From Pseudomonadota bacterium (GTDB taxonomy: Bacteria > Bdellovibrionota_B > Oligoflexia > Silvanigrellales > Silvanigrellaceae), in the NCBI GenBank assembly GCA_039799905.1, contig JBDLRP010000048.1, forward strand, positions 10,024 to 74,023: a stretch of 64,000 nt of DNA, written 5' to 3'. The position numbers and the translations under genes were made by a program. Shown piece after piece: positions 1 through 64,000 of this stretch. Positions within the stretch are counted from its first letter, which is position 1, and every line of letters begins with the position of its first letter. The notes under the pieces were generated by a model. The model did no database searches, was not told the DNA's origin, and was given only the letters and a program-made list of their open reading frames with translations.

Positions 1-2
1 GC

Positions 3-1448
3 GTGCGTGCGGGTTCGCAAGACAACCAAATCCGCTGCGACGCGGACCCGTACTATTTGACTTTGGAGACGGTGGGACTCGGAAAATTCCGCAATGTTGC
101 CGCGCTGCAGATTGATGCACACAGTTCATTGGGCAGCCTCGTGCAGTCATTTGTCACACATCCGGCCGCCTTCAGAGCGATTGAGATGGGACGCTGCGCC
201 GCGGTCGCCCTATCGCAAACCATCCGCTGGAATACTCCCTTCACTTTGCGCATGAGTCTTCGCACCGCCGAGAACAATCATCTGCAAAAGGAACGGATAG
301 TCCATGCAGAGGAATCCGTTTGGTTTGCAGCAGCCGATGAACCGCCCGCCAGACCAACATCAAACTCCTTGTCGCTGCGTGTCTTGGATGCTTTGACAAG
401 TCCCAATGGAGCTCTGTTGGCATCGGCCGAGTGTGACTGGGATATGCGCTTCAGCGGCGGATACGGATTTGTCTGGCCGCGCGATGCCGCGTTTGCCGGA
501 CTCGCCCTGCTCGAATGCGGACACAGCCAGCGGGCAGCGCGCGTTGCTGGATTTTTGTCAAAAGCGCTCGGCCAGTCGAACGACTTTGAACAACGCTACA
601 CAGACTCCGCCCAGCCAGCCCCGAGCTGGTGTCTGCGACAGCCCGATCAGCGGCCGCTCGTGTGTTTGCTCTGGATTGCTCTGCTGACCGAGCCGCAGCT
701 GCCGGAGTCGAAAAAAACTGAACTACGGATCAAGCTCAATACGTGCTTGTCGGCCATGGCCGATGAATTGCTGACGTGTCCGGACACTGCCCTGATGGGA
801 TTCGACCTCTGGGAAGAACGCGAAGGGCAACATTTTTTTGCTCTCGTCACCGCCTACGGTGCACTCATCCGCGGAGTCAATCACGCGCTCACCGATGTCG
901 CACAAGAACGCTACGGCGCAGCCGCACAGGTGGCCGCCCGTTTGGCACAGGGACACTTCAGTCCTCTTCATGCATGGCCTGCACGTACACGTTCAGCGAC
1001 GGGTCACGCCGACTTCACCGCAGACGCAAGTCTGCTGGCGTGCCTGATGCCAGTTCCTGAATTTCCACTCTCAGAACAGCAGCGTTCAGGCATGTTTCAT
1101 GCCCTGCGCGAAGCTCTGAGACACGGTGTGGGTTACCGTCGCTACGCCGGCGACACCTACCGCGGAGGGGGATGCTGGCCGCTGGTCGGCCTTTGGTTTG
1201 CTTTGGGCGCAGGTGAAGTTCTGGCCGCTGCCGAAGTTGGTCCATTCATGAGGTCGGCCCTGCACGAGGCCTCTGCCTCATCCACTCCGTTGGGCTATCT
1301 TCCCGAGCAAATTAACCCTGAGTCCAGCCAGCCCACATGGGTCGTGCCATTGGCTTGGTCACACGCTTTTTTCATGCAGTTGATGCATCGTAATAAAAAG
1401 ATTGAGGAAGCCAAGAAAATCCTTGATGAACCAGCCTTCCCTCACTAA
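3..1448 (+). CDS. Glycoside hydrolase family 15 (glucoamylase/trehalase-like), probably 5'-truncated by window edge
   Basis: GH15 motifs YGFVWPRDAAF, FDLWEE, RRYAGDTY, GYLPEQ, PLAWSHA; ORF open from the window edge. Confidence 0.85.
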   Translation: MRAGSQDNQIRCDADPYYLTLETVGLGKFRNVAALQIDAHSSLGSLVQSFVTHPAAFRAIEMGRCAAVALSQTIRWNTPFTLRMSLRTAENNHLQKERIVHAEESVWFAAADEPPARPTSNSLSLRVLDALTSPNGALLASAECDWDMRFSGGYGFVWPRDAAFAGLALLECGHSQRAARVAGFLSKALGQSNDFEQRYTDSAQPAPSWCLRQPDQRPLVCLLWIALLTEPQLPESKKTELRIKLNTCLSAMADELLTCPDTALMGFDLWEEREGQHFFALVTAYGALIRGVNHALTDVAQERYGAAAQVAARLAQGHFSPLHAWPARTRSATGHADFTADASLLACLMPVPEFPLSEQQRSGMFHALREALRHGVGYRRYAGDTYRGGGCWPLVGLWFALGAGEVLAAAEVGPFMRSALHEASASSTPLGYLPEQINPESSQPTWVVPLAWSHAFFMQLMHRNKKIEEAKKILDEPAFPH

Positions 1449-1537
1449 AACCCCGACACGCGACAGCCGGCCCCGCTGCTGATTCCGAAAGAATCGTAAT
1501 TCCGCCGAGATAAGGCTGTCTTCATCGGGAGATTCGC

Positions 1538-3436
1538 ATGCGTTCCATGGAGTATGATGTCGTTGTCGTCGGCGGAGGCCACGCCGGAATTGAAGCAGCA
1601 CTGGCAAGCGCGCGTATGGGACTCAAAACCTGTCTGCTGACAATGAGCATCGACCGCATTGGACAAATGTCCTGCAATCCGGCCATCGGCGGCACCGCCA
1701 AAGGTCATCTCGTCAAGGAAATCGATGCACTCGGCGGCGAAATGGGAGCGGCAATCGACTCGGCCGGTTTGCAATTCAGAATTCTCAACCGTTCCAAGGG
1801 CCCTGCAATCTGGAGTTCGCGTGCGCAGGCCGACATGGAACTCTACCGCAACTACATGCGCAAGACGTGTGAAAACACAGTGAATCTCGACCTGCATCAA
1901 GACACCGTCGCCACTCTGCTGTTGGAAGGCAACAGAGTCGTCGGAGTGAGCACATCACTCGACCAAAGGCTCAATGCAAAATGCGTTGTCATCACCACGG
2001 GCACATTTCTCAACGGACTAATTCACATCGGTGACCGGAGAATTACTGCAGGTCGCGTTGGCGAACCTGCGAGTGTGGAGCTCGCCGAAGCACTCAAAAA
2101 TTTCGGATTCAAGATGGGTCGGATGAAAACCGGAACGACACCGAGACTGGATGCCCGCTCGATCGATTTTTCAAAACTCGAACGGCAGGATTCCGATCCG
2201 GATTTTGTCCCCTTCAGTCTCAGAACAAAGAAGATCAGCCAGAAACTGCTGCCGTGCTACATCACCTACACGAACGAAGAGACGCACAGAATCATCCGTG
2301 AACACATGCATCTCTCGCCATTGTACAGCGGCATCATCACCGGAATTGGTCCGCGCTACTGCCCAAGCATAGAGGACAAGGTCGTCAAGTTTCCAGACAA
2401 GCTCTCGCACCAGATTTTCATTGAACCGGAAGGATACGACACGCACGAAATTTATCCGAACGGAATTTCGACAAGCCTGCCGGTCGACGTTCAGGAAAAA
2501 TTCCTCCGCAGCATTGCCGGTTTTGAAAACGCGGTGATCATGAAACCCGGCTACGCAATTGAATATGACTATATCCAGCCGACAGAACTGCATCCGACGC
2601 TGGAGGCGAAGGCGCTTGAAAATCTTTACTTTGCCGGGCAAATCAACGGAACAACAGGATATGAGGAAGCCGCCGCGCAGGGACTCGTCGCCGGGATAAA
2701 TGCGGCTCTGCGGGTGCAGAACAAACCGCCTTTTGTGCCGTCGCGTCAGGAGAGCTACATCGGCGTGCTGGTCGATGACTTGACCACACTGGGCACCCAG
2801 GAACCCTACCGGATGTTTACAAGCCGGGCCGAGAACAGGCTCAAACTTCGTGAAGACAACGCCGACGCACGTTTGCGGCACTATGCGCATCGATTTGGTC
2901 TTGTCAGCGACGAAGAATTTGCGGAATTTTCTTTGCGACAAGAACGCGTTCATGCAGAACGTGAACGTCTGCGCACGACGTGGCTCAACCCGACTCCCGA
3001 AACCAACCTGCGGCTCAAAACTGCCGGATTGCCGGAGCTTATGTCCACCTCAACCAGCCTTGACGCCTACCTCAAGCGGCCTGAAGTCGACGCTCAGCGT
3101 CTGTGCGCTGCGGGATTGATGGATGCTGAACTCGGCGAGCGCGTCCTGCGCTGCATTGAAATTGAAACAAAATACGACGGCTATATCCGCCGTGAAGAAG
3201 CACTCGGCGATCGGCTGCAAAAAATGGACGCCGTTTGGATTCCGCGGGAATTGGATTACTCGGGTATCTCCGGTCTGTCGCGTGAGGTGGTCGAAAAACT
3301 GCGCAAGCATTCTCCCAGCACGCTGGGTCAGGCCTCGCGCATCAGCGGCATCACGCCGGCAGCAGTGACGCTTTTGCATGCGGTGATTGAACGCAACCGT
3401 CAGTCGGCTGTCGGGCAAAGTCTTCCGACCCACTAA
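1538..3436 (+). CDS. mnmG: tRNA uridine-5-carboxymethylaminomethyl(34) synthesis enzyme MnmG (GidA)
   Basis: [15 protein letters not shown] motif, [47 protein letters not shown]. Confidence 0.98.
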
Positions 3437-3534
3437 CTCTCTCCATAGGTGTGCATGCTAGGATCAAATCGTGCGGAACGACTCTACCGGCCGATTGCCG
3501 GAAGGGAGTTCCGAACACGCAAACTTGATTCAGG

Positions 3535-3933
3535 ATGGTTCGTGCCATGGCATTACTCGACGGACAACTCACTTCGCGCAAATTTCAGCTGACAGTTCGC
3601 TGGACGCTGGTTGTTGCGCTCTGGGCGTTGCTGATGTCGATGGCATCCGGACAGGCCGGAATCTCCAACTACGTCGAGCTCGTCGGCAAACGGAATATTC
3701 TCGTCGATGTCAATATGCGGCTGAAGGTCGAAAACCAGTTGCTCGAAGAAAAAATAAAACTGCTCAAATCCAATCCTGCAGAGCAAATCCGCTTCCTGAA
3801 GGATGAATTCGGCTACGTGCAGGCAAACGAATACGTATATCGTTTCGACAAACCCGAGCAGCTTGAAAAAGTTACAAGCAAGAAAAAGAAAACGCAGACA
3901 TCTGAAATAAAATCGAACAATCCAAACGGCTAG
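3535..3933 (+). CDS. Septum formation initiator (FtsB/DivIC family) protein
   Basis: Single N-terminal TM, then GI..Y and a coiled coil (LKVENQLLEEKIKLLK), then FGYVQANEYVY, the FtsB/DivIC layout. Confidence 0.7.
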   Translation: MVRAMALLDGQLTSRKFQLTVRWTLVVALWALLMSMASGQAGISNYVELVGKRNILVDVNMRLKVENQLLEEKIKLLKSNPAEQIRFLKDEFGYVQANEYVYRFDKPEQLEKVTSKKKKTQTSEIKSNNPNG

Positions 3934-3939
3934 GAAACC

Positions 3940-4542
3940 ATGCGCAAGCATATTTTGTCATTTACATTGCTGGTGCTGCTCTCTTCGGGTCCCGCGTTCG
4001 CTGCTCCGCGCGAAAAAAAAGCAAAATCATTTGAACGTGAAAAAACGCAAAAACTCAATCCCGAACCGACTCAGGTCAAATCATTCGAACGCGAGAAAAC
4101 ACAAAAACTCAATTTCGAACCAACTCAGGTCGAATCTCCGGACGCAGTCCGCGGCGACGGCGAACCGAAAAATCCTCTGCTGACGCCCGCAGAGATTGAA
4201 TCCACAAATAAAGAGATAAAAAGACTTCGCGCCTTGATTGAATCAGGTCAGCAGATGCTGGCGGAATCGGAAGGCAATCAGAGTGCGCAAATAAAAATTA
4301 TGAGCACTCTGACACTCCTTGAACTTGAGATGCGAAAACTCAACGAAAAACTGCGCGGCTCGACACCGGCATCCGGTGAATCTGCCGCAGGCGTAGACTC
4401 AACTGTACCTGCCGAAGGCTCGACTTCTGAGAACCCCACGCAGACTGCTCAAGAGCAAATGAGACCTGCATCAAACGAGACTCCTGTTGATGCTGCGCCG
4501 TCCAACAACAACTCTGAGAGTATGAATAAAAAAGGAGAGTGA
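3940..4542 (+). CDS. Hypothetical exported protein with an internal 18-aa duplication
   Basis: Signal peptide ending AFA; coiled-coil middle; low-complexity tail. Confidence 0.7.
   Translation: MRKHILSFTLLVLLSSGPAFAAPREKKAKSFEREKTQKLNPEPTQVKSFEREKTQKLNFEPTQVESPDAVRGDGEPKNPLLTPAEIESTNKEIKRLRALIESGQQMLAESEGNQSAQIKIMSTLTLLELEMRKLNEKLRGSTPASGESAAGVDSTVPAEGSTSENPTQTAQEQMRPASNETPVDAAPSNNNSESMNKKGE
4024..4131 (+). repeat. 54-bp in-frame tandem repeat x2 (KSFEREKTQKLN[P/F]EPTQV)
   Basis: Units 4024-4077 and 4078-4131 differ at 5 synonymous codons and 1 non-synonymous codon. Confidence 0.95.
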
Positions 4543-4547
4543 GAGTC

Positions 4548-5048
4548 ATGTCCGTACGCCGCAGAAAATTCAGAAACTACTGGCTCAACGCCGAATTCCA
4601 GGGCCGCTACATCGTCGCCCTTATGGCGTCATCGCTCGTCGCGATGCTCCTCTATGGCTTCGTCTTTTACTCTCACGTCAAAGAAAACTATGACACGCTT
4701 GTCAAAATTTCACCAATGACAGACGAGACCAAGACTCAACTCTATGCGGAGCTCAACCGGATTATTGTCTATCTGAGCTTGAGCAGTATTGTCTTTTTCG
4801 CATTGGTTGCGATCATCGGACTCATCTATTCCCACCGCGTTGCCGGACCGCTGTTTAAAATCAAGAGCGTCTGCAAAGAGGTCTGCGACGGAAACTTCTC
4901 GGCACGCATCGCACTGCGACCGAACGACGAATTTCGCGATGTAGCTGAACAACTCAACAAAATGATTGATATCCTTCAAAGCAAGAGCAGCGAGCAGCAA
5001 TCACAGCAAGGTGACACTCAGCAAAACAGCCATCTGAAAGCTGTTTAA
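4548..5048 (+). CDS. Two-TM HAMP-domain membrane protein without an output domain
   Basis: Two hydrophobic helices, then SHRVAGPL...GNFSARIALRPNDEFRDVAEQLNKM (HAMP); ATG 4548 follows AGGAG (ORF track starts at GTG 4539). Confidence 0.8.
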   Translation: MSVRRRKFRNYWLNAEFQGRYIVALMASSLVAMLLYGFVFYSHVKENYDTLVKISPMTDETKTQLYAELNRIIVYLSLSSIVFFALVAIIGLIYSHRVAGPLFKIKSVCKEVCDGNFSARIALRPNDEFRDVAEQLNKMIDILQSKSSEQQSQQGDTQQNSHLKAV

Positions 5049-6307
5049 GGAAGAAATTCCATATCCGATAGAAACTTCGTCAATTCTTCCCGCTCTGTGG
5101 CCGACAGGCTGATACCACGCCCATTGTTCGGCGGAGGCATGCTGTTACTGTCCACACGCGAACGCGCACCACCCGCACTCGTCTTAACCTGTTGAAAGTT
5201 TCCGAACGGCGTGCGCGGGGCACTTGCATGACAAGACTGGCAGCGTGCGTCTATGAGCGCCTTAAACTTGTCGTTGTACTGCTGAGTAAGTTCTTCAGCC
5301 GACGGAGTGGCCGGAGCGTCTGGTTTGTCCGGTTCAGCAGTTTCAACTTCTTTTTCCGTCGGCTCAGGAACAGTTTCATTGTTGACCACCTCGACCTTCC
5401 CATCAGAGCTGTAGATTTTATTTCCACTCATGACAAAGACTCGTCCGACAGGTGCAATCACACCGTCGGCATCTGCACTGAGAGTCATACTGATCCGACT
5501 CGGAACGATTATATTCTTTCCTGCTTTGAATCCCTTGAATCGTCTGCCCTCGGCTGCAAACTGACCGCCGGAATCGCGCAGGATGTAGACAATGTAATCG
5601 CCAACAACCAACCATACACCTCGGCCGCGTATGACACCGGCGCCGGTGATCTTCGATGAATCAAAGTTTGCGAGACTGACGGAATCCAGTTTCAGATAAA
5701 ATTCTCTCTTCAGCTGCGGTTCCGCGTTCAACCAGATAATCCGATCTTTGAAAATTCCAACCAAATCGGTTTTCGATACGGAAATCACCCTCAGACCCGT
5801 CGACTTTTCATCCAAAATGGATGAAAGGTTTTCCTCAATCTTGGCTATTTCCGAAGCAATCCGTGCGCGGTAATAAATCTTGTCTTTGGTAATTCCCCAA
5901 TACTGTTGTTCGCCCATAGAATAAATCCACACGGGTTTTTCGGAGGTGTCGGAGATGGATGCCGTGTGAGTTTCAGCCCGCAGATCCTGAGTGTTGATGA
6001 CAACGCTCTTGCCGTCTTTACCGGCCACCATGACCGATTGATCGTCCAGGTAGGAGATGAGCTGGACAGAAGACTGCAGATCGTCGGAAATGCGTTTTCC
6101 CAGCTCCTCCTGCAGAGTGAGACTGACACCGGTGGATTCAAGAAAGGGCTTGAACTTCGCGTTTGCATAGTTGCTGTCGCCGGAAATGGAAACGCGATTG
6201 CTACAGGCGACAATCAGCGCAGCCAACACGAAGACAACTGGAATGTATTTTGTTGCAAACCTTCGAATCAAGATCTTATCCTTTTCTGAATTTGCCGACC
6301 TTATCAC
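5045..6307 (-). CDS. Lipoprotein with C-terminal monoheme cytochrome c domain
   Basis: Lipobox-like IVAC; C-terminal CQSCH followed by SMPP and LSATEREEL. Confidence 0.75.
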   Translation of the reverse strand: MIRSANSEKDKILIRRFATKYIPVVFVLAALIVACSNRVSISGDSNYANAKFKPFLESTGVSLTLQEELGKRISDDLQSSVQLISYLDDQSVMVAGKDGKSVVINTQDLRAETHTASISDTSEKPVWIYSMGEQQYWGITKDKIYYRARIASEIAKIEENLSSILDEKSTGLRVISVSKTDLVGIFKDRIIWLNAEPQLKREFYLKLDSVSLANFDSSKITGAGVIRGRGVWLVVGDYIVYILRDSGGQFAAEGRRFKGFKAGKNIIVPSRISMTLSADADGVIAPVGRVFVMSGNKIYSSDGKVEVVNNETVPEPTEKEVETAEPDKPDAPATPSAEELTQQYNDKFKALIDARCQSCHASAPRTPFGNFQQVKTSAGGARSRVDSNSMPPPNNGRGISLSATEREELTKFLSDMEFLP

Positions 6308-7784
6308 GTGGACGGAGAGTCAGGGACTGACCCGCTGCAGAGAGAATTGCCTCGGCGACAGCTCCGTCAATCGACCCCGCAGTCTGCGTTCCTGCATCCA
6401 GACCAAACACGCCGTCAGCCCATTCGAGTGTTCTGTTGTCAACAAAGGCAGTGGCGCTCGAGGGACCATAATAGGCGTTCTGAATAGCACCAAGCGGTCC
6501 GCCTTCGGAACCTTTGACAATGACAGCGATGCTGCTGACGGTATTGCTGTCCTGAACCCAGTCCTCATTGCGGCCTGAGCACGTTCTTATAAAAGCGATT
6601 CCATCCATGCCCTTTGCAATCAGAGAATTCGCCCAGACGTTGATTCCAACACCCGCTTCAATGATCGCAGTGTACATGTTTCCACTGTCGCCGCTGGGAG
6701 CACGATTCGCGTCGGGGTTGTGGAAGTCAGGAGTCTGCAAGCCGACACTCGACACAGTGCACAAACCGGTTTCAGCAAGTTTTGCAGCAATCGCCATTGA
6801 GGCCGCGCGGTCACAGTTGATCGAGCCAAGAGCATTGAAGTTCCCGTTGCCTAGGCTTGCGTAGCTGGTCTTGAGCGACTGCACTTCGACAGCAATCCTC
6901 TCGAGGTTTTCGAGCCACTGCGTTCTGACTTTCTTTGCATCTTCGTTGCCGTGCAATTCCTCAAACATTCGAATTTTGTTGGCCACCGATCCGGAAGCCT
7001 TGTCGTTCTCTTTGGGCACGTAGCTCTTGGCAATCAACTGATCGAGAGAGTTGATGAATGCAGCCGATTTTTTGCCCGATGCGACGATGGCACCGCCGTT
7101 GGGTCCGTCATCACGCACTTCGACTGCTCCGAAGGCAGCAACTCCGATCGGACTGAGCTGACCACTCGCCTGAATCATATGCGCTATGGATCCCGCTCCC
7201 GGAATCTGCCCGCGCTGATGAACACCTGTTCCCTGATAGCTGACAAACGAAGTCATTGAAATCTTATTCTGTGGAATATCTTTGATGAGCGAGTTGAAAC
7301 CCGGAAGCACCGCAGCTGTTCCATTCATCATGTACTTTCCAGTCAGCACCATGTCGCCGAACAGTTTATTTACCTTAGCTTCGGCAAACGCTGGGTGCGT
7401 CTGTGTCAGATCGGAAACCGAGCTGTTTCCAGTTCCAAAGGTCAGTGTTTGCAGCGGATTGTTTTGCGAGCTGAAACCGCTCAGGTTCAGAAAATTTCGA
7501 GGATCGTAGGATGTAGCCATGAAAATATCCAGGAAACTCACCTTCGGAAAACCCTGTGCGAGTGCCTCGGAAATAAAGATGAGCGATGGGCCGCCGCGAA
7601 ATGCGTCTTCCAGCACCGCAAGGGCATCCATTCCTTCAGCCCACGGATTCTTGGCTCTAAACTGTGCATACCAGTGTGCGAGTCCCTGCGAGACTCCGTA
7701 TTTCTGCAACCCCGACATCGCACCATAGCCGAGTCCGCCCAATAGCGCGCTCCTGAGCAGATGTCTTCTGTTGATTTGACTCAT
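6276..7784 (-). CDS. Tat-exported protein, DUF1501/DUF1552-like by architecture and context
   Basis: N-terminal INRRHLL twin-arginine signal; DFH motif; located among CxxCH lipoprotein genes. Confidence 0.55.
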   Translation of the reverse strand: MSQINRRHLLRSALLGGLGYGAMSGLQKYGVSQGLAHWYAQFRAKNPWAEGMDALAVLEDAFRGGPSLIFISEALAQGFPKVSFLDIFMATSYDPRNFLNLSGFSSQNNPLQTLTFGTGNSSVSDLTQTHPAFAEAKVNKLFGDMVLTGKYMMNGTAAVLPGFNSLIKDIPQNKISMTSFVSYQGTGVHQRGQIPGAGSIAHMIQASGQLSPIGVAAFGAVEVRDDGPNGGAIVASGKKSAAFINSLDQLIAKSYVPKENDKASGSVANKIRMFEELHGNEDAKKVRTQWLENLERIAVEVQSLKTSYASLGNGNFNALGSINCDRAASMAIAAKLAETGLCTVSSVGLQTPDFHNPDANRAPSGDSGNMYTAIIEAGVGINVWANSLIAKGMDGIAFIRTCSGRNEDWVQDSNTVSSIAVIVKGSEGGPLGAIQNAYYGPSSATAFVDNRTLEWADGVFGLDAGTQTAGSIDGAVAEAILSAAGQSLTLRPRDKVGKFRKG

Positions 7785-7823
7785 GGCGAAAGCCCCCTTC
7801 GATTCCGATTCAAACTTTTTCTT

Positions 7824-8498
7824 TCAACGCAATTCTGCAAACGTAGCCGAGGCAATGAACGCAGCGAGAATCTCGCGCTTCTTGGCGACATCAGCCACGC
7901 TGCACTCGGCAGCAAATTTGCCTGCCAATGGTCCTACGTCTGCATCCGAATAGGCCGGTATGCAGCGCTGCAGAATCTGTTTTGCTTTTTCCTCGGTCGA
8001 GCAGTCGCAGCGCGAGTCGGGACTGTTGAAGTTGCAGTTCCACGCGACAACATCGGCAACCGTCGCAAGTGCACCCATGTATGTGAGTGTCAGGTAACCT
8101 GCTGCCGTATCGACACGCGACACCCTCATTGGGTCGTACAGATCGCCAGCAAGCACTTCGATTATGTCTGACCGGCCCGCCGCCGCCTGAAAGTTTTGTC
8201 CGAGTATGGCCTTTCTTCCCTCTCCGCCGCCGCCGGAGATCATTTCCGGCTTGATTGCCAGCAGCCCATCCTGAAGACATTCGTTAATCGACCCGCGGAG
8301 AATTTCGCTGTTCTTGACAAGAAAACCCGGGGCGCCAAGAAAGTAATTGAACCTGCTTATCTTTTGTTTGGAGAGCTCCTTTGCTCCCGAGCTTCCACCT
8401 TGTGCGACGTTGACATTCGTGTCACCCGATTTTTTTGAACACGCCGCCGCCAGCGCGACAAGCGCGCATACACCGGCTGCATTGAGTAACTTGCGCAT
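7824..8498 (-). CDS. Hypothetical Cys-rich lipoprotein
   Basis: MRKLLNAAGVCALVALAAAC lipoprotein signal; ATG 8498 preceded by a G-rich SD. Confidence 0.75.
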   Translation of the reverse strand: MRKLLNAAGVCALVALAAACSKKSGDTNVNVAQGGSSGAKELSKQKISRFNYFLGAPGFLVKNSEILRGSINECLQDGLLAIKPEMISGGGGEGRKAILGQNFQAAAGRSDIIEVLAGDLYDPMRVSRVDTAAGYLTLTYMGALATVADVVAWNCNFNSPDSRCDCSTEEKAKQILQRCIPAYSDADVGPLAGKFAAECSVADVAKKREILAAFIASATFAELR

Positions 8499-8515
8499 CG
8501 ATACGCCCCCTTCGA

Positions 8516-10444
8516 TTAACGTCCAGAACATGCAAACGATTCGGTTTGGAAATAGGCTTTCATCATCGGCAGCAGCAATCCGTCGTTGCTGCTGAACGCT
8601 GCACTCACATCGCGGATGATCTCAATGTTCGTCGAGTTCGTGTTTGCGAAAGTGCTTGGTAAAAATCTCGTCAGACCACGCACGGTCGCAACACCCTTCA
8701 CGGGAGTGTCGGCGGTGTCGTTTTGGTGAATCAAAATATCGGCATAGCGCGCCAGATCATTTGCATACTTTGCCTTATCCATGTTGAGCGGGTCCGACGG
8801 ATCCGGAAAACAAGTCGCCTGCTCACTATTGTCGAGCTCTTCAAGGAGCTGACGGTAGAACGCAGGGTCAATGAATTTGAACTCGGTGGCAGACGAGTCT
8901 GTATGTGTGATGTGCGTGCGGTCATCAGGAGTGTTGTTGTTCGCGCGGACCGGCTGGATGAGATTCATGTCCGCATAGACTTTAACGGGGTTACCGTTGG
9001 CCGAGTTCATCATGCGAGGAAATATAATCTCACCCGAAAACCCGAATGGCCTGAAGACGACCGATGCTGCCGCAAGGTGGCGGTTCAGGTGACATCCCTG
9101 ACACACACGGCCATAAAACGGAATCGCAATCGCACCCCATGCAGAACGTTCGGAGCTCAGGTCGCCCTTCTTTTTGACAAACCAGCGCTTGTCGGCAGTC
9201 ACCTCCAGACACTGTGGGATTGGGCGTGGTTTTTCACCAGACACACCATCCGTGTTGGCCATCAAGACTTCACCGAAAATGACCTGATGGGTATCTCCTC
9301 CGCGGCCATAGTTGTTGTTGCTTTGAAACATCGCCGTTGGTTTTGAGACAAGAAAACCACGCGTGCCGAAAAAGTTCCCACGCTTTGCGCTCAAGGTACA
9401 CTCAGCCCATGTTCCAGCGGCTGGTGTTGCACAGGTTTCACGGTACTTTTCCTGCATCGGCTGGGGTAACGCATTCACCTCGCCTGCAACGGAATTGTAG
9501 AGCGGGGCCGTATTGGAAGTCACCATCACTTTGTTCATCAAGAACAATTGCGGGTACGAAACCTTCTCGTAGTTTGCCTTCACCAGCTGCGCAAACTCCG
9601 ACTGCAGATCCTCGACGGCTGCAGGCGGAAGCGGAGGCTCAACAGTTTTTCCGTTTACGCCTATTGCACCGACGTTGGCAATCTTCTGTGCCAGTCCAAC
9701 GACAGCCACATCCTCAAACTTCTTTTTCAGATCATCTCTGGAAAGAAGCACGTCGACAACCTTTTTCCTGACTTCGGCACTCGCCGGAGCATTCTTTTCA
9801 GATTCGCTCAAAAGGTCTCTTTCGAATGGCTCTAGCGGATTTATTTGTCTGCCCAGCGCGCGGCTCATGAAACGATTTTGGAAATCCCATCCGGTGATGA
9901 TCTTTTCGCATTTTGTGTTGAGTTGAACTTCAATATTGGAGCGGAATTCCGGTCGAGTTCCGAATTTGATTTCCGCCTCGCGGACCGCGCCCGGTAGTGA
10001 ATCTTGAAACCATGCAATCAGGTTGGGAAGTTTCTTCGCCTGATTCGCATCTTTAAAATCGGGCGGCATGGCCGAAGGCGAATCATTTTTTTTGAGGTGC
10101 TTGTGGACGAGCGCCTGATAGGCGGTCTGATTGAGCGCGGAGCCATCAAGCCAGCTTGCGTCCTTGAGGAGAATTTCCCGCGCAGGCATGGAGAATGCTG
10201 CCGCAAGTGGTTTTCCTGGACCGTGACACTCAAAACAGTTCTGGTCCATGAACTCAAGCGCTTCGCGGGTGCTCATTGGCGTCGGACGGCCCGAGGAGTG
10301 CTGATCCGAAACGCCCGTAAGACCACGTTTGACTGTTGTGATATCGTTTTTTGGGTTTGAACTGCAGGACGCCGCCACACCGGCGAACATTACAAAAAGC
10401 ATTCGGCACGCTAAAAAAGGTTTTCTTTTCTGAACTGCAACCAT
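8516..10444 (-). CDS. Diheme (2x CxxCH) lipoprotein, planctomycete-cytochrome/DUF1588-like
   Basis: Lipobox AASC; CFECH...AMPP; RGNFFGTRGFL; CQGCH. Confidence 0.7.
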   Translation of the reverse strand: MVAVQKRKPFLACRMLFVMFAGVAASCSSNPKNDITTVKRGLTGVSDQHSSGRPTPMSTREALEFMDQNCFECHGPGKPLAAAFSMPAREILLKDASWLDGSALNQTAYQALVHKHLKKNDSPSAMPPDFKDANQAKKLPNLIAWFQDSLPGAVREAEIKFGTRPEFRSNIEVQLNTKCEKIITGWDFQNRFMSRALGRQINPLEPFERDLLSESEKNAPASAEVRKKVVDVLLSRDDLKKKFEDVAVVGLAQKIANVGAIGVNGKTVEPPLPPAAVEDLQSEFAQLVKANYEKVSYPQLFLMNKVMVTSNTAPLYNSVAGEVNALPQPMQEKYRETCATPAAGTWAECTLSAKRGNFFGTRGFLVSKPTAMFQSNNNYGRGGDTHQVIFGEVLMANTDGVSGEKPRPIPQCLEVTADKRWFVKKKGDLSSERSAWGAIAIPFYGRVCQGCHLNRHLAAASVVFRPFGFSGEIIFPRMMNSANGNPVKVYADMNLIQPVRANNNTPDDRTHITHTDSSATEFKFIDPAFYRQLLEELDNSEQATCFPDPSDPLNMDKAKYANDLARYADILIHQNDTADTPVKGVATVRGLTRFLPSTFANTNSTNIEIIRDVSAAFSSNDGLLLPMMKAYFQTESFACSGR

Positions 10445-10467
10445 GCACCTACCCCTCGTGGGGCATA

Positions 10468-10495
10468 GGATCGGAAGAATTCAGAAAATCCTTTA
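10468..10495 (-). promoter_or_regulatory. Sigma-28 (FliA)-like promoter for the cytochrome/Tat cluster
   Basis: TAAAG-N15-TCCGATCC, about 25 nt upstream of ATG 10444. Confidence 0.5.
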
Positions 10496-10546
10496 AAAAC
10501 AGGATAATAATTTTTTTTAAATTAGTATTTTCTGGAACTTACAGAA

Positions 10547-11008
10547 TCATCCCGTTTTACGCCCAGTATTTGTCTGCGCCTGTTGATAGAGGGCATTAAG
10601 CTCAGGCTGGAGCGTAGGGCTCGGAACTCCATCAGGCCGCGGGTTGTTCACTACATCCTGCCATGCCGTGTAGAGGGTCGTCAGCAGTCGTTCCACAACT
10701 TCGAGTTCTTCGACTTTGTTGTACATGTTCGCTTCAATCAGCTTATCCATGATGAACATGTAGAGATTCTCGAGATCGGAGGCAAGCTGTCCGCCTTTTT
10801 CGTGGTCGAGTGTGTTCATCAGCTCTGACACTATTGCGAGTGTTTTACTGATGTTTTTACCCTTCTCAGCGACGTTTTTTTCTTTCATTTTGAGAATGGC
10901 AAGCTTGTTGAACTTGATGGCTCCCTCGTAGAGCATCAACAAGATTTTTTCAGGCTTTGCAGTCGTCACCTGAGTCTTTTGATACGCCCGGTAAGGGTTA
11001 TTCTGCAT
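10547..11008 (-). CDS. fliS: Flagellar export chaperone FliS
   Basis: AYQKTQVTTAKPEKILLMLYEGAIKF, LMNTLD, LENLYMF; directly downstream of fliD. Confidence 0.95.
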   Translation of the reverse strand: MQNNPYRAYQKTQVTTAKPEKILLMLYEGAIKFNKLAILKMKEKNVAEKGKNISKTLAIVSELMNTLDHEKGGQLASDLENLYMFIMDKLIEANMYNKVEELEVVERLLTTLYTAWQDVVNNPRPDGVPSPTLQPELNALYQQAQTNTGRKTG

Positions 11009-11054
11009 ACTCGCTCACTCTCCCCGCATCCGCCGATTCACCACGAAGGTTGCT

Positions 11055-12419
11055 TCAACTCAGCCCCGGCATAGGCCCTGACTGCACTCCGAGACGTGCC
11101 GCGATGGCTTGTCCCTGCGAGTTCATTCCGTTTATCAGACCTTCTAGTGCGGCAAACTTCCGTTTGATTCCCTCGGCTCTCTGCGCTGCCGCGCGTTCCT
11201 TCCGAGCGATATCGTCATCGAATGTCTCTAAGGTCCGCTTGTACTCGCGTTCCTTGGAACTGATCACGCCCGTCTGCTGGTTTTGAGCATTACGAACCGT
11301 GTCACTCATTCGCATCCCGAAGCCTGCGCCCCTTTCCGTCTGAACAAAGAGCTCAGCAACACCTTGGTAATCATCGGCCAGAGCCTTCTTCACTTTAGTG
11401 GCGTCAATTTTTAGTGCACCCGTTTTCGGATCGCTGGTGATTCCAATTTCGGCGAGGTTGCGAAATTTCCCGTTACCTTGGTACTGTAGCGCGGATTGCA
11501 GATTGCGCTGCAATTGTTTCAGCGTGTTGTCTTTTGACAAGCTCCCGGCCTTATTGGAGGACGGATCGATCTGGAACTGTTTGTCGATGAAGTCTGTCAC
11601 CTTGTTGTAGGCGCCGACAAAGTTGTTGATAGATTCAACCGTTGCGTCGACATCGAAGTCAATTTTCAGTGTGATCTTTGTTCCTGGCTCTGCCCTCTTG
11701 GCATTAATAACGAGTCCCGGCAACAATCCCTCGACGGTGTTGTCATCATCAAAAACGGCGACGTCCTCAAAGAGCAATTCGAGATTGCGCCCAGACATTT
11801 GTTCCTTGAACTCAAGATAGGTGGTATCGGGATCGATGAAGACTTTTCCTGCCTTGCCAGACTTCTCTGAAATCACCAACAGCCGAAACGCATCTTGTTC
11901 CGGATTTTCAAGATTTTCTTTGGTGTTGAGAATGAGCGCCTTGCAGCCTGCATTTGCTTCGTTGATCTGCTTGGCAACGTCTTGCAGTGTAGACGCGTCA
12001 GGATCGACATCGATGTCGAAGCGGCGGCCATCATCCAGCTCAATGGTCATGTAACCGAAACCCACGGGAGTTTCGTCTTTATCAGGGAACGCTTCGGTCA
12101 GCAGTTTTTGGGTTTTTGCAAGATGGCGGACTTCCAGTTCGTAGCTGCCGGGAACCGCTAGGTTGTCGACGGTGCCCTCCACGATATCAGGATTACTGCT
12201 GTCAGCCTTCAATTTACGAAAGTCGGAAGGGTTGCGCAGGCTGTTGAGAGTCTGGCCGAGTTCACTTACCAACTGAGTGAACTCACGGAACAGCTTGCGT
12301 TCCTCTTCGAGGTCTTTTTTTCGGGTTTCAATTTTTTTGATCGGCTGGCGCTCAAGCTCGACAAGCTTGTTCACCAACTGAGGATCAATTCCCGAACCGG
12401 TGTTAACCCTGACTCCCAT
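11055..12419 (-). CDS. fliD: Flagellar filament cap protein FliD
   Basis: GSGIDPQLVNKLVELERQP, GSYELEVRHLA, FVGAYN, LAEIGI, C-terminal KRKFAALE; ATG 12419 with AGGGGAG SD. Confidence 0.93.
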   Translation of the reverse strand: MGVRVNTGSGIDPQLVNKLVELERQPIKKIETRKKDLEEERKLFREFTQLVSELGQTLNSLRNPSDFRKLKADSSNPDIVEGTVDNLAVPGSYELEVRHLAKTQKLLTEAFPDKDETPVGFGYMTIELDDGRRFDIDVDPDASTLQDVAKQINEANAGCKALILNTKENLENPEQDAFRLLVISEKSGKAGKVFIDPDTTYLEFKEQMSGRNLELLFEDVAVFDDDNTVEGLLPGLVINAKRAEPGTKITLKIDFDVDATVESINNFVGAYNKVTDFIDKQFQIDPSSNKAGSLSKDNTLKQLQRNLQSALQYQGNGKFRNLAEIGITSDPKTGALKIDATKVKKALADDYQGVAELFVQTERGAGFGMRMSDTVRNAQNQQTGVISSKEREYKRTLETFDDDIARKERAAAQRAEGIKRKFAALEGLINGMNSQGQAIAARLGVQSGPMPGLS

Positions 12420-12524
12420 GCACTCCCCTTCTTCAGGAGATATTGACAGAAGTAGAGGAAAACACGCGCGCAGGAGATGCACGGAGAGTCAAAACACAAG
12501 TAGAAAAAATCGGAAAAAAAAGCC

Positions 12525-13697
12525 TTACGCGGCAAGATTTGTTTTAATCTTTATCAGCAAATCGCCCGCACCCGGGTATTTTGGGTCGATCTCAAGGCAG
12601 CGCCTGAGCTGCGCGACAGCTTCATTCTTGGCACCCATGGCACGCAGTTCGTCTGCAACTTTGAATAGATATCCGCATTTCTGATTTGTCTCGGGAAGTA
12701 TTTCAACAGTGGCATTGATGGCATCCGCAACAAACTGAAACTGCCGCAGTAAAACGAGCGGCTTGACCAAAGCACAAGCGTATTGGGTCAGAGCATCACC
12801 GTGCATGTGGGGCATGCCCATCGACAAAGCCTCCCGCACCTCGGCGCCGTTGAGCGGCACTTTTTGCAGTTCGTCGCGCAATACCTGCAGTTGGGGAAAG
12901 AGACGCATCCCCTCCATCAAAAACTTCTTGGCCTCGGGGTACTGACCCTGCTCGATACACAAACGAGCCAAAGTGGCGAGTCGGTCAGGATTTCCACCGG
13001 CCAGCTCATTCGCTTTGCCTATCAATTTCAGGGCCAGTTCATATTGCCCGAGCTTAGCTTCAACCTCTCCGAGAATTGTCATCGCACGGACAGCATAGGG
13101 CTCAGCCTGCAAAATTCTGCGCGCAAGCTCAACTGCCATGGGATATTCGCCTCTCAGCACATAAACCCTCGCCTGAGCCGAACGAATGATCATGTCGTTG
13201 GGAAAGGCGCGATACACTTTTTCGATTTGCACCATTTCATCTTCGCTGAGGACCACTTTTCCCGAGGTTGCCAACGCAAGACCGGCTTCCTGCAGCGAGT
13301 CACGGTTTTGCATTGCCTGAACCACCAACTGTACAGCATTCCCGAGCGTCAGCGCGGCACGCTCCTGCGGCAACGCCTTCTGCATTCCGACGTCAAGCGA
13401 AAACGCGACTGCACGCATGTTGTTGGCGCGGTAAATCATGAATCTCTGTATCTGGCTGCCCAGCTCGCTGCGGCACATGTTGTGATGGAATTTCGTCGTT
13501 TCATTGCGTTCGAAGCCTTCGAGAGAATGAACAAGAATTTTCGTCTTGTTCTTTTTCAATAATGCTTCGACATCGGCAAGGCTGTCGGTGACATCTACTT
13601 CAAATTCTACACTCTTCAGTGATCGGTGATAGAGCGCACTATTCGCGTTTTTCTTGCAGACTAGCAATGCCCGACGTTCAAATTTCGCCTCAGCCAT
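12525..13697 (-). CDS. TPR-repeat protein with N-terminal pseudo-receiver-like domain
   Basis: TPR helices (GEYPMAVELARRIL, GQYELAL, GQYPEAKKFL); N-terminal alpha/beta region lacking the usual acidic pocket; ATG 13697 with GGGGGA SD. Confidence 0.7.
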   Translation of the reverse strand: MAEAKFERRALLVCKKNANSALYHRSLKSVEFEVDVTDSLADVEALLKKNKTKILVHSLEGFERNETTKFHHNMCRSELGSQIQRFMIYRANNMRAVAFSLDVGMQKALPQERAALTLGNAVQLVVQAMQNRDSLQEAGLALATSGKVVLSEDEMVQIEKVYRAFPNDMIIRSAQARVYVLRGEYPMAVELARRILQAEPYAVRAMTILGEVEAKLGQYELALKLIGKANELAGGNPDRLATLARLCIEQGQYPEAKKFLMEGMRLFPQLQVLRDELQKVPLNGAEVREALSMGMPHMHGDALTQYACALVKPLVLLRQFQFVADAINATVEILPETNQKCGYLFKVADELRAMGAKNEAVAQLRRCLEIDPKYPGAGDLLIKIKTNLAA

Positions 13698-13734
13698 AAT
13701 TCCCCCGCAGCTCTCCCGCGCCGCCCTCGGGTCT

Positions 13735-13761
13735 TTTTCGGCAGCGACCGAAGGAACTTGA
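13735..13761 (-). promoter_or_regulatory. Sigma-28-like promoter upstream of TPR gene-fliD-fliS
   Basis: TCAAG-N14-GCCGAAAA. Confidence 0.55.
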
Positions 13762-13767
13762 GGGTGG

Positions 13768-14787
13768 TCAGACGGACAGCAATGCGGCGCCCAAACCACC
13801 TGCGGAATCGCCCAGTTGGTGCTTGTAGACCGGAACCAGACTGTCGGGCAAAAAGGTGTGCCGGGAAAGGATTTCAGACAAGCCCTGGTAAATTGCCGGT
13901 TGCAGGCTGATGCCGCCGCCGAGCACAAAATAATGCGGGTCAAAAACTGAGGTCAGACTGCCGAGGAATCGGCCCAAATCCGACCGGTAACGTGCAACTA
14001 CGGCCATTGCAGCCGGATCCGAGGCATCTGCTTTTTCAAAAATCTCACGCGCGCTCAGAGGCGCAGAGCCGAGCTGGCTATAGTGGCGCGTGGCCATGAG
14101 TGATTCCAACCCCGGGCCCGACAGATACTGCTCTGCACAGCCGGATTGACCGCAATAACACTGGTGACCGTCGCGGTAGAGTATTGTGTGTCCGAGCTCA
14201 CCGCCGCCGCCGCGGGCGCCCTGTAGTGTACGGCCGTTGATCACGATTCCGCCACCGCAACCGGTTCCGAGGATAATTCCCACAGCAGTCTGCGAATGCA
14301 CGCTGATCCCTGTTTTCTTTTCGTGGAAGAGACCTGCGCCACACAGTGCCTCCGCAAGAGCAAAACAATTGGCGTCATTTTCGGCGCGCAAAACCACTGA
14401 CTCGGGAAGAGCGGCTTTTTTGCGGACATCGCCGATCAGATCCTGATTCACCAAAACCATTGTGTTGCCATTGAGCATTCGTGATGTGCGCGGATCGATT
14501 GAGCCCGGCAGACCAAAGCCGATTCCCGACAACTGTTGCGCAGCCACTCCGGCTGCAGCACAAGTCGCGTCAATCAGGCGGGCCATCTTTTCGACGATCG
14601 ACTGATAACCTTTGTGCCGCTCCGTCGGTTCACGCAGGCGCGCAAGAACCTGACCATGCAACAAACCCTGCTGGGGATGTGCACAGGCAAAAACCTCACG
14701 TCCCTCGGCCGATTGAGCATCTTTGGAAAGGCGAAAAAGAGTCGCTTCTATCTTTGTTCCGCCAACGTCAAATCCCATCAAAAACAT
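13768..14787 (-). CDS. ROK family sugar kinase
   Basis: GFDVGGTK, ENDANCFALAE, GTGCGGG, GELGH, CYCGQSGCAE; no HTH domain. Confidence 0.9.
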   Translation of the reverse strand: MFLMGFDVGGTKIEATLFRLSKDAQSAEGREVFACAHPQQGLLHGQVLARLREPTERHKGYQSIVEKMARLIDATCAAAGVAAQQLSGIGFGLPGSIDPRTSRMLNGNTMVLVNQDLIGDVRKKAALPESVVLRAENDANCFALAEALCGAGLFHEKKTGISVHSQTAVGIILGTGCGGGIVINGRTLQGARGGGGELGHTILYRDGHQCYCGQSGCAEQYLSGPGLESLMATRHYSQLGSAPLSAREIFEKADASDPAAMAVVARYRSDLGRFLGSLTSVFDPHYFVLGGGISLQPAIYQGLSEILSRHTFLPDSLVPVYKHQLGDSAGGLGAALLSV

Positions 14788-14799
14788 ATCGTCTATTCC

Positions 14800-15471
14800 T
14801 TAATCCAATGAATCATTCAATGCGCTCAGATTTTCGAGCCACGCCATCACTGTGCGCACATCAGCCTGCGCGATGAGCCCCATCGACTGCGCAACGGTGA
14901 GAATTTTGTGAGTCTCGAAAAGAGGCTTGAAGGGAATCATCAGATGATCAAATTTTCTGTGAGACGAGGGAATGCCATGTGTGGTGACACTCGATGCCAG
15001 CACGATGTTTGTTTGAAGCTGGCGGAGCACCTCAACTGATTTCAAAAGGCTTTGTCCGGTTGTCAGCATATCGTCGACAACAAGGTGGGGTTTTGAGGGA
15101 GTGAATTCTCCTTCCACCATCTGCTGCAATCCATGCCCCTTGGGCTTTTGCCGGACGTAGACAAAATCCGAATCCCACAAATTCGCCAGACACATGGCGG
15201 GTGCGAGACCTGCGGTGGCAGTGCCGACACAGACAACATCACGCGGCCGCAGGCCCAACGCATTCAATTCGCGCTCAAGCACAGCCGCCCAAGCGGCAAC
15301 GAGAGCCTTGCGCAACGCCGGCGCCGTGAACGCACGACGGTGATCGAGATAAATCGGAGCCTTTGCCCCACTCGACAAAACAAACGGTGAGGTCGAATCC
15401 ACCTTGATGACACCATGCGCAAAAAATAAATCGACTATCGTGGATTCTCTGGCATCTGCACTGCCTGTCAT
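14800..15471 (-). CDS. pyrE: Orotate phosphoribosyltransferase
   Basis: FVLSSG..PIYLDHR, YVRQKPKGHG, PRPP motif VVDDMLTTGQS. Confidence 0.9.
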   Translation of the reverse strand: MTGSADARESTIVDLFFAHGVIKVDSTSPFVLSSGAKAPIYLDHRRAFTAPALRKALVAAWAAVLERELNALGLRPRDVVCVGTATAGLAPAMCLANLWDSDFVYVRQKPKGHGLQQMVEGEFTPSKPHLVVDDMLTTGQSLLKSVEVLRQLQTNIVLASSVTTHGIPSSHRKFDHLMIPFKPLFETHKILTVAQSMGLIAQADVRTVMAWLENLSALNDSLD

Positions 15472-16637
15472 AGTGAATTCCTGTTCTCAAATTTAACGTT
15501 CAGCACACGGGCGCATTCTGCCGCGAACTGCAAATTCCACATCGCACCGGTGGCAGCATGTACCACATCGACACCCGCATCGAGAAATCTTTGTACATCC
15601 TGAGCTGATGAAATCCCGCCGACGCCAATCAATGCAAAGTTGTCGGGCAGAAGTCCCAAGGACTGCCTGGCACTTTGCAATTGCGTGAGCAAGCGGAGTG
15701 ACTGCTCGCGAATGGCGCTTCCGCAGACTCCCCCATGTTCGGCTCCCGAACCCAAAGCACGGCTGCCGTCAGGTGTGACGATCGTCGCGCTGACGGTGTT
15801 GATGGCGCTCACTCCATGGGCATAGCGTGCAACGAGTTCTACTGTTTTAAGAATGTTGCCTTCGGGAACCACGCCCAACTTGATAATCAGACGAATGTCA
15901 GGAAAACCGCTGAGCCCTTCTGCGGCCGCGCGCAAGGTTTCTGCAAGGGCGTTAATATCTGTGTAAATCGGAGCACCTGATTCATTGGGACAGCTGACGT
16001 TCATTTCAAGGATCCGTCCGCCCTTCAGGTTGACACATTGTGCCGCCATTTGTGCGGTGCGGGATGTGTCATCGAGAAAGTCATGCCAGTGGGAGCCGGA
16101 CTCGCGGGTGCCCTGAAAACTCAGCACAGTGCAACGACCGCGCGCATATGCAAGCTCGTTCAGATGAGAATAATCATCGCCCCACTCCTTTGCCGACAAA
16201 CTCGGTACGCCGAAAGCGTTGGTGATGCTCAGGCGATCGCGCAGGTACGGATCGCGGAGGTCCTGCTGAGAGAGCGGCAACACCCGAACCTTTGGCCGCG
16301 GCTGCTGGCTGCCCTCTGTGCTGCTCAGTTGGCAATTCTCCTGTTCGCCGGCGGTCTCGAGGCGAAGGACGTTGGGCCACGGATGACTCTGCCATTTCCT
16401 GCTGCGCACTGTTTTGTAGACCGGCATGCAAAAACCGGCATTGAGTGCAACGTTCACGTAGGCAGAAGACAGCAGCGGGCCCGCGGGAATCCCGAGCGGG
16501 AGATAGAGCGGCAGACCGAGAAGCGAAAACCGCGGCTCACCGCTGAATTGACCACACGGAAAGACTCCGTCGCGATTCCACTCAACCGCGGGCCCGTTGC
16601 GGAGATTTTCGTCGTAGCTGAGCTGCGGATTGTACAT
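15468..16637 (-). CDS. pyrD: Class 1-like dihydroorotate dehydrogenase (divergent)
   Basis: PAGP, KT, TNAFG, EMNVSCPN (active-site Cys), KL, INT, GGVCG, IGVGGI; overlaps pyrE (ATGA). Confidence 0.75.
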   Translation of the reverse strand: MYNPQLSYDENLRNGPAVEWNRDGVFPCGQFSGEPRFSLLGLPLYLPLGIPAGPLLSSAYVNVALNAGFCMPVYKTVRSRKWQSHPWPNVLRLETAGEQENCQLSSTEGSQQPRPKVRVLPLSQQDLRDPYLRDRLSITNAFGVPSLSAKEWGDDYSHLNELAYARGRCTVLSFQGTRESGSHWHDFLDDTSRTAQMAAQCVNLKGGRILEMNVSCPNESGAPIYTDINALAETLRAAAEGLSGFPDIRLIIKLGVVPEGNILKTVELVARYAHGVSAINTVSATIVTPDGSRALGSGAEHGGVCGSAIREQSLRLLTQLQSARQSLGLLPDNFALIGVGGISSAQDVQRFLDAGVDVVHAATGAMWNLQFAAECARVLNVKFENRNSL

Positions 16638-17635
16638 CAGGCCAGTCCCAATACTCTGCGTCCGTTGTCGGTGGCAATCCGGATGAGTTCCTGTGAGTCG
16701 TAAAAGTGTGTCGCCTCAAGGAGCATTCTCAACTCGACCATCAGATCGCCGTCGGCGAATGGTTTGTAAATGTCGGCAATGTTGTCCGAGCCAATGGCAA
16801 CACACAACCCTGCGGGAATCATTTCGTCAATCGGCGTGATTGCGTTGTGGGTCGGTGTGAGAACCTCGTTGCGGCGTGCATCGAGCCATGCGCCCGGGCA
16901 GGCAACGAAACTCAGACCCGCATCGCGACAAAGTTTGTAGAGTTCCTGACGGTACGCCTTCGGCTGACAGCCGATACTGATTCCATGAACGGCCGTCACC
17001 TGACCTTCGACGCCGTGTCGAATGACAGCCCGTGCGAGCTGTTCTGTCTCGCGTTCCGAAGGGTCGTTGTTTTGATCGACGTGAACATGAACGCGCTTGC
17101 CGGTGCTTTTGGCTGCGCTTAAAAGTACATCCAAATGCTCGGCCTCGCGCCCTCGATCGGCACCCGGCAAGCCGCCAATCACGTCGACCTTTTCCAGGGC
17201 AGTCTCAAAATAGGAACGCGCCTCAGGGGCCAAGACACCTTTGAGTGTCTGGCACGCAAGCAGCAATTTCATTTGAAGCTTTTGTGCGGCGTAATCCTTC
17301 GCGCGTTCGGCGGCCTGCAAAGCGCGCGTTCCTGCAACGGGGTCGCAATCGACAAAAGTCAGGGCCAGGCGAACACCGAACTCATGCTGCGCACGCAGTG
17401 CCGATGTGATGTGCGCAAAGTATTCATCCTCACTCGTGACACGCTTCCAAGCATCAACCAACTGCCACTTTTCGTGCAACGTGCGCTCGACAGTGGCCGA
17501 CTGTTGGCCGGAATCCGGTAGGTCCGCTGGCGTCACCGAATAAGCACGATCAAAGTGCGCGTGCGCATTGACGAATCCGCCTGCAGAAATAATTTTCTGA
17601 CGCAACTGCGCCACGGGCATCCAGTACATCGTCAT
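16637..17635 (-). CDS. Cytosine-deaminase-like metal-dependent amidohydrolase with HxxQ instead of HxxE
   Basis: FVNAHAHFDR (HxH), HVHVDQ, TAVHG, GSDNIAD; short (332 aa), starting almost directly at the barrel. Confidence 0.85.
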   Translation of the reverse strand: MTMYWMPVAQLRQKIISAGGFVNAHAHFDRAYSVTPADLPDSGQQSATVERTLHEKWQLVDAWKRVTSEDEYFAHITSALRAQHEFGVRLALTFVDCDPVAGTRALQAAERAKDYAAQKLQMKLLLACQTLKGVLAPEARSYFETALEKVDVIGGLPGADRGREAEHLDVLLSAAKSTGKRVHVHVDQNNDPSERETEQLARAVIRHGVEGQVTAVHGISIGCQPKAYRQELYKLCRDAGLSFVACPGAWLDARRNEVLTPTHNAITPIDEMIPAGLCVAIGSDNIADIYKPFADGDLMVELRMLLEATHFYDSQELIRIATDNGRRVLGLA

Positions 17636-19293
17636 ACTCCGTTCATCAGTGCAGGTTTTTGCTGCTCCGTGCGCGCTGCTGATGGCTTGCGAACCTGAGT
17701 TTTGAGCCGCTCGCAGATATTGCTGAGCACATCATATTCACTGACCAGCTGCACACCGTTGATGACGCTCCACTTACGAATCTCGGTTCCGTCGCGGACT
17801 TCGACATTGTTGTTTTCGGGACTCATCACATTCACGATGAGGTCGAAACGATTCTGTTTGAGCAAATCAATTAAGTTGGGTTTCTTGCTTGCATCCGAAA
17901 CCTTGTAAACACAAACCGCAGAGACACCCGCCTGCTGCAAAACCGCATGGGTTCCTTCGGTTGCAAACAGCACAAAACCACTCTCGGCTAGCTTGGCCAC
18001 CAACGGCAGGAAGCGCTGCTTCTGTTCGACACTTCCAATCGAAATGAGCGCGTACCGCTCGGTCTCGCGTGCCATGCGCATCTGCATTGTATAGATTTCT
18101 GTGAACGCGGCCGACGCATTTTGGTTGAACGCATTGCTCTTCATGAAGGTTGCAAGCTTCTCGTCAAACAAGCTGTTGGGAGTTTCAACCGCCACAGCCT
18201 CGGCGCGGCCCTTGAACAGGCGAACGGTGACTGTACCGGTCACTTTTTCATTCACGGCGTCGATGTACATGTTGAGGTTGTGCATCAGCGGCTCATACCA
18301 CTGCGCTCCGTAGCAGAGGTATCCCCACTTTTGATCCACCAGCGTTTTGAATTCATTTTCCTGACGCGTGCAGACGTATTTTTCGAGTGTCTCGTGCGCT
18401 CGGACAATAACGCTGGCAGCGGGAGCTTCGTAGATTCCGCGCACTTTCAGGCCGACAACACGGTCTTCGATATGATGGGTGACACCAACGCCGTGACGCG
18501 CGCCGAGTTCGTTGAGCTGCGCAATCAGCGGCACGAGTCCCATGTCCTGACCATTGAGCTGGACGGGCAGACCTTTCAGGAAGCCAATCGTGACTGTGGA
18601 AGCTTCATTCGGCGTGTCCTCGATTGGCTTGCAAATCTGCAAAATATTTTGCAGCGGAGGAACCAATGCGGGATTTTCGATTTCTCCGCCCTCGGCGGAA
18701 ATTCCCCACATGTTGTCGTCGTAGCTGTATGGCGAATCCGCAGTCTGCTTGACAGGAATATTGTGCTTGCGTGCGTATTCGAGTTCTTCGTCGCGGCCCA
18801 TGCCCCACTCACGCACAGGTGCGATGATTTTCATTTCTGGCGCAAGCGTCAGGATACTTCCCTCAAGGCGCACCTGATCGTTGCCTTTGCCGGTGCAGCC
18901 GTGAGCAATACAGTCACAGCCTTCAGCACGCGCGACATCGACGGCAAGCTTTGCGAGAAGTGGACGTCCGAGCGGCGTGGCAAGATGATAATCACCCTGA
19001 TAACGCGCGTTGGCCTTGATCCCTTTTGCGAGATATTCGTATGCAAATGTATTTTTCGCGTCGACAACAACTGCCTTCACAGCACCAAGGCGAAGAGCCT
19101 TTTGGCGAATTTCCTCGAGATTATCCGCCTGCTGGCCGATGTCGATTGTTAGTGCGATGACCTCGGCCTGATACTCATCCTGAATCCATTTGAGCATCAC
19201 GCTCGTATCCAATCCACCCGAATACAACAGGACCACTTTACGGATTTCGCCCTTGCGGCCTTCGTAAGAGGAAACTTTCATGTAATTGTTCAT
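17632..19293 (-). CDS. argG: Argininosuccinate synthase fused to a C-terminal CarB-type MGS domain
   Basis: YSGGLDTS, HGCTGKGNDQVR, YSYDDN..GISAEGG, EDRVVGLKVRGIYEAP; from about residue 414: ALISI...FATEGT...PNLIDLL...DLIVN...DGTEIRK; ATG 19293 with GGAGGT SD. Confidence 0.92.
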   Translation of the reverse strand: MNNYMKVSSYEGRKGEIRKVVLLYSGGLDTSVMLKWIQDEYQAEVIALTIDIGQQADNLEEIRQKALRLGAVKAVVVDAKNTFAYEYLAKGIKANARYQGDYHLATPLGRPLLAKLAVDVARAEGCDCIAHGCTGKGNDQVRLEGSILTLAPEMKIIAPVREWGMGRDEELEYARKHNIPVKQTADSPYSYDDNMWGISAEGGEIENPALVPPLQNILQICKPIEDTPNEASTVTIGFLKGLPVQLNGQDMGLVPLIAQLNELGARHGVGVTHHIEDRVVGLKVRGIYEAPAASVIVRAHETLEKYVCTRQENEFKTLVDQKWGYLCYGAQWYEPLMHNLNMYIDAVNEKVTGTVTVRLFKGRAEAVAVETPNSLFDEKLATFMKSNAFNQNASAAFTEIYTMQMRMARETERYALISIGSVEQKQRFLPLVAKLAESGFVLFATEGTHAVLQQAGVSAVCVYKVSDASKKPNLIDLLKQNRFDLIVNVMSPENNNVEVRDGTEIRKWSVINGVQLVSEYDVLSNICERLKTQVRKPSAARTEQQKPALMNGV

Positions 19294-19325
19294 CGCTGCC
19301 AACCTCCGGATTGAAGAAACAAGCC

Positions 19326-19353
19326 AAAAAAAAACCCGCTCAACGCGGGTTTT
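19326..19353 (-). terminator. Intrinsic terminator / possible attenuator just upstream of argG
   Basis: Minus strand reads AAAACCCGC-GTTGA-GCGGG followed by 9 T. Confidence 0.75.
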
Positions 19354-19432
19354 AAAGTTCAATTAAATGAGGGGAAACGCTGCCCTTGCTTATGTGCGAC
19401 GCTCTTCAACCAACACACTGGCATACGAAACA

Positions 19433-19464
19433 ACCCCTGCATGAAAAATCGTTCATACAGGGGT
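19433..19464 (-). terminator. 13-bp hairpin after the HD-GYP gene (terminator or leader structure)
   Basis: ACCCCTGTATGAA-cgattt-TTCATGCAGGGGT; the single mismatch is a G.U pair only on the minus-strand RNA. Confidence 0.5.
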
Positions 19465-19484
19465 AAGGGAGCGGGCTTCGATTG

Positions 19485-20786
19485 TCAAGACGCCTTCTTG
19501 ATTGAAGACTCGTCTTTCGCAGGCTCTACTGCTTCTTTTTTCTCACCTGCCGGAATCGGCATCGGAATGGACGACGCCGGCGGCGGATCGACTGCCGGGA
19601 ACTGCGCCTTGATCTCGAGAATCTCATCAAGATTATCGAAAAAGATATCGACAATATCTGGATCAAAGTGACTGCCGCTGCAGTTACGCAGTTCGTCGAA
19701 GACTTTGTCAATCGGCCACGATTCTTTGTACACGCGCCGCGAACACAATGCGTCGAAGACGTCGGCCAGTGCAACCACACGCCCTTCCGCAGGAATGTCC
19801 TTGCCCTTGAGGCCGCGCGGGTATCCGCTGCCATCCCAACGTTCATGGTGTGTGTACGCAATGACTGCACCAACCTGGAGGAAGGGCGAATCCGCACCGC
19901 GCAGAACTTCGTATCCCTTCACGGTGTGCAGTTTCATGATTTCAAATTCTTCGGGCGTGAGTCGTCCAGGCTTTTTGAGCACCGCGTCAGGGGTAGATAT
20001 CTTACCCACATCATGCAGCATGGCTGCCAGCCGCATCACTTCACAAGAGTTCTCATCGTATCCCAAATGTTTATACAACAATACACTGTATCGACTCATG
20101 CGCTCGATGTGTCCGCCGGTGTCGGTGTCGTGATATTCAGATGCCTTCACGAACTTCTTCACCGTTTCGATACGTGACTGCCGCAAGTCTTCGGCCATGC
20201 GCAAATTACGCAGAACTACGCCGCATTGGCTGGAGAGTGCACGCAGATAGGATTCCACACGACTCGGAAACGGCGAAACCTCGCCGCTAAAATTTTCACC
20301 GGTGAGGTGATTGATAAGCTGCAGAACACCCAAAACATTCCCGCGTGAATCGCACATCGGTATCACCAGCATCGAACGGCTTCGATAGTTGGTCATAATG
20401 TCGAAAGATGGATTGAAACTGAACGGCGATTCCGGCGGTAAATTATAGACATCTTGAATATTGAGCGGCGTCCGCGAAGATGCGGCAAACCCTGCAGCTG
20501 TCTTGAGGTCAATCGGAAGAGTGTAATTCTTGAGTGCGGCCTTGACCCCACGCGCTTCCAAGACGCGGTTGCGGGTAAGCACGAATCTCAGCTGGTTCCC
20601 GTCTGCCTCATAAACCGTACAGCCTTCGCAATTGCCCATAATCAGTGCCGTTTCAGCCATCAGGCTGAGCAGCTCACTGGCGTCATCCATCTCACTCAGA
20701 GCGAGTCCGCTCTTCACAAGAAGATTAAGGAAATCAATGGAGTTCTCAGCGTCCTGCGCCAAAACATTCTTTGTGTTCTCGGACAT
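19485..20786 (-). CDS. GAF + HD-GYP c-di-GMP phosphodiesterase
   Basis: GAF (FNPSFD..TNYRSRSMLVIPM...GVLQLIN), AAMLHDVGK, HHERWDGSGYP, ADVFDAL; ATG 20786 with GGAG SD. Confidence 0.92.
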   Translation of the reverse strand: MSENTKNVLAQDAENSIDFLNLLVKSGLALSEMDDASELLSLMAETALIMGNCEGCTVYEADGNQLRFVLTRNRVLEARGVKAALKNYTLPIDLKTAAGFAASSRTPLNIQDVYNLPPESPFSFNPSFDIMTNYRSRSMLVIPMCDSRGNVLGVLQLINHLTGENFSGEVSPFPSRVESYLRALSSQCGVVLRNLRMAEDLRQSRIETVKKFVKASEYHDTDTGGHIERMSRYSVLLYKHLGYDENSCEVMRLAAMLHDVGKISTPDAVLKKPGRLTPEEFEIMKLHTVKGYEVLRGADSPFLQVGAVIAYTHHERWDGSGYPRGLKGKDIPAEGRVVALADVFDALCSRRVYKESWPIDKVFDELRNCSGSHFDPDIVDIFFDNLDEILEIKAQFPAVDPPPASSIPMPIPAGEKKEAVEPAKDESSIKKAS

Positions 20787-20855
20787 TAAACACTCCACTT
20801 CCCAAACGTACCCGACGGATCCGCGCACTCAAGCGTACGGGTCCCATTTGACTCG

Positions 20856-20882
20856 GTATCGGCCTCGGTTCCGACAACTTGA
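20856..20882 (-). promoter_or_regulatory. Sigma-28-like promoter for the HD-GYP gene
   Basis: TCAAG-N14-GCCGATAC. Confidence 0.65.
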
Positions 20883-21045
20883 GACAGGATGAGGCGGGAA
20901 ACTGACAGCCGCTGGTCCAACCAAACGCGCCTCCCGAGGGAAAGCAGCCAAGGCTCTTGTCTTTTTGGCAAATTACGGACTATGAGAGGGGCGTTCCGCA
21001 AAATACGAACTTCACCTGAATATAAACTTTCCCGCGAGGTGATTT

Positions 21046-22656
21046 ATGATTGCGCGTTACAGCCGCCCACAGATGTCCAAGCTATGGTCCGAGGAAGCAA
21101 AATACGTCTCATGGTCCCGCGTCGAGCGGGCTCACCTCGAAGGTCTTGTCGAACGCCGCGGAGTTCCCGCAGCTGTGCTCAATGCATTCGACCATGCGAT
21201 TCAATCCACTCATCCAGACGACTACCAAAGGCGCGAGCTTGAGACTGGCCACGACGTGATTGCTTACGTCGCCGAAGTCGGTGCTGCGATGGGCGACTTT
21301 GGACGTTGGCTGCATCAAGGTCTGACGAGTTCCGACGTGCTCGACACCGCACTCAGCCTGCGCCTGCGTGAAACTCTCGAACTCCTCGACAAGCCATTGA
21401 CACAGTTGCGAACGGCCCTGGCAACACATGCATTCCGTCATAATGCGACTCCCGTGATGGGCCGCACTCACGGTATCCATGCAGAGCCGCTTTCATTCGG
21501 ACAAGTTCTCGCAGGCCATTTCGGCGAATTCCAGCGCGCACATTTGTCGCTGCTTGAGGCGCGCAAAGCCTGCTCGACCGGTAAACTTTCGGGAGCAGTC
21601 GGACAATATTCGCAACTGCATCCTGAGTATGAATCACACGTTTTGAACAAATTGAATCTGACGGCGGAACCCGTCGCGACTCAGGTGATTCCCCGTGACC
21701 GCATCCTCCGTGTCGGACAGGCGTGCGAAAGCCTCGCCAATGCAATCGACAGGTTTGCGCTCAACATGCGTCACTGGGCACGCACCGAATTGCAGGAAGT
21801 ACTTGAACCCTTCGGTGAAAAACAAAAGGGCAGTTCGGCAATGCCGCACAAGAAGAACCCCGTGCTGGCAGAAAACCTGTCAGGGCTTGCGCGTACTGTA
21901 CGCGGGTATGTGCAGATGCTCGGACAAAACACCAGCCTCTGGCACGAACGCGACATTTCGCATAGCAGCGTGGAGCGCATTGCTCTGCCTGACCTTTTTG
22001 TCACGCTCGATTTCATGACCGCCCGCTGCGCTGAGCTGATCGAAAAAATGGTTGTTCAGCCCGAAGTGATGAAGAGGAACCTCGACCGCCTGGGCGGATT
22101 GTGGGCCAGCCAGTCGGTGCTGACGCAGCTGACCAACGCCGGAATGAACCGCACCAGCGCTTACGAGCTGGTGCAAAAAATCGCGCTGCCGCTCAACATG
22201 CAGGCTGCGCGTGAAAGCCTGCCCGCAGACGCCTTTTTGAAAGCACTCGAGGCCCAGCCGGCGGTTGTCGACCTCATCGGCCGAGAACAACTCCGCAGTC
22301 TGTTCAATCTTGAAAAGTTTGTCGCACACACTGCCGGACGTTTTCTCAATGTGTTTGGAATTACGCCGGACGAGGTCACCCGTCTGCATGGCGGCAGAGC
22401 CGACGCCAAAACGATTCCTGCCTTGCAGAGGGTTTATCAGGTGACGGTCGCGCTGAATGCCGACGTGCTCGATACGGAAGCCAAAACAATTGAAGAACAC
22501 ATGCAGGCGCAGGGCCTGACGGCCCGCCTGAACCGTTCGAAAGTCTTTACCATCAGCCTTCCCGACGAAGATGAAAAAACGAATTTGTTACGTTATGTCT
22601 CGTCAGTGCTCAGAAACGAGGTCATGGAGTCCATTCACGTGGAGGTCATTCAATGA
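21046..22656 (+). CDS. purB: Adenylosuccinate lyase with C-terminal PurS-like domain
   Basis: MIARY, HDV, GLTSSD, GRTHGIHAEP, GSSAMPHKKNP, WHERDISHSSVER; last ~75 aa resemble PurS. Confidence 0.93.
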   Translation: MIARYSRPQMSKLWSEEAKYVSWSRVERAHLEGLVERRGVPAAVLNAFDHAIQSTHPDDYQRRELETGHDVIAYVAEVGAAMGDFGRWLHQGLTSSDVLDTALSLRLRETLELLDKPLTQLRTALATHAFRHNATPVMGRTHGIHAEPLSFGQVLAGHFGEFQRAHLSLLEARKACSTGKLSGAVGQYSQLHPEYESHVLNKLNLTAEPVATQVIPRDRILRVGQACESLANAIDRFALNMRHWARTELQEVLEPFGEKQKGSSAMPHKKNPVLAENLSGLARTVRGYVQMLGQNTSLWHERDISHSSVERIALPDLFVTLDFMTARCAELIEKMVVQPEVMKRNLDRLGGLWASQSVLTQLTNAGMNRTSAYELVQKIALPLNMQAARESLPADAFLKALEAQPAVVDLIGREQLRSLFNLEKFVAHTAGRFLNVFGITPDEVTRLHGGRADAKTIPALQRVYQVTVALNADVLDTEAKTIEEHMQAQGLTARLNRSKVFTISLPDEDEKTNLLRYVSSVLRNEVMESIHVEVIQ

Positions 22657-23390
22657 CCAGACAAAAGGCCGCCGTTCTGCAATTTCCGGGAACCAACTGC
22701 GATCAGGACACACTGCGCTGGCTTGCGCGCAATCTTGATCTCGATGTCTCCTTTGTCAGAAATCAGGAAGACATCGAAAAACGCCCCCCTGGACACACCG
22801 CCGTGATTATTCTCCCAGGGGGGTTTTCATTTGGCGATTATCTGCGCGCAGGGGCGCTGGCGGCGCGCTCGCCGCTGATGGACTGGGTGCGCCGCGAGGC
22901 TGCTGCGGGTGTCGCTGTGCTCGGCATCTGCAACGGTTTTCAGATTCTCTGTGAATCCGGTCTTCTGCCGGGTGCGCTTGCGCCCAACGTCATCCGCCAG
23001 CACGTGCATGAGTTTGTCACCATCCATGCAGAAATCTCGGTAGCCTCGCGCTGGACTCCAAAGCTTACGAGCGGCCAGTTGCTGACTTTGCCGATCTCGT
23101 GCGGCATGGGTAACTTCGTCGCACCACGAAAGGCGGACAGCTTTCAAACCCTCTTCCGCTATACACTCAACATTCTGGGCAGCAGCGAGAGCATCGCAGG
23201 AATATCCAATCCCGAAGGAAACATTGTCGGCATGATGCCGCACCCAGAACGCGCGAGTGACCCAACTTTGGGAGCATCGGATGGATTGTTCATGCTGGAC
23301 GCGTTGGCAACCCAGCTAGGCATACCAGTCAGAGCGGACAGTCCGCTCGACCACTGGCGCAAAACCAAACACGCCCACAACACACACTGA
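22653..23390 (+). CDS. purQ: Phosphoribosylformylglycinamidine synthase glutaminase subunit
   Basis: FPGTNCD, PGGFSFGDYLR, GICNGFQIL, GMMPHPER. Confidence 0.95.
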   Translation: MTRQKAAVLQFPGTNCDQDTLRWLARNLDLDVSFVRNQEDIEKRPPGHTAVIILPGGFSFGDYLRAGALAARSPLMDWVRREAAAGVAVLGICNGFQILCESGLLPGALAPNVIRQHVHEFVTIHAEISVASRWTPKLTSGQLLTLPISCGMGNFVAPRKADSFQTLFRYTLNILGSSESIAGISNPEGNIVGMMPHPERASDPTLGASDGLFMLDALATQLGIPVRADSPLDHWRKTKHAHNTH

Positions 23391-23414
23391 CGTTTGTCGC
23401 CGAGGTTGAATTCA

Positions 23415-25901
23415 ATGTCTTCAAGTCCGCAAACACCAGCAGAAGTTGGCAAAGAAGAAAAGAAGCAGCTCGAACTCGCGCAGGGATTCGGCCTGTCCGC
23501 AGATGAATTTAAACGGCTCAGAGAACTTCTCGGGCGCAGCCCGTCACTCGAAGAAATCGCCGTGACCGGTGCGCTGTGGAGCGAGCACTGCTCCTACAAG
23601 TCATCACGCGTCCATCTCTCGCGCTTTCACACCCAGGAACCTTGGGTTTTGCAGGGCCCGGGTGAAAATGCCGGGATTGTCGAGATCGCCGAAGGCGTCG
23701 GACTCGCCTTCAAAATGGAGAGTCACAACCACCCCAGCTACATTGAACCTTATCAGGGCGCGGCGACCGGTGTTGGCGGAATTCTCCGCGACGTGTTCTG
23801 CATGGGCGCGCGCCCGATCGCAAACCTGAACTGCCTGCGCTACGGCGAAGGCGACTACAACGCACATCTTCTGAAGCATACCGTGCGCGGAATCGGCGAT
23901 TACGGCAACTCGGTGGGTGTTCCCACAGTCGGCGGCCAGACACGATTCCATCACGGCTACAGCAAGAACATTCTCGTCAACGCTTTCACCGCAGGACTCG
24001 TCAAAAGCGATGCCATTTTCCGCGGTAAACTGCAGAACGACTCAACTCAGCCGCGTCAGCAAGTTGCAAGCCGACTTCTCCCCGCGCAGCCGATGACAGC
24101 CGAAAAGCGCAGCGAACTTTTTCCTTCCGGTGCCAACCTGCTGTTGTATTTCGGAAGTGCAACTGGCCGTGACGGCGTTCATGGCGCAACCATGAGTTCC
24201 GACACCTTCGACGACGCGTCGGCGGCACTCAAACCGACCGTGCAGGTCGGAGACCCGTTTGCAGAGAAAAAACTGCTCGAGGTGACGCTTGAATTGCTTG
24301 AAAAGAAACTGGTCGTCGGTCTGCAGGACATGGGCGCGGCAGGACTCACTTCGAGCGGAGTCGAAATGGCCGGCCGTTCGGGATGCGGAGTCGTTATAGA
24401 TTTGAACCTCATTCCTGCACGCACGGCGCGGCTCAAGGCATTCGAATATCTATTGTCAGAGTCGCAGGAGCGCATGCTGTGTGCCGTCACACCCGAAAAG
24501 GCTCCTGCGGTGATTGAGCTTTGCAGGCAGCATCAAGTGGCAGCTGCGGTGATCGGCTCGGTCAACGACACGGGCGAATTCATCTGTCTGCACAACGACG
24601 AAGTCGTGTGTGTTCTGCCGGTCGGAATCCTCACCGACAACGCACCGAAGTACACCTGGCCGCTTCAGGATCGCGACGCATATCTTCGTGAACACGCGCG
24701 CATCGAACGTCCGCTGCCGGCTGATTCCGGTCTGAAAATTGGACTGCCGGAAGAAACGCGAAAATCCCTCGCCGGCGTCTTGGAATCGGCGACAACGAGT
24801 TTTGCTCAGGCATGGCCAGTTCTGCAAAAACACCTTCCCGAACTTATGTCACTGCCAGTGCACGCATCGAAAGATCCATTGACGCGGCATTACTGTTCGA
24901 CCGTGCAGGGCAACACGATTGCAGGCTGCCAGACGCCGCGCTCGAGCGCCGCTGCTCTCGTCAGGCTAGATGAAGCCTTTGTTCCTGAATCGGCTCACGA
25001 TACATTCGCACGCAACGCTCCGGTTGTTGCTCTCGCCGCGGGTTGTCAGGAACGCTGGATTGAAATTGACCCGCTGCATGGCGCCGCGCAAAGCACCCTG
25101 CTTCTCTCACGCAGGATCGTAGCGAGCGGCGGACGCCCGCTGGCCATGACCGACTGCCTGAACTTCGGAAGCCCGCGTCAGCCGGCCGTCATGCGGCAGA
25201 TCTCGGACGCCATCGACGGCATCAATTCAGTGGCAAAAACGATGCGCATTCCGATCGTCAGCGGCAACGTCAGCCTCAACAACCAGACAGGAACCACACC
25301 CATTCCGCCGACACCGATGGTGGGAATTGCCGGTGTCGTCGATTCCTGCCAGCGGGTGGTCGGAGATTTGCCTTCGCTCACGAAAAACAACTCAACTTCT
25401 CAGCATCGTCTTTATTGGTTGTGCGCGAAAAACACCGATTCATTGACCAATTTCGCCATGTCGGAAATGGCATGGAACGTGTTTCACAAAAACAACGGGC
25501 CCGTTCCGCAAGCCGACTTCGCCTCGGAAATGCAGATGAACGAATTCCTCGCTGAGCTCAACCAGCAACAGCACTTGAACAGCTGCGCGGTCGCCGGATG
25601 CGGCGGTGTGCTGATGACTTTGCTGACCATGGCCGCACGCACACAGTCAGCACTTGCGTTCACAAAAGAGTGCCTCGCACTGCATGTGCAGACGCTGTTC
25701 GCCGAAGGGCAAGCGGGCGTCATTGTATCTGGCCCTGCATTAGCTGATCAGCGAATTGCAGGACAGGCCGATGCGCGCGGCTTGAGGCTTGTACCTTTGG
25801 CCGACCTCATCTCCTGCGACAGCCTCGCTCCAACCGAGTCGCAAGTTTGGAAGGCAGCATCGGCGCAATACTCCGACTCTCTCAAATCTTTTTTCAGGTA
25901 A
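23415..25901 (+). CDS. purL: Phosphoribosylformylglycinamidine synthase subunit PurL
   Basis: WSEHCSYKSS, KMESHNHPS, GAATGVGGI, QDMGAAG, SESQERM, DCLNFG, SGNVSL; ATG 23415 follows GAGGT. Confidence 0.96.
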   Translation: MSSSPQTPAEVGKEEKKQLELAQGFGLSADEFKRLRELLGRSPSLEEIAVTGALWSEHCSYKSSRVHLSRFHTQEPWVLQGPGENAGIVEIAEGVGLAFKMESHNHPSYIEPYQGAATGVGGILRDVFCMGARPIANLNCLRYGEGDYNAHLLKHTVRGIGDYGNSVGVPTVGGQTRFHHGYSKNILVNAFTAGLVKSDAIFRGKLQNDSTQPRQQVASRLLPAQPMTAEKRSELFPSGANLLLYFGSATGRDGVHGATMSSDTFDDASAALKPTVQVGDPFAEKKLLEVTLELLEKKLVVGLQDMGAAGLTSSGVEMAGRSGCGVVIDLNLIPARTARLKAFEYLLSESQERMLCAVTPEKAPAVIELCRQHQVAAAVIGSVNDTGEFICLHNDEVVCVLPVGILTDNAPKYTWPLQDRDAYLREHARIERPLPADSGLKIGLPEETRKSLAGVLESATTSFAQAWPVLQKHLPELMSLPVHASKDPLTRHYCSTVQGNTIAGCQTPRSSAAALVRLDEAFVPESAHDTFARNAPVVALAAGCQERWIEIDPLHGAAQSTLLLSRRIVASGGRPLAMTDCLNFGSPRQPAVMRQISDAIDGINSVAKTMRIPIVSGNVSLNNQTGTTPIPPTPMVGIAGVVDSCQRVVGDLPSLTKNNSTSQHRLYWLCAKNTDSLTNFAMSEMAWNVFHKNNGPVPQADFASEMQMNEFLAELNQQQHLNSCAVAGCGGVLMTLLTMAARTQSALAFTKECLALHVQTLFAEGQAGVIVSGPALADQRIAGQADARGLRLVPLADLISCDSLAPTESQVWKAASAQYSDSLKSFFR

Positions 25902-25907
25902 TCCAGA

Positions 25908-27362
25908 ATGTGCGGAATTTTTGCCCTGACAAATCACACTGAAGCTGCCCACATGGCATTTTTGGGTCTTTTTTCCCTGCAGCACCGTGGTCAGGAAAGC
26001 GCCGGACTTGCTTCGCTGCGTGACGGCGATCTCAATGTGCACCGCGCAGCAGGTTTGGTGAGCGACGTTTTCACACCCGAGACACTCAACCGTCTCAAGG
26101 GCACTGCAGCTTTGGGCCATGTGCGATACAGCACCGCCGGCGGCGAGTCGGCTTCCAACATTCAGCCGCTGGCCGCGCGTGTCAACGGCGTCAAGGTTGC
26201 GCTTGCGCACAACGGAAATCTAGTGAACGCACCAGAATTGCGGGACGACCTCGAAAGGCGTGGCGCAATTTTTCAGGGGACCGCCGACACTGAAATCATA
26301 CTGCACCTGCTCGCACAGGCCCCCGGTGCCGATTTGGGCGCAAAACTCAAGCACGTCAGCGGACTGCTTGAGGGTGCTTTCTCGCTCGTCCTGCTCACTC
26401 CCACTCATCTTTATGCTTGTGTCGACGCGCTCGGCTATCGGCCGCTGTCACTTGGGCGTTTTTCCGACAGCACAGGCAGCGCAGCAACTTGGGCAGTCAG
26501 CAGCGAGACGTGCGCATTTGAGCTGGTGGGAGCAAAATTCGAACGCGACATTTTGCCCGGCGAGATGATCGAAATTCGCCTCCATGACGGCTTAATCAAA
26601 ACGAGCCATCTGCCGGATACGCGCACATCCGCCGGTGAAAATTTACGCCGCTGTGTGTTCGAACAAATCTATTTCGCGCGACCCGACTCCCAGCTTTGGG
26701 GACAGTCCACATTTTTGTTTCGTGAGACTCTCGGAGCAGAACTCGCCAAACAGGCTCCAGCTGAAGCTGACTTGGTCATACCCATTCCTGACTCGGGTGT
26801 TCCCATGGCGATGGGCTACGCGCGTGCATCAGGCATACCCTACGCAATGGGACTCATCCGCAATCACTACGTCGGCCGCACGTTCATCGAACCGACACAA
26901 ACTGTGCGCAACTTCCGCCTCAGGCTCAAACTGAGCCCACTGCGTCATATCATCGAGGGCAAGCGTCTGGTGGTTGTGGACGACAGCATTGTCCGCGGTA
27001 CGACCTCACGCCGGATTGTCGAATTGCTGCGCGAGGCAGGAGCACGCGAGGTGCACATGCGCATCGGTTCACCGCCAGTCAAATTTCCCTGCTTCTATGG
27101 TATCGACACACCCAAACGCAGAGACCTTTTGGCACAGCAGATGAATCTCGACCAAATGCGCGAAACACTGCAAGCGGATTCGCTGGCGTATCTTGCAACC
27201 GAAACCCTGCATTCGATGGCCACCCCAGCGGCCCGCTGCGCAAACGGCAGCAGTGGATTTTGCGATTCATGCTTCAGCGGCAATTACGCGGACGGCTTCG
27301 CTCAGCGTCGGTTGAGCGAAGAACAAACAACGTCGGTAAAAAAAATTGAGGTGACACCATGA
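25908..27362 (+). CDS. purF: Amidophosphoribosyltransferase
   Basis: N-terminal [49 protein letters not shown]. Confidence 0.97.
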
Positions 27363-27886
27363 GTCATGTCGGAATTGTCATGGGAAGTGAGTCCGACATG
27401 GACACCATGAATGCGGCAGTGGAAATCCTCAAAGCAGCCGGTGTCGAATTTGAATGCACGGTCGTGAGTGCACACCGCACTCCCGAGAGATTGTTTCAGT
27501 ATGCCAAGAATGCCGAGGCCCGAAAACTCAAAGTGATCATTGCTGGTGCAGGTGGCGCTGCACACTTGCCGGGGATGATCGCCAGTCTCACCACTCTGCC
27601 GGTACTCGGCGTACCGGTGCAGAGCAAGACACTCAACGGTCTCGACAGCCTGCTGTCCATTGTGCAGATGCCGGCAGGTGTTCCCACCGCGACATTTGCC
27701 ATCGGCACTGCAGGCGCGCGCAACGCTGCGTTGTTTGCGATTCAAATTCTTGCCCTCGCCGACGAGCGGCTGAGCCGTTGGAATCACCAGCACAAAAAAC
27801 ACATCGAAGGACAGGCTCTGGAACAGGCGGCACGGGTTGAGTCGGTCGCGGGAGTGCCGTTCCGCTGGGAACCTGGAGAGTCATGA
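27359..27886 (+). CDS. purE: N5-CAIR mutase
   Basis: [32 protein letters not shown]. Confidence 0.98.
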
Positions 27887-29082
27887 CTGAGACGCCGGCG
27901 CAAAAAACAATTGGCATTCTCGGCGGCGGACAATTGGGGCTGATGCTCAGTCAGTCGCTGGCAGACCTCGGCGCACAGGTACGGATTCTTGATCCCCAGC
28001 CCGATTGTCCCGCTGCATTGCGTACGGCTTTTTCACGTACAGCATCGTTCGCCGATGACGATGCCCTTTGTGAATTTTTTCTTGCCTGCGATCGCGTGAC
28101 CTACGAATTCGAACACATCCCAATCGCCGCCCTGCGCAGGGTACTCGACAAGACGGATTCCCATCACAAACTCTGGCCGTCGCTGAGTGTTCTGGAAAAC
28201 TCGCAGAACCGTGTTGCCGAAAAAATCGCTCTGGCAAAAGCCGATGCGCCCGTCGCAGAATGGATCGAAATCTGCAGTGTGGAAGACTTGCGTCAACACA
28301 AGCCGCAATGGCTTGGCAGGCAACGTGCGGGAATTCTCAAAACAGCACGCGGCGGCTATGACGGAAAAGGGCAATGGCGCCTTTCCAGCGAAGAGAATTG
28401 GAATAGTGCGATTGCAGAGTTGACCAGCCGAGAAGAGCTGTTTCCTCTTGTACTCGAAGAGAAGTGTCAACTGCTGGGTGAGCTCAGCGTGATTGTCGGG
28501 CGTCACCCCGAACACGGCGTTGTCACTCTTCCGGCAGTCGAAAACATCCACGTCGACGGAATTCTCGACGTCACTTTTTATCCGCCGCGGCTGCCTGCGC
28601 ACATCTGCGTCGAGGCAAAACAGATTGCCGAGCATGTGGCACAGCAATGGAATGTTCACGGTTTGCTCACCGTCGAGTTTTTTGTGGTTGAGAATTCAGC
28701 CGGGACAAAACTGCTCGCAAACGAAGTTGCGCCGCGCCCGCACAACTCCGGCCACGTCAGCCGCCGCAGTCTGTCTCGCAGCCAGTTTGATTTGCTCGCT
28801 CACATTCTTCTCGACCAGCCCTGTCAAATCAGCGAGACGCAAACCGGCGTGGTCTGGGCAATGTTGAACACACTCGGCGATCTATGGGGCAAAGGAAGTG
28901 CATTTTGGCCGCATCAGCTGACCTCGCATTCCGCAGTCTGCGAGGCGATGCTTTACGGCAAACCCGAAGTTCGCCGCGGACGCAAGATGGGCCATGTCAT
29001 TTTGCGCGGCAATACCCATTCTGAGCTCAACAAACACATTCAGTTTTTACGTTCAACGTTTCCCGATGACAAAGGTGTCTGA
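27883..29082 (+). CDS. purK: N5-CAIR synthase
   Basis: [39 protein letters not shown]. Confidence 0.96.
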
Positions 29083-29084
29083 AC

Positions 29085-29912
29085 ATGAGTACAGCTGCCA
29101 TCCGCCCTACCGGCGCGCGCATTCTCTGCCTTGGTTTCGATCCGATGCCGAGGTCCGGTCTGCAAAAAGACTGGCTCGACTGCTTTGACAATCACCTCGA
29201 GTTTTTTGAACTGCTCGATCGCAAGCCGCAGTGGGTCAAACTCAATCTGGCTTTTTTCCTGCGCTGGGGCCGGCTCGGTATCGATAAACTCGAGCTTGCC
29301 TGCGAAACGCTCGGTGACAAGACAAACATTCTGCTCGACGGCAAATTTGGTGAAATCGGCAATAGCCTCAGCCATTATCTCGACTTCGCCTTTGAACACC
29401 TCAAGGCCGACGGTGTGACAGTCAATCCTTTCATGGGTGAACACATCATCGGCTCGGCGCTGCAAAAAGCACTGAGTCTGCGCGGCGCATCTTCGCGAGT
29501 CTTCGTCCTCGGAGCCACCAGCGAATTTCCGCAAAAAAAACTGGCCGAGCTGCAAAACTCATACAGCGCAATCGCGGAGGCTTGTGAGGACGCACACCTC
29601 ACGCTCGACCCAAGTGGTTCACTGGGCGCGCACCTTGGTCTGGTCGTCGGTGCAAACCGACAGGACGCCATGACCAATGAAGTCATTTTGCGCGGACAGA
29701 TGCCGCTGCTAATGCCCGGAATCGGCGCGCAGGGTGTATCGCTCGAGTCGGCAGTCAAACGCACGGCACCGCTTGCGCAGGAAATTATTTTTCCCGTGAG
29801 TCGTGCCATCTGCGAGGGCGGCAATCTCAAGCCAATCGAGATGCAACATAAATTTCAACAGATGCAGAACGAATTGGATTCACTTCTCAGTCAGCCGCGA
29901 GGTCATTCATGA
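29085..29912 (+). CDS. pyrF: Orotidine-5'-phosphate decarboxylase (divergent, type 2-like)
   Basis: LCLGFDP, VKLNLAFF, LDGKFGEIGNS, TVNPFMG, GLVVGA, PGIGAQG, SRAI. Confidence 0.85.
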   Translation: MSTAAIRPTGARILCLGFDPMPRSGLQKDWLDCFDNHLEFFELLDRKPQWVKLNLAFFLRWGRLGIDKLELACETLGDKTNILLDGKFGEIGNSLSHYLDFAFEHLKADGVTVNPFMGEHIIGSALQKALSLRGASSRVFVLGATSEFPQKKLAELQNSYSAIAEACEDAHLTLDPSGSLGAHLGLVVGANRQDAMTNEVILRGQMPLLMPGIGAQGVSLESAVKRTAPLAQEIIFPVSRAICEGGNLKPIEMQHKFQQMQNELDSLLSQPRGHS

Positions 29913-32293
29913 GCGCACAGGAGTTTGCCGTTCAATTTGGAAAAGTTCGCGTCAACACGGCGATTGGTGGATCACTGAGAATACTCACAGCCAGCCAGCG
30001 CATCTCGGCCTTCGACTGTGTGCTGCCTTTCGAAATCGAAAATAAGGGACAAATCCTGCAGGCCATTTCGGCCTATTTTTTCACGCAGACTCGTGACATC
30101 GTCGCCAATCACTTTGTCGCCTGTCTGGATTCGCAAAGCATGCTTGTGCGTTCGGGACACGTTTTACCTCTTGAAGTCATCGTCCGAGCGACACTCTCGG
30201 GAAGTTTGTGGCGCGCCTACAGCAGCGGCGGAACAGCCGAAGTTGCGCACAGTTTTGGCATCGAACTGCCGGACGGACTCAAACAACACGCACGTTTCGA
30301 TGCTCCCGTTGTCACATTCACGACCAAGGCCGCGTTCGGCCACGATGAAACCGTGACGTTTGCTCAGGCCATTGACCACGTCGACACATGGCTCAAGGGC
30401 AATTCAAATCTTCAACAGAGCACGACCATCAACGCAAAAGAATTGCTCGCGCAGGTCAAAGGCACGGCTGTCAGAGTCTTTGAGCGCGGTCAGGAGCTCA
30501 GTCATAAGGCGGGACTGCTGCTCCTTGATACCAAGTACGAGTTCGCGCTCGACGACAATCAACAGCTTATGCTGGTGGACGAGCTGCATACTCCCGATGC
30601 GTCCCGTTTCGTTGACCTGCAGCACTTCAATGAAGGCCGCATCGAACATCTTTCAAAAGAATGGCTGCGCGAAATCGTACAAAAAGAATTGACCGAATGG
30701 GAAAAGACAGCCGAAACACTCGAGCTGAACCAGCCATTCGTTCTGCGTTCATTCTGGGAACGTAACAATCTGCGCCGACGTCTGGCGGAAGGTCTGGCCG
30801 GACAATATCAAAACCTTTTCTCACGCTTTTTTCCGCAGCTCACGCCATGGGATGTGATTGCGCCCCACCTGCAGCCATGGCCGGTTGATCCTGTGACTGT
30901 GCGACAAGCCGAGTCGGCTCAGCGCCTGCCTGCAAAAATACTCGTTATCGGCAACGGCGGACGCGACTATACGATTGCCAGCTGCATCGAGAAGGCTGCG
31001 GAAGTGGACGTCGTCTATTGTTGGCCCGGACGCGACAGCTGGACCGGCGGCAAAAAGGCTTCGCTTGGCAAAATTTCTGAGGAACAGCTGATTGCCTTCT
31101 GCCAACAGCAGAACATCGGTTGGGCCGTGTTTGGTCCGGAGATTCCAATCGCACAAGGGCTCGCTGAAAAACTGCGCGCAAAAAACATTCCCTGCCTGGC
31201 GCCCGACCTTCAAGGTGCCATGCTCGAATCCTCAAAAATTCACACGAAGAATATTCTCCGGCAATCGGGTTGTCCGACCGCGGAGTCGTGGACTTTGGGC
31301 TGGAGTGAACTATCTTCGCTCTCACAGAATCATGTCTCGCATCCGGTTCTCGATGAGTATCCCTATGTTCTGAAATACGAGTCGCTGGCCGCAGGCAAAG
31401 GCGTCTGCCTTGTCAGAAATGCGCAGGAACGCAGCGAGGCGCTTGCCCACTTTGGTGAAAATCTGCCTGCGTGGACACAGGAGCTTGCAACACTGGCGGT
31501 CGACACCTTCTCAAAGCGGCAGGGAGAACCGCAATTCCTCGTTGAAAAACTCATCCACGGCAAAGAGATTTCTGCGATTGCCGTGTGCAACGGTGAAGAA
31601 TTTTTGCTGCTGCCCTACGCACAGGATTTCAAACGCCGTGACGACGGCCAAACCGGTCCGAACACCGGTGGAATGGGGTCAGTGTGTCCGGTGCCGATCT
31701 CGGAAAAACTCGATGGGCAAATCGTCAGCGTCTTTAAGAAGACTCTCAAACAACTCGCGGACGATGGACATCCCTATCGTGGATTTCTGTTTGCCGGCCT
31801 GATGGTCGACGACAATGACTGCGCTCAGGTGCTCGAATACAATTGCAGACTTGGCGATCCTGAAACTCAGGTCATATTGCCGAGTCTTGGCCGCGATTTC
31901 TTGCTCAGCCTGTGGCTGACCTCACGAAATATGCCGTGGACGCGCAGCCTGAAGCAACTTGGCCGCTTCCGCCATGACCGACTCAGCCGCTGTTTTGTTG
32001 TGATTGCATCGCCTGAATATCCAAACACAGCGGCGCCAAAACGTATATTGAAGCTTCCATCACAATGGCCGCTGGGATGCGAATGGATTCCTTCCGGAGT
32101 CGATGCCGGCGCCGCGACTTCAGCGGGCAGAATCGGCGGCGTGTTGTGCTCGGCAGAGACGGAAAAGAGAGCTGTTGAAGGTGCATACGCGGGAGTCGCG
32201 CAGATCTGTTTCGAAGGTACTCCGGCATCCGCGCCGCATTACCGAACGGATGTTTGTTTTCCACGGCTGAACAAGGAGTCTCTGCCTCAATGA
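29909..32293 (+). CDS. Bifunctional SAICAR synthetase / GAR synthetase (PurC-PurD fusion)
   Basis: N-half GKVR, RISAFD, DTKYEF, DELHTPDASRF; C-half from about 30935 KILVIGNGGR, LAAGKGV, GPNTGGMG, EYNCRLGDPETQ. Confidence 0.9.
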   Translation: MSAQEFAVQFGKVRVNTAIGGSLRILTASQRISAFDCVLPFEIENKGQILQAISAYFFTQTRDIVANHFVACLDSQSMLVRSGHVLPLEVIVRATLSGSLWRAYSSGGTAEVAHSFGIELPDGLKQHARFDAPVVTFTTKAAFGHDETVTFAQAIDHVDTWLKGNSNLQQSTTINAKELLAQVKGTAVRVFERGQELSHKAGLLLLDTKYEFALDDNQQLMLVDELHTPDASRFVDLQHFNEGRIEHLSKEWLREIVQKELTEWEKTAETLELNQPFVLRSFWERNNLRRRLAEGLAGQYQNLFSRFFPQLTPWDVIAPHLQPWPVDPVTVRQAESAQRLPAKILVIGNGGRDYTIASCIEKAAEVDVVYCWPGRDSWTGGKKASLGKISEEQLIAFCQQQNIGWAVFGPEIPIAQGLAEKLRAKNIPCLAPDLQGAMLESSKIHTKNILRQSGCPTAESWTLGWSELSSLSQNHVSHPVLDEYPYVLKYESLAAGKGVCLVRNAQERSEALAHFGENLPAWTQELATLAVDTFSKRQGEPQFLVEKLIHGKEISAIAVCNGEEFLLLPYAQDFKRRDDGQTGPNTGGMGSVCPVPISEKLDGQIVSVFKKTLKQLADDGHPYRGFLFAGLMVDDNDCAQVLEYNCRLGDPETQVILPSLGRDFLLSLWLTSRNMPWTRSLKQLGRFRHDRLSRCFVVIASPEYPNTAAPKRILKLPSQWPLGCEWIPSGVDAGAATSAGRIGGVLCSAETEKRAVEGAYAGVAQICFEGTPASAPHYRTDVCFPRLNKESLPQ

Positions 32294-32865
32294 TCGTCGC
32301 GTTGTGCAGCGGACAAGGCAGGACCTTTGAAGCGGTTGCACGCATTTTGGGTGCGCAGCTGAGCGACATGATCTGTGACGTCCCCGCTGCGGCGGTTGTA
32401 GGACGTGCCCAATCGCTGGGTGTGCGGACGCATTGCGTCGCACGCTCTGAGTTCCCCGATCGCGGCGCACATGAAAGTGCTGTGCTGGAGGCTCTCGAGA
32501 ACTGCACACCGTTTTCGATTGTCGCCCTGCTCGGCTATATGCGCATTCTCTCACCCAATTTTCTTGTGGCCATCAAGAAAAATTGGCCGCACAGCACCAT
32601 CATCAATCTGCATCCGGCACCGATGTCGCTCTACAAGGGAAGCAAGGGTCTGCAACACGCTCTCGACAGACGCTTTCCGCACTGGGGACTCAGTGTGCAT
32701 AAAGTAACAGATGAACTGGATGCTGGACCTTTGCTCGCATTTCGCAATCTAGAGATTTTCCCGACAGACACTTTTGAAATTTTGCGCGAACGCGCCCATC
32801 CGCTCGAAGTTTCGGCGGTTCTGGAAGCCATCGATATCCTGACACGGAGGAGTCTGCAGCCATGA
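32290..32865 (+). CDS. purN: Phosphoribosylglycinamide formyltransferase
   Basis: SGQG, GYMRILS, INLHP, VHKVTDELDAGP; ATG overlaps upstream stop (ATGA). Confidence 0.9.
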   Translation: MIVALCSGQGRTFEAVARILGAQLSDMICDVPAAAVVGRAQSLGVRTHCVARSEFPDRGAHESAVLEALENCTPFSIVALLGYMRILSPNFLVAIKKNWPHSTIINLHPAPMSLYKGSKGLQHALDRRFPHWGLSVHKVTDELDAGPLLAFRNLEIFPTDTFEILRERAHPLEVSAVLEAIDILTRRSLQP

Positions 32866-33845
32866 CACAACAGCAAAAACCTTCACAACCGCTGGCACCC
32901 GCATACACGCGCGCAGGTGTTGATATTGCTGCGGGCGAGGACCTCGTTGAAAAAATCCGTGCCGGCAATCCGGCCATCGGTGGCTTTGCGGGGCTCTACC
33001 CGCTCGATGAAGAGAGATTTCTGGTTGGCTGCACGGACGGAGTGGGAACCAAAATCGAGCTGAGCCTGCAAATGGACAGACTTGAGGATTTGGGGCAGGA
33101 CCTCGTTGCCATGAGTGTCAACGACCTCGTCGTCTGCGGCGCACGCCCACTTTTTTTCTTGGATTATTTTGCATGCGGCAAGCTGGATGTTCAGCAGGCA
33201 CACCGCGTCATCAGCGGCATTCAAAAGGCATGTCTTGCAAGCGGCTGTGTTCTTCTGGGCGGTGAAACGGCAGAGATGCCCGGCTTTTATCAGCCACCGA
33301 AATTCGACATCGCCGGATTCGCTGTTGGTGAGGTGCACAGGTCGGCACTGGTCGACGGACGAACCGTGAATGTCGGTGACTTGTTGATTGGACTGCCCAG
33401 TACCGGCTTTCATGCCAACGGATTTTCTCTGGTGCGCAAGATTGTGCAGGAGCAAAAACTACAACTCAACGAGAAATATGACATCCTGCAGGGCCAGTCG
33501 CTCGGCGAGGCGCTCACACACCCGACAGCGCTGTATCCGAAGGCGGTGCAGAAGATTCTCACCCGCGCGCCGATTAAAGCCATGGCACACATCACCGGCG
33601 GCGGACTGCGCAACATTCAGCGGGTCCTTCCTGAAGGACTGACCCACAGCGTCGACCGCAGCGCAATTCCCTGCCCGCCTGCTATCAGATTCATTTCGCA
33701 ACAAGGTCAGATTTCCGAGGACGAGGCATTCACGGTCTGGAATATGGGACTAGGTTTTGTGTTCGTAGTTCCACCCCATGCCGCGCAACTTGTTCTGAAC
33801 GTGCTGGAGGGCTCTTTCGTGTGCGGAGAAATCGTCCGCAGCTGA
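32862..33845 (+). CDS. purM: AIR synthetase
   Basis: Y..AGVDI, TDGVGTK, DLVAMSVND, GGETAEMPG, HITGGG, NMGLG. Confidence 0.97.
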   Translation: MTQQQKPSQPLAPAYTRAGVDIAAGEDLVEKIRAGNPAIGGFAGLYPLDEERFLVGCTDGVGTKIELSLQMDRLEDLGQDLVAMSVNDLVVCGARPLFFLDYFACGKLDVQQAHRVISGIQKACLASGCVLLGGETAEMPGFYQPPKFDIAGFAVGEVHRSALVDGRTVNVGDLLIGLPSTGFHANGFSLVRKIVQEQKLQLNEKYDILQGQSLGEALTHPTALYPKAVQKILTRAPIKAMAHITGGGLRNIQRVLPEGLTHSVDRSAIPCPPAIRFISQQGQISEDEAFTVWNMGLGFVFVVPPHAAQLVLNVLEGSFVCGEIVRS

Positions 33846-33858
33846 GCAAAGCTGCGAA

Positions 33859-34389
33859 TCAATCACTGCTGACCGGAACCAGCAAAACGTTGTGTTTGCT
33901 TGCATACTGAGACACAAGACAGCGGCAATCGGAGAATGTTTTTCCCGTCACACCCGCGAAAAAATTGCCCTGCCCTGCGACTGCTGTCCAGCCAGCCTTG
34001 TCGTTATCAGTCGACAATTTTTGTGCGATATCCTCATCTCCTGCAACAAAACCACATTTGAGTGGCGTTGCCTCCGGCGCACTGATGTCGCTGCTCTGTA
34101 GTTTCTGAATCGATTCCGTCGGCATGGATGCCAGCGTAAGGAGTGCCTTGGAACTGATTTCGGCAGACACGAACGGATCCAGTTCGGGCACCAGCTGATT
34201 AGCAGCGTTTTGATCTCCGCCGTTCTGTTTGTTCGGGTCGTTCTGTACAGCGAGGCGGTCTATCTTTGCTCCGGGCAAAACAATCGGCGCCTGCTGTGCA
34301 CAACCAACAGCACTCCAAGCGACAAGCCATACGCCCATCAAAAGCACTCTGTGTTCTTTTCTCAGAATCTTATTGTCTGGCGCCAACAT
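33859..34389 (-). CDS. Hypothetical lipoprotein downstream of S8 protease
   Basis: Hydrophobic stretch ending AVGC; start chosen at ATG 34389 (ORF track extends further into the protease gene). Confidence 0.6.
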   Translation of the reverse strand: MLAPDNKILRKEHRVLLMGVWLVAWSAVGCAQQAPIVLPGAKIDRLAVQNDPNKQNGGDQNAANQLVPELDPFVSAEISSKALLTLASMPTESIQKLQSSDISAPEATPLKCGFVAGDEDIAQKLSTDNDKAGWTAVAGQGNFFAGVTGKTFSDCRCLVSQYASKHNVLLVPVSSD

Positions 34390-36646
34390 TGCACGCCTCC
34401 GTCTGAACTGAAGTGGATTGATCAGCAAAATCACAACGGCCGGCGTTACGATTTGCACCCGCCAAGAGCTTGCGGCAGACGTTGTTGCAGATGTTCTTGT
34501 TTGCAGTCGGGAACACTGCCAAAGTCTTGTTGTCGGCCAGCACACGGCAGAACGACTTCGACTGTCCTGCCAGAAAAAGTCCATTGGCGGTGCTAAGATT
34601 CATTACCCTCACTCCAGCCACAGGAATTGCCGAGCCGCCAGCTGATGAGGACACTGACAACGGCAGCGCCGCACCATCTGCCGGAGCCTGCATCGTGGAT
34701 GGAATTTCTCCAACACAGGTTCCGTCTCCTGCAGAGCAGGTTCCAACCTCAGTCGTTCCAAGCAAAAGTTTCGCATTCTTCAGCGAATCTTCAGGGACAC
34801 CCTCGAGCGAAACCAGCAATGGAGCACCAACACCAGCGCTCGCTTCATTTACTTTCGATTGTGCCGGGGCGTTGCTTACCTTCACAGACAATCCACCAAG
34901 GGAAGCGACTGCGCGCTCCAGATTGATCCGTCGGCCGCTGATTATCTTATTTTGAAAAGTCGGCTCCTGATCAGCACTGCCAAAGACGATATCGCGTATC
35001 TCGGTTGCGCTCCGGTTGGGCGCCAAACTCCATACCAACGCGAAAACCCCCGCTGCATTGGGCGATGCCATGCTGGTTCCATCAAGATATTCATATCCTC
35101 TGTCCGGCATTGCAGTGATCGCGGCGCGGAACTTTTCAGTGACATTGAGATTCGGCGGAACCTGCCGCAACCCCAACGATCTGGGCACCAGCTGCCTTGG
35201 CCATGTCGACATAATTCTCTCGCCCGGAGCAGACAGATGAACATATTGGCTGCTGAAGTTTGAGAACTCCGATATCTCGTTATTTGCGTTGTGAGATGCA
35301 ATTGTGACTAACGCAGGGTGCCGCAACGATGCCGGAAACTTTGTCACGGCAACAATGTCTTCTGTATCGTTTCCCGCTGCCACGACGACCAGACCTCCAG
35401 CATTAGCAATCCGCGACACTGCGGCGTAGCCGGGTGAGTTAGGACCGATCGCATTTGCGCTCGTGTTTCCTCCCAACGACATGTTGACGACTTTGGCCTT
35501 GATGTCGGCGGCATAGTTCATGGCTGCCAGCGTCACTGCATTTTCGGCACCCTCTCCACATTTGCCAAAAACCCGCAGTGCTACGATTTCAGCTTTCCAG
35601 CAGACGCCCGCTATACCGACACCATTGTTGCCGACAGCGCCGATGGTTCCTGAAACGTGAGTACCGTGGCCATCCGCATCTTCGAATTGGTTGGGCGGTG
35701 GAGTCGCAGTGGCGTTTGAACCGGCCGGCAACTGACCGGTATCGCAGTTTTTAGCAAGATCGATTCCTGAAACAAAATTACGCGACAGTTGCTTGTTGAC
35801 GTTTGCGGAAAGATCCGGATGTTCGGCATCAATACCGGAGTCAATCACAGCAACGCGAATTGCACTACAATCCCGCTTGGTATCCCAAGCCAACGCTGCC
35901 TTCATGCTCGCAGCAACATTGACACGCGGAAGAACAGTGTTTCTGCCGAAGATCGCACTCGAATCGGGATCTCCTGCCGCGTAGAGCGTCGGGAGAAGAG
36001 GGTCATTCGAAAACTTACCGCGTCTAACGACAGTATTGTGCTCAACCAAGGAAACCGCCGGTGAGTCTTTAATTTTTTCCATCGTCTGTTCAAACTCACG
36101 GGCGTCTGCGGGAGCGATGGTCACCCGCCACATGACTGGAGTTCCCAGAGAAGAAACCGCCGTGACGCCAGCCGCTTTCAACTGACTCAGCAAACCCGAC
36201 TCCGCCTGTGGTTGATGCGTGACAACAACAAGACTGTCGGCAAACCACTCGATGCCGGACGTTTCGTTGGGCGCATCGGTTTGTCGTTGAAAAACGACGG
36301 GTCGACCCGAACGGTTCACGTACCAGCGAAAATCCGATCCGCCTTCCGTATAGCCCTTACCAGCAACCAACGTGTAACCGTTTTTTTGTTCCCAAGCGAC
36401 AATATCAATGGACGGCTTTTGCTCCTTGTTGCGAGCTTGATCTGCAGCCCTAAGTCTTGAGGTGGTTATCATGGCATCGTCCGCACCCCTGGGCTGGACC
36501 GTCGCAGAGATCTTTGGTGAATGAGCATCTGCAGTATCCACTTCGGCGGACATGCGCACTTCCCGACGGCTGCCTGCGTACCAGACTCCCACAATGGCAA
36601 CAGCCGTCAGGCTGTAGACGACGACTCTTGGTGAAGTTTTCTTCAT
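34370..36646 (-). CDS. Subtilisin-like S8 serine protease, membrane-anchored/secreted, with Cys-rich C-terminus
   Basis: Catalytic triad motifs AVIDSGID, HGTHVSG, GTSMASP; oxyanion AAGND; N-terminal TM. Confidence 0.93.
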   Translation of the reverse strand: MKKTSPRVVVYSLTAVAIVGVWYAGSRREVRMSAEVDTADAHSPKISATVQPRGADDAMITTSRLRAADQARNKEQKPSIDIVAWEQKNGYTLVAGKGYTEGGSDFRWYVNRSGRPVVFQRQTDAPNETSGIEWFADSLVVVTHQPQAESGLLSQLKAAGVTAVSSLGTPVMWRVTIAPADAREFEQTMEKIKDSPAVSLVEHNTVVRRGKFSNDPLLPTLYAAGDPDSSAIFGRNTVLPRVNVAASMKAALAWDTKRDCSAIRVAVIDSGIDAEHPDLSANVNKQLSRNFVSGIDLAKNCDTGQLPAGSNATATPPPNQFEDADGHGTHVSGTIGAVGNNGVGIAGVCWKAEIVALRVFGKCGEGAENAVTLAAMNYAADIKAKVVNMSLGGNTSANAIGPNSPGYAAVSRIANAGGLVVVAAGNDTEDIVAVTKFPASLRHPALVTIASHNANNEISEFSNFSSQYVHLSAPGERIMSTWPRQLVPRSLGLRQVPPNLNVTEKFRAAITAMPDRGYEYLDGTSMASPNAAGVFALVWSLAPNRSATEIRDIVFGSADQEPTFQNKIISGRRINLERAVASLGGLSVKVSNAPAQSKVNEASAGVGAPLLVSLEGVPEDSLKNAKLLLGTTEVGTCSAGDGTCVGEIPSTMQAPADGAALPLSVSSSAGGSAIPVAGVRVMNLSTANGLFLAGQSKSFCRVLADNKTLAVFPTANKNICNNVCRKLLAGANRNAGRCDFADQSTSVQTEACNVGARQ

Positions 36647-36678
36647 AGGCGCTTCCAATTTTTTAGATCAGCTTCTTA

Positions 36679-36706
36679 TTATCGGCAATCTCAAAAAACC
36701 TCTTAA
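36679..36706 (-). promoter_or_regulatory. Sigma-28-like promoter for S8 protease
   Basis: TTAAG-N15-GCCGATAA (perfect -10 element). Confidence 0.7.
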
Positions 36707-36822
36707 AGAAATTAAAAAAAACTGACTTTACGCTTATCTACAAACAGATCTGTAGGGCACCCACCGACTGACGCGAACAACAATCGGCTCACACTTCAGA
36801 CAGGGAAAAAATTGCCGCCGAG

Positions 36823-38628
36823 GTGTTCGTCATTTGTCCGAAAAACCTGAAAGGGAGACGTAAACAGGTGAGAAGAGTGCCAAGAACAATGTTGATTGGG
36901 TTGTTCTTTGTGGCTGGCGTTCTGGGCGCTTGCCTGCGCAAGCCGTTGATTGCAGGCAAATCGCCGCAACTTAACAGCCCCGTGATCTCGGCAACACCCG
37001 CAGCAGACACCCCTGAATCTCCGGCCGGACTCGCACAGTACCTTCCCCTCACCGAACGGAATGCTTTAGGAGCCAGATTTCAGGACAGTTCGCTCGCGGA
37101 TTTATACCTCAGCCTTGCCGTTTGTGATTGTCTACCAAAGCTGCAGGTAAAATTGATCACTTCGTTGAATGCCGATCGGGGAGCCCTGCCGCAAGCACTG
37201 ATGCCGGCCGTACGACGCGAAATCCTCGGTAATTCAAAATTGAAGATTCTCGAAATTGTGCCGCGCCCGCTGGATGATTTTGTCGGCGGTATTTTTGCAG
37301 ATGAACAAACGGTTGCCAAAGAGATAAACACAGGACTCGTTGACAAAATCAAACTCGCCGAAGCACGCTGGGCAGCTGCGGAGAATTTGCCCCTACTTCA
37401 GCTCGACGGCTTTCCGCCGTTGCCGGGAACACGTGTTTCATCTTCGGGACGTTCAGTGAGGATGATCGACGTCTGGACTCGTTGGAGCCTTATTCTCTCG
37501 CAGGGTGGTCCTTGGAGCAGTGAGCGGAGTGTTTCGAATGACTCCGGACTGCTCTGGCATGAATTGTTGCGCTCACTCGCAGAAGGTGAATATCTGTTCG
37601 GTTTGGGCGGCAGCGACGGTAAATCTTGGGGTGGCCTGACAATACCTGTCGATCTGCAAATCAACAATCCCGGACCATTTGATCCGCGCACATCCTACAG
37701 TCAGGTGCGCTTCCTCAGCGGACAACTCGACCTGACTCTTTCGAGTAACAACTCACTCAGTCTTGCCCGCTTCGGCGGTGACCGCTGGAGTTGGCGTGAA
37801 AGCAACGTCCCTCTTGCAGAACAGGCGACACAGTGGTGGGTCGCAGCGCGCGCACTAAACAGGCTGCGCCCGCTCAACCGAGGTGAGTTCACGACACTGT
37901 TTCCGACCCTCATTCCGGACGATTCATATCAACTTTCGCTGCTGGTGCTGCCGTCGCTCGATGCACTGCTGTCAGGACGCTTTATTGATGAGGTTTCACG
38001 ACTGATTCGTGCCTACATCAGTGGTGCGCAAGTGGGGGGAGTCGCTCCCTCAGTGCGCGAGCGGGCGGATGCACAGACACAGAGTTTGCTCCTCATGGCA
38101 ATGAGCGCTTGGATAAAAGAACTCAGCACAACATCGGACCTGAGTGTTTCTTCAGAAACTGCGACACAGCTGCGCAATGCACCTCGGTCTTTGCTGCGAG
38201 GAGCGCAACTTATTGTTCAAAATTTGCTTGGGCAGACTCTTGCGCCGCGGCCGATCACAAATGAACAGATCAGTGATGCCTTATTCAGTGTCTACGCGAA
38301 TTCCGCTGACACCAGCCAAGGTGAACTTTCCGTCCGCGACCACGCACAGGTTCTGCATGCACTGGTCAGTGCCGAGAAGAATTTGATGCCCAGCCCCTAT
38401 CTGCGTGCGCGTGTGCTTCAACTCGCCGCCGGTTTGGCTCAACGGTGGCAGGAAGCGCGTTCATTTGACCCGAGCAAAGATCCCCTCGCGCCACTGTTGT
38501 GGCTCAAGGCGGCTGGCGAACTTTTGGTCGTTACCTATCCTGATGCACCCATCAGTGCATCATTCAGGGGTATTAGCTCAGAAATCGATGTATTGCTGCG
38601 CTCCTTCGAGGAGGCCGCACTGCGATGA
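36823..38628 (+). CDS. Hypothetical lipoprotein (true start probably a little downstream)
   Basis: Long ORF; lipobox-like VLGAC; ATGA overlap with the next gene. Confidence 0.7.
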   Translation: MFVICPKNLKGRRKQVRRVPRTMLIGLFFVAGVLGACLRKPLIAGKSPQLNSPVISATPAADTPESPAGLAQYLPLTERNALGARFQDSSLADLYLSLAVCDCLPKLQVKLITSLNADRGALPQALMPAVRREILGNSKLKILEIVPRPLDDFVGGIFADEQTVAKEINTGLVDKIKLAEARWAAAENLPLLQLDGFPPLPGTRVSSSGRSVRMIDVWTRWSLILSQGGPWSSERSVSNDSGLLWHELLRSLAEGEYLFGLGGSDGKSWGGLTIPVDLQINNPGPFDPRTSYSQVRFLSGQLDLTLSSNNSLSLARFGGDRWSWRESNVPLAEQATQWWVAARALNRLRPLNRGEFTTLFPTLIPDDSYQLSLLVLPSLDALLSGRFIDEVSRLIRAYISGAQVGGVAPSVRERADAQTQSLLLMAMSAWIKELSTTSDLSVSSETATQLRNAPRSLLRGAQLIVQNLLGQTLAPRPITNEQISDALFSVYANSADTSQGELSVRDHAQVLHALVSAEKNLMPSPYLRARVLQLAAGLAQRWQEARSFDPSKDPLAPLLWLKAAGELLVVTYPDAPISASFRGISSEIDVLLRSFEEAALR

Positions 38629-39944
38629 AAAGAACCGAACGACATAAATTTCAACTGCGGCTGCGCAAAATATCTTTTACTTTGACTTGCCTGTTTTCCA
38701 TTTCGCAAAAGGCACTGGCGCAATATGCGGGTGTGGTACCAGAAGGTGTACTGGCGGTGATTGGTGCACACCGCACCTATCAGGATCAAACCAACACATG
38801 GAATGCAAATGGCATACGCACTCCTCTGAAAAGCAAAGCACGGCTCAACTTCGATGGACAGCATCTGCTGCAGGGTGAGGGCGGAGCACGACTGCAGTCG
38901 CTTGCCGAGGAATTGCGCCGCTACGAGCCGCAGCAAGACAATCCGAACAGTCTTGTACGGCGGCTCAATCTGGGGACACTGAACGTCGGCGGCAGTGGCA
39001 AATTGAATATACAGTACTTTGGCTTTGCACTTGGCTTGCCTGCGCGGCAGGCTGTGTATGTCGCAGCACCGATTGTCGACCTGCAGGTCAGAACAAATTT
39101 CACTCTGACCGGTTCCAATAATGCTGCCGCCATTAAAGATGAGCTGGGTGCACTCGCATACGAGGAACTGCGCAGCGGACTTGAACAGGCGGCTCTGCTC
39201 ACCGAGCGCGACATCAAGGCAAGCATTGAAGCCGCGGAATATACTGGTGTCGACAGCTGGCGCTACCGCAACTTTGCCGACATCGTTCTCGGCTATGCGA
39301 CCGACCTTGTCGAAGCAGATGAAACAACCACAGACGAACCTGATTTTTCTTTACAGGGTGAAATTTTCTCAACCGCACCAACCGGCCACGTTGACAATCC
39401 CGATGTACTTTCGGACGTGTCCATCGGCAGTGGAACGTGGGGATTCGGACTCGGACTTGCCCCCAGAATTGCACTCGGTCCGTACACACTCGGCCTCGAG
39501 GCCAACGCGACAGGATATCTTCCGTCACGTCAAAAAATGCGTGTTCCGATTTCGGATGAAACGATCATTCCCGCCAACCGTAGAACGACCGTCAACGTCA
39601 AGACGGGTCTTAGCTGGGAAGTGACAGCCCTCGCTGAGGCCAAATTCGACTGGTTTCAACCGCAATACAGATTCATCTTCAAGCGCCACGAACGCGATCA
39701 TCTCAGCGGCCAACTGACAGGCAATTATGAGCAACTGATGAAGAGCAGCGAGCGGACGCAGTGGGAGCATGCAGTCTGGGTTTATTTTTCGACGATAGAA
39801 GCCTTCAAAAGAAACGAATTTCCGATTCCAATACGTATTAAGGTTGCTGCCAACCAGATTTTTAAGGGCTACAACTCTTTTGATGAATCATTTATTGAGT
39901 TGCAGTTGACCAGTTTTTTACCGACACCATGGATGCCTGAATAG
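38625..39944 (+). CDS. Hypothetical exported, probably outer-membrane beta-barrel protein
   Basis: Signal peptide ending ALA; alternating beta-strand pattern; APTG/GSGTW motifs typical of porin-like proteins. Confidence 0.6.
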   Translation: MKRTERHKFQLRLRKISFTLTCLFSISQKALAQYAGVVPEGVLAVIGAHRTYQDQTNTWNANGIRTPLKSKARLNFDGQHLLQGEGGARLQSLAEELRRYEPQQDNPNSLVRRLNLGTLNVGGSGKLNIQYFGFALGLPARQAVYVAAPIVDLQVRTNFTLTGSNNAAAIKDELGALAYEELRSGLEQAALLTERDIKASIEAAEYTGVDSWRYRNFADIVLGYATDLVEADETTTDEPDFSLQGEIFSTAPTGHVDNPDVLSDVSIGSGTWGFGLGLAPRIALGPYTLGLEANATGYLPSRQKMRVPISDETIIPANRRTTVNVKTGLSWEVTALAEAKFDWFQPQYRFIFKRHERDHLSGQLTGNYEQLMKSSERTQWEHAVWVYFSTIEAFKRNEFPIPIRIKVAANQIFKGYNSFDESFIELQLTSFLPTPWMPE

Positions 39945-39955
39945 GAAACGAACCA

Positions 39956-41092
39956 ATGGACGTCTTTCACCTCGTCAGAGATTTTCTCAGCGGACAAGCG
40001 GGGTCAGCGAGTTTTGAAGAAGAGCTGCAGACTCTCGACAACACGCAGATTCGCATTGCGCTTTTGGGGCGATCCGGAACAGGGAAGTCGAGCCTGATGA
40101 ACGCACTTGTGGGCGAGCGGGTTGCCGCCTCGGGCGCAGTGGAAACAACGACAAAGGCGCAAGAATTTGATGTCAACGGTCTGATTTTTGTTGATCTGCC
40201 CGGCGGCGGAACATCACAATTCCCGTTTGACGAGTATCTCGACACAATCAAGATTGCACGCTACGACGCCTTCGTTTTAGTTGTATCAAAAAGAATACTC
40301 GAGAGCGATTCGGACCTGTTCAACGAATTGAAAAGCAGAACTGGAAAAAAGATTCACATCGTCCGTACCATGCTCGATCAGGATATCGAAAATGCAGTAC
40401 ACGATGGCGTTTCTCCAGAGCTGTTGACGCACAGACTCCGCGCTGATCTCGAGGGAAAATTCGGCACCACAAATCACTGCTGGCTTATTTCCAACCGACA
40501 TCCGGACGCATATGATTTTCCTGCTTTTTCCGATTCGCTGCTGGAAGATTTTGATGAGGCGCGCCGTGATAAATACGTTTTCGCAGTGCAGGCCTACACA
40601 ACCGATCAGTTGCGCCGCAAGCGGGAAGTCGCCGAGCGCCACGTCACGCTGTTTGCCGGCATGGCGGCCGTCAACGGATTCAATCCGATACCTGCTGCCG
40701 ATATCGTTGCCGACGTGGCAATTCTGGTCAAAATGAATCAATGGATTTTGCGCTGCTACAAACTGGATGAGGAGCATCTGAAGAAAGAGCTGCGGCGCGC
40801 GCCAATGACATCGGCGCAAGTCACACTGATCAATCGCCTGATTGCCTATGGCACGCGTGAATTCATTCTCTCGCTGTTGAAAAAACAGGCCACACGCATG
40901 ACGGGAAAAGAAATTGCAAAATGGGTTCCTGTTGTCGGCCAGATGGCATCTGCAGGCCTTGGATTCGCTCTGACCCGCTGGATGGGGCACGACCTCATCG
41001 GTCAGTGTGAAGAGGCGACCCGGGCACTTTTGCAGGTCAACGCCGCAGCGTCCGGTAAAAGCAGTAAACCCAAGATGAGCAAGAAAAACTGA
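39956..41092 (+). CDS. P-loop GTPase with IRG/IIGP-like G domain and DUF697-like hydrophobic C-terminus
   Basis: GRSGTGKSS (G1), GAVETT, DLPG (G3), RTMLD (G4), LISN..YDFP; C-terminal PIPAAD and VPVVG. Confidence 0.8.
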   Translation: MDVFHLVRDFLSGQAGSASFEEELQTLDNTQIRIALLGRSGTGKSSLMNALVGERVAASGAVETTTKAQEFDVNGLIFVDLPGGGTSQFPFDEYLDTIKIARYDAFVLVVSKRILESDSDLFNELKSRTGKKIHIVRTMLDQDIENAVHDGVSPELLTHRLRADLEGKFGTTNHCWLISNRHPDAYDFPAFSDSLLEDFDEARRDKYVFAVQAYTTDQLRRKREVAERHVTLFAGMAAVNGFNPIPAADIVADVAILVKMNQWILRCYKLDEEHLKKELRRAPMTSAQVTLINRLIAYGTREFILSLLKKQATRMTGKEIAKWVPVVGQMASAGLGFALTRWMGHDLIGQCEEATRALLQVNAAASGKSSKPKMSKKN

Positions 41093-41136
41093 ACGGGTGC
41101 TGATGCATCAAATCAAAACGTTTCACCCCGCACAGC

Positions 41137-42171
41137 TTATGCCGGAAGTTGCTGATCGATGCGGACCTTGCCGTCGAACACATTGTAGACCTGCTCTTCG
41201 TCAGCCCGCGAGGCACGCAGACTGCCCGTCAACTGTGGAAGCGCGGTCATTAATTTCTGACATTGTTCAATGCCTCGCATGGCGCGCTGAAGCTGCTCTC
41301 CGACTTGCTCGCTGATTTGTGTGAGTTGTTTTTCAGCATCCTGCAGCATGCGGATTTTTTCGTTCACCCCGACCGACATCTCATAGTAGCGGATGGCGTG
41401 TGAGAGCGGCTGCAAGGCGACGAACAAGGTATGCGGAGAGACAACCAGAACACGTTCGTCGACGAGCGATTGCCAAAGCTCAACATCATGAAGAACTTCC
41501 TGAAAGACTCCCTCAGAGGGAATGAAGAGATATGCAAAATCGGTTGTTCCCAGCTCTGGCCTGACATACTTGCGGGCAATCTCACGAGCGCTTGTCCTCA
41601 GAGCTGAGGAAAGTTGTTTGCGAGCCTCGCGCATTTCTGCTTCGTCGACACGGCCTTCCAACAACACCTGTGCAGCGGCAAAATGAAACTTTGCATCAAT
41701 TGGACAAACCAGACCAACGTGGGGAAAGCGAATCACGGCGTCAACTCGTCCGCCGCCAATGTCGTATTGAAATGCGTAGCCGTGTGGTGGCAAAAAGTCA
41801 CTCAGGAGTCTTTCGAGGGTCGTTTCGCCCAGAATCCGCCCGCGCAAATGCGGCACCACCAGCGCTGTCTTGAGCGAACCTACAGCGTCATTCATCGTTT
41901 TGAGCTGTTGCGCCTGACCACCCAGTTGCGAGTGAACATCGCGGCTCCAGTTCTCTACCCGCTTGGCGAGGGCATCGCCCTGCTGGGCAATGTGCTGTTC
42001 GAGCTGACGCTGGAAATTATGCAGTTCAGTGAGCTTTGCATCCTGCTTTTTTTGCATCGACCGCGACCAGCCGCGCAACAGAACGCCGATACAAACAAGC
42101 CCTATGAGGAGAGTCACACTGAGCGGATATGCAAGTGCGGTTACGATTGTGTTAGTATCTACAAGCGACAT
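41137..42171 (-). CDS. rmuC: DNA recombination protein RmuC family
   Basis: N-terminal TM and coiled coil; RG.LGE..LE, VDAVI, PIDAKF, KYV.P..GTTDFA.LFIPSE, VSP.TL; ATG 42171 with GGGAGGT SD. Confidence 0.88.
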   Translation of the reverse strand: MSLVDTNTIVTALAYPLSVTLLIGLVCIGVLLRGWSRSMQKKQDAKLTELHNFQRQLEQHIAQQGDALAKRVENWSRDVHSQLGGQAQQLKTMNDAVGSLKTALVVPHLRGRILGETTLERLLSDFLPPHGYAFQYDIGGGRVDAVIRFPHVGLVCPIDAKFHFAAAQVLLEGRVDEAEMREARKQLSSALRTSAREIARKYVRPELGTTDFAYLFIPSEGVFQEVLHDVELWQSLVDERVLVVSPHTLFVALQPLSHAIRYYEMSVGVNEKIRMLQDAEKQLTQISEQVGEQLQRAMRGIEQCQKLMTALPQLTGSLRASRADEEQVYNVFDGKVRIDQQLPA

Positions 42172-42204
42172 GCCGCGTACCTCCCTATGGACTGGTGAGA
42201 TTCT

Positions 42205-43215
42205 ATGAGCAGCAGACAAACTTTGCCAGACAGGCCGTTGAGCGATTGGCTCGTGTCGCGCGCGAACAATGCTGCGGCTGATGCGCTTGAGCATTTCCTG
42301 CTGCAGTTTCAGAGCCTGAATACCCGCCGCAGCTATCGCTCGGACGTCGATTCTTTTTTTCGCTGCTGGCAAAAACTGAATGTCGATCTTGGGGAGAATT
42401 TGAACTCAGTCAGCGAGAAGCACGTGCTGCTCTGGCTGGAGCAATTTGCGCAGAGTGCCACCCGTGCGCGCAAGCTGGCAAGCCTGAGTTCGTTTTTTGG
42501 ATTCTGTGAACAACGCAAACTGTTGGATGTGAATCCCTGCACCCTGATCGCAAGACCGCACGTCGAGCCAACTCAAGAGACACAGGCGCTCAATGAGCAG
42601 GAGACTCTCAAACTTCTAAATCATTTGTACGCCGCCGCCTTCGACTTATCCCCGACGGGAGTGCATGCGCGCCGGCAGAAACTCGCCGCACAATTGCGCT
42701 TCGCAGTTATACACACGCTTTTTTCCGTCGGCATGCGGGTCGATGAACTTTGCGAATTGCGGGTGGCTGATCTTTTTTTTGAACCGCCGGACTACCGGCT
42801 GCGCTTTGTCAGCAAAGGCGGCGATGAACACACAACCGCAGTCTCGGAGTCGTGCGCCCAGGTTATAAAAGACTACTTGAATGAATGCAGGGGCGAAGTG
42901 TGCGCTGACGATTTTGTATTTGTTCGGGTACAGGCAACAAAGACTCAGGTGAAGCTGTCACAAACCGCAGTCTTCAAGATGATCAGAGAATCCGCGCGCG
43001 ACGCCGGACTCAATAAAATTCTCAGCCCGCATAGTGCGCGCGCCACGGTCGCTACAGTCTTACACCGGCAAGGTGTACCGTTGGGCTTCATCCAGAACCT
43101 TCTGAATCACAAGCAAATCACGACCACCGCGCGCTATGTTAAAAAAGCAAACGAGCGCGACGAATCCGCCGCGCTCAAGGCACCCGTTTCACTCTGGCTT
43201 GGCAATAACGAGTAA
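42205..43215 (+). CDS. Tyrosine recombinase (XerC/XerD-like)
   Basis: TRRSYRSD, RKLASLSSFF, GMRVDEL, KGG, SPHSAR, LNH..TTARY. Confidence 0.9.
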   Translation: MSSRQTLPDRPLSDWLVSRANNAAADALEHFLLQFQSLNTRRSYRSDVDSFFRCWQKLNVDLGENLNSVSEKHVLLWLEQFAQSATRARKLASLSSFFGFCEQRKLLDVNPCTLIARPHVEPTQETQALNEQETLKLLNHLYAAAFDLSPTGVHARRQKLAAQLRFAVIHTLFSVGMRVDELCELRVADLFFEPPDYRLRFVSKGGDEHTTAVSESCAQVIKDYLNECRGEVCADDFVFVRVQATKTQVKLSQTAVFKMIRESARDAGLNKILSPHSARATVATVLHRQGVPLGFIQNLLNHKQITTTARYVKKANERDESAALKAPVSLWLGNNE

Positions 43216-43255
43216 CTGCGCAAACCGCACTTGCGGCGATTTGCGATGGACCCGC

Positions 43256-43606
43256 TCAGATATCTTCGTCGTCGTCGTCGCGCATGCCCGGTCCGACGAT
43301 TGTCACCTTGCTATCGTCGAGGTCGGCATTCTTAACCGCGTCGCGCAACTTTTCCGAAGGATGGAACGTCACAACACGACGAGCCGAAATTTCGATTCGC
43401 TCACCCGTGTGGGGGTTACGCCCGGGACGGCTCTGTTTGCTTTTGACCGTCCACTTGCCGAATCCGGAGATCTTGACCTCCTCACCCTGCTCCAGCTTGT
43501 TCTTCATTGTTTCAAGCATCAGTTCAACAAGCTTTTTAGCTTCCTGGGACGAGAACTGAGTCCGCTGGCGGATGATCTCGACAAGCCTATCTTTGGTGAG
43601 TGTCAT
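43256..43606 (-). CDS. ihfA: Integration host factor alpha subunit with acidic tail
   Basis: MTLTKD, VKISGFG, RPGRNPHTGE, ISARRVVTF. Confidence 0.88.
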   Translation of the reverse strand: MTLTKDRLVEIIRQRTQFSSQEAKKLVELMLETMKNKLEQGEEVKISGFGKWTVKSKQSRPGRNPHTGERIEISARRVVTFHPSEKLRDAVKNADLDDSKVTIVGPGMRDDDDEDI

Positions 43607-43840
43607 GGTGCAGTATCCCCTCTCAAATGCGGCATTGCTCACACTTGCGTGTATCATTTCACACCCTTACCCCGACCTTCAACGGCACCTGCGTCAAAAA
43701 TTCCGAATACAGCCCAAAGAATTCACTCTGATAAAGGGTTGCGCGGTCGCAGTGCCCCTCCCCAGGGCTTGCCGATCCGACGCCAGACCGTTAGACACTC
43801 CGTGGGCCTGAGCCCCAACGCTTGCCGGAGACCACACACT

Positions 43841-44242
43841 ATGAATCTACTCTTTTTGCACGCTTTTTTTGCCACCACCCTGTTCGGAGCCGTCTTGGCA
43901 GATGCGCTCTTCCTCCGTTCAAAAAACTCGCAGATTCTTCAGCCCGAAGCGCTGGTCGCAAGCTGGCGCCGCTGGATTGGCCTCTATGAAATGCTCGCTG
44001 TTGTCGTCGTCGCAGGATTGGGAATCGTCCAATGGATGCCGAATATGGCGGCCTACTCCGCGCCGGTTTTCCACAGCAAGTTTTCGCTTCTTCTCGTTCT
44101 TCTTGGACTCGCCAAGGTGCGCATGCTCAAGGAAAGAAAGTCGGGTGTTCCGTCGTTCACCTTGACGCGCCTCATGCTTGCTGTGGTGACCCTTATGGTC
44201 CTTCTGGGCTTCGGATCCAGTTCCGGAGTCATTCCTCGATGA
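43841..44242 (+). CDS. Small four-TM membrane protein
   Basis: 133-aa hydrophobic ORF from ATG 43841 with GGAG upstream; ATGA overlap with trpS. Confidence 0.7.
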   Translation: MNLLFLHAFFATTLFGAVLADALFLRSKNSQILQPEALVASWRRWIGLYEMLAVVVVAGLGIVQWMPNMAAYSAPVFHSKFSLLLVLLGLAKVRMLKERKSGVPSFTLTRLMLAVVTLMVLLGFGSSSGVIPR

Positions 44243-45264
44243 CTTCTGCACAGCCCACCCACACAACACACGTCGTCGGGCGCACGCGGGTTCTGACGGG
44301 AGCCAAACCGACAGCCGACCTGCACGTCGGCAATTTCTTCGGCGCCATCAGGCCGGCGGTTGAAGCCTCGCTTGATAAAAGCAGAGAAGTCATTCTGATG
44401 TGCGTGGACTGGCATGGTCTCACCGATCGCGCCAAAATTCTTGAGCCAGGCAAAAATACCGCAGGCTTGCTCGCCACGTATCTGACCATGGGATTCTCGC
44501 TCGAAGACAACATGTGTATCGTGCAGAGCGAAATTCCACAGATTCAGGAAATCGCATGGTACCTGTCTTGTGTGAGTGCAGTCGGTCTTCTCGAGCGGGC
44601 ACATGCGTACAAAGACGCAGTTGCAAACGGCAAGGAGCCGACCGCGGGTCTGTTCAATTACCCTGTGCTGATGGCAGCTGACATTGTTACCTTCGATGCA
44701 CAGGTCGTACCTGTCGGCAAAGACCAATCCCAGCATCTCGAATACGCATCAGACATGGTGAAGCTCTTTAACAACTCGGTGGGCAGGCCTGTGCTCTTTG
44801 AACCCAAAGCGTTGATTCAGGAAACACCGTTGCTGATCGGCACCGATGGGGAACGGAAGATGAGCAAGAGCTATGGCAATCATCTGCCTTTGTTCGCCCC
44901 GAAAAAGGAGATCGAAAAGCGCTGCAAGGAAATCAAAACTGATTCCAAAGGACTCGACGATCCCAAAGACCCCGAGACCTGCGCGGTGTTCCAGATTCTC
45001 AAATCATTCGGATCGAATGAGTCCATTGAATACATGGACGACCGACTCCGGCGCGGCACGGGTTATGGCTATGGCCATGCCAAAAAAGACCTCTTTGAGG
45101 AGCATGAACGGGTCTTTGGCAGCAAACGCGAGTTGTATGAGCACTACCTGAACAGTCCGCGCGAGGTGGCCCAACTCCTGTCGGCAGGACACGAAAAGGC
45201 CCGCCAGCTGGCAGCGACAGTTCGCCAACGGGTGCGCGATGCGCTTGGTTTGGGTATTCTGTAG
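44239..45264 (+). CDS. trpS: Tryptophanyl-tRNA synthetase
   Basis: HVGN (HIGH-like), YPVLMAADI, VPVGKDQ.QH, KMSKS, GYGHAKK. Confidence 0.96.
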   Translation: MTSAQPTHTTHVVGRTRVLTGAKPTADLHVGNFFGAIRPAVEASLDKSREVILMCVDWHGLTDRAKILEPGKNTAGLLATYLTMGFSLEDNMCIVQSEIPQIQEIAWYLSCVSAVGLLERAHAYKDAVANGKEPTAGLFNYPVLMAADIVTFDAQVVPVGKDQSQHLEYASDMVKLFNNSVGRPVLFEPKALIQETPLLIGTDGERKMSKSYGNHLPLFAPKKEIEKRCKEIKTDSKGLDDPKDPETCAVFQILKSFGSNESIEYMDDRLRRGTGYGYGHAKKDLFEEHERVFGSKRELYEHYLNSPREVAQLLSAGHEKARQLAATVRQRVRDALGLGIL

Positions 45265-45293
45265 GCAAACATACAGCCTGCAGGAGCCCCACC

Positions 45294-46481
45294 ATGAACC
45301 GACAAACCGTCGACAGACCAATTCTGCGTACTGCTCCGCTGCTGCTCGGCAGCGTTGCCCTGCTCAGCGGCTGTCAGCTGTTGGGATCCAAAAACAACAC
45401 TTTTGTACAAAAGGACGCGACAGGGAAGATTCAAGCTCTGCTGCTGCCCTATAACGACACCATTGCCGACGCTGCGCCCTCGAACCCGAGCGTGCCGCCC
45501 ATCACTGCAACTGATCCGTCCGCCGCGACCGACACAAGTGCGGCGCCCTCTGCCGACAGCGATGCGCCAACACCCGACACGGCCGATGCTGTCACAACAA
45601 CCTTCAAAAAAATGGGCCAATGCTGGTACATGGTCCGCGAGCAGGACAAACGTAAAAAGAAAATTGACCTGCAGACGGTCAATTTAAGCCTGCCAGCAGA
45701 CCAAGCCGATGCTCTTGAGGGAGCAGAGCTCATCACACCGAATTATGTTCCGACACCAGCACTCATCGGCGCCATGAAACGGGATCCTCTGCTGCGTAAC
45801 ATGCGCGCGCTTTATGACAATACGCGGCAGCGGCTGACGGAAGCCAGCCAACGTAATTTTTCCAATCTGACCTCAAATCCTGTTTACGTTGCAACGGTTG
45901 GCGGTACGATCGCCAGTCAGGCTTTTCTCAACGACAGATTGGGCGGAATGAGCGCAGAAGACCTTCTTGCCAACCGAGAGAAAGCCGTAGCTTTTTGGGC
46001 AAGAGTGACGGAAAACTCGGCCATTGCAAAATTCCGCAACGGAGCGCTCGTCGCAAAGCTCGCAGGCCCGCGCAACACCATCGTCAAGTCGGCATACGAC
46101 GTGTTCAACAAGGCACATCACTTCTGCTTTAGAAATCCATCCACTTCGCGTGTCATGGGCCTTGCCTGTGTGACGGGACTCGTCACCGTCATTTCGGCGG
46201 CCATTCAGGGATCGGTCAATCTGTGGACAGAAAACACTGAAAAACCGCCACCACTTTTCAAGGCTGACAAGCAATTCCTTGACGAATTTGCTGCTGCTGT
46301 CTCGGACATCGAAAAGGAAGCATTAGTCACGTCCGATGAACTCGATGCACTCACGCGCGTGGCCGACGGAAAAACTCCCGAGGGAGTGCTCCGCCGGCTC
46401 GGCAAACGCCCGGGTGCCGCCTGCCCGACATCACAGCAGGCAGCACGCAACCTCCGTGTCGCGGCAGGATTGGAACAATAG
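45294..46481 (+). CDS. Hypothetical lipoprotein
   Basis: Lipobox LSGC; Pro/Ala/Thr/Asp-rich linker; one internal hydrophobic helix. Confidence 0.75.
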   Translation: MNRQTVDRPILRTAPLLLGSVALLSGCQLLGSKNNTFVQKDATGKIQALLLPYNDTIADAAPSNPSVPPITATDPSAATDTSAAPSADSDAPTPDTADAVTTTFKKMGQCWYMVREQDKRKKKIDLQTVNLSLPADQADALEGAELITPNYVPTPALIGAMKRDPLLRNMRALYDNTRQRLTEASQRNFSNLTSNPVYVATVGGTIASQAFLNDRLGGMSAEDLLANREKAVAFWARVTENSAIAKFRNGALVAKLAGPRNTIVKSAYDVFNKAHHFCFRNPSTSRVMGLACVTGLVTVISAAIQGSVNLWTENTEKPPPLFKADKQFLDEFAAAVSDIEKEALVTSDELDALTRVADGKTPEGVLRRLGKRPGAACPTSQQAARNLRVAAGLEQ

Positions 46482-46484
46482 ACT

Positions 46485-47456
46485 TCAAAGCATCAACCCA
46501 ACGTCGAGTCCGAAACGTGCTGTCTTTTGCGTGCGGCCGACGCCTGCGAAGATCGACACCGTCCTGTTTTCAAAACCAAGCCGACCTTCACCGCCGAAGT
46601 CGTCGCGCCATTTGTTCTCTTCATCCCAGACTCCGCCACCCAATGCCCGCGCACCAAGAATGATGCCGTTCAAGTTGAAACCTGCACCCAGCAGAGCATG
46701 AGCGCTGGCACGCTTCATGAGGTTGTCGCCCTTCGACATGGATGCAGCGGTGCCACCCATCTCGGTGCGCAGGTTGGGCATGCCTGTGTTTGGACGCACG
46801 TAGGCGACCTCAAGACCTATAATTGGAAATGATTCGTCCGAATCGCGGTCGGCATCCTGCCCCATTCGAGCTGCGATGCGTCCAAAATTTTCACGCGACA
46901 ATTCCGTCTTGACCACGGGCTCAACCGACACACGCGGCAGTTCCGCAGGCTCCTTCACGGGCTCGATTTGCGGTTCACCCGTTTCAGACGAGGCACCTGC
47001 CGTTGAATGCAGACGGCGGTCTTCGCTGGTCACGGGATTGTCTCCCTCGGCCATCGCAGCCTTGGTTGCAGGAGTAATCGCAACAAATGTCAGACGCACT
47101 GAATTGCCAAGCTGCCGGCTTGGGCCAGCATTCAGTGTGTCAATGCGCGCGGCTGGAAAGTCTGCCGAGAGCTTCCGCCGCAAGTTCTCGATGCGTGTGT
47201 CCGCGCGCTTGATATTCGCATTCAATTTTCCCGCAGCCTGAGTGCTTGCGAGAATCTGAAAATACTCGATATCATCCTTGCGGTTGATGAACGATGCCAG
47301 ACAGTCATCAAGAGCCTTTGAGGGAACAGCGGTTACGTTGCCGCTGTATCTGAGCGTACAATCATGCGCTTCGGTGCGGCTGGCAGCCTGCGCGTTCTGC
47401 AGTACAAACCACGCGGATAATGCCGCACCGGCCATCAACAGTTGATGTCCCTTCAT
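46485..47456 (-). CDS. Exported protein: OmpA-like N-terminal region + C-terminal beta-barrel
   Basis: Signal peptide ending AQA; N...A..R pattern; C-terminal amphipathic strands ending FGLDVGLML; GGAGG SD. Confidence 0.55.
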   Translation of the reverse strand: MKGHQLLMAGAALSAWFVLQNAQAASRTEAHDCTLRYSGNVTAVPSKALDDCLASFINRKDDIEYFQILASTQAAGKLNANIKRADTRIENLRRKLSADFPAARIDTLNAGPSRQLGNSVRLTFVAITPATKAAMAEGDNPVTSEDRRLHSTAGASSETGEPQIEPVKEPAELPRVSVEPVVKTELSRENFGRIAARMGQDADRDSDESFPIIGLEVAYVRPNTGMPNLRTEMGGTAASMSKGDNLMKRASAHALLGAGFNLNGIILGARALGGGVWDEENKWRDDFGGEGRLGFENRTVSIFAGVGRTQKTARFGLDVGLML

Positions 47457-47665
47457 GTCGCCTCCTATTGTTCAATCCCAACCAATTTCCGAGCCGGCCT
47501 GTGCAGAACTTCCGGCAAACGGCGCTTTTGTGCAATTTACGAATCTGATGATTCGACAAGTTTGAGGAGAGAAGGCGGACTCCCATCACCGACAATCTCC
47601 CGCCACAGCGACTGACTTCACGCCAGAGCATTTGCTAAAGTTGAGAAAGTTTTTCAGGAGCACGG

Positions 47666-48244
47666 GTGAACGTCTTAATTAGAAAAAATAACGGAATGAT
47701 ACTTGGACCGATTGCCATCGGTGACCTCGCCAGCCTGCTCGCCTCAGGACAAATACATAAGGGCGACAAAGCGGCGCTGGAAGGAAGCAACGACTGGCAG
47801 GAGGTGACGACACTTCTCAAACAGTCAGGACTGAGCGGACATACGCTCGCGGGTCACGGCCGCCGTCTGATTGCCTTTTTGTTCGATTTGGGAATCCTCT
47901 TCATGATTGTGAATTTCTCAAATCTGCTGTTCGAAAAATTCCCGCTGTTTTCGGAAACACAATTGGACACTCAACGCCAGTTCATTTTTTATACTGTCAT
48001 CTGGCAAATCGTGATCGCCCTGCTGCAGGCATCCAGACTACAGGCGTCGCTTGGAAAAGCTATTGTTGGTCTTGCGGTCCTCAGCGAGGAAAACCAGCGA
48101 CTCACTCTGTCGCAGTCATTTGCGCGTCAGTTTGCCTTTATCGCTACGGCATCTTTTCTAATATTTTTCCTCATGCCGCTCTTCAGCCGGAAACGGCAGG
48201 CCGCGCACGACGTGATGATCCGCTCGGTTGTCGTCGAGGTTTGA
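47666..48244 (+). CDS. RDD family protein with N-terminal GYF_2-like domain
   Basis: GPI...L..L..SGQI...W; AGHGRRLIAFLFD, SLGK, QAAHD. Confidence 0.8.
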   Translation: MNVLIRKNNGMILGPIAIGDLASLLASGQIHKGDKAALEGSNDWQEVTTLLKQSGLSGHTLAGHGRRLIAFLFDLGILFMIVNFSNLLFEKFPLFSETQLDTQRQFIFYTVIWQIVIALLQASRLQASLGKAIVGLAVLSEENQRLTLSQSFARQFAFIATASFLIFFLMPLFSRKRQAAHDVMIRSVVVEV

Positions 48245-48249
48245 TGGGT

Positions 48250-48819
48250 TCAAACCCGAATATCCTGATTGCGAATCCGCACGACCCGAGTTCCGCTGAT
48301 TAAATCGGTCGGGTAAACACCGAACAGCAGCGTCAGCGGAAACAGACAGAGGATTCGTCCCACCGATTCACGAACTATGACACGCACCAGACCAAGACGG
48401 GAGTTTGGAAAACTCGCGTGCACCACCTGCAGACCAAGAACCCTTTTTCCGAATGTCATCCCCGATTGCCAAGTCAGGAAAACCCAATAAAAAAATATCA
48501 CCGGCGCAAACGATGCACTCGCTCCCAGGTTCACAAACATATTGTTTGTAAAATATGCTGTGGCAGACTTTATCAACAAAGCGATGGGAGTGCAGATTGA
48601 CAGATCAATTGCCAATGCGAACAGGCGCTCCTGCAGGCCGGCTTTTGAGTATACAGAAAAATCCTGCTCAAATTGAAACTTGAGCAAACCGCTGTTCGCC
48701 CTCTCAGAAACAGCTGGCTGCGTTTTCGCATGTTGAACCTCGGCTGCCGTGCGGCTGCGTGCAGCAGCCATTCTCTGCTCGACCAGCGATATTTTACCGG
48801 AACTCTTGTCATCCGGCAT
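48250..48819 (-). CDS. RDD family protein
   Basis: AGLQERLFALAID, GMTFGKRVLGLQVV, RE, DLISGTRVV; GGAGG SD before ATG 48819. Confidence 0.82.
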   Translation of the reverse strand: MPDDKSSGKISLVEQRMAAARSRTAAEVQHAKTQPAVSERANSGLLKFQFEQDFSVYSKAGLQERLFALAIDLSICTPIALLIKSATAYFTNNMFVNLGASASFAPVIFFYWVFLTWQSGMTFGKRVLGLQVVHASFPNSRLGLVRVIVRESVGRILCLFPLTLLFGVYPTDLISGTRVVRIRNQDIRV

Positions 48820-50422
48820 CGAGTTCAACCTCCGTTTTTTCAACTGTATAGCGACCCAGACAATCCATGACAATTCGGTTGGAGATGCAAGAACGGAGCT
48901 CCATCAAATGATGCAACTCACCGCGCTCGGCCATGTGACGGGCAATAGAATCGACGCTCGACAAAACAGCAGGAGATTGCCGACTGAGCGGATACGCAAA
49001 AAGATATGCATCAAGACAACGGACTGCGAGGGTCAGACGACCGGTATTGACCGCGCTCTCGGCAAGTCCAAGCCACGTCAACTGTCCTGTGCGCGGAGTC
49101 AGTTCGATCAATCGGATATCTTTGGGACACAGTTCCAGCAGACCGAGTCCGGTTTGCTTCATGCCGAACTTCATCGTCAGAGCAAGAACATCGGCAAAAT
49201 ACTGTTCCGAAAAATGGACAATCTTATTTCTGAGAGGATGTAACGGTTCGTTGTTCAAAAGAGTAAAACCGCGATGAATCGCCAGACCAGCCGGATACGG
49301 ATTGTCGGGATTGATTCCGGCCTCCGATGCGGCACGATCAATGAGAACACCGACGTCACTTTCAGCCATCAATGCCTCATACCGCTTTTCCTCGTTCAGA
49401 AAAATAAAACCCGGCGGCCGGCCCCGCGATAATTTTATCAGCGCAGTCAAAAGAGCACCAATGACAAAAGCCATCAGATGCGCACCGTGTGCCACGCCTC
49501 CGCCAAGAGGATCCCTCAGTGAGCCTATAAACCCGTGCAGGTCGGATGCAACAGTCAGGAATGGAAGCATGTACTTGACGGGTATCTTGAACACGGCCCA
49601 GCGGAATGGAATCCAACACAAAACATTCATTCGGTTTTCGGAGAACATAGCGTAGTACATTCCCGCAACTGCGGACACGATGGCAGATCCACCCAAAAGG
49701 ATCACCTCACGCTGGAGGTTGATCGCATCAAAGAGCATTCCGGCCGAGCCGGCCAGTGCTGCGATGAGGATGTACCACCACGGCGCAAGAGCACTTTCGA
49801 CGGCAATTCCAACCAATATAAAGACCAGCGTATTACCCCAAAAATGAGAGAGTGATCCATGTCTAAAATGTGCATCCGAAACAGACTGGATGGTGATGTT
49901 TTCACGTGTGAGCCGATGACTTTCCGATTGCCAAGCTCTGATTTTTTCAAGTACGTATTGGTCTGCGGATGATAACGCCGCGAAAGCGGAATATCCGCTG
50001 AACGAAAGGTAGCCGTTGGCGGATTCATGTGTAAATTTTTCGATGCGTTTCAACTCATCTCTGCACCTTGCCGCCATACACCTCGATAAAGTTTTGATTC
50101 GCTCGCTGGTCTCTGAAAACAATTTTTCTTCCTGTGCATCTCCCGGATCGAAGCGATGCATCAGCATGAGCCCCCAAGCGGTCGACCACTCCTGCTCACA
50201 TTGCTGAGCCTGAATTTTTTCAGCGGCACAGGCCTCGCGGTACAACGCTCCCGCCTTGCCGCGGTAGTCGGAGTATGTCCAGGCAGCTCGGGTTACATCA
50301 CCCATCTGCTGTGAAATGTTTTCACCAAAAACAAACAAAAGAAGCCAAGCCACGGCAATCGACAGCGTGATGAGCGGAAATCTGGGTAGTCTGTGTCCGA
50401 TTCCGTAAGGTACGATCAGCAT
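48809..50422 (-). CDS. Rhomboid family intramembrane serine protease with C-terminal helical domain
   Basis: F.HGSLSHFWGN, GGSA (catalytic Ser), VAHGAHL (catalytic His). Confidence 0.85.
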   Translation of the reverse strand: MLIVPYGIGHRLPRFPLITLSIAVAWLLLFVFGENISQQMGDVTRAAWTYSDYRGKAGALYREACAAEKIQAQQCEQEWSTAWGLMLMHRFDPGDAQEEKLFSETSERIKTLSRCMAARCRDELKRIEKFTHESANGYLSFSGYSAFAALSSADQYVLEKIRAWQSESHRLTRENITIQSVSDAHFRHGSLSHFWGNTLVFILVGIAVESALAPWWYILIAALAGSAGMLFDAINLQREVILLGGSAIVSAVAGMYYAMFSENRMNVLCWIPFRWAVFKIPVKYMLPFLTVASDLHGFIGSLRDPLGGGVAHGAHLMAFVIGALLTALIKLSRGRPPGFIFLNEEKRYEALMAESDVGVLIDRAASEAGINPDNPYPAGLAIHRGFTLLNNEPLHPLRNKIVHFSEQYFADVLALTMKFGMKQTGLGLLELCPKDIRLIELTPRTGQLTWLGLAESAVNTGRLTLAVRCLDAYLFAYPLSRQSPAVLSSVDSIARHMAERGELHHLMELRSCISNRIVMDCLGRYTVEKTEVELDAG

Positions 50423-50462
50423 CCCTGTCCCTCAATCGCTCAGTTCTTACCGTCCCAAAAAA

Positions 50463-52430
50463 TCAGTGATACAGGACTGTCCCACCCTTGAGTTCGCGTT
50501 TCTTTTTGCCCGAAGCCTGCCAATGCACCTTCAAGTTAGCCTTTCCCGCCTTGTGCAGATACTCGAGCGAAATCTTCTGATATCCCTCGCTCAAATCAAC
50601 ATCAGCCGACTTCACTTTATTTTTCGATGCAGTTACAACTGTCGTGTTGTTGATCATAAGACGCGCCTCGTTGTCAGATTTGACAAAAAACTTATAGCGG
50701 CCCGACTTCGGCACCCTGACATAACCCTGATAATTTAAAGCAAAATCATCTTTCCTGTCGGCAACCGAAGTTTTAAAAGTCACCGCTGTTCCTGACTTTT
50801 TGGGATTCAGTGTTGAGAGGTCGGGAAGTGACTGCCAGACACCCTCAAAGTATTGCCACACCAGTCCGTTATCGTAAATTTTGACCGCAGGCGGCTGTGG
50901 CTGAGCGGACTTCATTTCATTCATTGATTTAAGTGCATTGATGCGCCCACCTGCTGCAACAAGCCCCGACAGTGCTGCAAACGAATCGCTTCCCGCGAAG
51001 ATTGCGCTGCGCAGCTGACTCACCGTTCTCTGCGGAACAGCATTCCACAACAGCGCCGCGACACCAGCGACATGCGGCGTCGCCATCGAGGTTCCGTTCA
51101 GACTCATGTATCTATTCCCAGGCATGGTCGAAACAATATTGCTCCCTGGCGCAGCCACATCCACACCATCGCCGCGGTTCGAAAAATAGCTCAGCACGTC
51201 GTAGTCGGTCGTGGCTGCGACTGAAAGAACATTTGTGAATGTCTTCGTGTAATAGGCGGGATAAAGAGCTTTCGGTTCGGAATCATTTCCTGCCGCCGCA
51301 ACAAACAACCGGCCCGCGTTCTGCGACGCCTTCACTGCTTCGGACATCAGCACGCTGCCCGCAATGCCGCCATAGCTATTTGAAAGGACCATCGCTCCAT
51401 TCGCAATTGCGTAAGCTGTTCCACGAAAGATGTCGAAGTCATTTGTAAACCCGCTGTTAGCGATGACCCGCACCGGCATCACGGACGCTGTCCAGTTGAC
51501 CCCAACGACACCGAGGCCATTGTTACCGCGCGCGGCAATCGTTCCCGCACAGTGCGTTCCGTGTCCGTGCGAATCCGCTGGGTCGGCGTCGTTGTTTACA
51601 AAGTCCCAGCCTTGGATATCGTCGACAAAGCCATTGTTGTCATCATCGATGCCGTTTCCCTGAACCTCACCTGGATTGCGCCAGATGTTGTCGCGCAGAT
51701 CTTCGTGTGTGGAATCGACTCCGGTATCCAATACGGCAATCACGATCTTGCCCGCAGAATTGAATTGCGGCCAAAGGCCCGTCACGTTGATTTTTTTCAA
51801 TCCCCAGAGGGACGGTAGAAGCGGATCCGAAGGCGCAGCAACATGCTTGTAGCGGACGTTGGGTTCCGCCAGCATGACACCCGGAAGCTTATGCAGGCGA
51901 TTGATTGCCAGAGCGACAGCCGTTGCGTCATCGGCCTTGATCTTTATGCGTGCGACGTCAAAAACAGACGCCGGCGCATCATCATGCCGATTGGGCATTT
52001 TCTTGAACATTGCCAGAGTCGCAGGGTCGAACCCAAACTCGTCGACAGACAGATCGCCGATGGCGACGACGTCGTTGACAACCGCAGAATCAGCCATCGT
52101 CCGGACGTCACCGCTGCGTCTTTTGACTGGCAAAGAGTTTTTCCAGTCTTCGCGCAGCAGCAGATTGACCTCAAATGGTTCGCCACCTTTGTACATCGAG
52201 CGCACGGCGTTGAGGTTGTCGGTAGAATAAATTGCGTCCAACGTGCTGTCATCGAGTCCCAGTTCATCCTCCACGCCTTCGGGAACCACCACGGTCGGCA
52301 CAGAGCCTCCAGCGGAGCTGTTCTGCGGTTTCTCAGCCAACGCAGAGGGAGGCTGCGTCTTCTTAAGACAACCCAGCGGAGGCAATGATGCCAACAACGC
52401 ACATGTGATTACTGAGATCTTTCGAAGCAT
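50463..52430 (-). CDS. Lipoprotein S8 subtilase with C-terminal PA14 domain
   Basis: VLDTGVD, HGTHCAG, GTSMATP; NGLVWQYFEG...DDFALNYQGY.RVP..GRYKF..SD. Confidence 0.92.
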   Translation of the reverse strand: MLRKISVITCALLASLPPLGCLKKTQPPSALAEKPQNSSAGGSVPTVVVPEGVEDELGLDDSTLDAIYSTDNLNAVRSMYKGGEPFEVNLLLREDWKNSLPVKRRSGDVRTMADSAVVNDVVAIGDLSVDEFGFDPATLAMFKKMPNRHDDAPASVFDVARIKIKADDATAVALAINRLHKLPGVMLAEPNVRYKHVAAPSDPLLPSLWGLKKINVTGLWPQFNSAGKIVIAVLDTGVDSTHEDLRDNIWRNPGEVQGNGIDDDNNGFVDDIQGWDFVNNDADPADSHGHGTHCAGTIAARGNNGLGVVGVNWTASVMPVRVIANSGFTNDFDIFRGTAYAIANGAMVLSNSYGGIAGSVLMSEAVKASQNAGRLFVAAAGNDSEPKALYPAYYTKTFTNVLSVAATTDYDVLSYFSNRGDGVDVAAPGSNIVSTMPGNRYMSLNGTSMATPHVAGVAALLWNAVPQRTVSQLRSAIFAGSDSFAALSGLVAAGGRINALKSMNEMKSAQPQPPAVKIYDNGLVWQYFEGVWQSLPDLSTLNPKKSGTAVTFKTSVADRKDDFALNYQGYVRVPKSGRYKFFVKSDNEARLMINNTTVVTASKNKVKSADVDLSEGYQKISLEYLHKAGKANLKVHWQASGKKKRELKGGTVLYH

Positions 52431-52459
52431 TCGCGCCCCATTCTACGATAACGCGCTGG

Positions 52460-52487
52460 TATTCGGCAGATTCTTCCGCGAGTCTGA
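52460..52487 (-). promoter_or_regulatory. Sigma-28-like promoter for S8-PA14 protease
   Basis: TCAGA-N15-GCCGAATA. Confidence 0.45.
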
Positions 52488-52567
52488 GAGATTTTTATTT
52501 AATTCTTGATTTCTGAGGCAAACCCCCATAACGACTCAGGACTTCCGTCTCCCTTGGAGCATCTATT

Positions 52568-53257
52568 ATGCGCACCTGGGTCACTTTGGCTGTCACTACT
52601 CTGAGCGCTGCCTGTTCGCGGCCTGTCGACTCGACTACGCAGTCCCGAATTGCCGATACCGAACAATTCACCCAACAGCAGCTCCGCACCGGCGACATCA
52701 TTCTGGTTCCACTCAACTGCTATGTTTGCAATGCGATTGAGGCTGAAACGGGTGTCACATACTCGCACTCGGTGATTGTCGCCGAGACGAGTGAGGATTC
52801 TCGGCCCACGACTGTCTATGAAGCTTGGGGCTCGGTCAAAAAGACTCCGCTCTCAGAGATATCCGCGCGCAAGCAAAAGAACCAGTCGCTGTTTGTCGTG
52901 CGACCACGGCAGTTCATTCGCAGTGGATCTCCCTCTGCAGAGGAACTGCGCAAGGTGTTTGACGACGAATACAGCGGCTTGCCTTTCGATGATGAGTACC
53001 TGTGGACCAACACCGACGAGCAGGGACGCGAGAAACTTTACTGCTCAGAATTCGCGTTCAAATTCATCAATCGTTTTTTGCGCGAGCAATTAACGACTGC
53101 TCCCATGGATTTCTCTCGAAATTTTGAATTTTGGATCAAGTACTACGCGCAATTTGGGATGAAGCCCCCAAGTGGTGAGCCTGGAGCTTCGCCGGCAACC
53201 TTGTTCAACAGCACATTGGTCAAAAAAATCGGTGAACTTACAACGCCTGCACAATGA
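52568..53257 (+). CDS. Permuted papain-like NlpC/P60 (YiiX/YebB family) lipoprotein
   Basis: Lipobox SAAC; GDII, YSHS, EA, G.PFD, LYCSEF (His before Cys). Confidence 0.85.
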   Translation: MRTWVTLAVTTLSAACSRPVDSTTQSRIADTEQFTQQQLRTGDIILVPLNCYVCNAIEAETGVTYSHSVIVAETSEDSRPTTVYEAWGSVKKTPLSEISARKQKNQSLFVVRPRQFIRSGSPSAEELRKVFDDEYSGLPFDDEYLWTNTDEQGREKLYCSEFAFKFINRFLREQLTTAPMDFSRNFEFWIKYYAQFGMKPPSGEPGASPATLFNSTLVKKIGELTTPAQ

Positions 53258-53274
53258 CCAGAGGTGATCGATAG

Positions 53275-54540
53275 ATGAGCCAGTACGTGGGAATCTTGGG
53301 CATACTTTTTATGTTTGCTGTCGCATGGCTGGTCAGCGAGAACCGTAAAGCTGTTCCGTGGAAAACAGTGCTCATCGCGACCCTGATGCAAGTCTTCTTG
53401 GGCCTGCTCATTGCCGGACTCCCCGCACTCGGAATCAAAGGTCCACTGAGCGGCTTTTTTTCTGCTGCGAATGACGCAATCATTGCGACCCTCTCATTTG
53501 TCGACAAAGGTTCTGGCTTCGTTTTTGGTCCGCTCACCCAACCAGAAAAGATTGGCGACTACATCATCGCATTCAAAGTTCTGCCGTCGATCATCTTCTT
53601 CGCCTCACTTATGGCGGTTTTGTACCACTTCGGAATCATGCAGAAGATTGTCAATGCGATGGCTTGGGTCATGCGACGGTTTCTTGGGATTTCCGGAGCC
53701 GAGTCGCTGTCGACGGCAGGAAATATTTTTCTCGGCCAGACGGAAGCACCGCTGCTCGTCAAACCTTACGTCAACTCGATGAGCCGCAGTGAAATTATGT
53801 GCGTCATGGTGGGAGGTTTCGCCAACGTCGCGGGTGGAGTTCTGGCTGCCTACGTCGGCATGCTCGCAGGAATGATTCCCGACATTGCGGGACACCTGCT
53901 CACCGTAAGCGTGATGTCGGCGCCAGCCACAATTGTCTTCGCAAAAATCATGGTTCCCGAAACTGAAAATCGCACGTCCGTCGCTGACGTTTCGCTCAAT
54001 GACAAGTCGATTTATACAAACGGCATCGATGCTGCTGCTCACGGAGCTCTCGAGGGCACACAACTTGCAATTACGGTCGGCGGCATGCTGATCGCATTCA
54101 TCGCATTGGTTGCCTTGGGCAACGGCGCACTCGGCTGGTTGAGCGATACCGTCGGTTTATCTGCACGAATGGGCGAGCGTCTGAGTCTGGAACTTCTTCT
54201 TGGCTGGATCTTCTCGCCGTTCGCATGGCTGCTGGGAGTGTCGTCCGATCACATTCAATTTGCCGGACAGTTGCTCGGGAAAAAGCTCATTCTGAACGAA
54301 TTCGTTGCGTATCTGGATCTCGCCAAAAACGGCGCGGATATGGACAAGCGTTCCGCACTCATCATGTCGTATGCATTGTGCGGATTCGCAAATTTCGGAT
54401 CGATAGCAATCCAGATTGGCGGCATCGGCGGTATCGCCCCCAGCAAAAAAAGCGAACTCGCTGCACTCGGACTCAAGGCAATGTTCGCCGGAATGTTCGC
54501 GTCTGCGATGTGTGGCGCAGTCATGGGACTACTTATCTGA
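53275..54540 (+). CDS. nupC: CNT family Na+/H+-nucleoside cotransporter
   Basis: SENRKAV, GSGFVFG, VLPSIIFF, NIFLGQTEAP, NEFVAY, YALCGFANFGSIAIQIGG. Confidence 0.95.
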   Translation: MSQYVGILGILFMFAVAWLVSENRKAVPWKTVLIATLMQVFLGLLIAGLPALGIKGPLSGFFSAANDAIIATLSFVDKGSGFVFGPLTQPEKIGDYIIAFKVLPSIIFFASLMAVLYHFGIMQKIVNAMAWVMRRFLGISGAESLSTAGNIFLGQTEAPLLVKPYVNSMSRSEIMCVMVGGFANVAGGVLAAYVGMLAGMIPDIAGHLLTVSVMSAPATIVFAKIMVPETENRTSVADVSLNDKSIYTNGIDAAAHGALEGTQLAITVGGMLIAFIALVALGNGALGWLSDTVGLSARMGERLSLELLLGWIFSPFAWLLGVSSDHIQFAGQLLGKKLILNEFVAYLDLAKNGADMDKRSALIMSYALCGFANFGSIAIQIGGIGGIAPSKKSELAALGLKAMFAGMFASAMCGAVMGLLI

Positions 54541-54557
54541 GCTCGCAGCCAGGCCGC

Positions 54558-54962
54558 TCAAAGTCTTGTCAGTTGAAAACTTCCCTTGCCGCAATTGACG
54601 GTGACCGTGTTGGTCAACACCGCAAAAGAACAGCGGTGAGTGCCTTTCGTCAGACATCCTTCAGGACCGTCGCTCTCTAGAACCTGCAGATTCGCAATTC
54701 CCGACTTAGCGAGGTTGGGCGGAAATAAGAATCGACTCCGGCAAGCAACAGATGTCCCAGAGCAATCAGGACCAAAAGTCAAAGTGTCTTCAGTGGGTGC
54801 CGACGTCTTCCACGATCCAACGATCGGGGAATCGAGGCAGGCATCCTTGCCGAAGGGTGCCGGCTGCTCTTCCAAGAGTGGTTTTGAAACGCATGAAATG
54901 TAAACCGGAAAAAATATAACCGAACACGCAAGAGCCCCGAGCAGCTGTTTAAGCCGAGCCAT
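54558..54962 (-). CDS. Small Cys-rich hypothetical lipoprotein
   Basis: Signal ending ISC; IVGSW; multiple Cys. Confidence 0.65.
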   Translation of the reverse strand: MARLKQLLGALACSVIFFPVYISCVSKPLLEEQPAPFGKDACLDSPIVGSWKTSAPTEDTLTFGPDCSGTSVACRSRFLFPPNLAKSGIANLQVLESDGPEGCLTKGTHRCSFAVLTNTVTVNCGKGSFQLTRL

Positions 54963-55145
54963 GATACCCCCAAAAAATTTAAATTTCTTTTCAGGAGGTT
55001 AAATCAAATAAATCGAATCTTCCAGGGCCCGGAGCAGCCAAATAGACAGGACCTCGGAAAGCGTGGTCTCCCATCGATTAACTCAATTATATACCTGAAA
55101 TTATCACGGGTTTTTCAAGATCCTAAAACACATAGAATTTAACCC

Positions 55146-55173
55146 TCAAGCTTTCGCGCCGTCCGGCCGACCA
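55146..55173 (+). promoter_or_regulatory. Sigma-28-like promoter for the giant lipoprotein operon
   Basis: TCAAG-N15-GCCGACCA; AGGAG SD before ATG 55211. Confidence 0.55.
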
Positions 55174-55210
55174 TGCTCCTCAGACCATCTCGATCATCGA
55201 AGGAGACGTT

Positions 55211-58200
55211 ATGATGCGCTCAACTTTCCGCCGACTGACCCAGGTTCCTGTAGCTCTCACTGTTTTGGGTGTTGTCGGTTCAGGCTGTGGATTGCGCGAA
55301 ACCCGCTCCAGCTCGGCAACGTCTCTACTCGGTCAGGTCCAAAAGGCGAGCAACGCGGGCGCTGTGACTGCAACTCCGAAGGTGAGTGTTCAGCTAGATG
55401 AAATCCGCAAGCAATTGCGTGATGCCACCGAGTTTTGGAAGTTGAGTTTGGCTCAGGAATCTAAAGAGCGTAAAGAAGCAGACGAGTCGATACGTGCCGA
55501 TGTTCTCTCACTGAGCGAAAAACTCGAAGCACTGAGAACAAAGCTCGACTCAGAAATCAACCGCCTCGACAAAACTCTGCGTGAAGAATTCGACGGCAAG
55601 CTCAAGAAACAAGAAACCGACCTCGTTGCTCTTATCAGCAACGAAACAAAGGCACGTGAAAGTGCCATCAGCACTGTAAATGAAAGTATTCGGCTGACTA
55701 GGGATGAGCTCGAGGGCAAGATCAGCACCTTGGACGCCGAGACAAAAGATGCGATCCTCAAGACGAATAAAGCACTCTCGGATGCAGAACAACGTGTGAG
55801 AGATCTACTTGGGGCAGAAAAGGAAAATTTACTCTCTGAAATGAAGGCGCTCGAAGGGAGAGCCTCAAAATCAACGGCAGAACTTCGTTCTGAAATCAAA
55901 GGAATCATCGACTCTAACGAGGCGTCGGCGCAGGCTAAATTTACTGATTTGCAAGGTCAGATGGTACTCGCGAAGCAGGCTTTGGAAGCGCAACGCGCCT
56001 CACTGACAGCACAGATCAACGAACTGGCGTTGAAAACTGACGCCACCAGTCTCGCCCTCAAAACCGAACTGGCCGCATCGAGCAAAACTCTGACAGAGCG
56101 CATCCACACGCTCGACCTCGTGACACAGTCACAACTGGCAGAAGTCAAAGCAGACCTCGAAGGCCAGACACTGAGCGTTAAGACTCACCTTGAGCAAAAA
56201 ATCATCAACAATGGTGAGGAACTTTCATACCTCATCAACCTGGCGAGTTCACAGGCGCAAGCCAATCTGACAAAGGCAATTGGCGAGCAAAACAGCCAGC
56301 TCGTTGCCGTCATGAATGAAGCGGACAATGCATTGCGCGCCGAGCTCTCCAAGAAGATTTCTGAAGAGAGTGAGTCTCAGGCAGCGGCACTTCAGGCCTT
56401 CAAGCGTGAAGTGGATGCGACCTACGCGAAACAAGTCGACCTCATCGCTCTCCAAGGTGTCGTCAATGGTCTCTCGAATGCCCTGAACATCCTCGACCAC
56501 AAGGTTGATGACAACGACAAGCGACTCACCGAATCTGTTAAGAAGCTGCGCTGGGAACTGGTGGAAAAGATTGATGGCGTTCAGGCAAATGTGCAATCGC
56601 TTCGCGGCGATTTCACCGCGCACGTGAAAACATACGACGCCAAGGTTGCCGAACTCGCCGCCGAGACCAGACGGGCAGCACGTCAACTTCGCAAAGAGAT
56701 GGCCTCGGCTGCTGTGCACAGCGAAGCCGAGCGCGCAAAACTTCAGGCAAGCATAGAGACTCTGACAGTGAAGCTGACCAACACAGAAGACTTCGCGATT
56801 AAAACACGCGACGCTCTGACCGGAAAAATTGTCGAGCTTGAACGCCGCGACTCCGAACTGAGCAACGACGTGCGCGATGCACGCAACGCGGCAACCGCGG
56901 ATCTCAGCGCGGCAATTGCGAAGGAGCAACAGGCACGCCAAGCGATTGCAGATGACGTCAAGAAATTGCAAGCCGAGGTTGAACGTGTCAGCCAGGTTGC
57001 CGGTCAGGCGTTGGCACTTTCGAAGGCCAACGAACTTGCAATTGCAGGTGTACAAACCGACCTTAAGGAAGCTGAGCAACGCTGGAAGACCGAGTTGGCA
57101 ACTCTTCGCGGCGACATGGAAAAAGAAATGGGCGACCTGCGCGCCCAGTCGCAGCTTATTATGCGCGGACTTGGTCTGAGCGCCCAGAGCCAATTCGCCG
57201 AAACTGCAACTCAGCTCGCCGACCTGAAAGGAAAAGTTGCGGGTCTGTTGTCGGAAATGGGTCGCGCACTCGAGAAGGGAATCAAACTCTCCTCCGACCC
57301 GGTCATCAAAGACGGTTCCGCAGACAGAGCCGCTGCCTTTGTTAAAAAGGTTTCGCGTGACTTGTCTCAGACGGTCGGCGGAAAAACAATCACCCTGCAG
57401 GACCTTGCGGCCCAGCGGATCGACGAATTGTCGAAAGTGCTTGGACGTGTCGAGACCGAATTCCTCCTCGCAATCGACTATGCAGAAGTGCTCTTGGATG
57501 CTCAAAAGACTGCCGACCTGCGTGCATTGAATGATTCCTTCATCAAGGATGTAGTCAACCTCAAGAACAGCTCCAACGTGCAGGTCTGTGCAGGCGGCAA
57601 CGCCGGTCAAATTGAAAGCGGAATTCCTGTCCTGATGGCGTCTGTCAACAACGAAGAATTTTGGGCGCACCTGGCCAGAACTTATTCTCAGCTGTTGCTC
57701 TCCGGCAGCCGCACAGGCGACGTCGAACTTGATAAAATTTTCCATGGAACTGCTGCACTTGCCGACGGACAAAGCTTCCAGTCAGCTCTTGCAATGTCGT
57801 CGGCACAATCGATGGCAGCCGGCGCTGGCGGAGAGTGTATCAGCCGGGTGAACGACTGGGCGAAGTCCGTGTTGTTCGGATCTGGAGAAGTTTCCGTCCG
57901 CCTGCGTAATGCTCTTGCTTCACGACAAGGCCTCGCACGTTTGCTGACATCGGGTTCACTTGAAGCTGCTTACAAAGGCCTGGAAAGCCCCGCCGTCAGC
58001 ATCGAAGCAATCGCCAAATCAACTCTGCTGCCCGCATTCGGCGGCGACGAGGCGAAGGTCGTTTCGTATATGCGCAGCGGAAACGTGGCGACAAAGGACC
58101 CAGGCTTCTTTGCAAGCGCTTCGCAGATTATTCATGAATACACGACAACACTTGGCCAACGGAACGCCGTTGAGCAGAACCTTGCAGGTCTGACCGAAGT

Positions 58201-59896
58201 TGCCAAAGAGGCAAACAAAGATCAGGCGACAAGTCAGGCTCTTCTCGATAGCGTAAACGCACTCAAGGACAAGCTGGCACGGTTTGAGAAGCTTGACGAA
58301 CGAGTCAACAAAATCGCGTCGGGAACTGCCACGTCGTTCGGTCTCATTGCAGCGATGGCGACCCGCATGGGCTTTAGCGACATCGTTGACAAAGCCAAGG
58401 CCGAAGCAACGAAACTGGCAGATATTGCCACTGCGGATCCCTCTCTGTTCCTGCCAATGGGATGCAAGGCGACATCACACTTCTTCAACTTTGCCAACGA
58501 AGGTCAGCCACTGCAGCGTTGCGACTCGGGTGTCAGCACAACGGACGGCAACCTTGGCGACAATGGTCGTTGCCGAACCACGCAGACGAACACGACGACT
58601 GTCACAACCAACGTCAACACCCACACCCAGACCACACAAACCTTTGCAACGTACCAAACCTACGGTTCGGTTCGCATGGTCAACACGCGCGGATGCTGGG
58701 CCGGCCCCGGATGCTACGACCAGTGGTACAACATGGGCAGCATCACGAGCTACTTGGGAGCAACAACGAGTACTTCGCAGCAGGTAACCACAACTCAGAG
58801 CACGTCTACGACATTTAGTCAGGCGATTGTTGGTGTTTTGAGTGTTCCTTGGCTGAGCCCACTCGATGCAAGTGCACAATCCATCATGAGACGAGCTGCC
58901 GGCTCACCGTTTCCGAGCGATCGCCGCACGATGATTGGTTTGCGGATTTTCGGAAACGCCGCCAAGTGGCGTCTCGAAGACCCCGAATCCGGAAGAAGAA
59001 TCGAGCTCAACGCAGCGGACTTCAAAGTGGCGGACACGGCCAACGGCTTGGTCTATGAAATTCCTGCCGCGATGTTCCTTGCCAAAACAAACGGTCAGGC
59101 CGGCTTCACGGAAACAGCGCGCATCACCGCTCTGACCGCGACCGGTGACGTTGCAATCGACAAAGGTGTGGCTGCAAAAACATGTCTGCACAGCATGAAT
59201 GGTGGCACGCACAACGTAACACGCAACGTGAACACCTTCTCGAGCAGCAGCTCTTCGACATCGAACTACAGCTACGGCGGCGTCTATTATCGCCAAGGTT
59301 ATTTCGGAACACGCTGGTACACCAGTCCGCTGGTTTTGGATCTTAAGCCGAACCGCAAACTGCAAACCATTGCACCAGAGTTAAGCAACGCGATGTTCGA
59401 CTTGCAGGCGTCCGGAATGAAGCAACGGGTTGGCTGGATTGCCAAGGACACCGGTCTGCTGGCGTTGGACTTAAACGGCAACGGCAAAATCGACAGTGGC
59501 CGTGAACTGTTCGGAGATTTCACCAAGCTTAAGTCAGGTTCTCTTGCCGCCAACGGTTACGAGGCTCTCGCCGACCATGACAGCAACAAGGACGGCGTCA
59601 TCGACAGCCAAGACCGCGTGTTTAAGAAACTCGTTCTGTGGATGGATGACAATGGCGACGGTGTGACACAGAAGGGCGAATTGAAGAAACTCGCGCAAGT
59701 GGGAATCACCGGAATCAGCGTGAAGTATGAGCAGGCAGCTGCTGACGAGCGCATCCAAAACCGCGGCAACACCAAGAACAACCTTGTGCTGTTCAAGAGC
59801 CGCTTCTTTGGAAGCAATTGTCCGGAAAACGGCTGCCGCAGCTACGACGTGTATTTCGGCTACGACGACCTCGTCAAACCGGTTGCGGTCAAATGA
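55211..59896 (+). CDS. Giant lipoprotein: long coiled-coil stalk, Thr-rich beta region, C-terminal FrpC-type self-processing-module-like Ca-binding domain
   Basis: Lipobox GSGC; heptad-rich N-terminal half; C-terminal SPLVLDL...GW...GLLALDLNGNGKIDSGRELFG...NGYEALA..DSN.DG.ID..D..F..L.LW.D.NGDG....GEL..L...GI. Confidence 0.85.
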   Translation: MMRSTFRRLTQVPVALTVLGVVGSGCGLRETRSSSATSLLGQVQKASNAGAVTATPKVSVQLDEIRKQLRDATEFWKLSLAQESKERKEADESIRADVLSLSEKLEALRTKLDSEINRLDKTLREEFDGKLKKQETDLVALISNETKARESAISTVNESIRLTRDELEGKISTLDAETKDAILKTNKALSDAEQRVRDLLGAEKENLLSEMKALEGRASKSTAELRSEIKGIIDSNEASAQAKFTDLQGQMVLAKQALEAQRASLTAQINELALKTDATSLALKTELAASSKTLTERIHTLDLVTQSQLAEVKADLEGQTLSVKTHLEQKIINNGEELSYLINLASSQAQANLTKAIGEQNSQLVAVMNEADNALRAELSKKISEESESQAAALQAFKREVDATYAKQVDLIALQGVVNGLSNALNILDHKVDDNDKRLTESVKKLRWELVEKIDGVQANVQSLRGDFTAHVKTYDAKVAELAAETRRAARQLRKEMASAAVHSEAERAKLQASIETLTVKLTNTEDFAIKTRDALTGKIVELERRDSELSNDVRDARNAATADLSAAIAKEQQARQAIADDVKKLQAEVERVSQVAGQALALSKANELAIAGVQTDLKEAEQRWKTELATLRGDMEKEMGDLRAQSQLIMRGLGLSAQSQFAETATQLADLKGKVAGLLSEMGRALEKGIKLSSDPVIKDGSADRAAAFVKKVSRDLSQTVGGKTITLQDLAAQRIDELSKVLGRVETEFLLAIDYAEVLLDAQKTADLRALNDSFIKDVVNLKNSSNVQVCAGGNAGQIESGIPVLMASVNNEEFWAHLARTYSQLLLSGSRTGDVELDKIFHGTAALADGQSFQSALAMSSAQSMAAGAGGECISRVNDWAKSVLFGSGEVSVRLRNALASRQGLARLLTSGSLEAAYKGLESPAVSIEAIAKSTLLPAFGGDEAKVVSYMRSGNVATKDPGFFASASQIIHEYTTTLGQRNAVEQNLAGLTEVAKEANKDQATSQALLDSVNALKDKLARFEKLDERVNKIASGTATSFGLIAAMATRMGFSDIVDKAKAEATKLADIATADPSLFLPMGCKATSHFFNFANEGQPLQRCDSGVSTTDGNLGDNGRCRTTQTNTTTVTTNVNTHTQTTQTFATYQTYGSVRMVNTRGCWAGPGCYDQWYNMGSITSYLGATTSTSQQVTTTQSTSTTFSQAIVGVLSVPWLSPLDASAQSIMRRAAGSPFPSDRRTMIGLRIFGNAAKWRLEDPESGRRIELNAADFKVADTANGLVYEIPAAMFLAKTNGQAGFTETARITALTATGDVAIDKGVAAKTCLHSMNGGTHNVTRNVNTFSSSSSSTSNYSYGGVYYRQGYFGTRWYTSPLVLDLKPNRKLQTIAPELSNAMFDLQASGMKQRVGWIAKDTGLLALDLNGNGKIDSGRELFGDFTKLKSGSLAANGYEALADHDSNKDGVIDSQDRVFKKLVLWMDDNGDGVTQKGELKKLAQVGITGISVKYEQAAADERIQNRGNTKNNLVLFKSRFFGSNCPENGCRSYDVYFGYDDLVKPVAVK

Positions 59897-62001
59897 GAGT
59901 CAGCCGGTTCTGGACATGGATGTCCTGCATGCTGATTTGCGCCCTGCTGTCGGCAGTCGCCTGCAGCAGAAAAAAACGAGAGGTTCCCCTGCGGGGGACT
60001 TTTCTCGTTGAGGGGCAGTTGGCGCTCTCAACTGAAATTGAAAAGAAACTTCAGGTGGCACCACCAAATTTTGCCTGGGTCGACAAGGATGGTGTTCGTC
60101 AACCGCTGTCAGGAGTGTCTTTCGACAACACAACGGGGCGTTTTTCATTCGAATTTAAACGCGACAATCTCATTCGCCGAATCGGCTACTCGCTTCCCGA
60201 GCTGACTGCTCTGATGGGCTTCAACCGCCCGCTCGAAAGACTCTCCGCGCAAGGCTTCGACCAAAACGAAACTGGTTTCATCCGACTGGAAGTTTATTCG
60301 GAAGTGAGTACCGGCGATTCCGGCGAAATATTTTTATACACACAAAAACTGGCTGGACTGCCGATGTCGGCTAGTTTCAGCACAAACCGGAGTCTGAACA
60401 TGGACCCCGTGCCCATCCAAACTTTCAAAGTTGGTTCGATCAGGGTCAACGTCAAAGACTCATCCGGCAATCCTGTGGAAGGAGCATTGGTCAGTGTCAT
60501 TCCGCTCGCAATCTTCGAAGGCAAAGCCGATGATTTTCGCCCTTTCAATCTGCGCCAACAATCTCTCTTTACACCAAGCGGTAATCTTTCGGATGCGAAG
60601 GGAAGTGCTCACGCGTGGCCCGTACCACTCGGCGCCGACAAGACAGCCAAATTTCAGATCGCTGTCAGCCACCCCAACTTCTGCACACAGGTGTCTGCCC
60701 CAGCTTTCCACGATCCGGCACTTTCCGCAGTCGACGTTACACTCATACCCTGTGAGAGCCAGCAAAGGAACAACAATCAAATCGACTGGGACGTTGCCTT
60801 TCCTGCAAACCTTTTCATTCTTGACGTACCCCGCGGTTCGCTTCCCGCGGGCACAGCATTTACCAATGAAGAAAAGGTTGAATTACGCCTCATCAACAAA
60901 AGCTCCACACTTCGTGGGATCACAGTAAGGATTCATGAAGGCGATGACACTGGTGCACCAGTCATCCTCACACAGGAATTCCCGACATTTGCAGATAAAC
61001 TTGTGGTGAATCTGCCACCCACGTTCAATAACGGAACCTCGGCGAGCGGACGCTTTGTCATCAATCTGATCGCTAGGGTTTCTGACGAAGACAAAGCATC
61101 GGGCATCAAAGAGTTTTCAAAGACACTCGATGGAAACAAAGGTGTGTTCAGACTCGAACCCGTCAAACAGACAGACTTTCAGATTTTGGGTCACAATTCC
61201 GCACCAGACCTGATTTCGGGTCAGGATGACCAGCAGTTTAAGGTGAAATACACGTTGTGTAAGGCCGGAATCAAAATTGGAATTGTCATTTCTGAAGAGG
61301 GCAAGAAAGAGCCCACGGCAAACCTTGTTCCCTGCAATGTGAACGGCAATACCTTCAAAATCAAAGATGTCTTCAAAGGATTCAGTAAAAAGGTTGGCAG
61401 CAACGTCATTCAATTCTTCCGCACTGATGAATTTAACAATGTTTCTGCTGATGACATCAGTGCCGTACCGACTTTGAACCGCCGTCTGGTGGAAGTTGAT
61501 TACGGCAGTCCAAACGCCATTGATGCCGAGCTTGGATTGCTGTCCGCGATAGTTGCCAACAGCTCAACCGTCAGGCCAGATCCTTTTGCAACCGCTCCGA
61601 ATCCGGCTGCAATGACACGGTCTCAGTTGACACCATCAAATGTGAAGGATTTTTCGTTCGTCTTTACCGAGCAGAGCGGAACCTCAAGTTGTGAGCTCGT
61701 TGATTCCGTTCCGGTGGCAGATCTTGAAACGCCCGACAGCAGCAATGGCAAAGAGGTCGGCCAATTCTACGTTGGTCCCGTAAAGAGCAGGGACGAGATG
61801 CTGGCGGCCTCGGTGTCCTGCGAGACCGGCAAATTTGTACTATCGACAGACTCAATTACATTTCCTGATAACGCCACAGCTTCCGCCACTTTGACACTCA
61901 CTCTCTTCGATAAAGCCGGAAACTCTTCAAGTGGCGAGCTTCTCATTCCCCCCTGCACAGCTCCTGACAATGGCGAACGCGTGTGCTGGGAGAATCCATA
62001 A
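59893..62001 (+). CDS. Hypothetical beta-rich lipoprotein (carboxypeptidase-regulatory/Ig-like segments)
   Basis: ATGA overlap with the upstream gene; lipobox AVAC; GSIRVNVKDSSGNPVEGALV; FDKAGN. Confidence 0.75.
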   Translation: MRVSRFWTWMSCMLICALLSAVACSRKKREVPLRGTFLVEGQLALSTEIEKKLQVAPPNFAWVDKDGVRQPLSGVSFDNTTGRFSFEFKRDNLIRRIGYSLPELTALMGFNRPLERLSAQGFDQNETGFIRLEVYSEVSTGDSGEIFLYTQKLAGLPMSASFSTNRSLNMDPVPIQTFKVGSIRVNVKDSSGNPVEGALVSVIPLAIFEGKADDFRPFNLRQQSLFTPSGNLSDAKGSAHAWPVPLGADKTAKFQIAVSHPNFCTQVSAPAFHDPALSAVDVTLIPCESQQRNNNQIDWDVAFPANLFILDVPRGSLPAGTAFTNEEKVELRLINKSSTLRGITVRIHEGDDTGAPVILTQEFPTFADKLVVNLPPTFNNGTSASGRFVINLIARVSDEDKASGIKEFSKTLDGNKGVFRLEPVKQTDFQILGHNSAPDLISGQDDQQFKVKYTLCKAGIKIGIVISEEGKKEPTANLVPCNVNGNTFKIKDVFKGFSKKVGSNVIQFFRTDEFNNVSADDISAVPTLNRRLVEVDYGSPNAIDAELGLLSAIVANSSTVRPDPFATAPNPAAMTRSQLTPSNVKDFSFVFTEQSGTSSCELVDSVPVADLETPDSSNGKEVGQFYVGPVKSRDEMLAASVSCETGKFVLSTDSITFPDNATASATLTLTLFDKAGNSSSGELLIPPCTAPDNGERVCWENP

Positions 62002-62111
62002 AGACAGACGGTGCGGCGAGGAAAAACTGACTCCCGCAACAAAAGTTGTCTGGACACGAGGTCCAAAGCACTTACGATATTATGGAAATGGTAGTTTTTT
62101 TGGAGGACTCT

Positions 62112-63473
62112 TTGCTGCGCGGACTGAATGCCCTCCGTCGGCTCATACTGGTGCTCGGTCTGTTATTTGCAGGCCACGGCATGGCTCAAGATGCGGAAGA
62201 TTCAACTCCGGGTGCAAAACGCGAGACTCCCACCAACTCGCAAAACTCCACAACAACCGGCGATGGCATCAAGAAGAGGCAACCTCGAAAAACACAAAAA
62301 CAGGGCAAAGGTAACAGCCAACCAAAAGACGCATCCGCAAAAGATGCATCTACGAAAGATGCCTCACAGTCAGCCAAGGAAAATTCAGCTGAGACGTCGG
62401 CAGCCGATCCAACAACCACCTCATCATCTGCAAAAGGAGCCATCAAGGGAATCGTCGACGGAAAAATTCGTTTTGACTCAAAGGAATTCACCGACATTGC
62501 CGTCGGGCAAATCTTTGTCGTCGAAGGAAAAACACCAGGTCAACTGGCAGCACGCATTGAAGTGACGCAGCTGAGCAAAAACAAAAAACTGGCCGCGGCA
62601 AAAGTCTCAAAATTGGAGCCAGAGTTTCAGGTGACTGACCTTCTCAACCTGACCGTTCATCGAGAACGGGATTTCAACGCGCGCTATGGCGAAGAAAAAG
62701 TTACTGCATTTGTCGCTCCTGAAGCCATTGTCGGACGCAACAACATGTTGGGAATGCAACTTCATGTCCTCAACCATATACCGCCAGCCGTAAACCTGAT
62801 CACAGGCGTCGAATTGAATCAACCTGTAACGGCAATTGGAGCAGGCGTTGAAGTCTTTCTGCCGCATGCAAAATTTGGTACGACTTTAAACCGTGTCGGG
62901 CTCAGGTCCACATATCTGCAGAGCATTCCGGTTGAAATCATCGGCCGCGTCAATGGCAGCGATGAAACGCAAACACTGCAGACCTCTGCAAATAACATCA
63001 AGTTCGGGATCATCTATCGAGCACGTTCGGCATCGGGTTCGCTTGCCGAGTACTGGGCATCGGCGGGCTATGAGATCATCAACACCAATGCAAAGATCGC
63101 AACCAACACCGGCGCAGGAAGCACAGACATCCAGTTTTCTCAAAAAGGGCCGGAGTTCGCCGTTGGCGGCGATTTCTCGCCACTTCCGTTCCTGTATCTA
63201 GGCGCAGATTTGAACGTTGGTATTCCACAGAAATACACCAGCACCGACAAGGCCAACGAATCTGCGCTCTCGGGAAAATGGAATCAAATACGCGCAGCCG
63301 TGTACGGTGAATTGCGGTATCCAAGCGGCAAAGTCCGGACAAATCTTCTCTCTCTGCAACTCAAAGGCGGGGTGTCGTCGGATAAAATTGAGGTCAAAAA
63401 GAACTCCACTAAGGCCGACGAAAACTACCTCGCGCCGTTCTTTGCTGTGCGCCTTGGCTACGCGATTCAGTAA
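62112..63473 (+). CDS. Exported protein with low-complexity N-terminus and probable C-terminal beta-barrel
   Basis: TTG 62112 after GGAGG; signal peptide ending GMA; C-terminal FAVRLGY. Confidence 0.65.
   Translation: MLRGLNALRRLILVLGLLFAGHGMAQDAEDSTPGAKRETPTNSQNSTTTGDGIKKRQPRKTQKQGKGNSQPKDASAKDASTKDASQSAKENSAETSAADPTTTSSSAKGAIKGIVDGKIRFDSKEFTDIAVGQIFVVEGKTPGQLAARIEVTQLSKNKKLAAAKVSKLEPEFQVTDLLNLTVHRERDFNARYGEEKVTAFVAPEAIVGRNNMLGMQLHVLNHIPPAVNLITGVELNQPVTAIGAGVEVFLPHAKFGTTLNRVGLRSTYLQSIPVEIIGRVNGSDETQTLQTSANNIKFGIIYRARSASGSLAEYWASAGYEIINTNAKIATNTGAGSTDIQFSQKGPEFAVGGDFSPLPFLYLGADLNVGIPQKYTSTDKANESALSGKWNQIRAAVYGELRYPSGKVRTNLLSLQLKGGVSSDKIEVKKNSTKADENYLAPFFAVRLGYAIQ
62325..62369 (+). repeat. 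15-bp in-frame tandem repeat x3 (KDAS[A/T/Q])
   Basis: aaagacgcatccgca aaagatgcatctacg aaagatgcctcacag. Confidence 0.8.
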
Positions 63474-63522
63474 CAGCATAGAATTACATGAAATATATTT
63501 TTCAATAATCCCCCTAATCCCC

Positions 63523-63550
63523 TTAATTTATTTCGTCAGTCTGCCGATCT
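63523..63550 (+). promoter_or_regulatory. Sigma-28-like promoter
   Basis: TTAAT-N15-GCCGATCT in an AT-rich intergenic region. Confidence 0.5.
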
Positions 63551-63581
63551 ACAGTTCAGTGAAGAGAAGGGGAGAGAGGCC

Positions 63582-64000
63582 ATGTCGCGCTCAGCAGATC
63601 AGGACTCGCCTTATAAACCTCCGAAAATAAGAACTTTTCTTGTATACGCCGCCGGCACTCTCCTCGTCATTGGGTGTTCGGGACGGGTCATCTCGCGCGA
63701 GGGCAACAATCCCTCTTCAGTGCGTGACCTCTACAAGTCTGGAAACGCAGCCGATGCGGTCGACATAAACAATCCGCTGCCAATCTCGCTGGTCAGTCTT
63801 CCCGCAAGTGAAACGAGACTTGAAACTTTCACAAGCGTCGTCGAGGCCCCCGCGGCAACTCACTACCGCGCAGCGATTGTCGATGGACGCGACGCACCCT
63901 GCAACGCACTTGGCGACCTCAAACCAATATCAGAGCCCTTGTCGGTTAAAATTGGCAAAGCTGGCGGCAAAACTCTTTGCATACAAGCTGCTCACGAACG
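63582..64000 (+). CDS. Hypothetical lipoprotein, 3'-truncated by window edge (absent from ORF track)
   Basis: ATG 63582 after a purine-rich SD; MSRSADQDSPYKPPKIRTFLVYAAGTLLVIGC...; frame stays open to the window end. Confidence 0.65.
   Translation, partial: MSRSADQDSPYKPPKIRTFLVYAAGTLLVIGCSGRVISREGNNPSSVRDLYKSGNAADAVDINNPLPISLVSLPASETRLETFTSVVEAPAATHYRAAIVDGRDAPCNALGDLKPISEPLSVKIGKAGGKTLCIQAAHE

Follow-up and report, generated by a model that had tools for sequence, protein, structure and literature searches.

The textbook entry to pyrimidines consists of PyrB and PyrC, which deliver dihydroorotate to PyrD, PyrE and PyrF, and dihydroorotases of types I and II carry the substrate-binding motif HxHxR. 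A known connection with arginine is the arginine synthetase pathway of Thermococcus kodakarensis, which according to the accessible text of its report converts arginine to carbamoyl phosphate and still employs PyrB and PyrC (PMC13260591). The cockroach symbiont Blattabacterium is among the bacteria that lack the two textbook enzymes. In the accessible parts of the reports on this organism, its dihydroorotate is ‘supposed to be supplied by the host’ (PMC3287516), argH alone has been lost from a retained arginine pathway, with argininosuccinate called a ‘dead end metabolite’ (PMC3296467), and the loss of ArgH is ascribed to a host lyase (PMC9603385).

The gene described here lies in a window of 64,000 nucleotides, the whole stretch of DNA that was analysed, from a Silvanigrellaceae genome (contig JBDLRP010000048.1). 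It encodes an amidohydrolase whose closest solved relatives, both by sequence and by fold (Foldseek), are the cytosine deaminase CodA and AtzC (N-isopropylammelide isopropylaminohydrolase). As described in the accessible text on AtzC, this enzyme has His219 in place of CodA Glu217 and Asn304 in place of Asp314, His249 is its proposed proton shuttle, and it frees an alkylamine from the ring carbon of a cyclic amidine (PMC4577212). Because AtzC, by the same account, works with His219 at that position, a missing glutamate alone does not rule out deaminase-type chemistry.

The amidohydrolase and its operon

The operon runs in the order argG-MGS, amidohydrolase, pyrD-like, pyrE-like and ROK kinase, with gene ends that abut or overlap except ahead of the ROK gene. 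The relevant features of the window are:

13768..14787, minus strand: ROK kinase, found behind the operon in close relatives only
14800..15471, minus strand: orotate phosphoribosyltransferase-like gene (pyrE); matched best by PyrE models, though under their cut-offs
15468..16637, minus strand: divergent dihydroorotate dehydrogenase-like gene; over the cut-off of Pfam DHO_dh (54.9 bits), under every NCBIfam PyrD cut-off
16637..17635, minus strand: PRK06886-family amidohydrolase, 332 aa; its start overlaps the argG stop
17632..19293, minus strand: ArgG-MGS, an argininosuccinate synthase of 553 aa with its ATG at 19293; over Pfam and NCBIfam cut-offs
about 17632-18057, minus strand: MGS-like domain of the CPS allosteric type, C-terminal in ArgG-MGS
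19326..19353, minus strand: intrinsic terminator with a 9-bp stem and a 9-U run, about 40 nt ahead of the argG start
19359..19424, minus strand: leader ORF of 21 codons with one Arg codon and an SD-like AGGGG; it stops just short of the terminator
19483..19488, minus strand: -35-like TTGACA, in the same arrangement in loci L001, L002, L004 and L005
29085..29912, plus strand: pyrF (OMP decarboxylase), at the end of a purine gene cluster

The ROK kinase is probably a passenger of the operon, and pyrF completes the route to UMP. The purine cluster that ends with pyrF spans 21046-29912 (purB-like, purQ, purL, purF, purE and purK by their translations), and a GAF/HD-GYP gene separates it from the argG-MGS operon. 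ArgG-MGS scores 498 bits against an argininosuccinate synthase family cut-off of 334, and when aligned to T. thermophilus 1j1z it keeps the residues that we take to form the citrulline/aspartate site, with Pro at the S89 position. The nearest relatives of its MGS domain are the allosteric domains of CPS. Five other proteins carry MGS fused directly to the amidohydrolase, and ArgG is found without MGS in loci L120 and L184.

The amidohydrolase is a full-length member of NCBIfam NF005365/PRK06886 (377.8 bits against a cut-off of 340, residues 9-331), a ‘hypothetical protein’ model that itself carries no function, and its named homologues are 63-86% identical to it. It remains under the cut-offs of the NCBIfam CodA models (81-93 bits versus 403-483), its seven NCBIfam matches include no DHOase model, and no DHOase is among the Foldseek matches listed. 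The dihydroorotase motif HxHxR, seen in four of five fetched PyrC proteins, is absent from it, the corresponding stretch reading HAHFDR. Judged by sequence, the protein belongs to PRK06886 and not to CodA, AtzC or the DHOases.

The preliminary description had reported a change of HxxE to HxxQ, with H25/H27, H185 and the later His and Asp retained, in a protein devoid of an N-terminal beta domain, and these points are borne out. The ORF translation contains HxH, H185-V-D-Q188, H217 and D284-N285, with codons at 17563-61 (H25), 17557-55 (H27), 17083-81 (H185), 17074-72 (Q188) and 16987-85 (H217), and D284 within GSDN. Only 24 residues precede HxH, and the AlphaFold model (pLDDT 97.1, pTM 0.94) has a starting helix that passes at once into the barrel, with no beta-sandwich. 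The barrel matches CodA (E. coli 1k6w, Klebsiella 4r7w) at TM 0.82-0.83, and the mononuclear His/His/His/Asp site is in common, since the CodA ligands HxH, His and Asp correspond to H25, H27, H185 and D284; His246 and Gln156 also have equivalents, H217 and Q129. The amidohydrolase differs from CodA, however, in having Gln for Glu217 (HVDQ aligns on HCDE of 4r7w), Asn for Asp314 and Tyr for Trp319, in lacking the beta-sandwich, and in being ~90 aa shorter at 24-28% identity. AtzC (TM 0.78, Foldseek) resembles it in having no catalytic Glu and in the Asn that follows the metal Asp, with N285 matching Asn304 (GSDN versus ASDN). AtzC nevertheless carries His219 (HIHD) where the present protein reads HVDQ, is 403 rather than 332 aa long, and has a beta domain and a xenobiotic substrate.

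The HxxE glutamate is missing throughout the family as sampled. Gln occupies its position in 121 of 121 sequences (the query and its best 120 phmmer matches) and in all 74 loci picked by a family HMM without any DQ pattern; a tally of 204/204 was also obtained, but this is partly circular because its search patterns included DQ. Among distant representatives, the Gln forms have at most 39 residues ahead of HxH in 52 of 59 cases, 62 in one and at least 130 in six, five of which are MGS fusions, and the Glu forms have at least 51 in 35 of 41. Gln188 is therefore the mark of a clade rather than a sporadic change. K56, W57, K64, Q129, H263 and N264 are likewise invariant in the family, and R229 is nearly so. 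Four relatives with short N-termini (P0157, P0176, P0179 and P0203) retain HxDE; two of them were placed in the tree, where they adjoin the Gln clade.

The source genome (completeness 93.8%) has one carbamoyltransferase, an OTC adjoining carB, and lacks PyrB. ArgG-MGS is its single ArgG, and ArgH is absent. Besides the PRK06886 member it encodes three amidohydrolases, one chlorohydrolase-like, one allantoinase-like and one HutI-like. Compared with five fetched PyrC proteins, the genome yields a match in the allantoinase-like gene alone (25-35% identity), which is the sole DHOase-like match and is without the Arg of HxHxR. With this gene content, argininosuccinate is therefore left without a known sink, and dihydroorotate without a known source.

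Carriers of the family in bacteria and viruses

Among 86 genomes of the phylum with completeness of at least 90%, the PRK06886 family is present in 23 of 23 Silvanigrellaceae (family f1) and in 0 of 63 others, and carbamoyltransferase matches at ATCase level (at least 180 bits) are present in 0 of 23 and 48 of 63, respectively; the best f1 match, at 149 bits, is at OTC level. In the Flavobacteriales (n = 386), the amidohydrolase occurs in 58 genomes and PyrB in 314, with both in none and neither in 14, such that PyrB is found in 0/58 carriers versus 314/328 non-carriers. These exclusion counts include kin that are not independent, given that f1 is one family and that small genomes of 0.5-0.6 Mb dominate the Flavobacteriales carriers (49 of 58; the other nine are of 1.3-3.1 Mb), and they come from surveys that miss some weak members and from drafts that are incomplete. 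The two 0.5-0.6 Mb carriers that were placed in the tree cluster with the named Blattabacterium.

The Patescibacteria sample (n = 251, 12 carriers) gives a different picture. PyrB is found in 3/12 carriers versus 39/239 others (Fisher p 0.43); therefore, no exclusion is apparent there, which counts against an argininosuccinate route. So does the co-occurrence of the amidohydrolase with PyrB and PyrC in G014, G029, G208, G269 and G331. The PyrC model TIGR00856 finds a weak match in only four of 70 carriers, all four with PyrB, and these together with G208, whose PyrC the model missed, possess complete PyrB and PyrC. A lone Amidohydro_1 match, compatible in span and frame length with the PRK06886 gene, was obtained for 21 of 44 carriers, by a search that missed the amidohydrolase gene in three genomes. 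The copy at L014, from a genome titled Methylococcaceae, clusters with viral rows and has neighbours in common with phage-like L288 and L220; this locus may come from a viral contig that was binned with the genome.

The neighbourhoods comprise 73 genome loci (43 plus 30 fetched separately), some from near kin or the same genome. The downstream genes are retained, with pyrD, pyrE or pyrF at most 3.5 kb from the amidohydrolase in 38/73 loci. In G025, a complete Blattabacterium genome, both pyrD and pyrF are present; no pyrD was found in draft G146 and no pyrF in draft G149. Other carriers use ordinary DHODHs. Apart from the operon genes already named, nothing is conserved across the operons of the loci compared.

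An argininosuccinate-making neighbour lies within 3.5 kb in 55/73 loci, this being ArgG in 44 and ArgH in 11, with neither in 18. The ArgH loci are those of four Patescibacteria, L020 and six of the nine larger Flavobacteriales. In a quick tree, three or more changes of the ArgG/ArgH label are required by starred branches, which may represent one gain and two losses. G000, G119, G120 and G127 have ArgG without ArgH, and G125 has ArgH plus a second, MGS-less ArgG. The single-contig genomes G410 and G577 have ArgH without ArgG, and we infer that ArgH there can therefore only run backwards. In Patescibacteria, ArgG is present in 9/12 carriers versus 13/239 others. Argininosuccinate is the one metabolite common to ArgG and ArgH, and its skeleton, Asp-NH-C(=NH)-NH-Orn, contains every ring atom of dihydroorotate.

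Many carriers have no carbamoyltransferase (28/43) or no CarB (28/44), and thus citrulline for ArgG must come by uptake or from a candidate deiminase; this gap, like the 18 loci with neither ArgG nor ArgH nearby, tells against an argininosuccinate route. An ArgZ-like guanidino-modifying enzyme is encoded near argG-MGS or the amidohydrolase in L016, L017, L029, L032, L036, L042 and L186. In all seven, Asp replaces the dihydrolase Asn that the source genome’s copy (L146:5013-5924) retains, and we take this Asp form to be a possible arginine deiminase supplying citrulline. The accessible text of PMC11659421 holds nothing on the Asn/Asp point.

Relatives also occur in 61 viral loci (L219-L279), mostly alone among replication genes (ThyX, DNA polymerase III alpha), and the ESM Atlas contains virus-dominated clusters. 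Near the 61 copies, argH is found in two cases, pyrD in two, pyrF in one and PurA in four, and purA, purB and GMP reductase genes stand beside copies among L270, L271, L274 and L275. That viral copies mostly stand alone tells against the route, yet a lone viral gene fits the use of host argininosuccinate, with the caveat that the PurA/PurB neighbours leave adenylosuccinate as another candidate substrate. In metagenome contigs L314, L330, L341, L342, L348 and L350, the amidohydrolase is followed by an ADI-like gene and a CtlX-like gene.

A candidate route from argininosuccinate and its alternatives

The preliminary description had proposed that the enzyme is not a cytosine deaminase and instead fills the gap between ArgG and DHODH by amidine cleavage or cyclisation. 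The conserved operons, the absence of PyrB and apparent absence of PyrC, and the switch between ArgG and ArgH as neighbours all argue for this proposal. We suggest, with a probability of roughly 0.7, that the amidohydrolase converts argininosuccinate to dihydroorotate and ornithine, bypassing PyrB and PyrC. That argininosuccinate serves as the entry to pyrimidines in some form, whether by this direct reaction or by way of carbamoyl-aspartate or orotate, appears very probable from the genomic data. A literature search, mostly of papers available without subscription, found no account of an argininosuccinate-to-dihydroorotate route or enzyme.

From the observed gene content, neighbourhoods, motifs and fold, we infer a substrate, a product and an order of steps. 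In the source genome, CarAB and OTC would make citrulline, ArgG-MGS would join this to aspartate, and the amidohydrolase would free ornithine for recycling and pass dihydroorotate to PyrD, PyrE and PyrF. Other carriers would run ArgH backwards, making argininosuccinate from arginine and fumarate. Argininosuccinate would close, on the enzyme or spontaneously, to a six-membered cyclic acylguanidine, which is a known non-enzymatic anhydride of the compound; a literature search for its cyclic anhydrides found no paper. On this cyclic form the enzyme would probably work like AtzC, with a mononuclear metal-bound hydroxide attacking C2 and expelling ornithine, and with H217 as proton shuttle as proposed for AtzC His249. 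The guanidine would already be protonated and no Glu would be required, hence Gln188. K56, K64, H263 and R229 could hold the carboxylates.

Such a route would hand the same dihydroorotate to PyrD, PyrE and PyrF as PyrB and PyrC do, but the ring would derive from argininosuccinate, an ArgG or ArgH step would be spent, ornithine would be released, and the ArgH form would need no carbamoyl phosphate. In common with the T. kodakarensis pathway, as far as the accessible account of the latter goes, it would draw pyrimidine atoms from arginine, and it would differ in bypassing PyrB and PyrC. We consider it reasonably probable that Silvanigrellaceae, Blattabacterium, other Bacteroidota and many Patescibacteria employ a second de novo pyrimidine route by a single barrel enzyme, including its variant with reverse ArgH, and that phages and giant-virus-like contigs have the enzyme by itself to tap host argininosuccinate. 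If true, this would be a different way of building the pyrimidine ring, and metabolic models would need to be corrected for many small-genome bacteria currently read as pyrimidine auxotrophs. It would also give one explanation for both Blattabacterium puzzles as the accessible texts present them, the dihydroorotate assigned to the host (PMC3287516) and the argininosuccinate dead end (PMC3296467). The description of Blattabacterium nucleotide machinery as complete, in the accessible text of PMC2768785, counts against the route.

The strongest competitor, which we nonetheless regard as unlikely, keeps argininosuccinate as the starting point and divides the work differently. The amidohydrolase would only hydrolyse argininosuccinate to carbamoyl-aspartate and ornithine, with an unrecognised cyclase closing the ring, or the divergent DHODH would oxidise the cyclic intermediate before the amidohydrolase frees orotate. 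This accommodates all the genomic evidence for argininosuccinate entry, the CodA/AtzC fold does perform simple amidine hydrolysis, and the DHODH of the window is indeed divergent. An allantoinase-like cyclic amidohydrolase is available in the source genome, and the MGS domain has a weak NCBIfam match to PurH, its fold being also that of IMP cyclohydrolase. However, the operons conserve no other gene, many small carriers have no visible second amidohydrolase, other carriers have ordinary DHODHs, and MGS is closest to CPS allosteric domains and missing from ArgG in L120 and L184. The non-canonical dihydroorotase that the preliminary description offered as its alternative, acting on carbamoyl-aspartate from some other route, is now disfavoured and seems very improbable. 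The gene does sit directly ahead of pyrD, and PyrC is absent, but PyrB is missing too, all five PyrB-bearing carriers have a normal PyrC of their own, the HxHxR motif and any DHOase match among the models or the Foldseek matches listed are lacking, and the link to ArgG/ArgH would be left unexplained.

Two readings would take the enzyme out of pyrimidine synthesis altogether. A salvage nucleobase deaminase of the cytosine, isocytosine or creatinine type, permitting the loss of de novo synthesis, would suit the cytosine deaminases as closest solved structures, the invariant Q129 and the viral copies among replication genes. With Glu217 and Asp314 replaced, scores far under the CodA cut-offs, and uracil salvage giving no cause to retain pyrD, pyrE and pyrF in the operon or ArgG/ArgH as neighbours, we give this reading very little credence. 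An arginine-catabolic or amidine-clearing enzyme, acting on argininosuccinate, arginine, citrulline or adenylosuccinate without being a pyrimidine source, is also improbable, if slightly less so. It would be in keeping with the ADI-like and CtlX-like genes 3' of the amidohydrolase in six metagenome loci, the PurA, PurB and GMP reductase neighbours in some viruses and the five genomes with complete PyrBC, yet it cannot account for the 0/58 and 0/23 overlap with PyrB or for the operons with pyrD, pyrE and pyrF. Direct formation of dihydroorotate from argininosuccinate remains the reading we prefer.

The leader of the operon and associated genes

In the attenuation model for pyrBI, UTP is sensed through a translated leader ORF that runs up to an intrinsic terminator, with more read-through at low UTP. 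The argG-MGS leader resembles this E. coli layout, with its leader ORF running up to the intrinsic terminator ahead of the first gene. Of the loci with argG as first gene of the operon, 29 of 30 have a terminator with a run of 7-9 U ahead of argG, and of those with an internal argG 0 of 8 do; both lists include non-independent kin, and one locus without a usable start was dropped from each. In 22 of the 29 terminator-bearing leaders an ORF stops at the terminator, versus 5.3 predicted by shuffling. Arg codons number 0-2 in most of these ORFs, many of which finish on U-rich codons. The leader scored above threshold with no Rfam family.

We regard the leader terminator as a putative UTP-sensing attenuator; the hairpin may instead end the upstream gene, because that gene is on the same strand in the window. 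The TTGACA is followed after 17 nt by a weak -10-like hexamer, TACCCC, at 19465-19460, and although a consensus scan did not detect this pair, it may function as the promoter. Nucleotide feedback would additionally act through the MGS domain.

Several other genes and loci deserve mention. In G000, carB seems to be split over two contigs, with carA and the carB start on C35 and the remainder by argF on C26. At L146:104-1588 (minus strand), an ORF that by eye is pseudouridine-synthase-like carries a long C-terminal tandem repeat of ~15 residues. Pyrimidine operons at L018:4334-5821 (minus strand) and L191:11471-12970 (plus strand) include a paralogue of the AsnRS catalytic domain that has no anticodon domain and is fused to MGS. 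It is possibly a nucleotide-regulated enzyme that interconverts Asn and Asp, and in L191 it lies directly 3' of argG-MGS.

Follow-up and report, generated by a model that had tools for sequence, protein, structure and literature searches.

An argininosuccinate synthase bearing a CarB-type MGS domain as the probable entry enzyme of a second pyrimidine route

Introduction

Carbamoyl phosphate is described as a pyrimidine precursor in all domains of life in the accessible part of a 2026 paper (PMC13260591). According to the same part of that source, the arginine synthetase pathway of Thermococcus kodakarensis supplies pyrimidine synthesis from arginine and citrulline with no need of CPS and regenerates carbamoyl phosphate via ornithine transcarbamoylase. 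The route proposed here would instead bypass carbamoyl phosphate, PyrB and PyrC. With the canonical CarAB-PyrB-PyrC entry it would share the product (dihydroorotate), the downstream genes and the ring atoms (aspartate plus carbamoyl). It differs in that no ATCase or dihydroorotase was found and in that citrulline would carry the carbamoyl group.

Another point of comparison is the allosteric domain of E. coli CarB (residues 933-1073; IMP complex 1CE8). As far as the available portion of the source goes, its Ser948, Thr977 and Lys993 are tied to the action of UMP and IMP (PMC6245113).

Here, we analysed a 64,000-nucleotide stretch of DNA (the window) from a member of a Bdellovibrionota family, likely Silvanigrellaceae, in which an argininosuccinate synthase carries a CarB-type MGS domain. 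On balance, we favour the view that its operon encodes a second de novo pyrimidine route. In this route, a CodA-like enzyme would convert argininosuccinate to dihydroorotate and ornithine with neither ATCase nor dihydroorotase and, in some genomes, without carbamoyl phosphate. The CarB-type effector domain would have moved onto the route-starting enzyme, be it ArgG, the amidohydrolase or an AsnRS-like core; pyrB and pyrC would have given way to the module in Patescibacteria, this whole family and scattered other bacteria. If so, the argininosuccinate route is a new way of building the pyrimidine ring, the unnamed enzyme family PRK06886 gains a function, pyrimidine-auxotrophy calls for carrier genomes change, and an allosteric domain has been ported between unrelated folds. 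A search of mostly open-access main texts returned no description of an ArgG-MGS fusion or of such a route.

The fusion gene and its effector domain

The argG-MGS gene (17632..19293, minus strand) starts with an ATG at 19293 and encodes 553 amino acids, with an argininosuccinate synthase core at residues 17-410 followed by the C-terminal MGS domain. Pfam recognized the ArgG N-domain at 19-180 (E 4e-65), the ArgG C-domain at 189-407 (E 3.5e-65) and MGS (PF02142) at 428-517 (E 1.4e-14; 54.4 bits against a cut-off of 24.1). Both families occur in 120/120 of the homologs listed, so the gene is not an assembly artefact; a chimera or a chance tail is thus ruled out. Among the homologs carrying the same fusion are the cultured family members Silvanigrella aquatica and Fluviispira multicolorata, which makes the proposal testable in living cells, something that is hard for Patescibacteria.

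Searched alone, the tail (17635-18054) best matched the C-terminus of CarB (PRK05294 positions 944-1049, E 2e-12), with a far weaker match to PurH (E 1e-4). The best PDB sequence matches of the domain were the human CPS1 MGS domain and E. coli CarB 945-1020, within its allosteric domain. The AlphaFold model (mean pLDDT 80.9) predicts an alternation of five strands and five helices across residues 413-533, and Foldseek paired it with the CPS MGS domain 2YVQ at a TM of 0.75 by target length (rmsd 2.2). The preliminary description had read the protein as ArgG joined to a CarB-type MGS domain and had called for a Pfam check of the tail; Pfam, the CarB match preferred over PurH and the fold all agree with it, and every ArgG and MGS motif that it quoted is present in the translated ORF. 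Its extent of 414-553 was right in placing the domain at the C-terminus but too long. The fold covers only residues 413-533 (17695..18057, minus strand), and the last ~20 residues form a low-confidence tail, with pLDDT below 50 at 536-545 and 551-553.

Residues S418, K425, T445, T448, K464 and N488 align with E. coli CarB S948, K954, T974, T977, K993 and N1015. The equivalents of Ser948, Thr977 and Lys993 from the UMP/IMP site are therefore kept in the ArgG-borne domain, unlike Thr1016 and Thr1017. Across 119 aligned homologs, K425 is found in 118, T445 in 119, T448 in 114 (Ser in 5 more) and K464 in 118, while the S418 position holds Ser in 64 and Thr in 52. These matches and this conservation uphold the claimed CarB-type identity with its UMP/IMP-site residues. 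It is likely, judging from sequence, that the domain binds a nucleotide such as UMP and thereby regulates the entry step. Since it sits here on an N-type ATP pyrophosphatase and not, as in CarB, on an ATP-grasp enzyme, the relay must differ from that of CarB.

The synthase core

The core exceeds both NCBIfam cut-offs (TIGR00032, 455 against 268; PRK00509, 498 against 334). It shares the fold of short-type argininosuccinate synthases (T. thermophilus 1J1Z/1KH1, L. pneumophila 6XNQ) and keeps their PP-loop and TGKGNDQ.R. It differs from them in the extra C-terminal domain, the pyr operon and a genome that usually lacks ArgH. Of 119 homologs, 118-119 share the site residues for ATP, aspartate and citrulline, as aligned to 1J1Z, apart from Ser89, which is Pro; relative to T. 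thermophilus, this Pro and a Leu/Ile at Phe125 are family-wide. Y102, N138, R142, S190, E201, E276, Y288 and Y328, which we take to be the citrulline contacts, do not vary in any of the 119. The core thus looks intact, and its argininosuccinate is likely destined for pyrimidines and not for arginine.

The same contacts bear on a different use of the enzyme, in which ArgG accepts a smaller ureido or carbamate substrate (urea, carbamate), yielding guanidinosuccinate or carbamoyl-aspartate from which the hydrolase removes ammonia or closes the ring. This would account for CPR carriers that have no citrulline source: among 40 CPR-type carriers, 10 show DDAH/ADI-like and 5 OTC-like genes, most show none, and a full-length ADI was absent from both carriers searched for it. 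Relatives with other chemistry exist (the nitrile synthetase ArtA), and two family-wide changes, P107 and L/I143, lie near the site. Given the invariant contacts and the citrulline-making genes that accompany the module, we consider it highly improbable and retain citrulline as the substrate.

Operon organization and the amidohydrolase

Downstream of argG-MGS, all on the minus strand, follow a CodA/AtzC-like metal amidohydrolase of the PRK06886 family (16637..17635), whose start overlaps the argG stop (ATGA), a divergent pyrD-like dihydroorotate dehydrogenase gene (15468..16637; above the Pfam but below the NCBIfam cut-offs) and a divergent pyrE-like orotate phosphoribosyltransferase gene (14800..15471; PyrE is its best family match, below cut-off). 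The source genome also has pyrF (OMP decarboxylase; 29085..29912, plus strand; C48:39108-39935), 10 kb away within a purine cluster.

In 80 loci around the fusion, we found the amidohydrolase in 76, a pyrD-like gene in 52, a PRTase in 45 and pyrF in 25; neither an argH nor an argF cluster reached 3 of the 80. Such fusions are thus not, as the preliminary description had allowed, mainly found in arg operons beside argH; they lie in pyrimidine loci. ArgH occurs in 11/51 carrier genomes and not in the source genome, and we know of no outlet for ArgG without ArgH in the other 40/51. In 6 loci, a different, 8-oxoguanine-deaminase-like hydrolase occupies the amidohydrolase slot, and in two genomes with the amidohydrolase and no fusion, argH adjoins the hydrolase gene.

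The amidohydrolase passes the PRK06886 cut-off (377.8 against 340) and falls short of that of CodA (93 bits against 403). With AtzC, CodA and NdmH (N2,N2-dimethylguanine hydrolase) it shares the three-His/Asp metal site of the amidohydrolase superfamily, and the equivalents of AtzC His249, Gln160 and Asn304 are kept. In contrast to these enzymes, it has ~330 aa and no small beta domain, at 24-28% identity. It also differs from CodA and AtzC in the region of CodA Glu217 / AtzC His219-Asp220, where the Glu217 position is Gln in 76/77 family members, including the one in the window. The predicted complex of ArgG-MGS with the amidohydrolase scored 0.00, which counts neither for nor against any reading.

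The best structural match of the amidohydrolase is 5-methylcytosine deaminase. This would suit a pyrimidine-regulated salvage, with the hydrolase deaminating cytosine or methylcytosine, orotate or dihydroorotate being scavenged and ArgG serving arginine or nitrogen metabolism. The presence of upp and udk in the source genome, of late pyr genes only in some CPR genomes and of ArgH in some carriers points the same way. The Gln at the CodA Glu217 position, the many carriers with ArgG and no known outlet, the overlap of the argG stop with the hydrolase start, and the separate argG kept in genomes with an arginine operon (in G462, an ordinary argG within argG-argCJBD) argue against this reading. 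We find salvage quite unlikely.

Distribution and pathway gene content

The class sample comprised 131 genomes. In the 33 of the own family, the fusion-type ArgG, the amidohydrolase and the pair are each present in 32 and PyrB in none; in the 98 from other families, both ArgG type and amidohydrolase are absent and PyrB is found in 75. The family pattern reflects one evolutionary event, so these counts are not independent. PyrB scored above cut-off in 1 of 50 carrier genomes, and the pair occurs together with PyrB in three genomes (G050, G132 and G286).

In the CPR class sample (301 genomes), PyrB was found in 2/18 carriers and 71/283 others (p 0.26). A contrast emerges only when the comparison is restricted to genomes that have a PyrD match, where it is 2/15 against 55/119, or 2/14 against 43/50 with hand-typed PyrD. 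Some CPR genomes (G222, G078) have pyrD/E/F and no entry enzyme nearby, so a missing PyrB need not imply replacement.

No PyrC exceeded the cut-off in the source genome (G000) or in five near-complete relatives, in which PyrC models match only short N-terminal stretches. Together with the effector domain and the pyrimidine operon, the failure to find PyrB and PyrC in the searched family genomes suggests that argG-MGS likely starts a new pyrimidine route. The source genome retains carAB-argF and a deiminase, and argH, argB, argC, argJ and argR were not found in it. The family OTC/ATC gene was ruled out as a PyrB: two tested proteins score 418 and 402 as OTC, against 281, and 136-150 as ATC.

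G459 (98% complete) and G460 (96%) have both arginine deiminase and the operon. No CarB, OTC/ATC gene, carbamate kinase, ArgH or either PyrC type was found in them, which leaves them, as far as the searched families go, with no way of making carbamoyl phosphate.

Proposed route

We think it probable that citrulline and aspartate are converted via argininosuccinate to dihydroorotate and ornithine under nucleotide feedback. Citrulline would be supplied by arginine deiminase or by CarAB with ornithine carbamoyltransferase; genes for this were seen and the flux is presumed. That most CPR-type carriers show no such source speaks against the route. ArgG would then join citrulline and aspartate with ATP, an activity established for its family and consistent with the conserved site. 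In the third and weakest step, argininosuccinate would close to a six-membered cyclic guanidine, from which the amidohydrolase would cut off ornithine, by analogy with AtzC and NdmH, which release alkylamines from ring amidines. Argininosuccinate may cyclise spontaneously; our search of mostly open-access literature found no paper on the cyclic form. PyrD, PyrE and PyrF would complete UMP, and where OTC is present, ornithine would recycle as a carrier.

The third step could also run on the open chain, since open-chain amidine hydrolysis is known in the superfamily (HutF). The amidohydrolase would then make N-carbamoyl-aspartate and replace PyrB only, with the ring closed by the same enzyme, by the MGS domain (as in the PurH cyclohydrolase) or by another protein. 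In keeping with this version, G000-G002 encode an allantoinase-like enzyme scoring weakly as PyrC, and in four genomes the pair adjoins an AsnRS-core-MGS protein that could adenylate a carboxylate. Several observations speak against this version, which strikes us as rather doubtful: PyrC matches are confined to the short N-terminal stretches noted above, pyrC is broken beside MGS-amidohydrolase genes, the closest structures of the amidohydrolase act on rings, and the domain resembles CarB far more than PurH and is missing in G460. We therefore keep the cyclic intermediate as the preferred reading.

Origin of the fusion and other MGS contexts

Our trees place both parts of the fusion, the ArgG core and the MGS domain, among sequences from Patescibacteria; in the quick ArgG tree the core stands apart from the family's own ArgG, and in the MGS tree, from which MGS-amidohydrolase domains were left out, the domain stands apart from the sampled CarB domains. 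The fusion was therefore likely imported ready-made, with no independent event here, and Patescibacteria are the likely source of the entire module. An origin of the domain from the lineage's own CarB was judged unlikely, as the domain on ArgG clusters with sequences from CPR. At E 0.1, a CarB MGS match was obtained for 0/7 family and 3/3 CPR CarB proteins; the decayed tail could just be a sign of an arginine-type CPS, because in G445 it occurs within an argR-argG-argH-carAB-argF locus.

The same domain is found in other settings. A member of this MGS clade is C-terminal on an AsnRS-like core placed before pyrD. In a sister family, it is the amidohydrolase that carries the domain. None of 80 such loci has an argG; pyrC traces adjoin in 7 (broken in 6), pyrR in 4 and pyrB in none. 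The S, K, T, G, T, K, N, D, I and R positions are kept in 77-78 of 78 of these fusions, and their hydrolase signature is that of the operon's amidohydrolase. In alphaproteobacteria, the fusion may take the place before ygfZ that usually belongs to dihydroorotase; a dihydroorotase was seen there in only 1/4 plasmid-collection loci, although a pyrC stub occupies that site in L288 and L289.

The preliminary description saw in the domain independent support for ArgG as the committed pyrimidine step. The pyrimidine loci agree with this; the independence is lost with a fusion that was likely imported, and the claim is further weakened by the sister-family fusion and by the relative G460, which kept the operon and lost the domain. 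With no argG beside the sister-family fusion, the domain could serve the hydrolase. The pathway would then be the same, an ancestral MGS-amidohydrolase having split when argG joined, and the domain would regulate or dock the hydrolase in trans or be a dispensable leftover. How common these fusions are, their stricter MGS conservation and shared hydrolase signature, the loss in G460 and the position of the domain directly ahead of the hydrolase start (in most cases no more than 20 nt away) are in line with this. The site residues conserved on ArgG across both lineages weigh on the other side, and the AsnRS-like core with MGS before pyrD agrees with a regulator of the entry step that can move between enzymes. 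We hold service to the hydrolase to be unlikely. As a regulator of entry, the domain seems to go with whichever enzyme would commit flux: ArgG where this is dedicated, and the amidohydrolase where the ordinary arginine pathway likely supplies argininosuccinate.

A putative attenuator in the leader

An intrinsic terminator-like hairpin with a U-tract (19326..19353, minus strand) lies 39 nt before the argG start and is likely an attenuator. A putative leader ORF of 21 codons (19359..19424, minus strand), with GGGG 9 nt upstream, has its stop at the terminator foot. No Rfam family reached threshold in the leader. A TTGACA (19483..19488, minus strand), a possible -35 element, overlaps the stop of the upstream gene; it has no consensus -10, and the leader promoter scan gave no consensus promoter.

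The layout, an ORF ending at a terminator before the first gene, is of the pyrE/pyrBI type. As in the E. coli rph-pyrE attenuator, going by the accessible part of its description (PMC2784333), a translated ORF would end near a terminator ahead of a pyr gene; unlike there, the ORF is a short dedicated leader of unconserved sequence. It is likely that the terminator adds UTP-sensitive attenuation. Such a terminator is found in 18/18 family loci against 28/400 control genes, and the leader ORF ends 7-33 nt before the U-tract in 16 of the 18.

The fused argininosuccinate synthase and its putative effector site

The argG-MGS reading frame (17632-19293, minus strand) encodes 553 residues, of which 19-407 form the argininosuccinate synthase portion; the MGS family scores above its cut-off over 428-517. 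The tail is closer to the CarB C-terminus (E 2e-12) than to PurH (E 1e-4), and residues 413-533 of the predicted model form a domain of five strands and five helices, similar to the experimental structure of a CPS MGS domain, 2YVQ (TM 0.75, rmsd 2.2). These results establish the ArgG-MGS fusion and confirm the CarB type of the domain proposed in the preliminary description. Among the matches listed, both families were found in all 120 homologs, including those named from Silvanigrella aquatica, Fluviispira multicolorata and Patescibacteria (CPR).

Alignment with E. coli CarB 945-1020 pairs S418 with S948, K425 with K954, T445 with T974, T448 with T977, K464 with K993 and N488 with N1015; K954, T974 and N1015 presumably have roles at the effector site. 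Conservation across 119 homologs is 118 for K425, 119 for T445, 114 for T448 (Ser in 5) and 118 for K464; position 418 has Ser in 64 and Thr in 52, and the surrounding positions are mostly variable. Judged from sequence, this supports retention of the nucleotide site in the ArgG-borne domain; conservation does not name the ligand. The domain probably binds a nucleotide, and we lean slightly towards feedback acting on ArgG itself.

The substrate motifs, previously described as intact, are conserved across the homologs: in an alignment to T. thermophilus 1J1Z, the PP-loop, TGKGNDQ.R and the positions that we take to be citrulline contacts show no variation in 118-119 of 119. The homologs differ from 1J1Z in having Pro107 for Ser89 and Leu/Ile143 for Phe125. 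On these alignments citrulline is the likeliest substrate.

Operon and leader

The argG-MGS gene overlaps a PRK06886 amidohydrolase gene (the hydrolase). Downstream of the hydrolase come pyrD-like and pyrE-like genes, with pyrF at a distance of 10 kb. Neighbours in 80 GTDB loci were the hydrolase cluster (76), pyrD-like (52), PRTase (45), pyrF (25) and DDAH/ADI-like genes (6), and no argH, argF or pyrB cluster reached as many as 3 of these loci, a survey that agrees with the pyrimidine setting claimed for the fusion. Of the 75 loci having both genes, 58 place the hydrolase immediately after argG-MGS in the same orientation. The hydrolase is of a short type in 70 loci and a longer one in 6, and the five longer proteins scanned have 8-oxoguanine deaminase PRK08203 as their best match, with scores under the cut-off. 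At 21046-22656 of the window lies an adenylosuccinate lyase PurB with a C-terminal PurS domain; proteins of this fused length are seen again in family loci.

The argG-MGS start is preceded, at 39 nt, by a terminator-like hairpin and its U-tract. Such a hairpin is found in 18/18 family loci, with differing upstream genes, in 35/57 loci of CPR-type carriers (0.7-1.5 Mb genomes with a Patescibacteria-like tree position, though many records are titled Gammaproteobacteria); of 400 control genes with an upstream gap from G000, the genome of the window, 28 have one. In 16/18 family loci a short leader ORF of unconserved sequence ends 7-33 nt before the U-tract. TTGAC occurs 149-183 nt upstream in 15/18, although it overlaps a stop codon in the closest relatives. 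The leader resembles the E. coli rph-pyrE attenuator (PMC2784333) and is separate evidence of pyrimidine-type control, with a predicted response to UTP.

A predicted route to dihydroorotate

The closest structures to the hydrolase are 5-methylcytosine deaminase, CodA and AtzC. It retains the metal ligands and equivalents of AtzC His249, Gln160 and Asn304, whereas 76 of 77 family members have Gln where CodA has Glu217. Argininosuccinate would close to a six-membered ring, a reaction for which our literature search returned no source. The ring form would be a 2-(alkylamino)-dihydropyrimidinone, from which the hydrolase would remove the amine to give dihydroorotate and ornithine. Comparable reactions are described in two papers: AtzC takes isopropylamine off a triazine ring (PMC4577212), and NdmH enzymes hydrolyse N2,N2-dimethylguanine (PMC13054789). 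The pair is predicted, with fair confidence, to replace PyrB and PyrC, and direct release of dihydroorotate is favoured over carbamoyl-aspartate. We found no published paper on the fusion or the route, and a term search of a Spirobacillus genome paper (PMC12321486) found no mention of arginine, citrulline or UMP. The component families are already known; the route, if real, would be of a new kind.

Pathway gaps in the carriers

All 131 genomes of the class of G000 were compared. In its family, this type of ArgG and the hydrolase each occur in 32 of 33 genomes and PyrB in 0/33; the genome lacking the pair, G470, is 85% complete. Among the 98 other members, PyrB occurs in 75 (at E 1e-55; 51 exceed the cut-off), the hydrolase in none, and ArgG matches in 41, all ending by residue 435. 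Since the family pattern is one event, we claim no p value.

G000 (93.8% complete) has a single OTC/ATC-family gene, behind carB, and two orthologs of this gene from relatives score as OTC; ArgH, ArgB, ArgC, ArgJ and ArgR were not found. Its carAB is divided between two contig ends, the genome has both upp and udk, the catalytic motifs of its arginine deiminase align, and an allantoinase-like enzyme has a weak PyrC score. Among 50 searched of the 80 carrier genomes, PyrB exceeds the cut-off in one. With G000 added (n=51), CarB is found in 11, ArgH in 11, DDAH/ADI-like genes in 19 and PyrC in none at a cut-off that is blunt, because a clear CPR PyrC scores 258 against 279; long PyrC matches occur only in G050 and G000-G002.

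In G459 (98% complete) and G460 (96%), CarB, the OTC/ATC gene, carbamate kinase, ArgH and PyrC of both types were not found; both carry arginine deiminase along with a complete operon. On its own, neither a deiminase lacking OTC nor an ArgG lacking ArgH leads anywhere; combined with the hydrolase, the two would make up a line from arginine to PyrD. An additional argG of the ordinary kind is retained in G462 alongside argCJBD, and G445 has an argR-argG-argH-carAB-argF locus, which implies a different role for the fused copy. In G460 the MGS domain is naturally deleted (L232:7191-8513; ArgG ends at 441 aa) with operon and leader intact, and the domain is therefore dispensable for catalysis there.

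At L246:5860-7332 and 7346-8491 (contig C29 of G000), L244 and L245, arginine deiminase is divergent from a conserved gene of ~370 aa with an NAD-binding-like start and no NCBIfam match; no carbamate kinase was found.

Occurrence in Patescibacteria and probable origin

A quick ArgG tree was built from 62 selected rows, with midpoint rooting and no clade test. In it the fused genes of the family make up a single branch (SH-aLRT 100) nested in a CPR branch (99) and distant from the ordinary ArgG of the family; the MGS tree gives the same picture (98/91). The fused argG was likely transferred from Patescibacteria into the family. A detectable MGS domain was found in 0/7 CarB proteins of the family; in G000 (C26:153505-156282) and 7/7 relatives scanned (L219-L225), the carAB-argF operon encodes a CarB whose C-terminal allosteric domain has decayed.

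Among 301 genomes of the CPR class of G034, 17 have the hydrolase, 18 a long-frame ArgG (10 of these carriers were already in the seed set) and 15 both; non-carriers include the unpublished genome G116. In the two with the hydrolase alone, argH adjoins it and, run in reverse, could supply argininosuccinate. PyrB occurs in 2/18 carriers versus 71/283 others (p 0.26), in 2/15 versus 55/119 given any DHO_dh match, and in 2/14 versus 43/50 given a class-1B-like or 360-residue PyrD, classes hand-typed from frame length with 70 genomes with other DHODH-like genes dropped. The pair adjoins a full carAB-pyrB-pyrC cluster in G050 and G132, and G222 and G078 have pyrD/E/F without an entry gene nearby. 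For these reasons, and given the p value of 0.26, the CPR evidence is weaker than that from Silvanigrellaceae. In G304, where ArgG, PyrB and PRK06886 were not found, a DDAH/arginine-dihydrolase-like gene (L248:6926-7714) immediately precedes pyrD-pyrK-pyrF.

Other proteins with the MGS domain

A profile search recovered five hydrolases with an N-terminal MGS domain (P0255, P0257, P0264, P0271, P0286). This fusion of ~480 aa is widespread, and both its hydrolase signature and its MGS site recur across 80 metagenome loci (L253-L332). ArgG and pyrB genes were found in 0/80, pyrR in 4, pyrC traces in 7, and argH with pyrD in one; most loci, many on short contigs, have no pyrimidine gene. The pyrC traces are 5'-truncated at L259, L274 and L314, C-terminal stubs at L288 and L289 and, read by eye, an N-terminal stub at L258; that of L315 lies at a contig end, where intact and broken are undecidable. 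In many alphaproteobacteria-like loci the gene lies between TIGR02301 and ygfZ. The fusion may be a one-gene replacement of pyrB and pyrC.

In G283, G131 and G151, the gene immediately preceding pyrD joins an AsnRS-like core to an MGS domain of the same clade as that on ArgG; searches of these genomes found no PyrB, ArgG or hydrolase. Such cores, which lack the anticodon domain, stand before pyrD at L242:7985-9502, L250:7906-9405, L252:1756-3246, L243:7016-8524, L064, L082 and L087, possibly a third entry route. Because it occurs on ArgG, the hydrolase and the AsnRS-like core, the MGS domain likely marks entry enzymes of pyrimidine synthesis. The proposal of ArgG as the committed pyrimidine step gains from this, although the domain is not peculiar to ArgG.

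Three further observations concern these proteins. L082 (G045) also holds a split amidohydrolase (11544-12341). P0349, found by profile search, joins a degenerate PRK06886-like domain, with several metal ligands missing, to dihydroorotate dehydrogenase. At L258, L259, L260 and L274, near pyrR/pyrC, the MGS-amidohydrolase gene is followed by a conserved gene of ~385 aa whose N-terminus looks TIR-like by eye.
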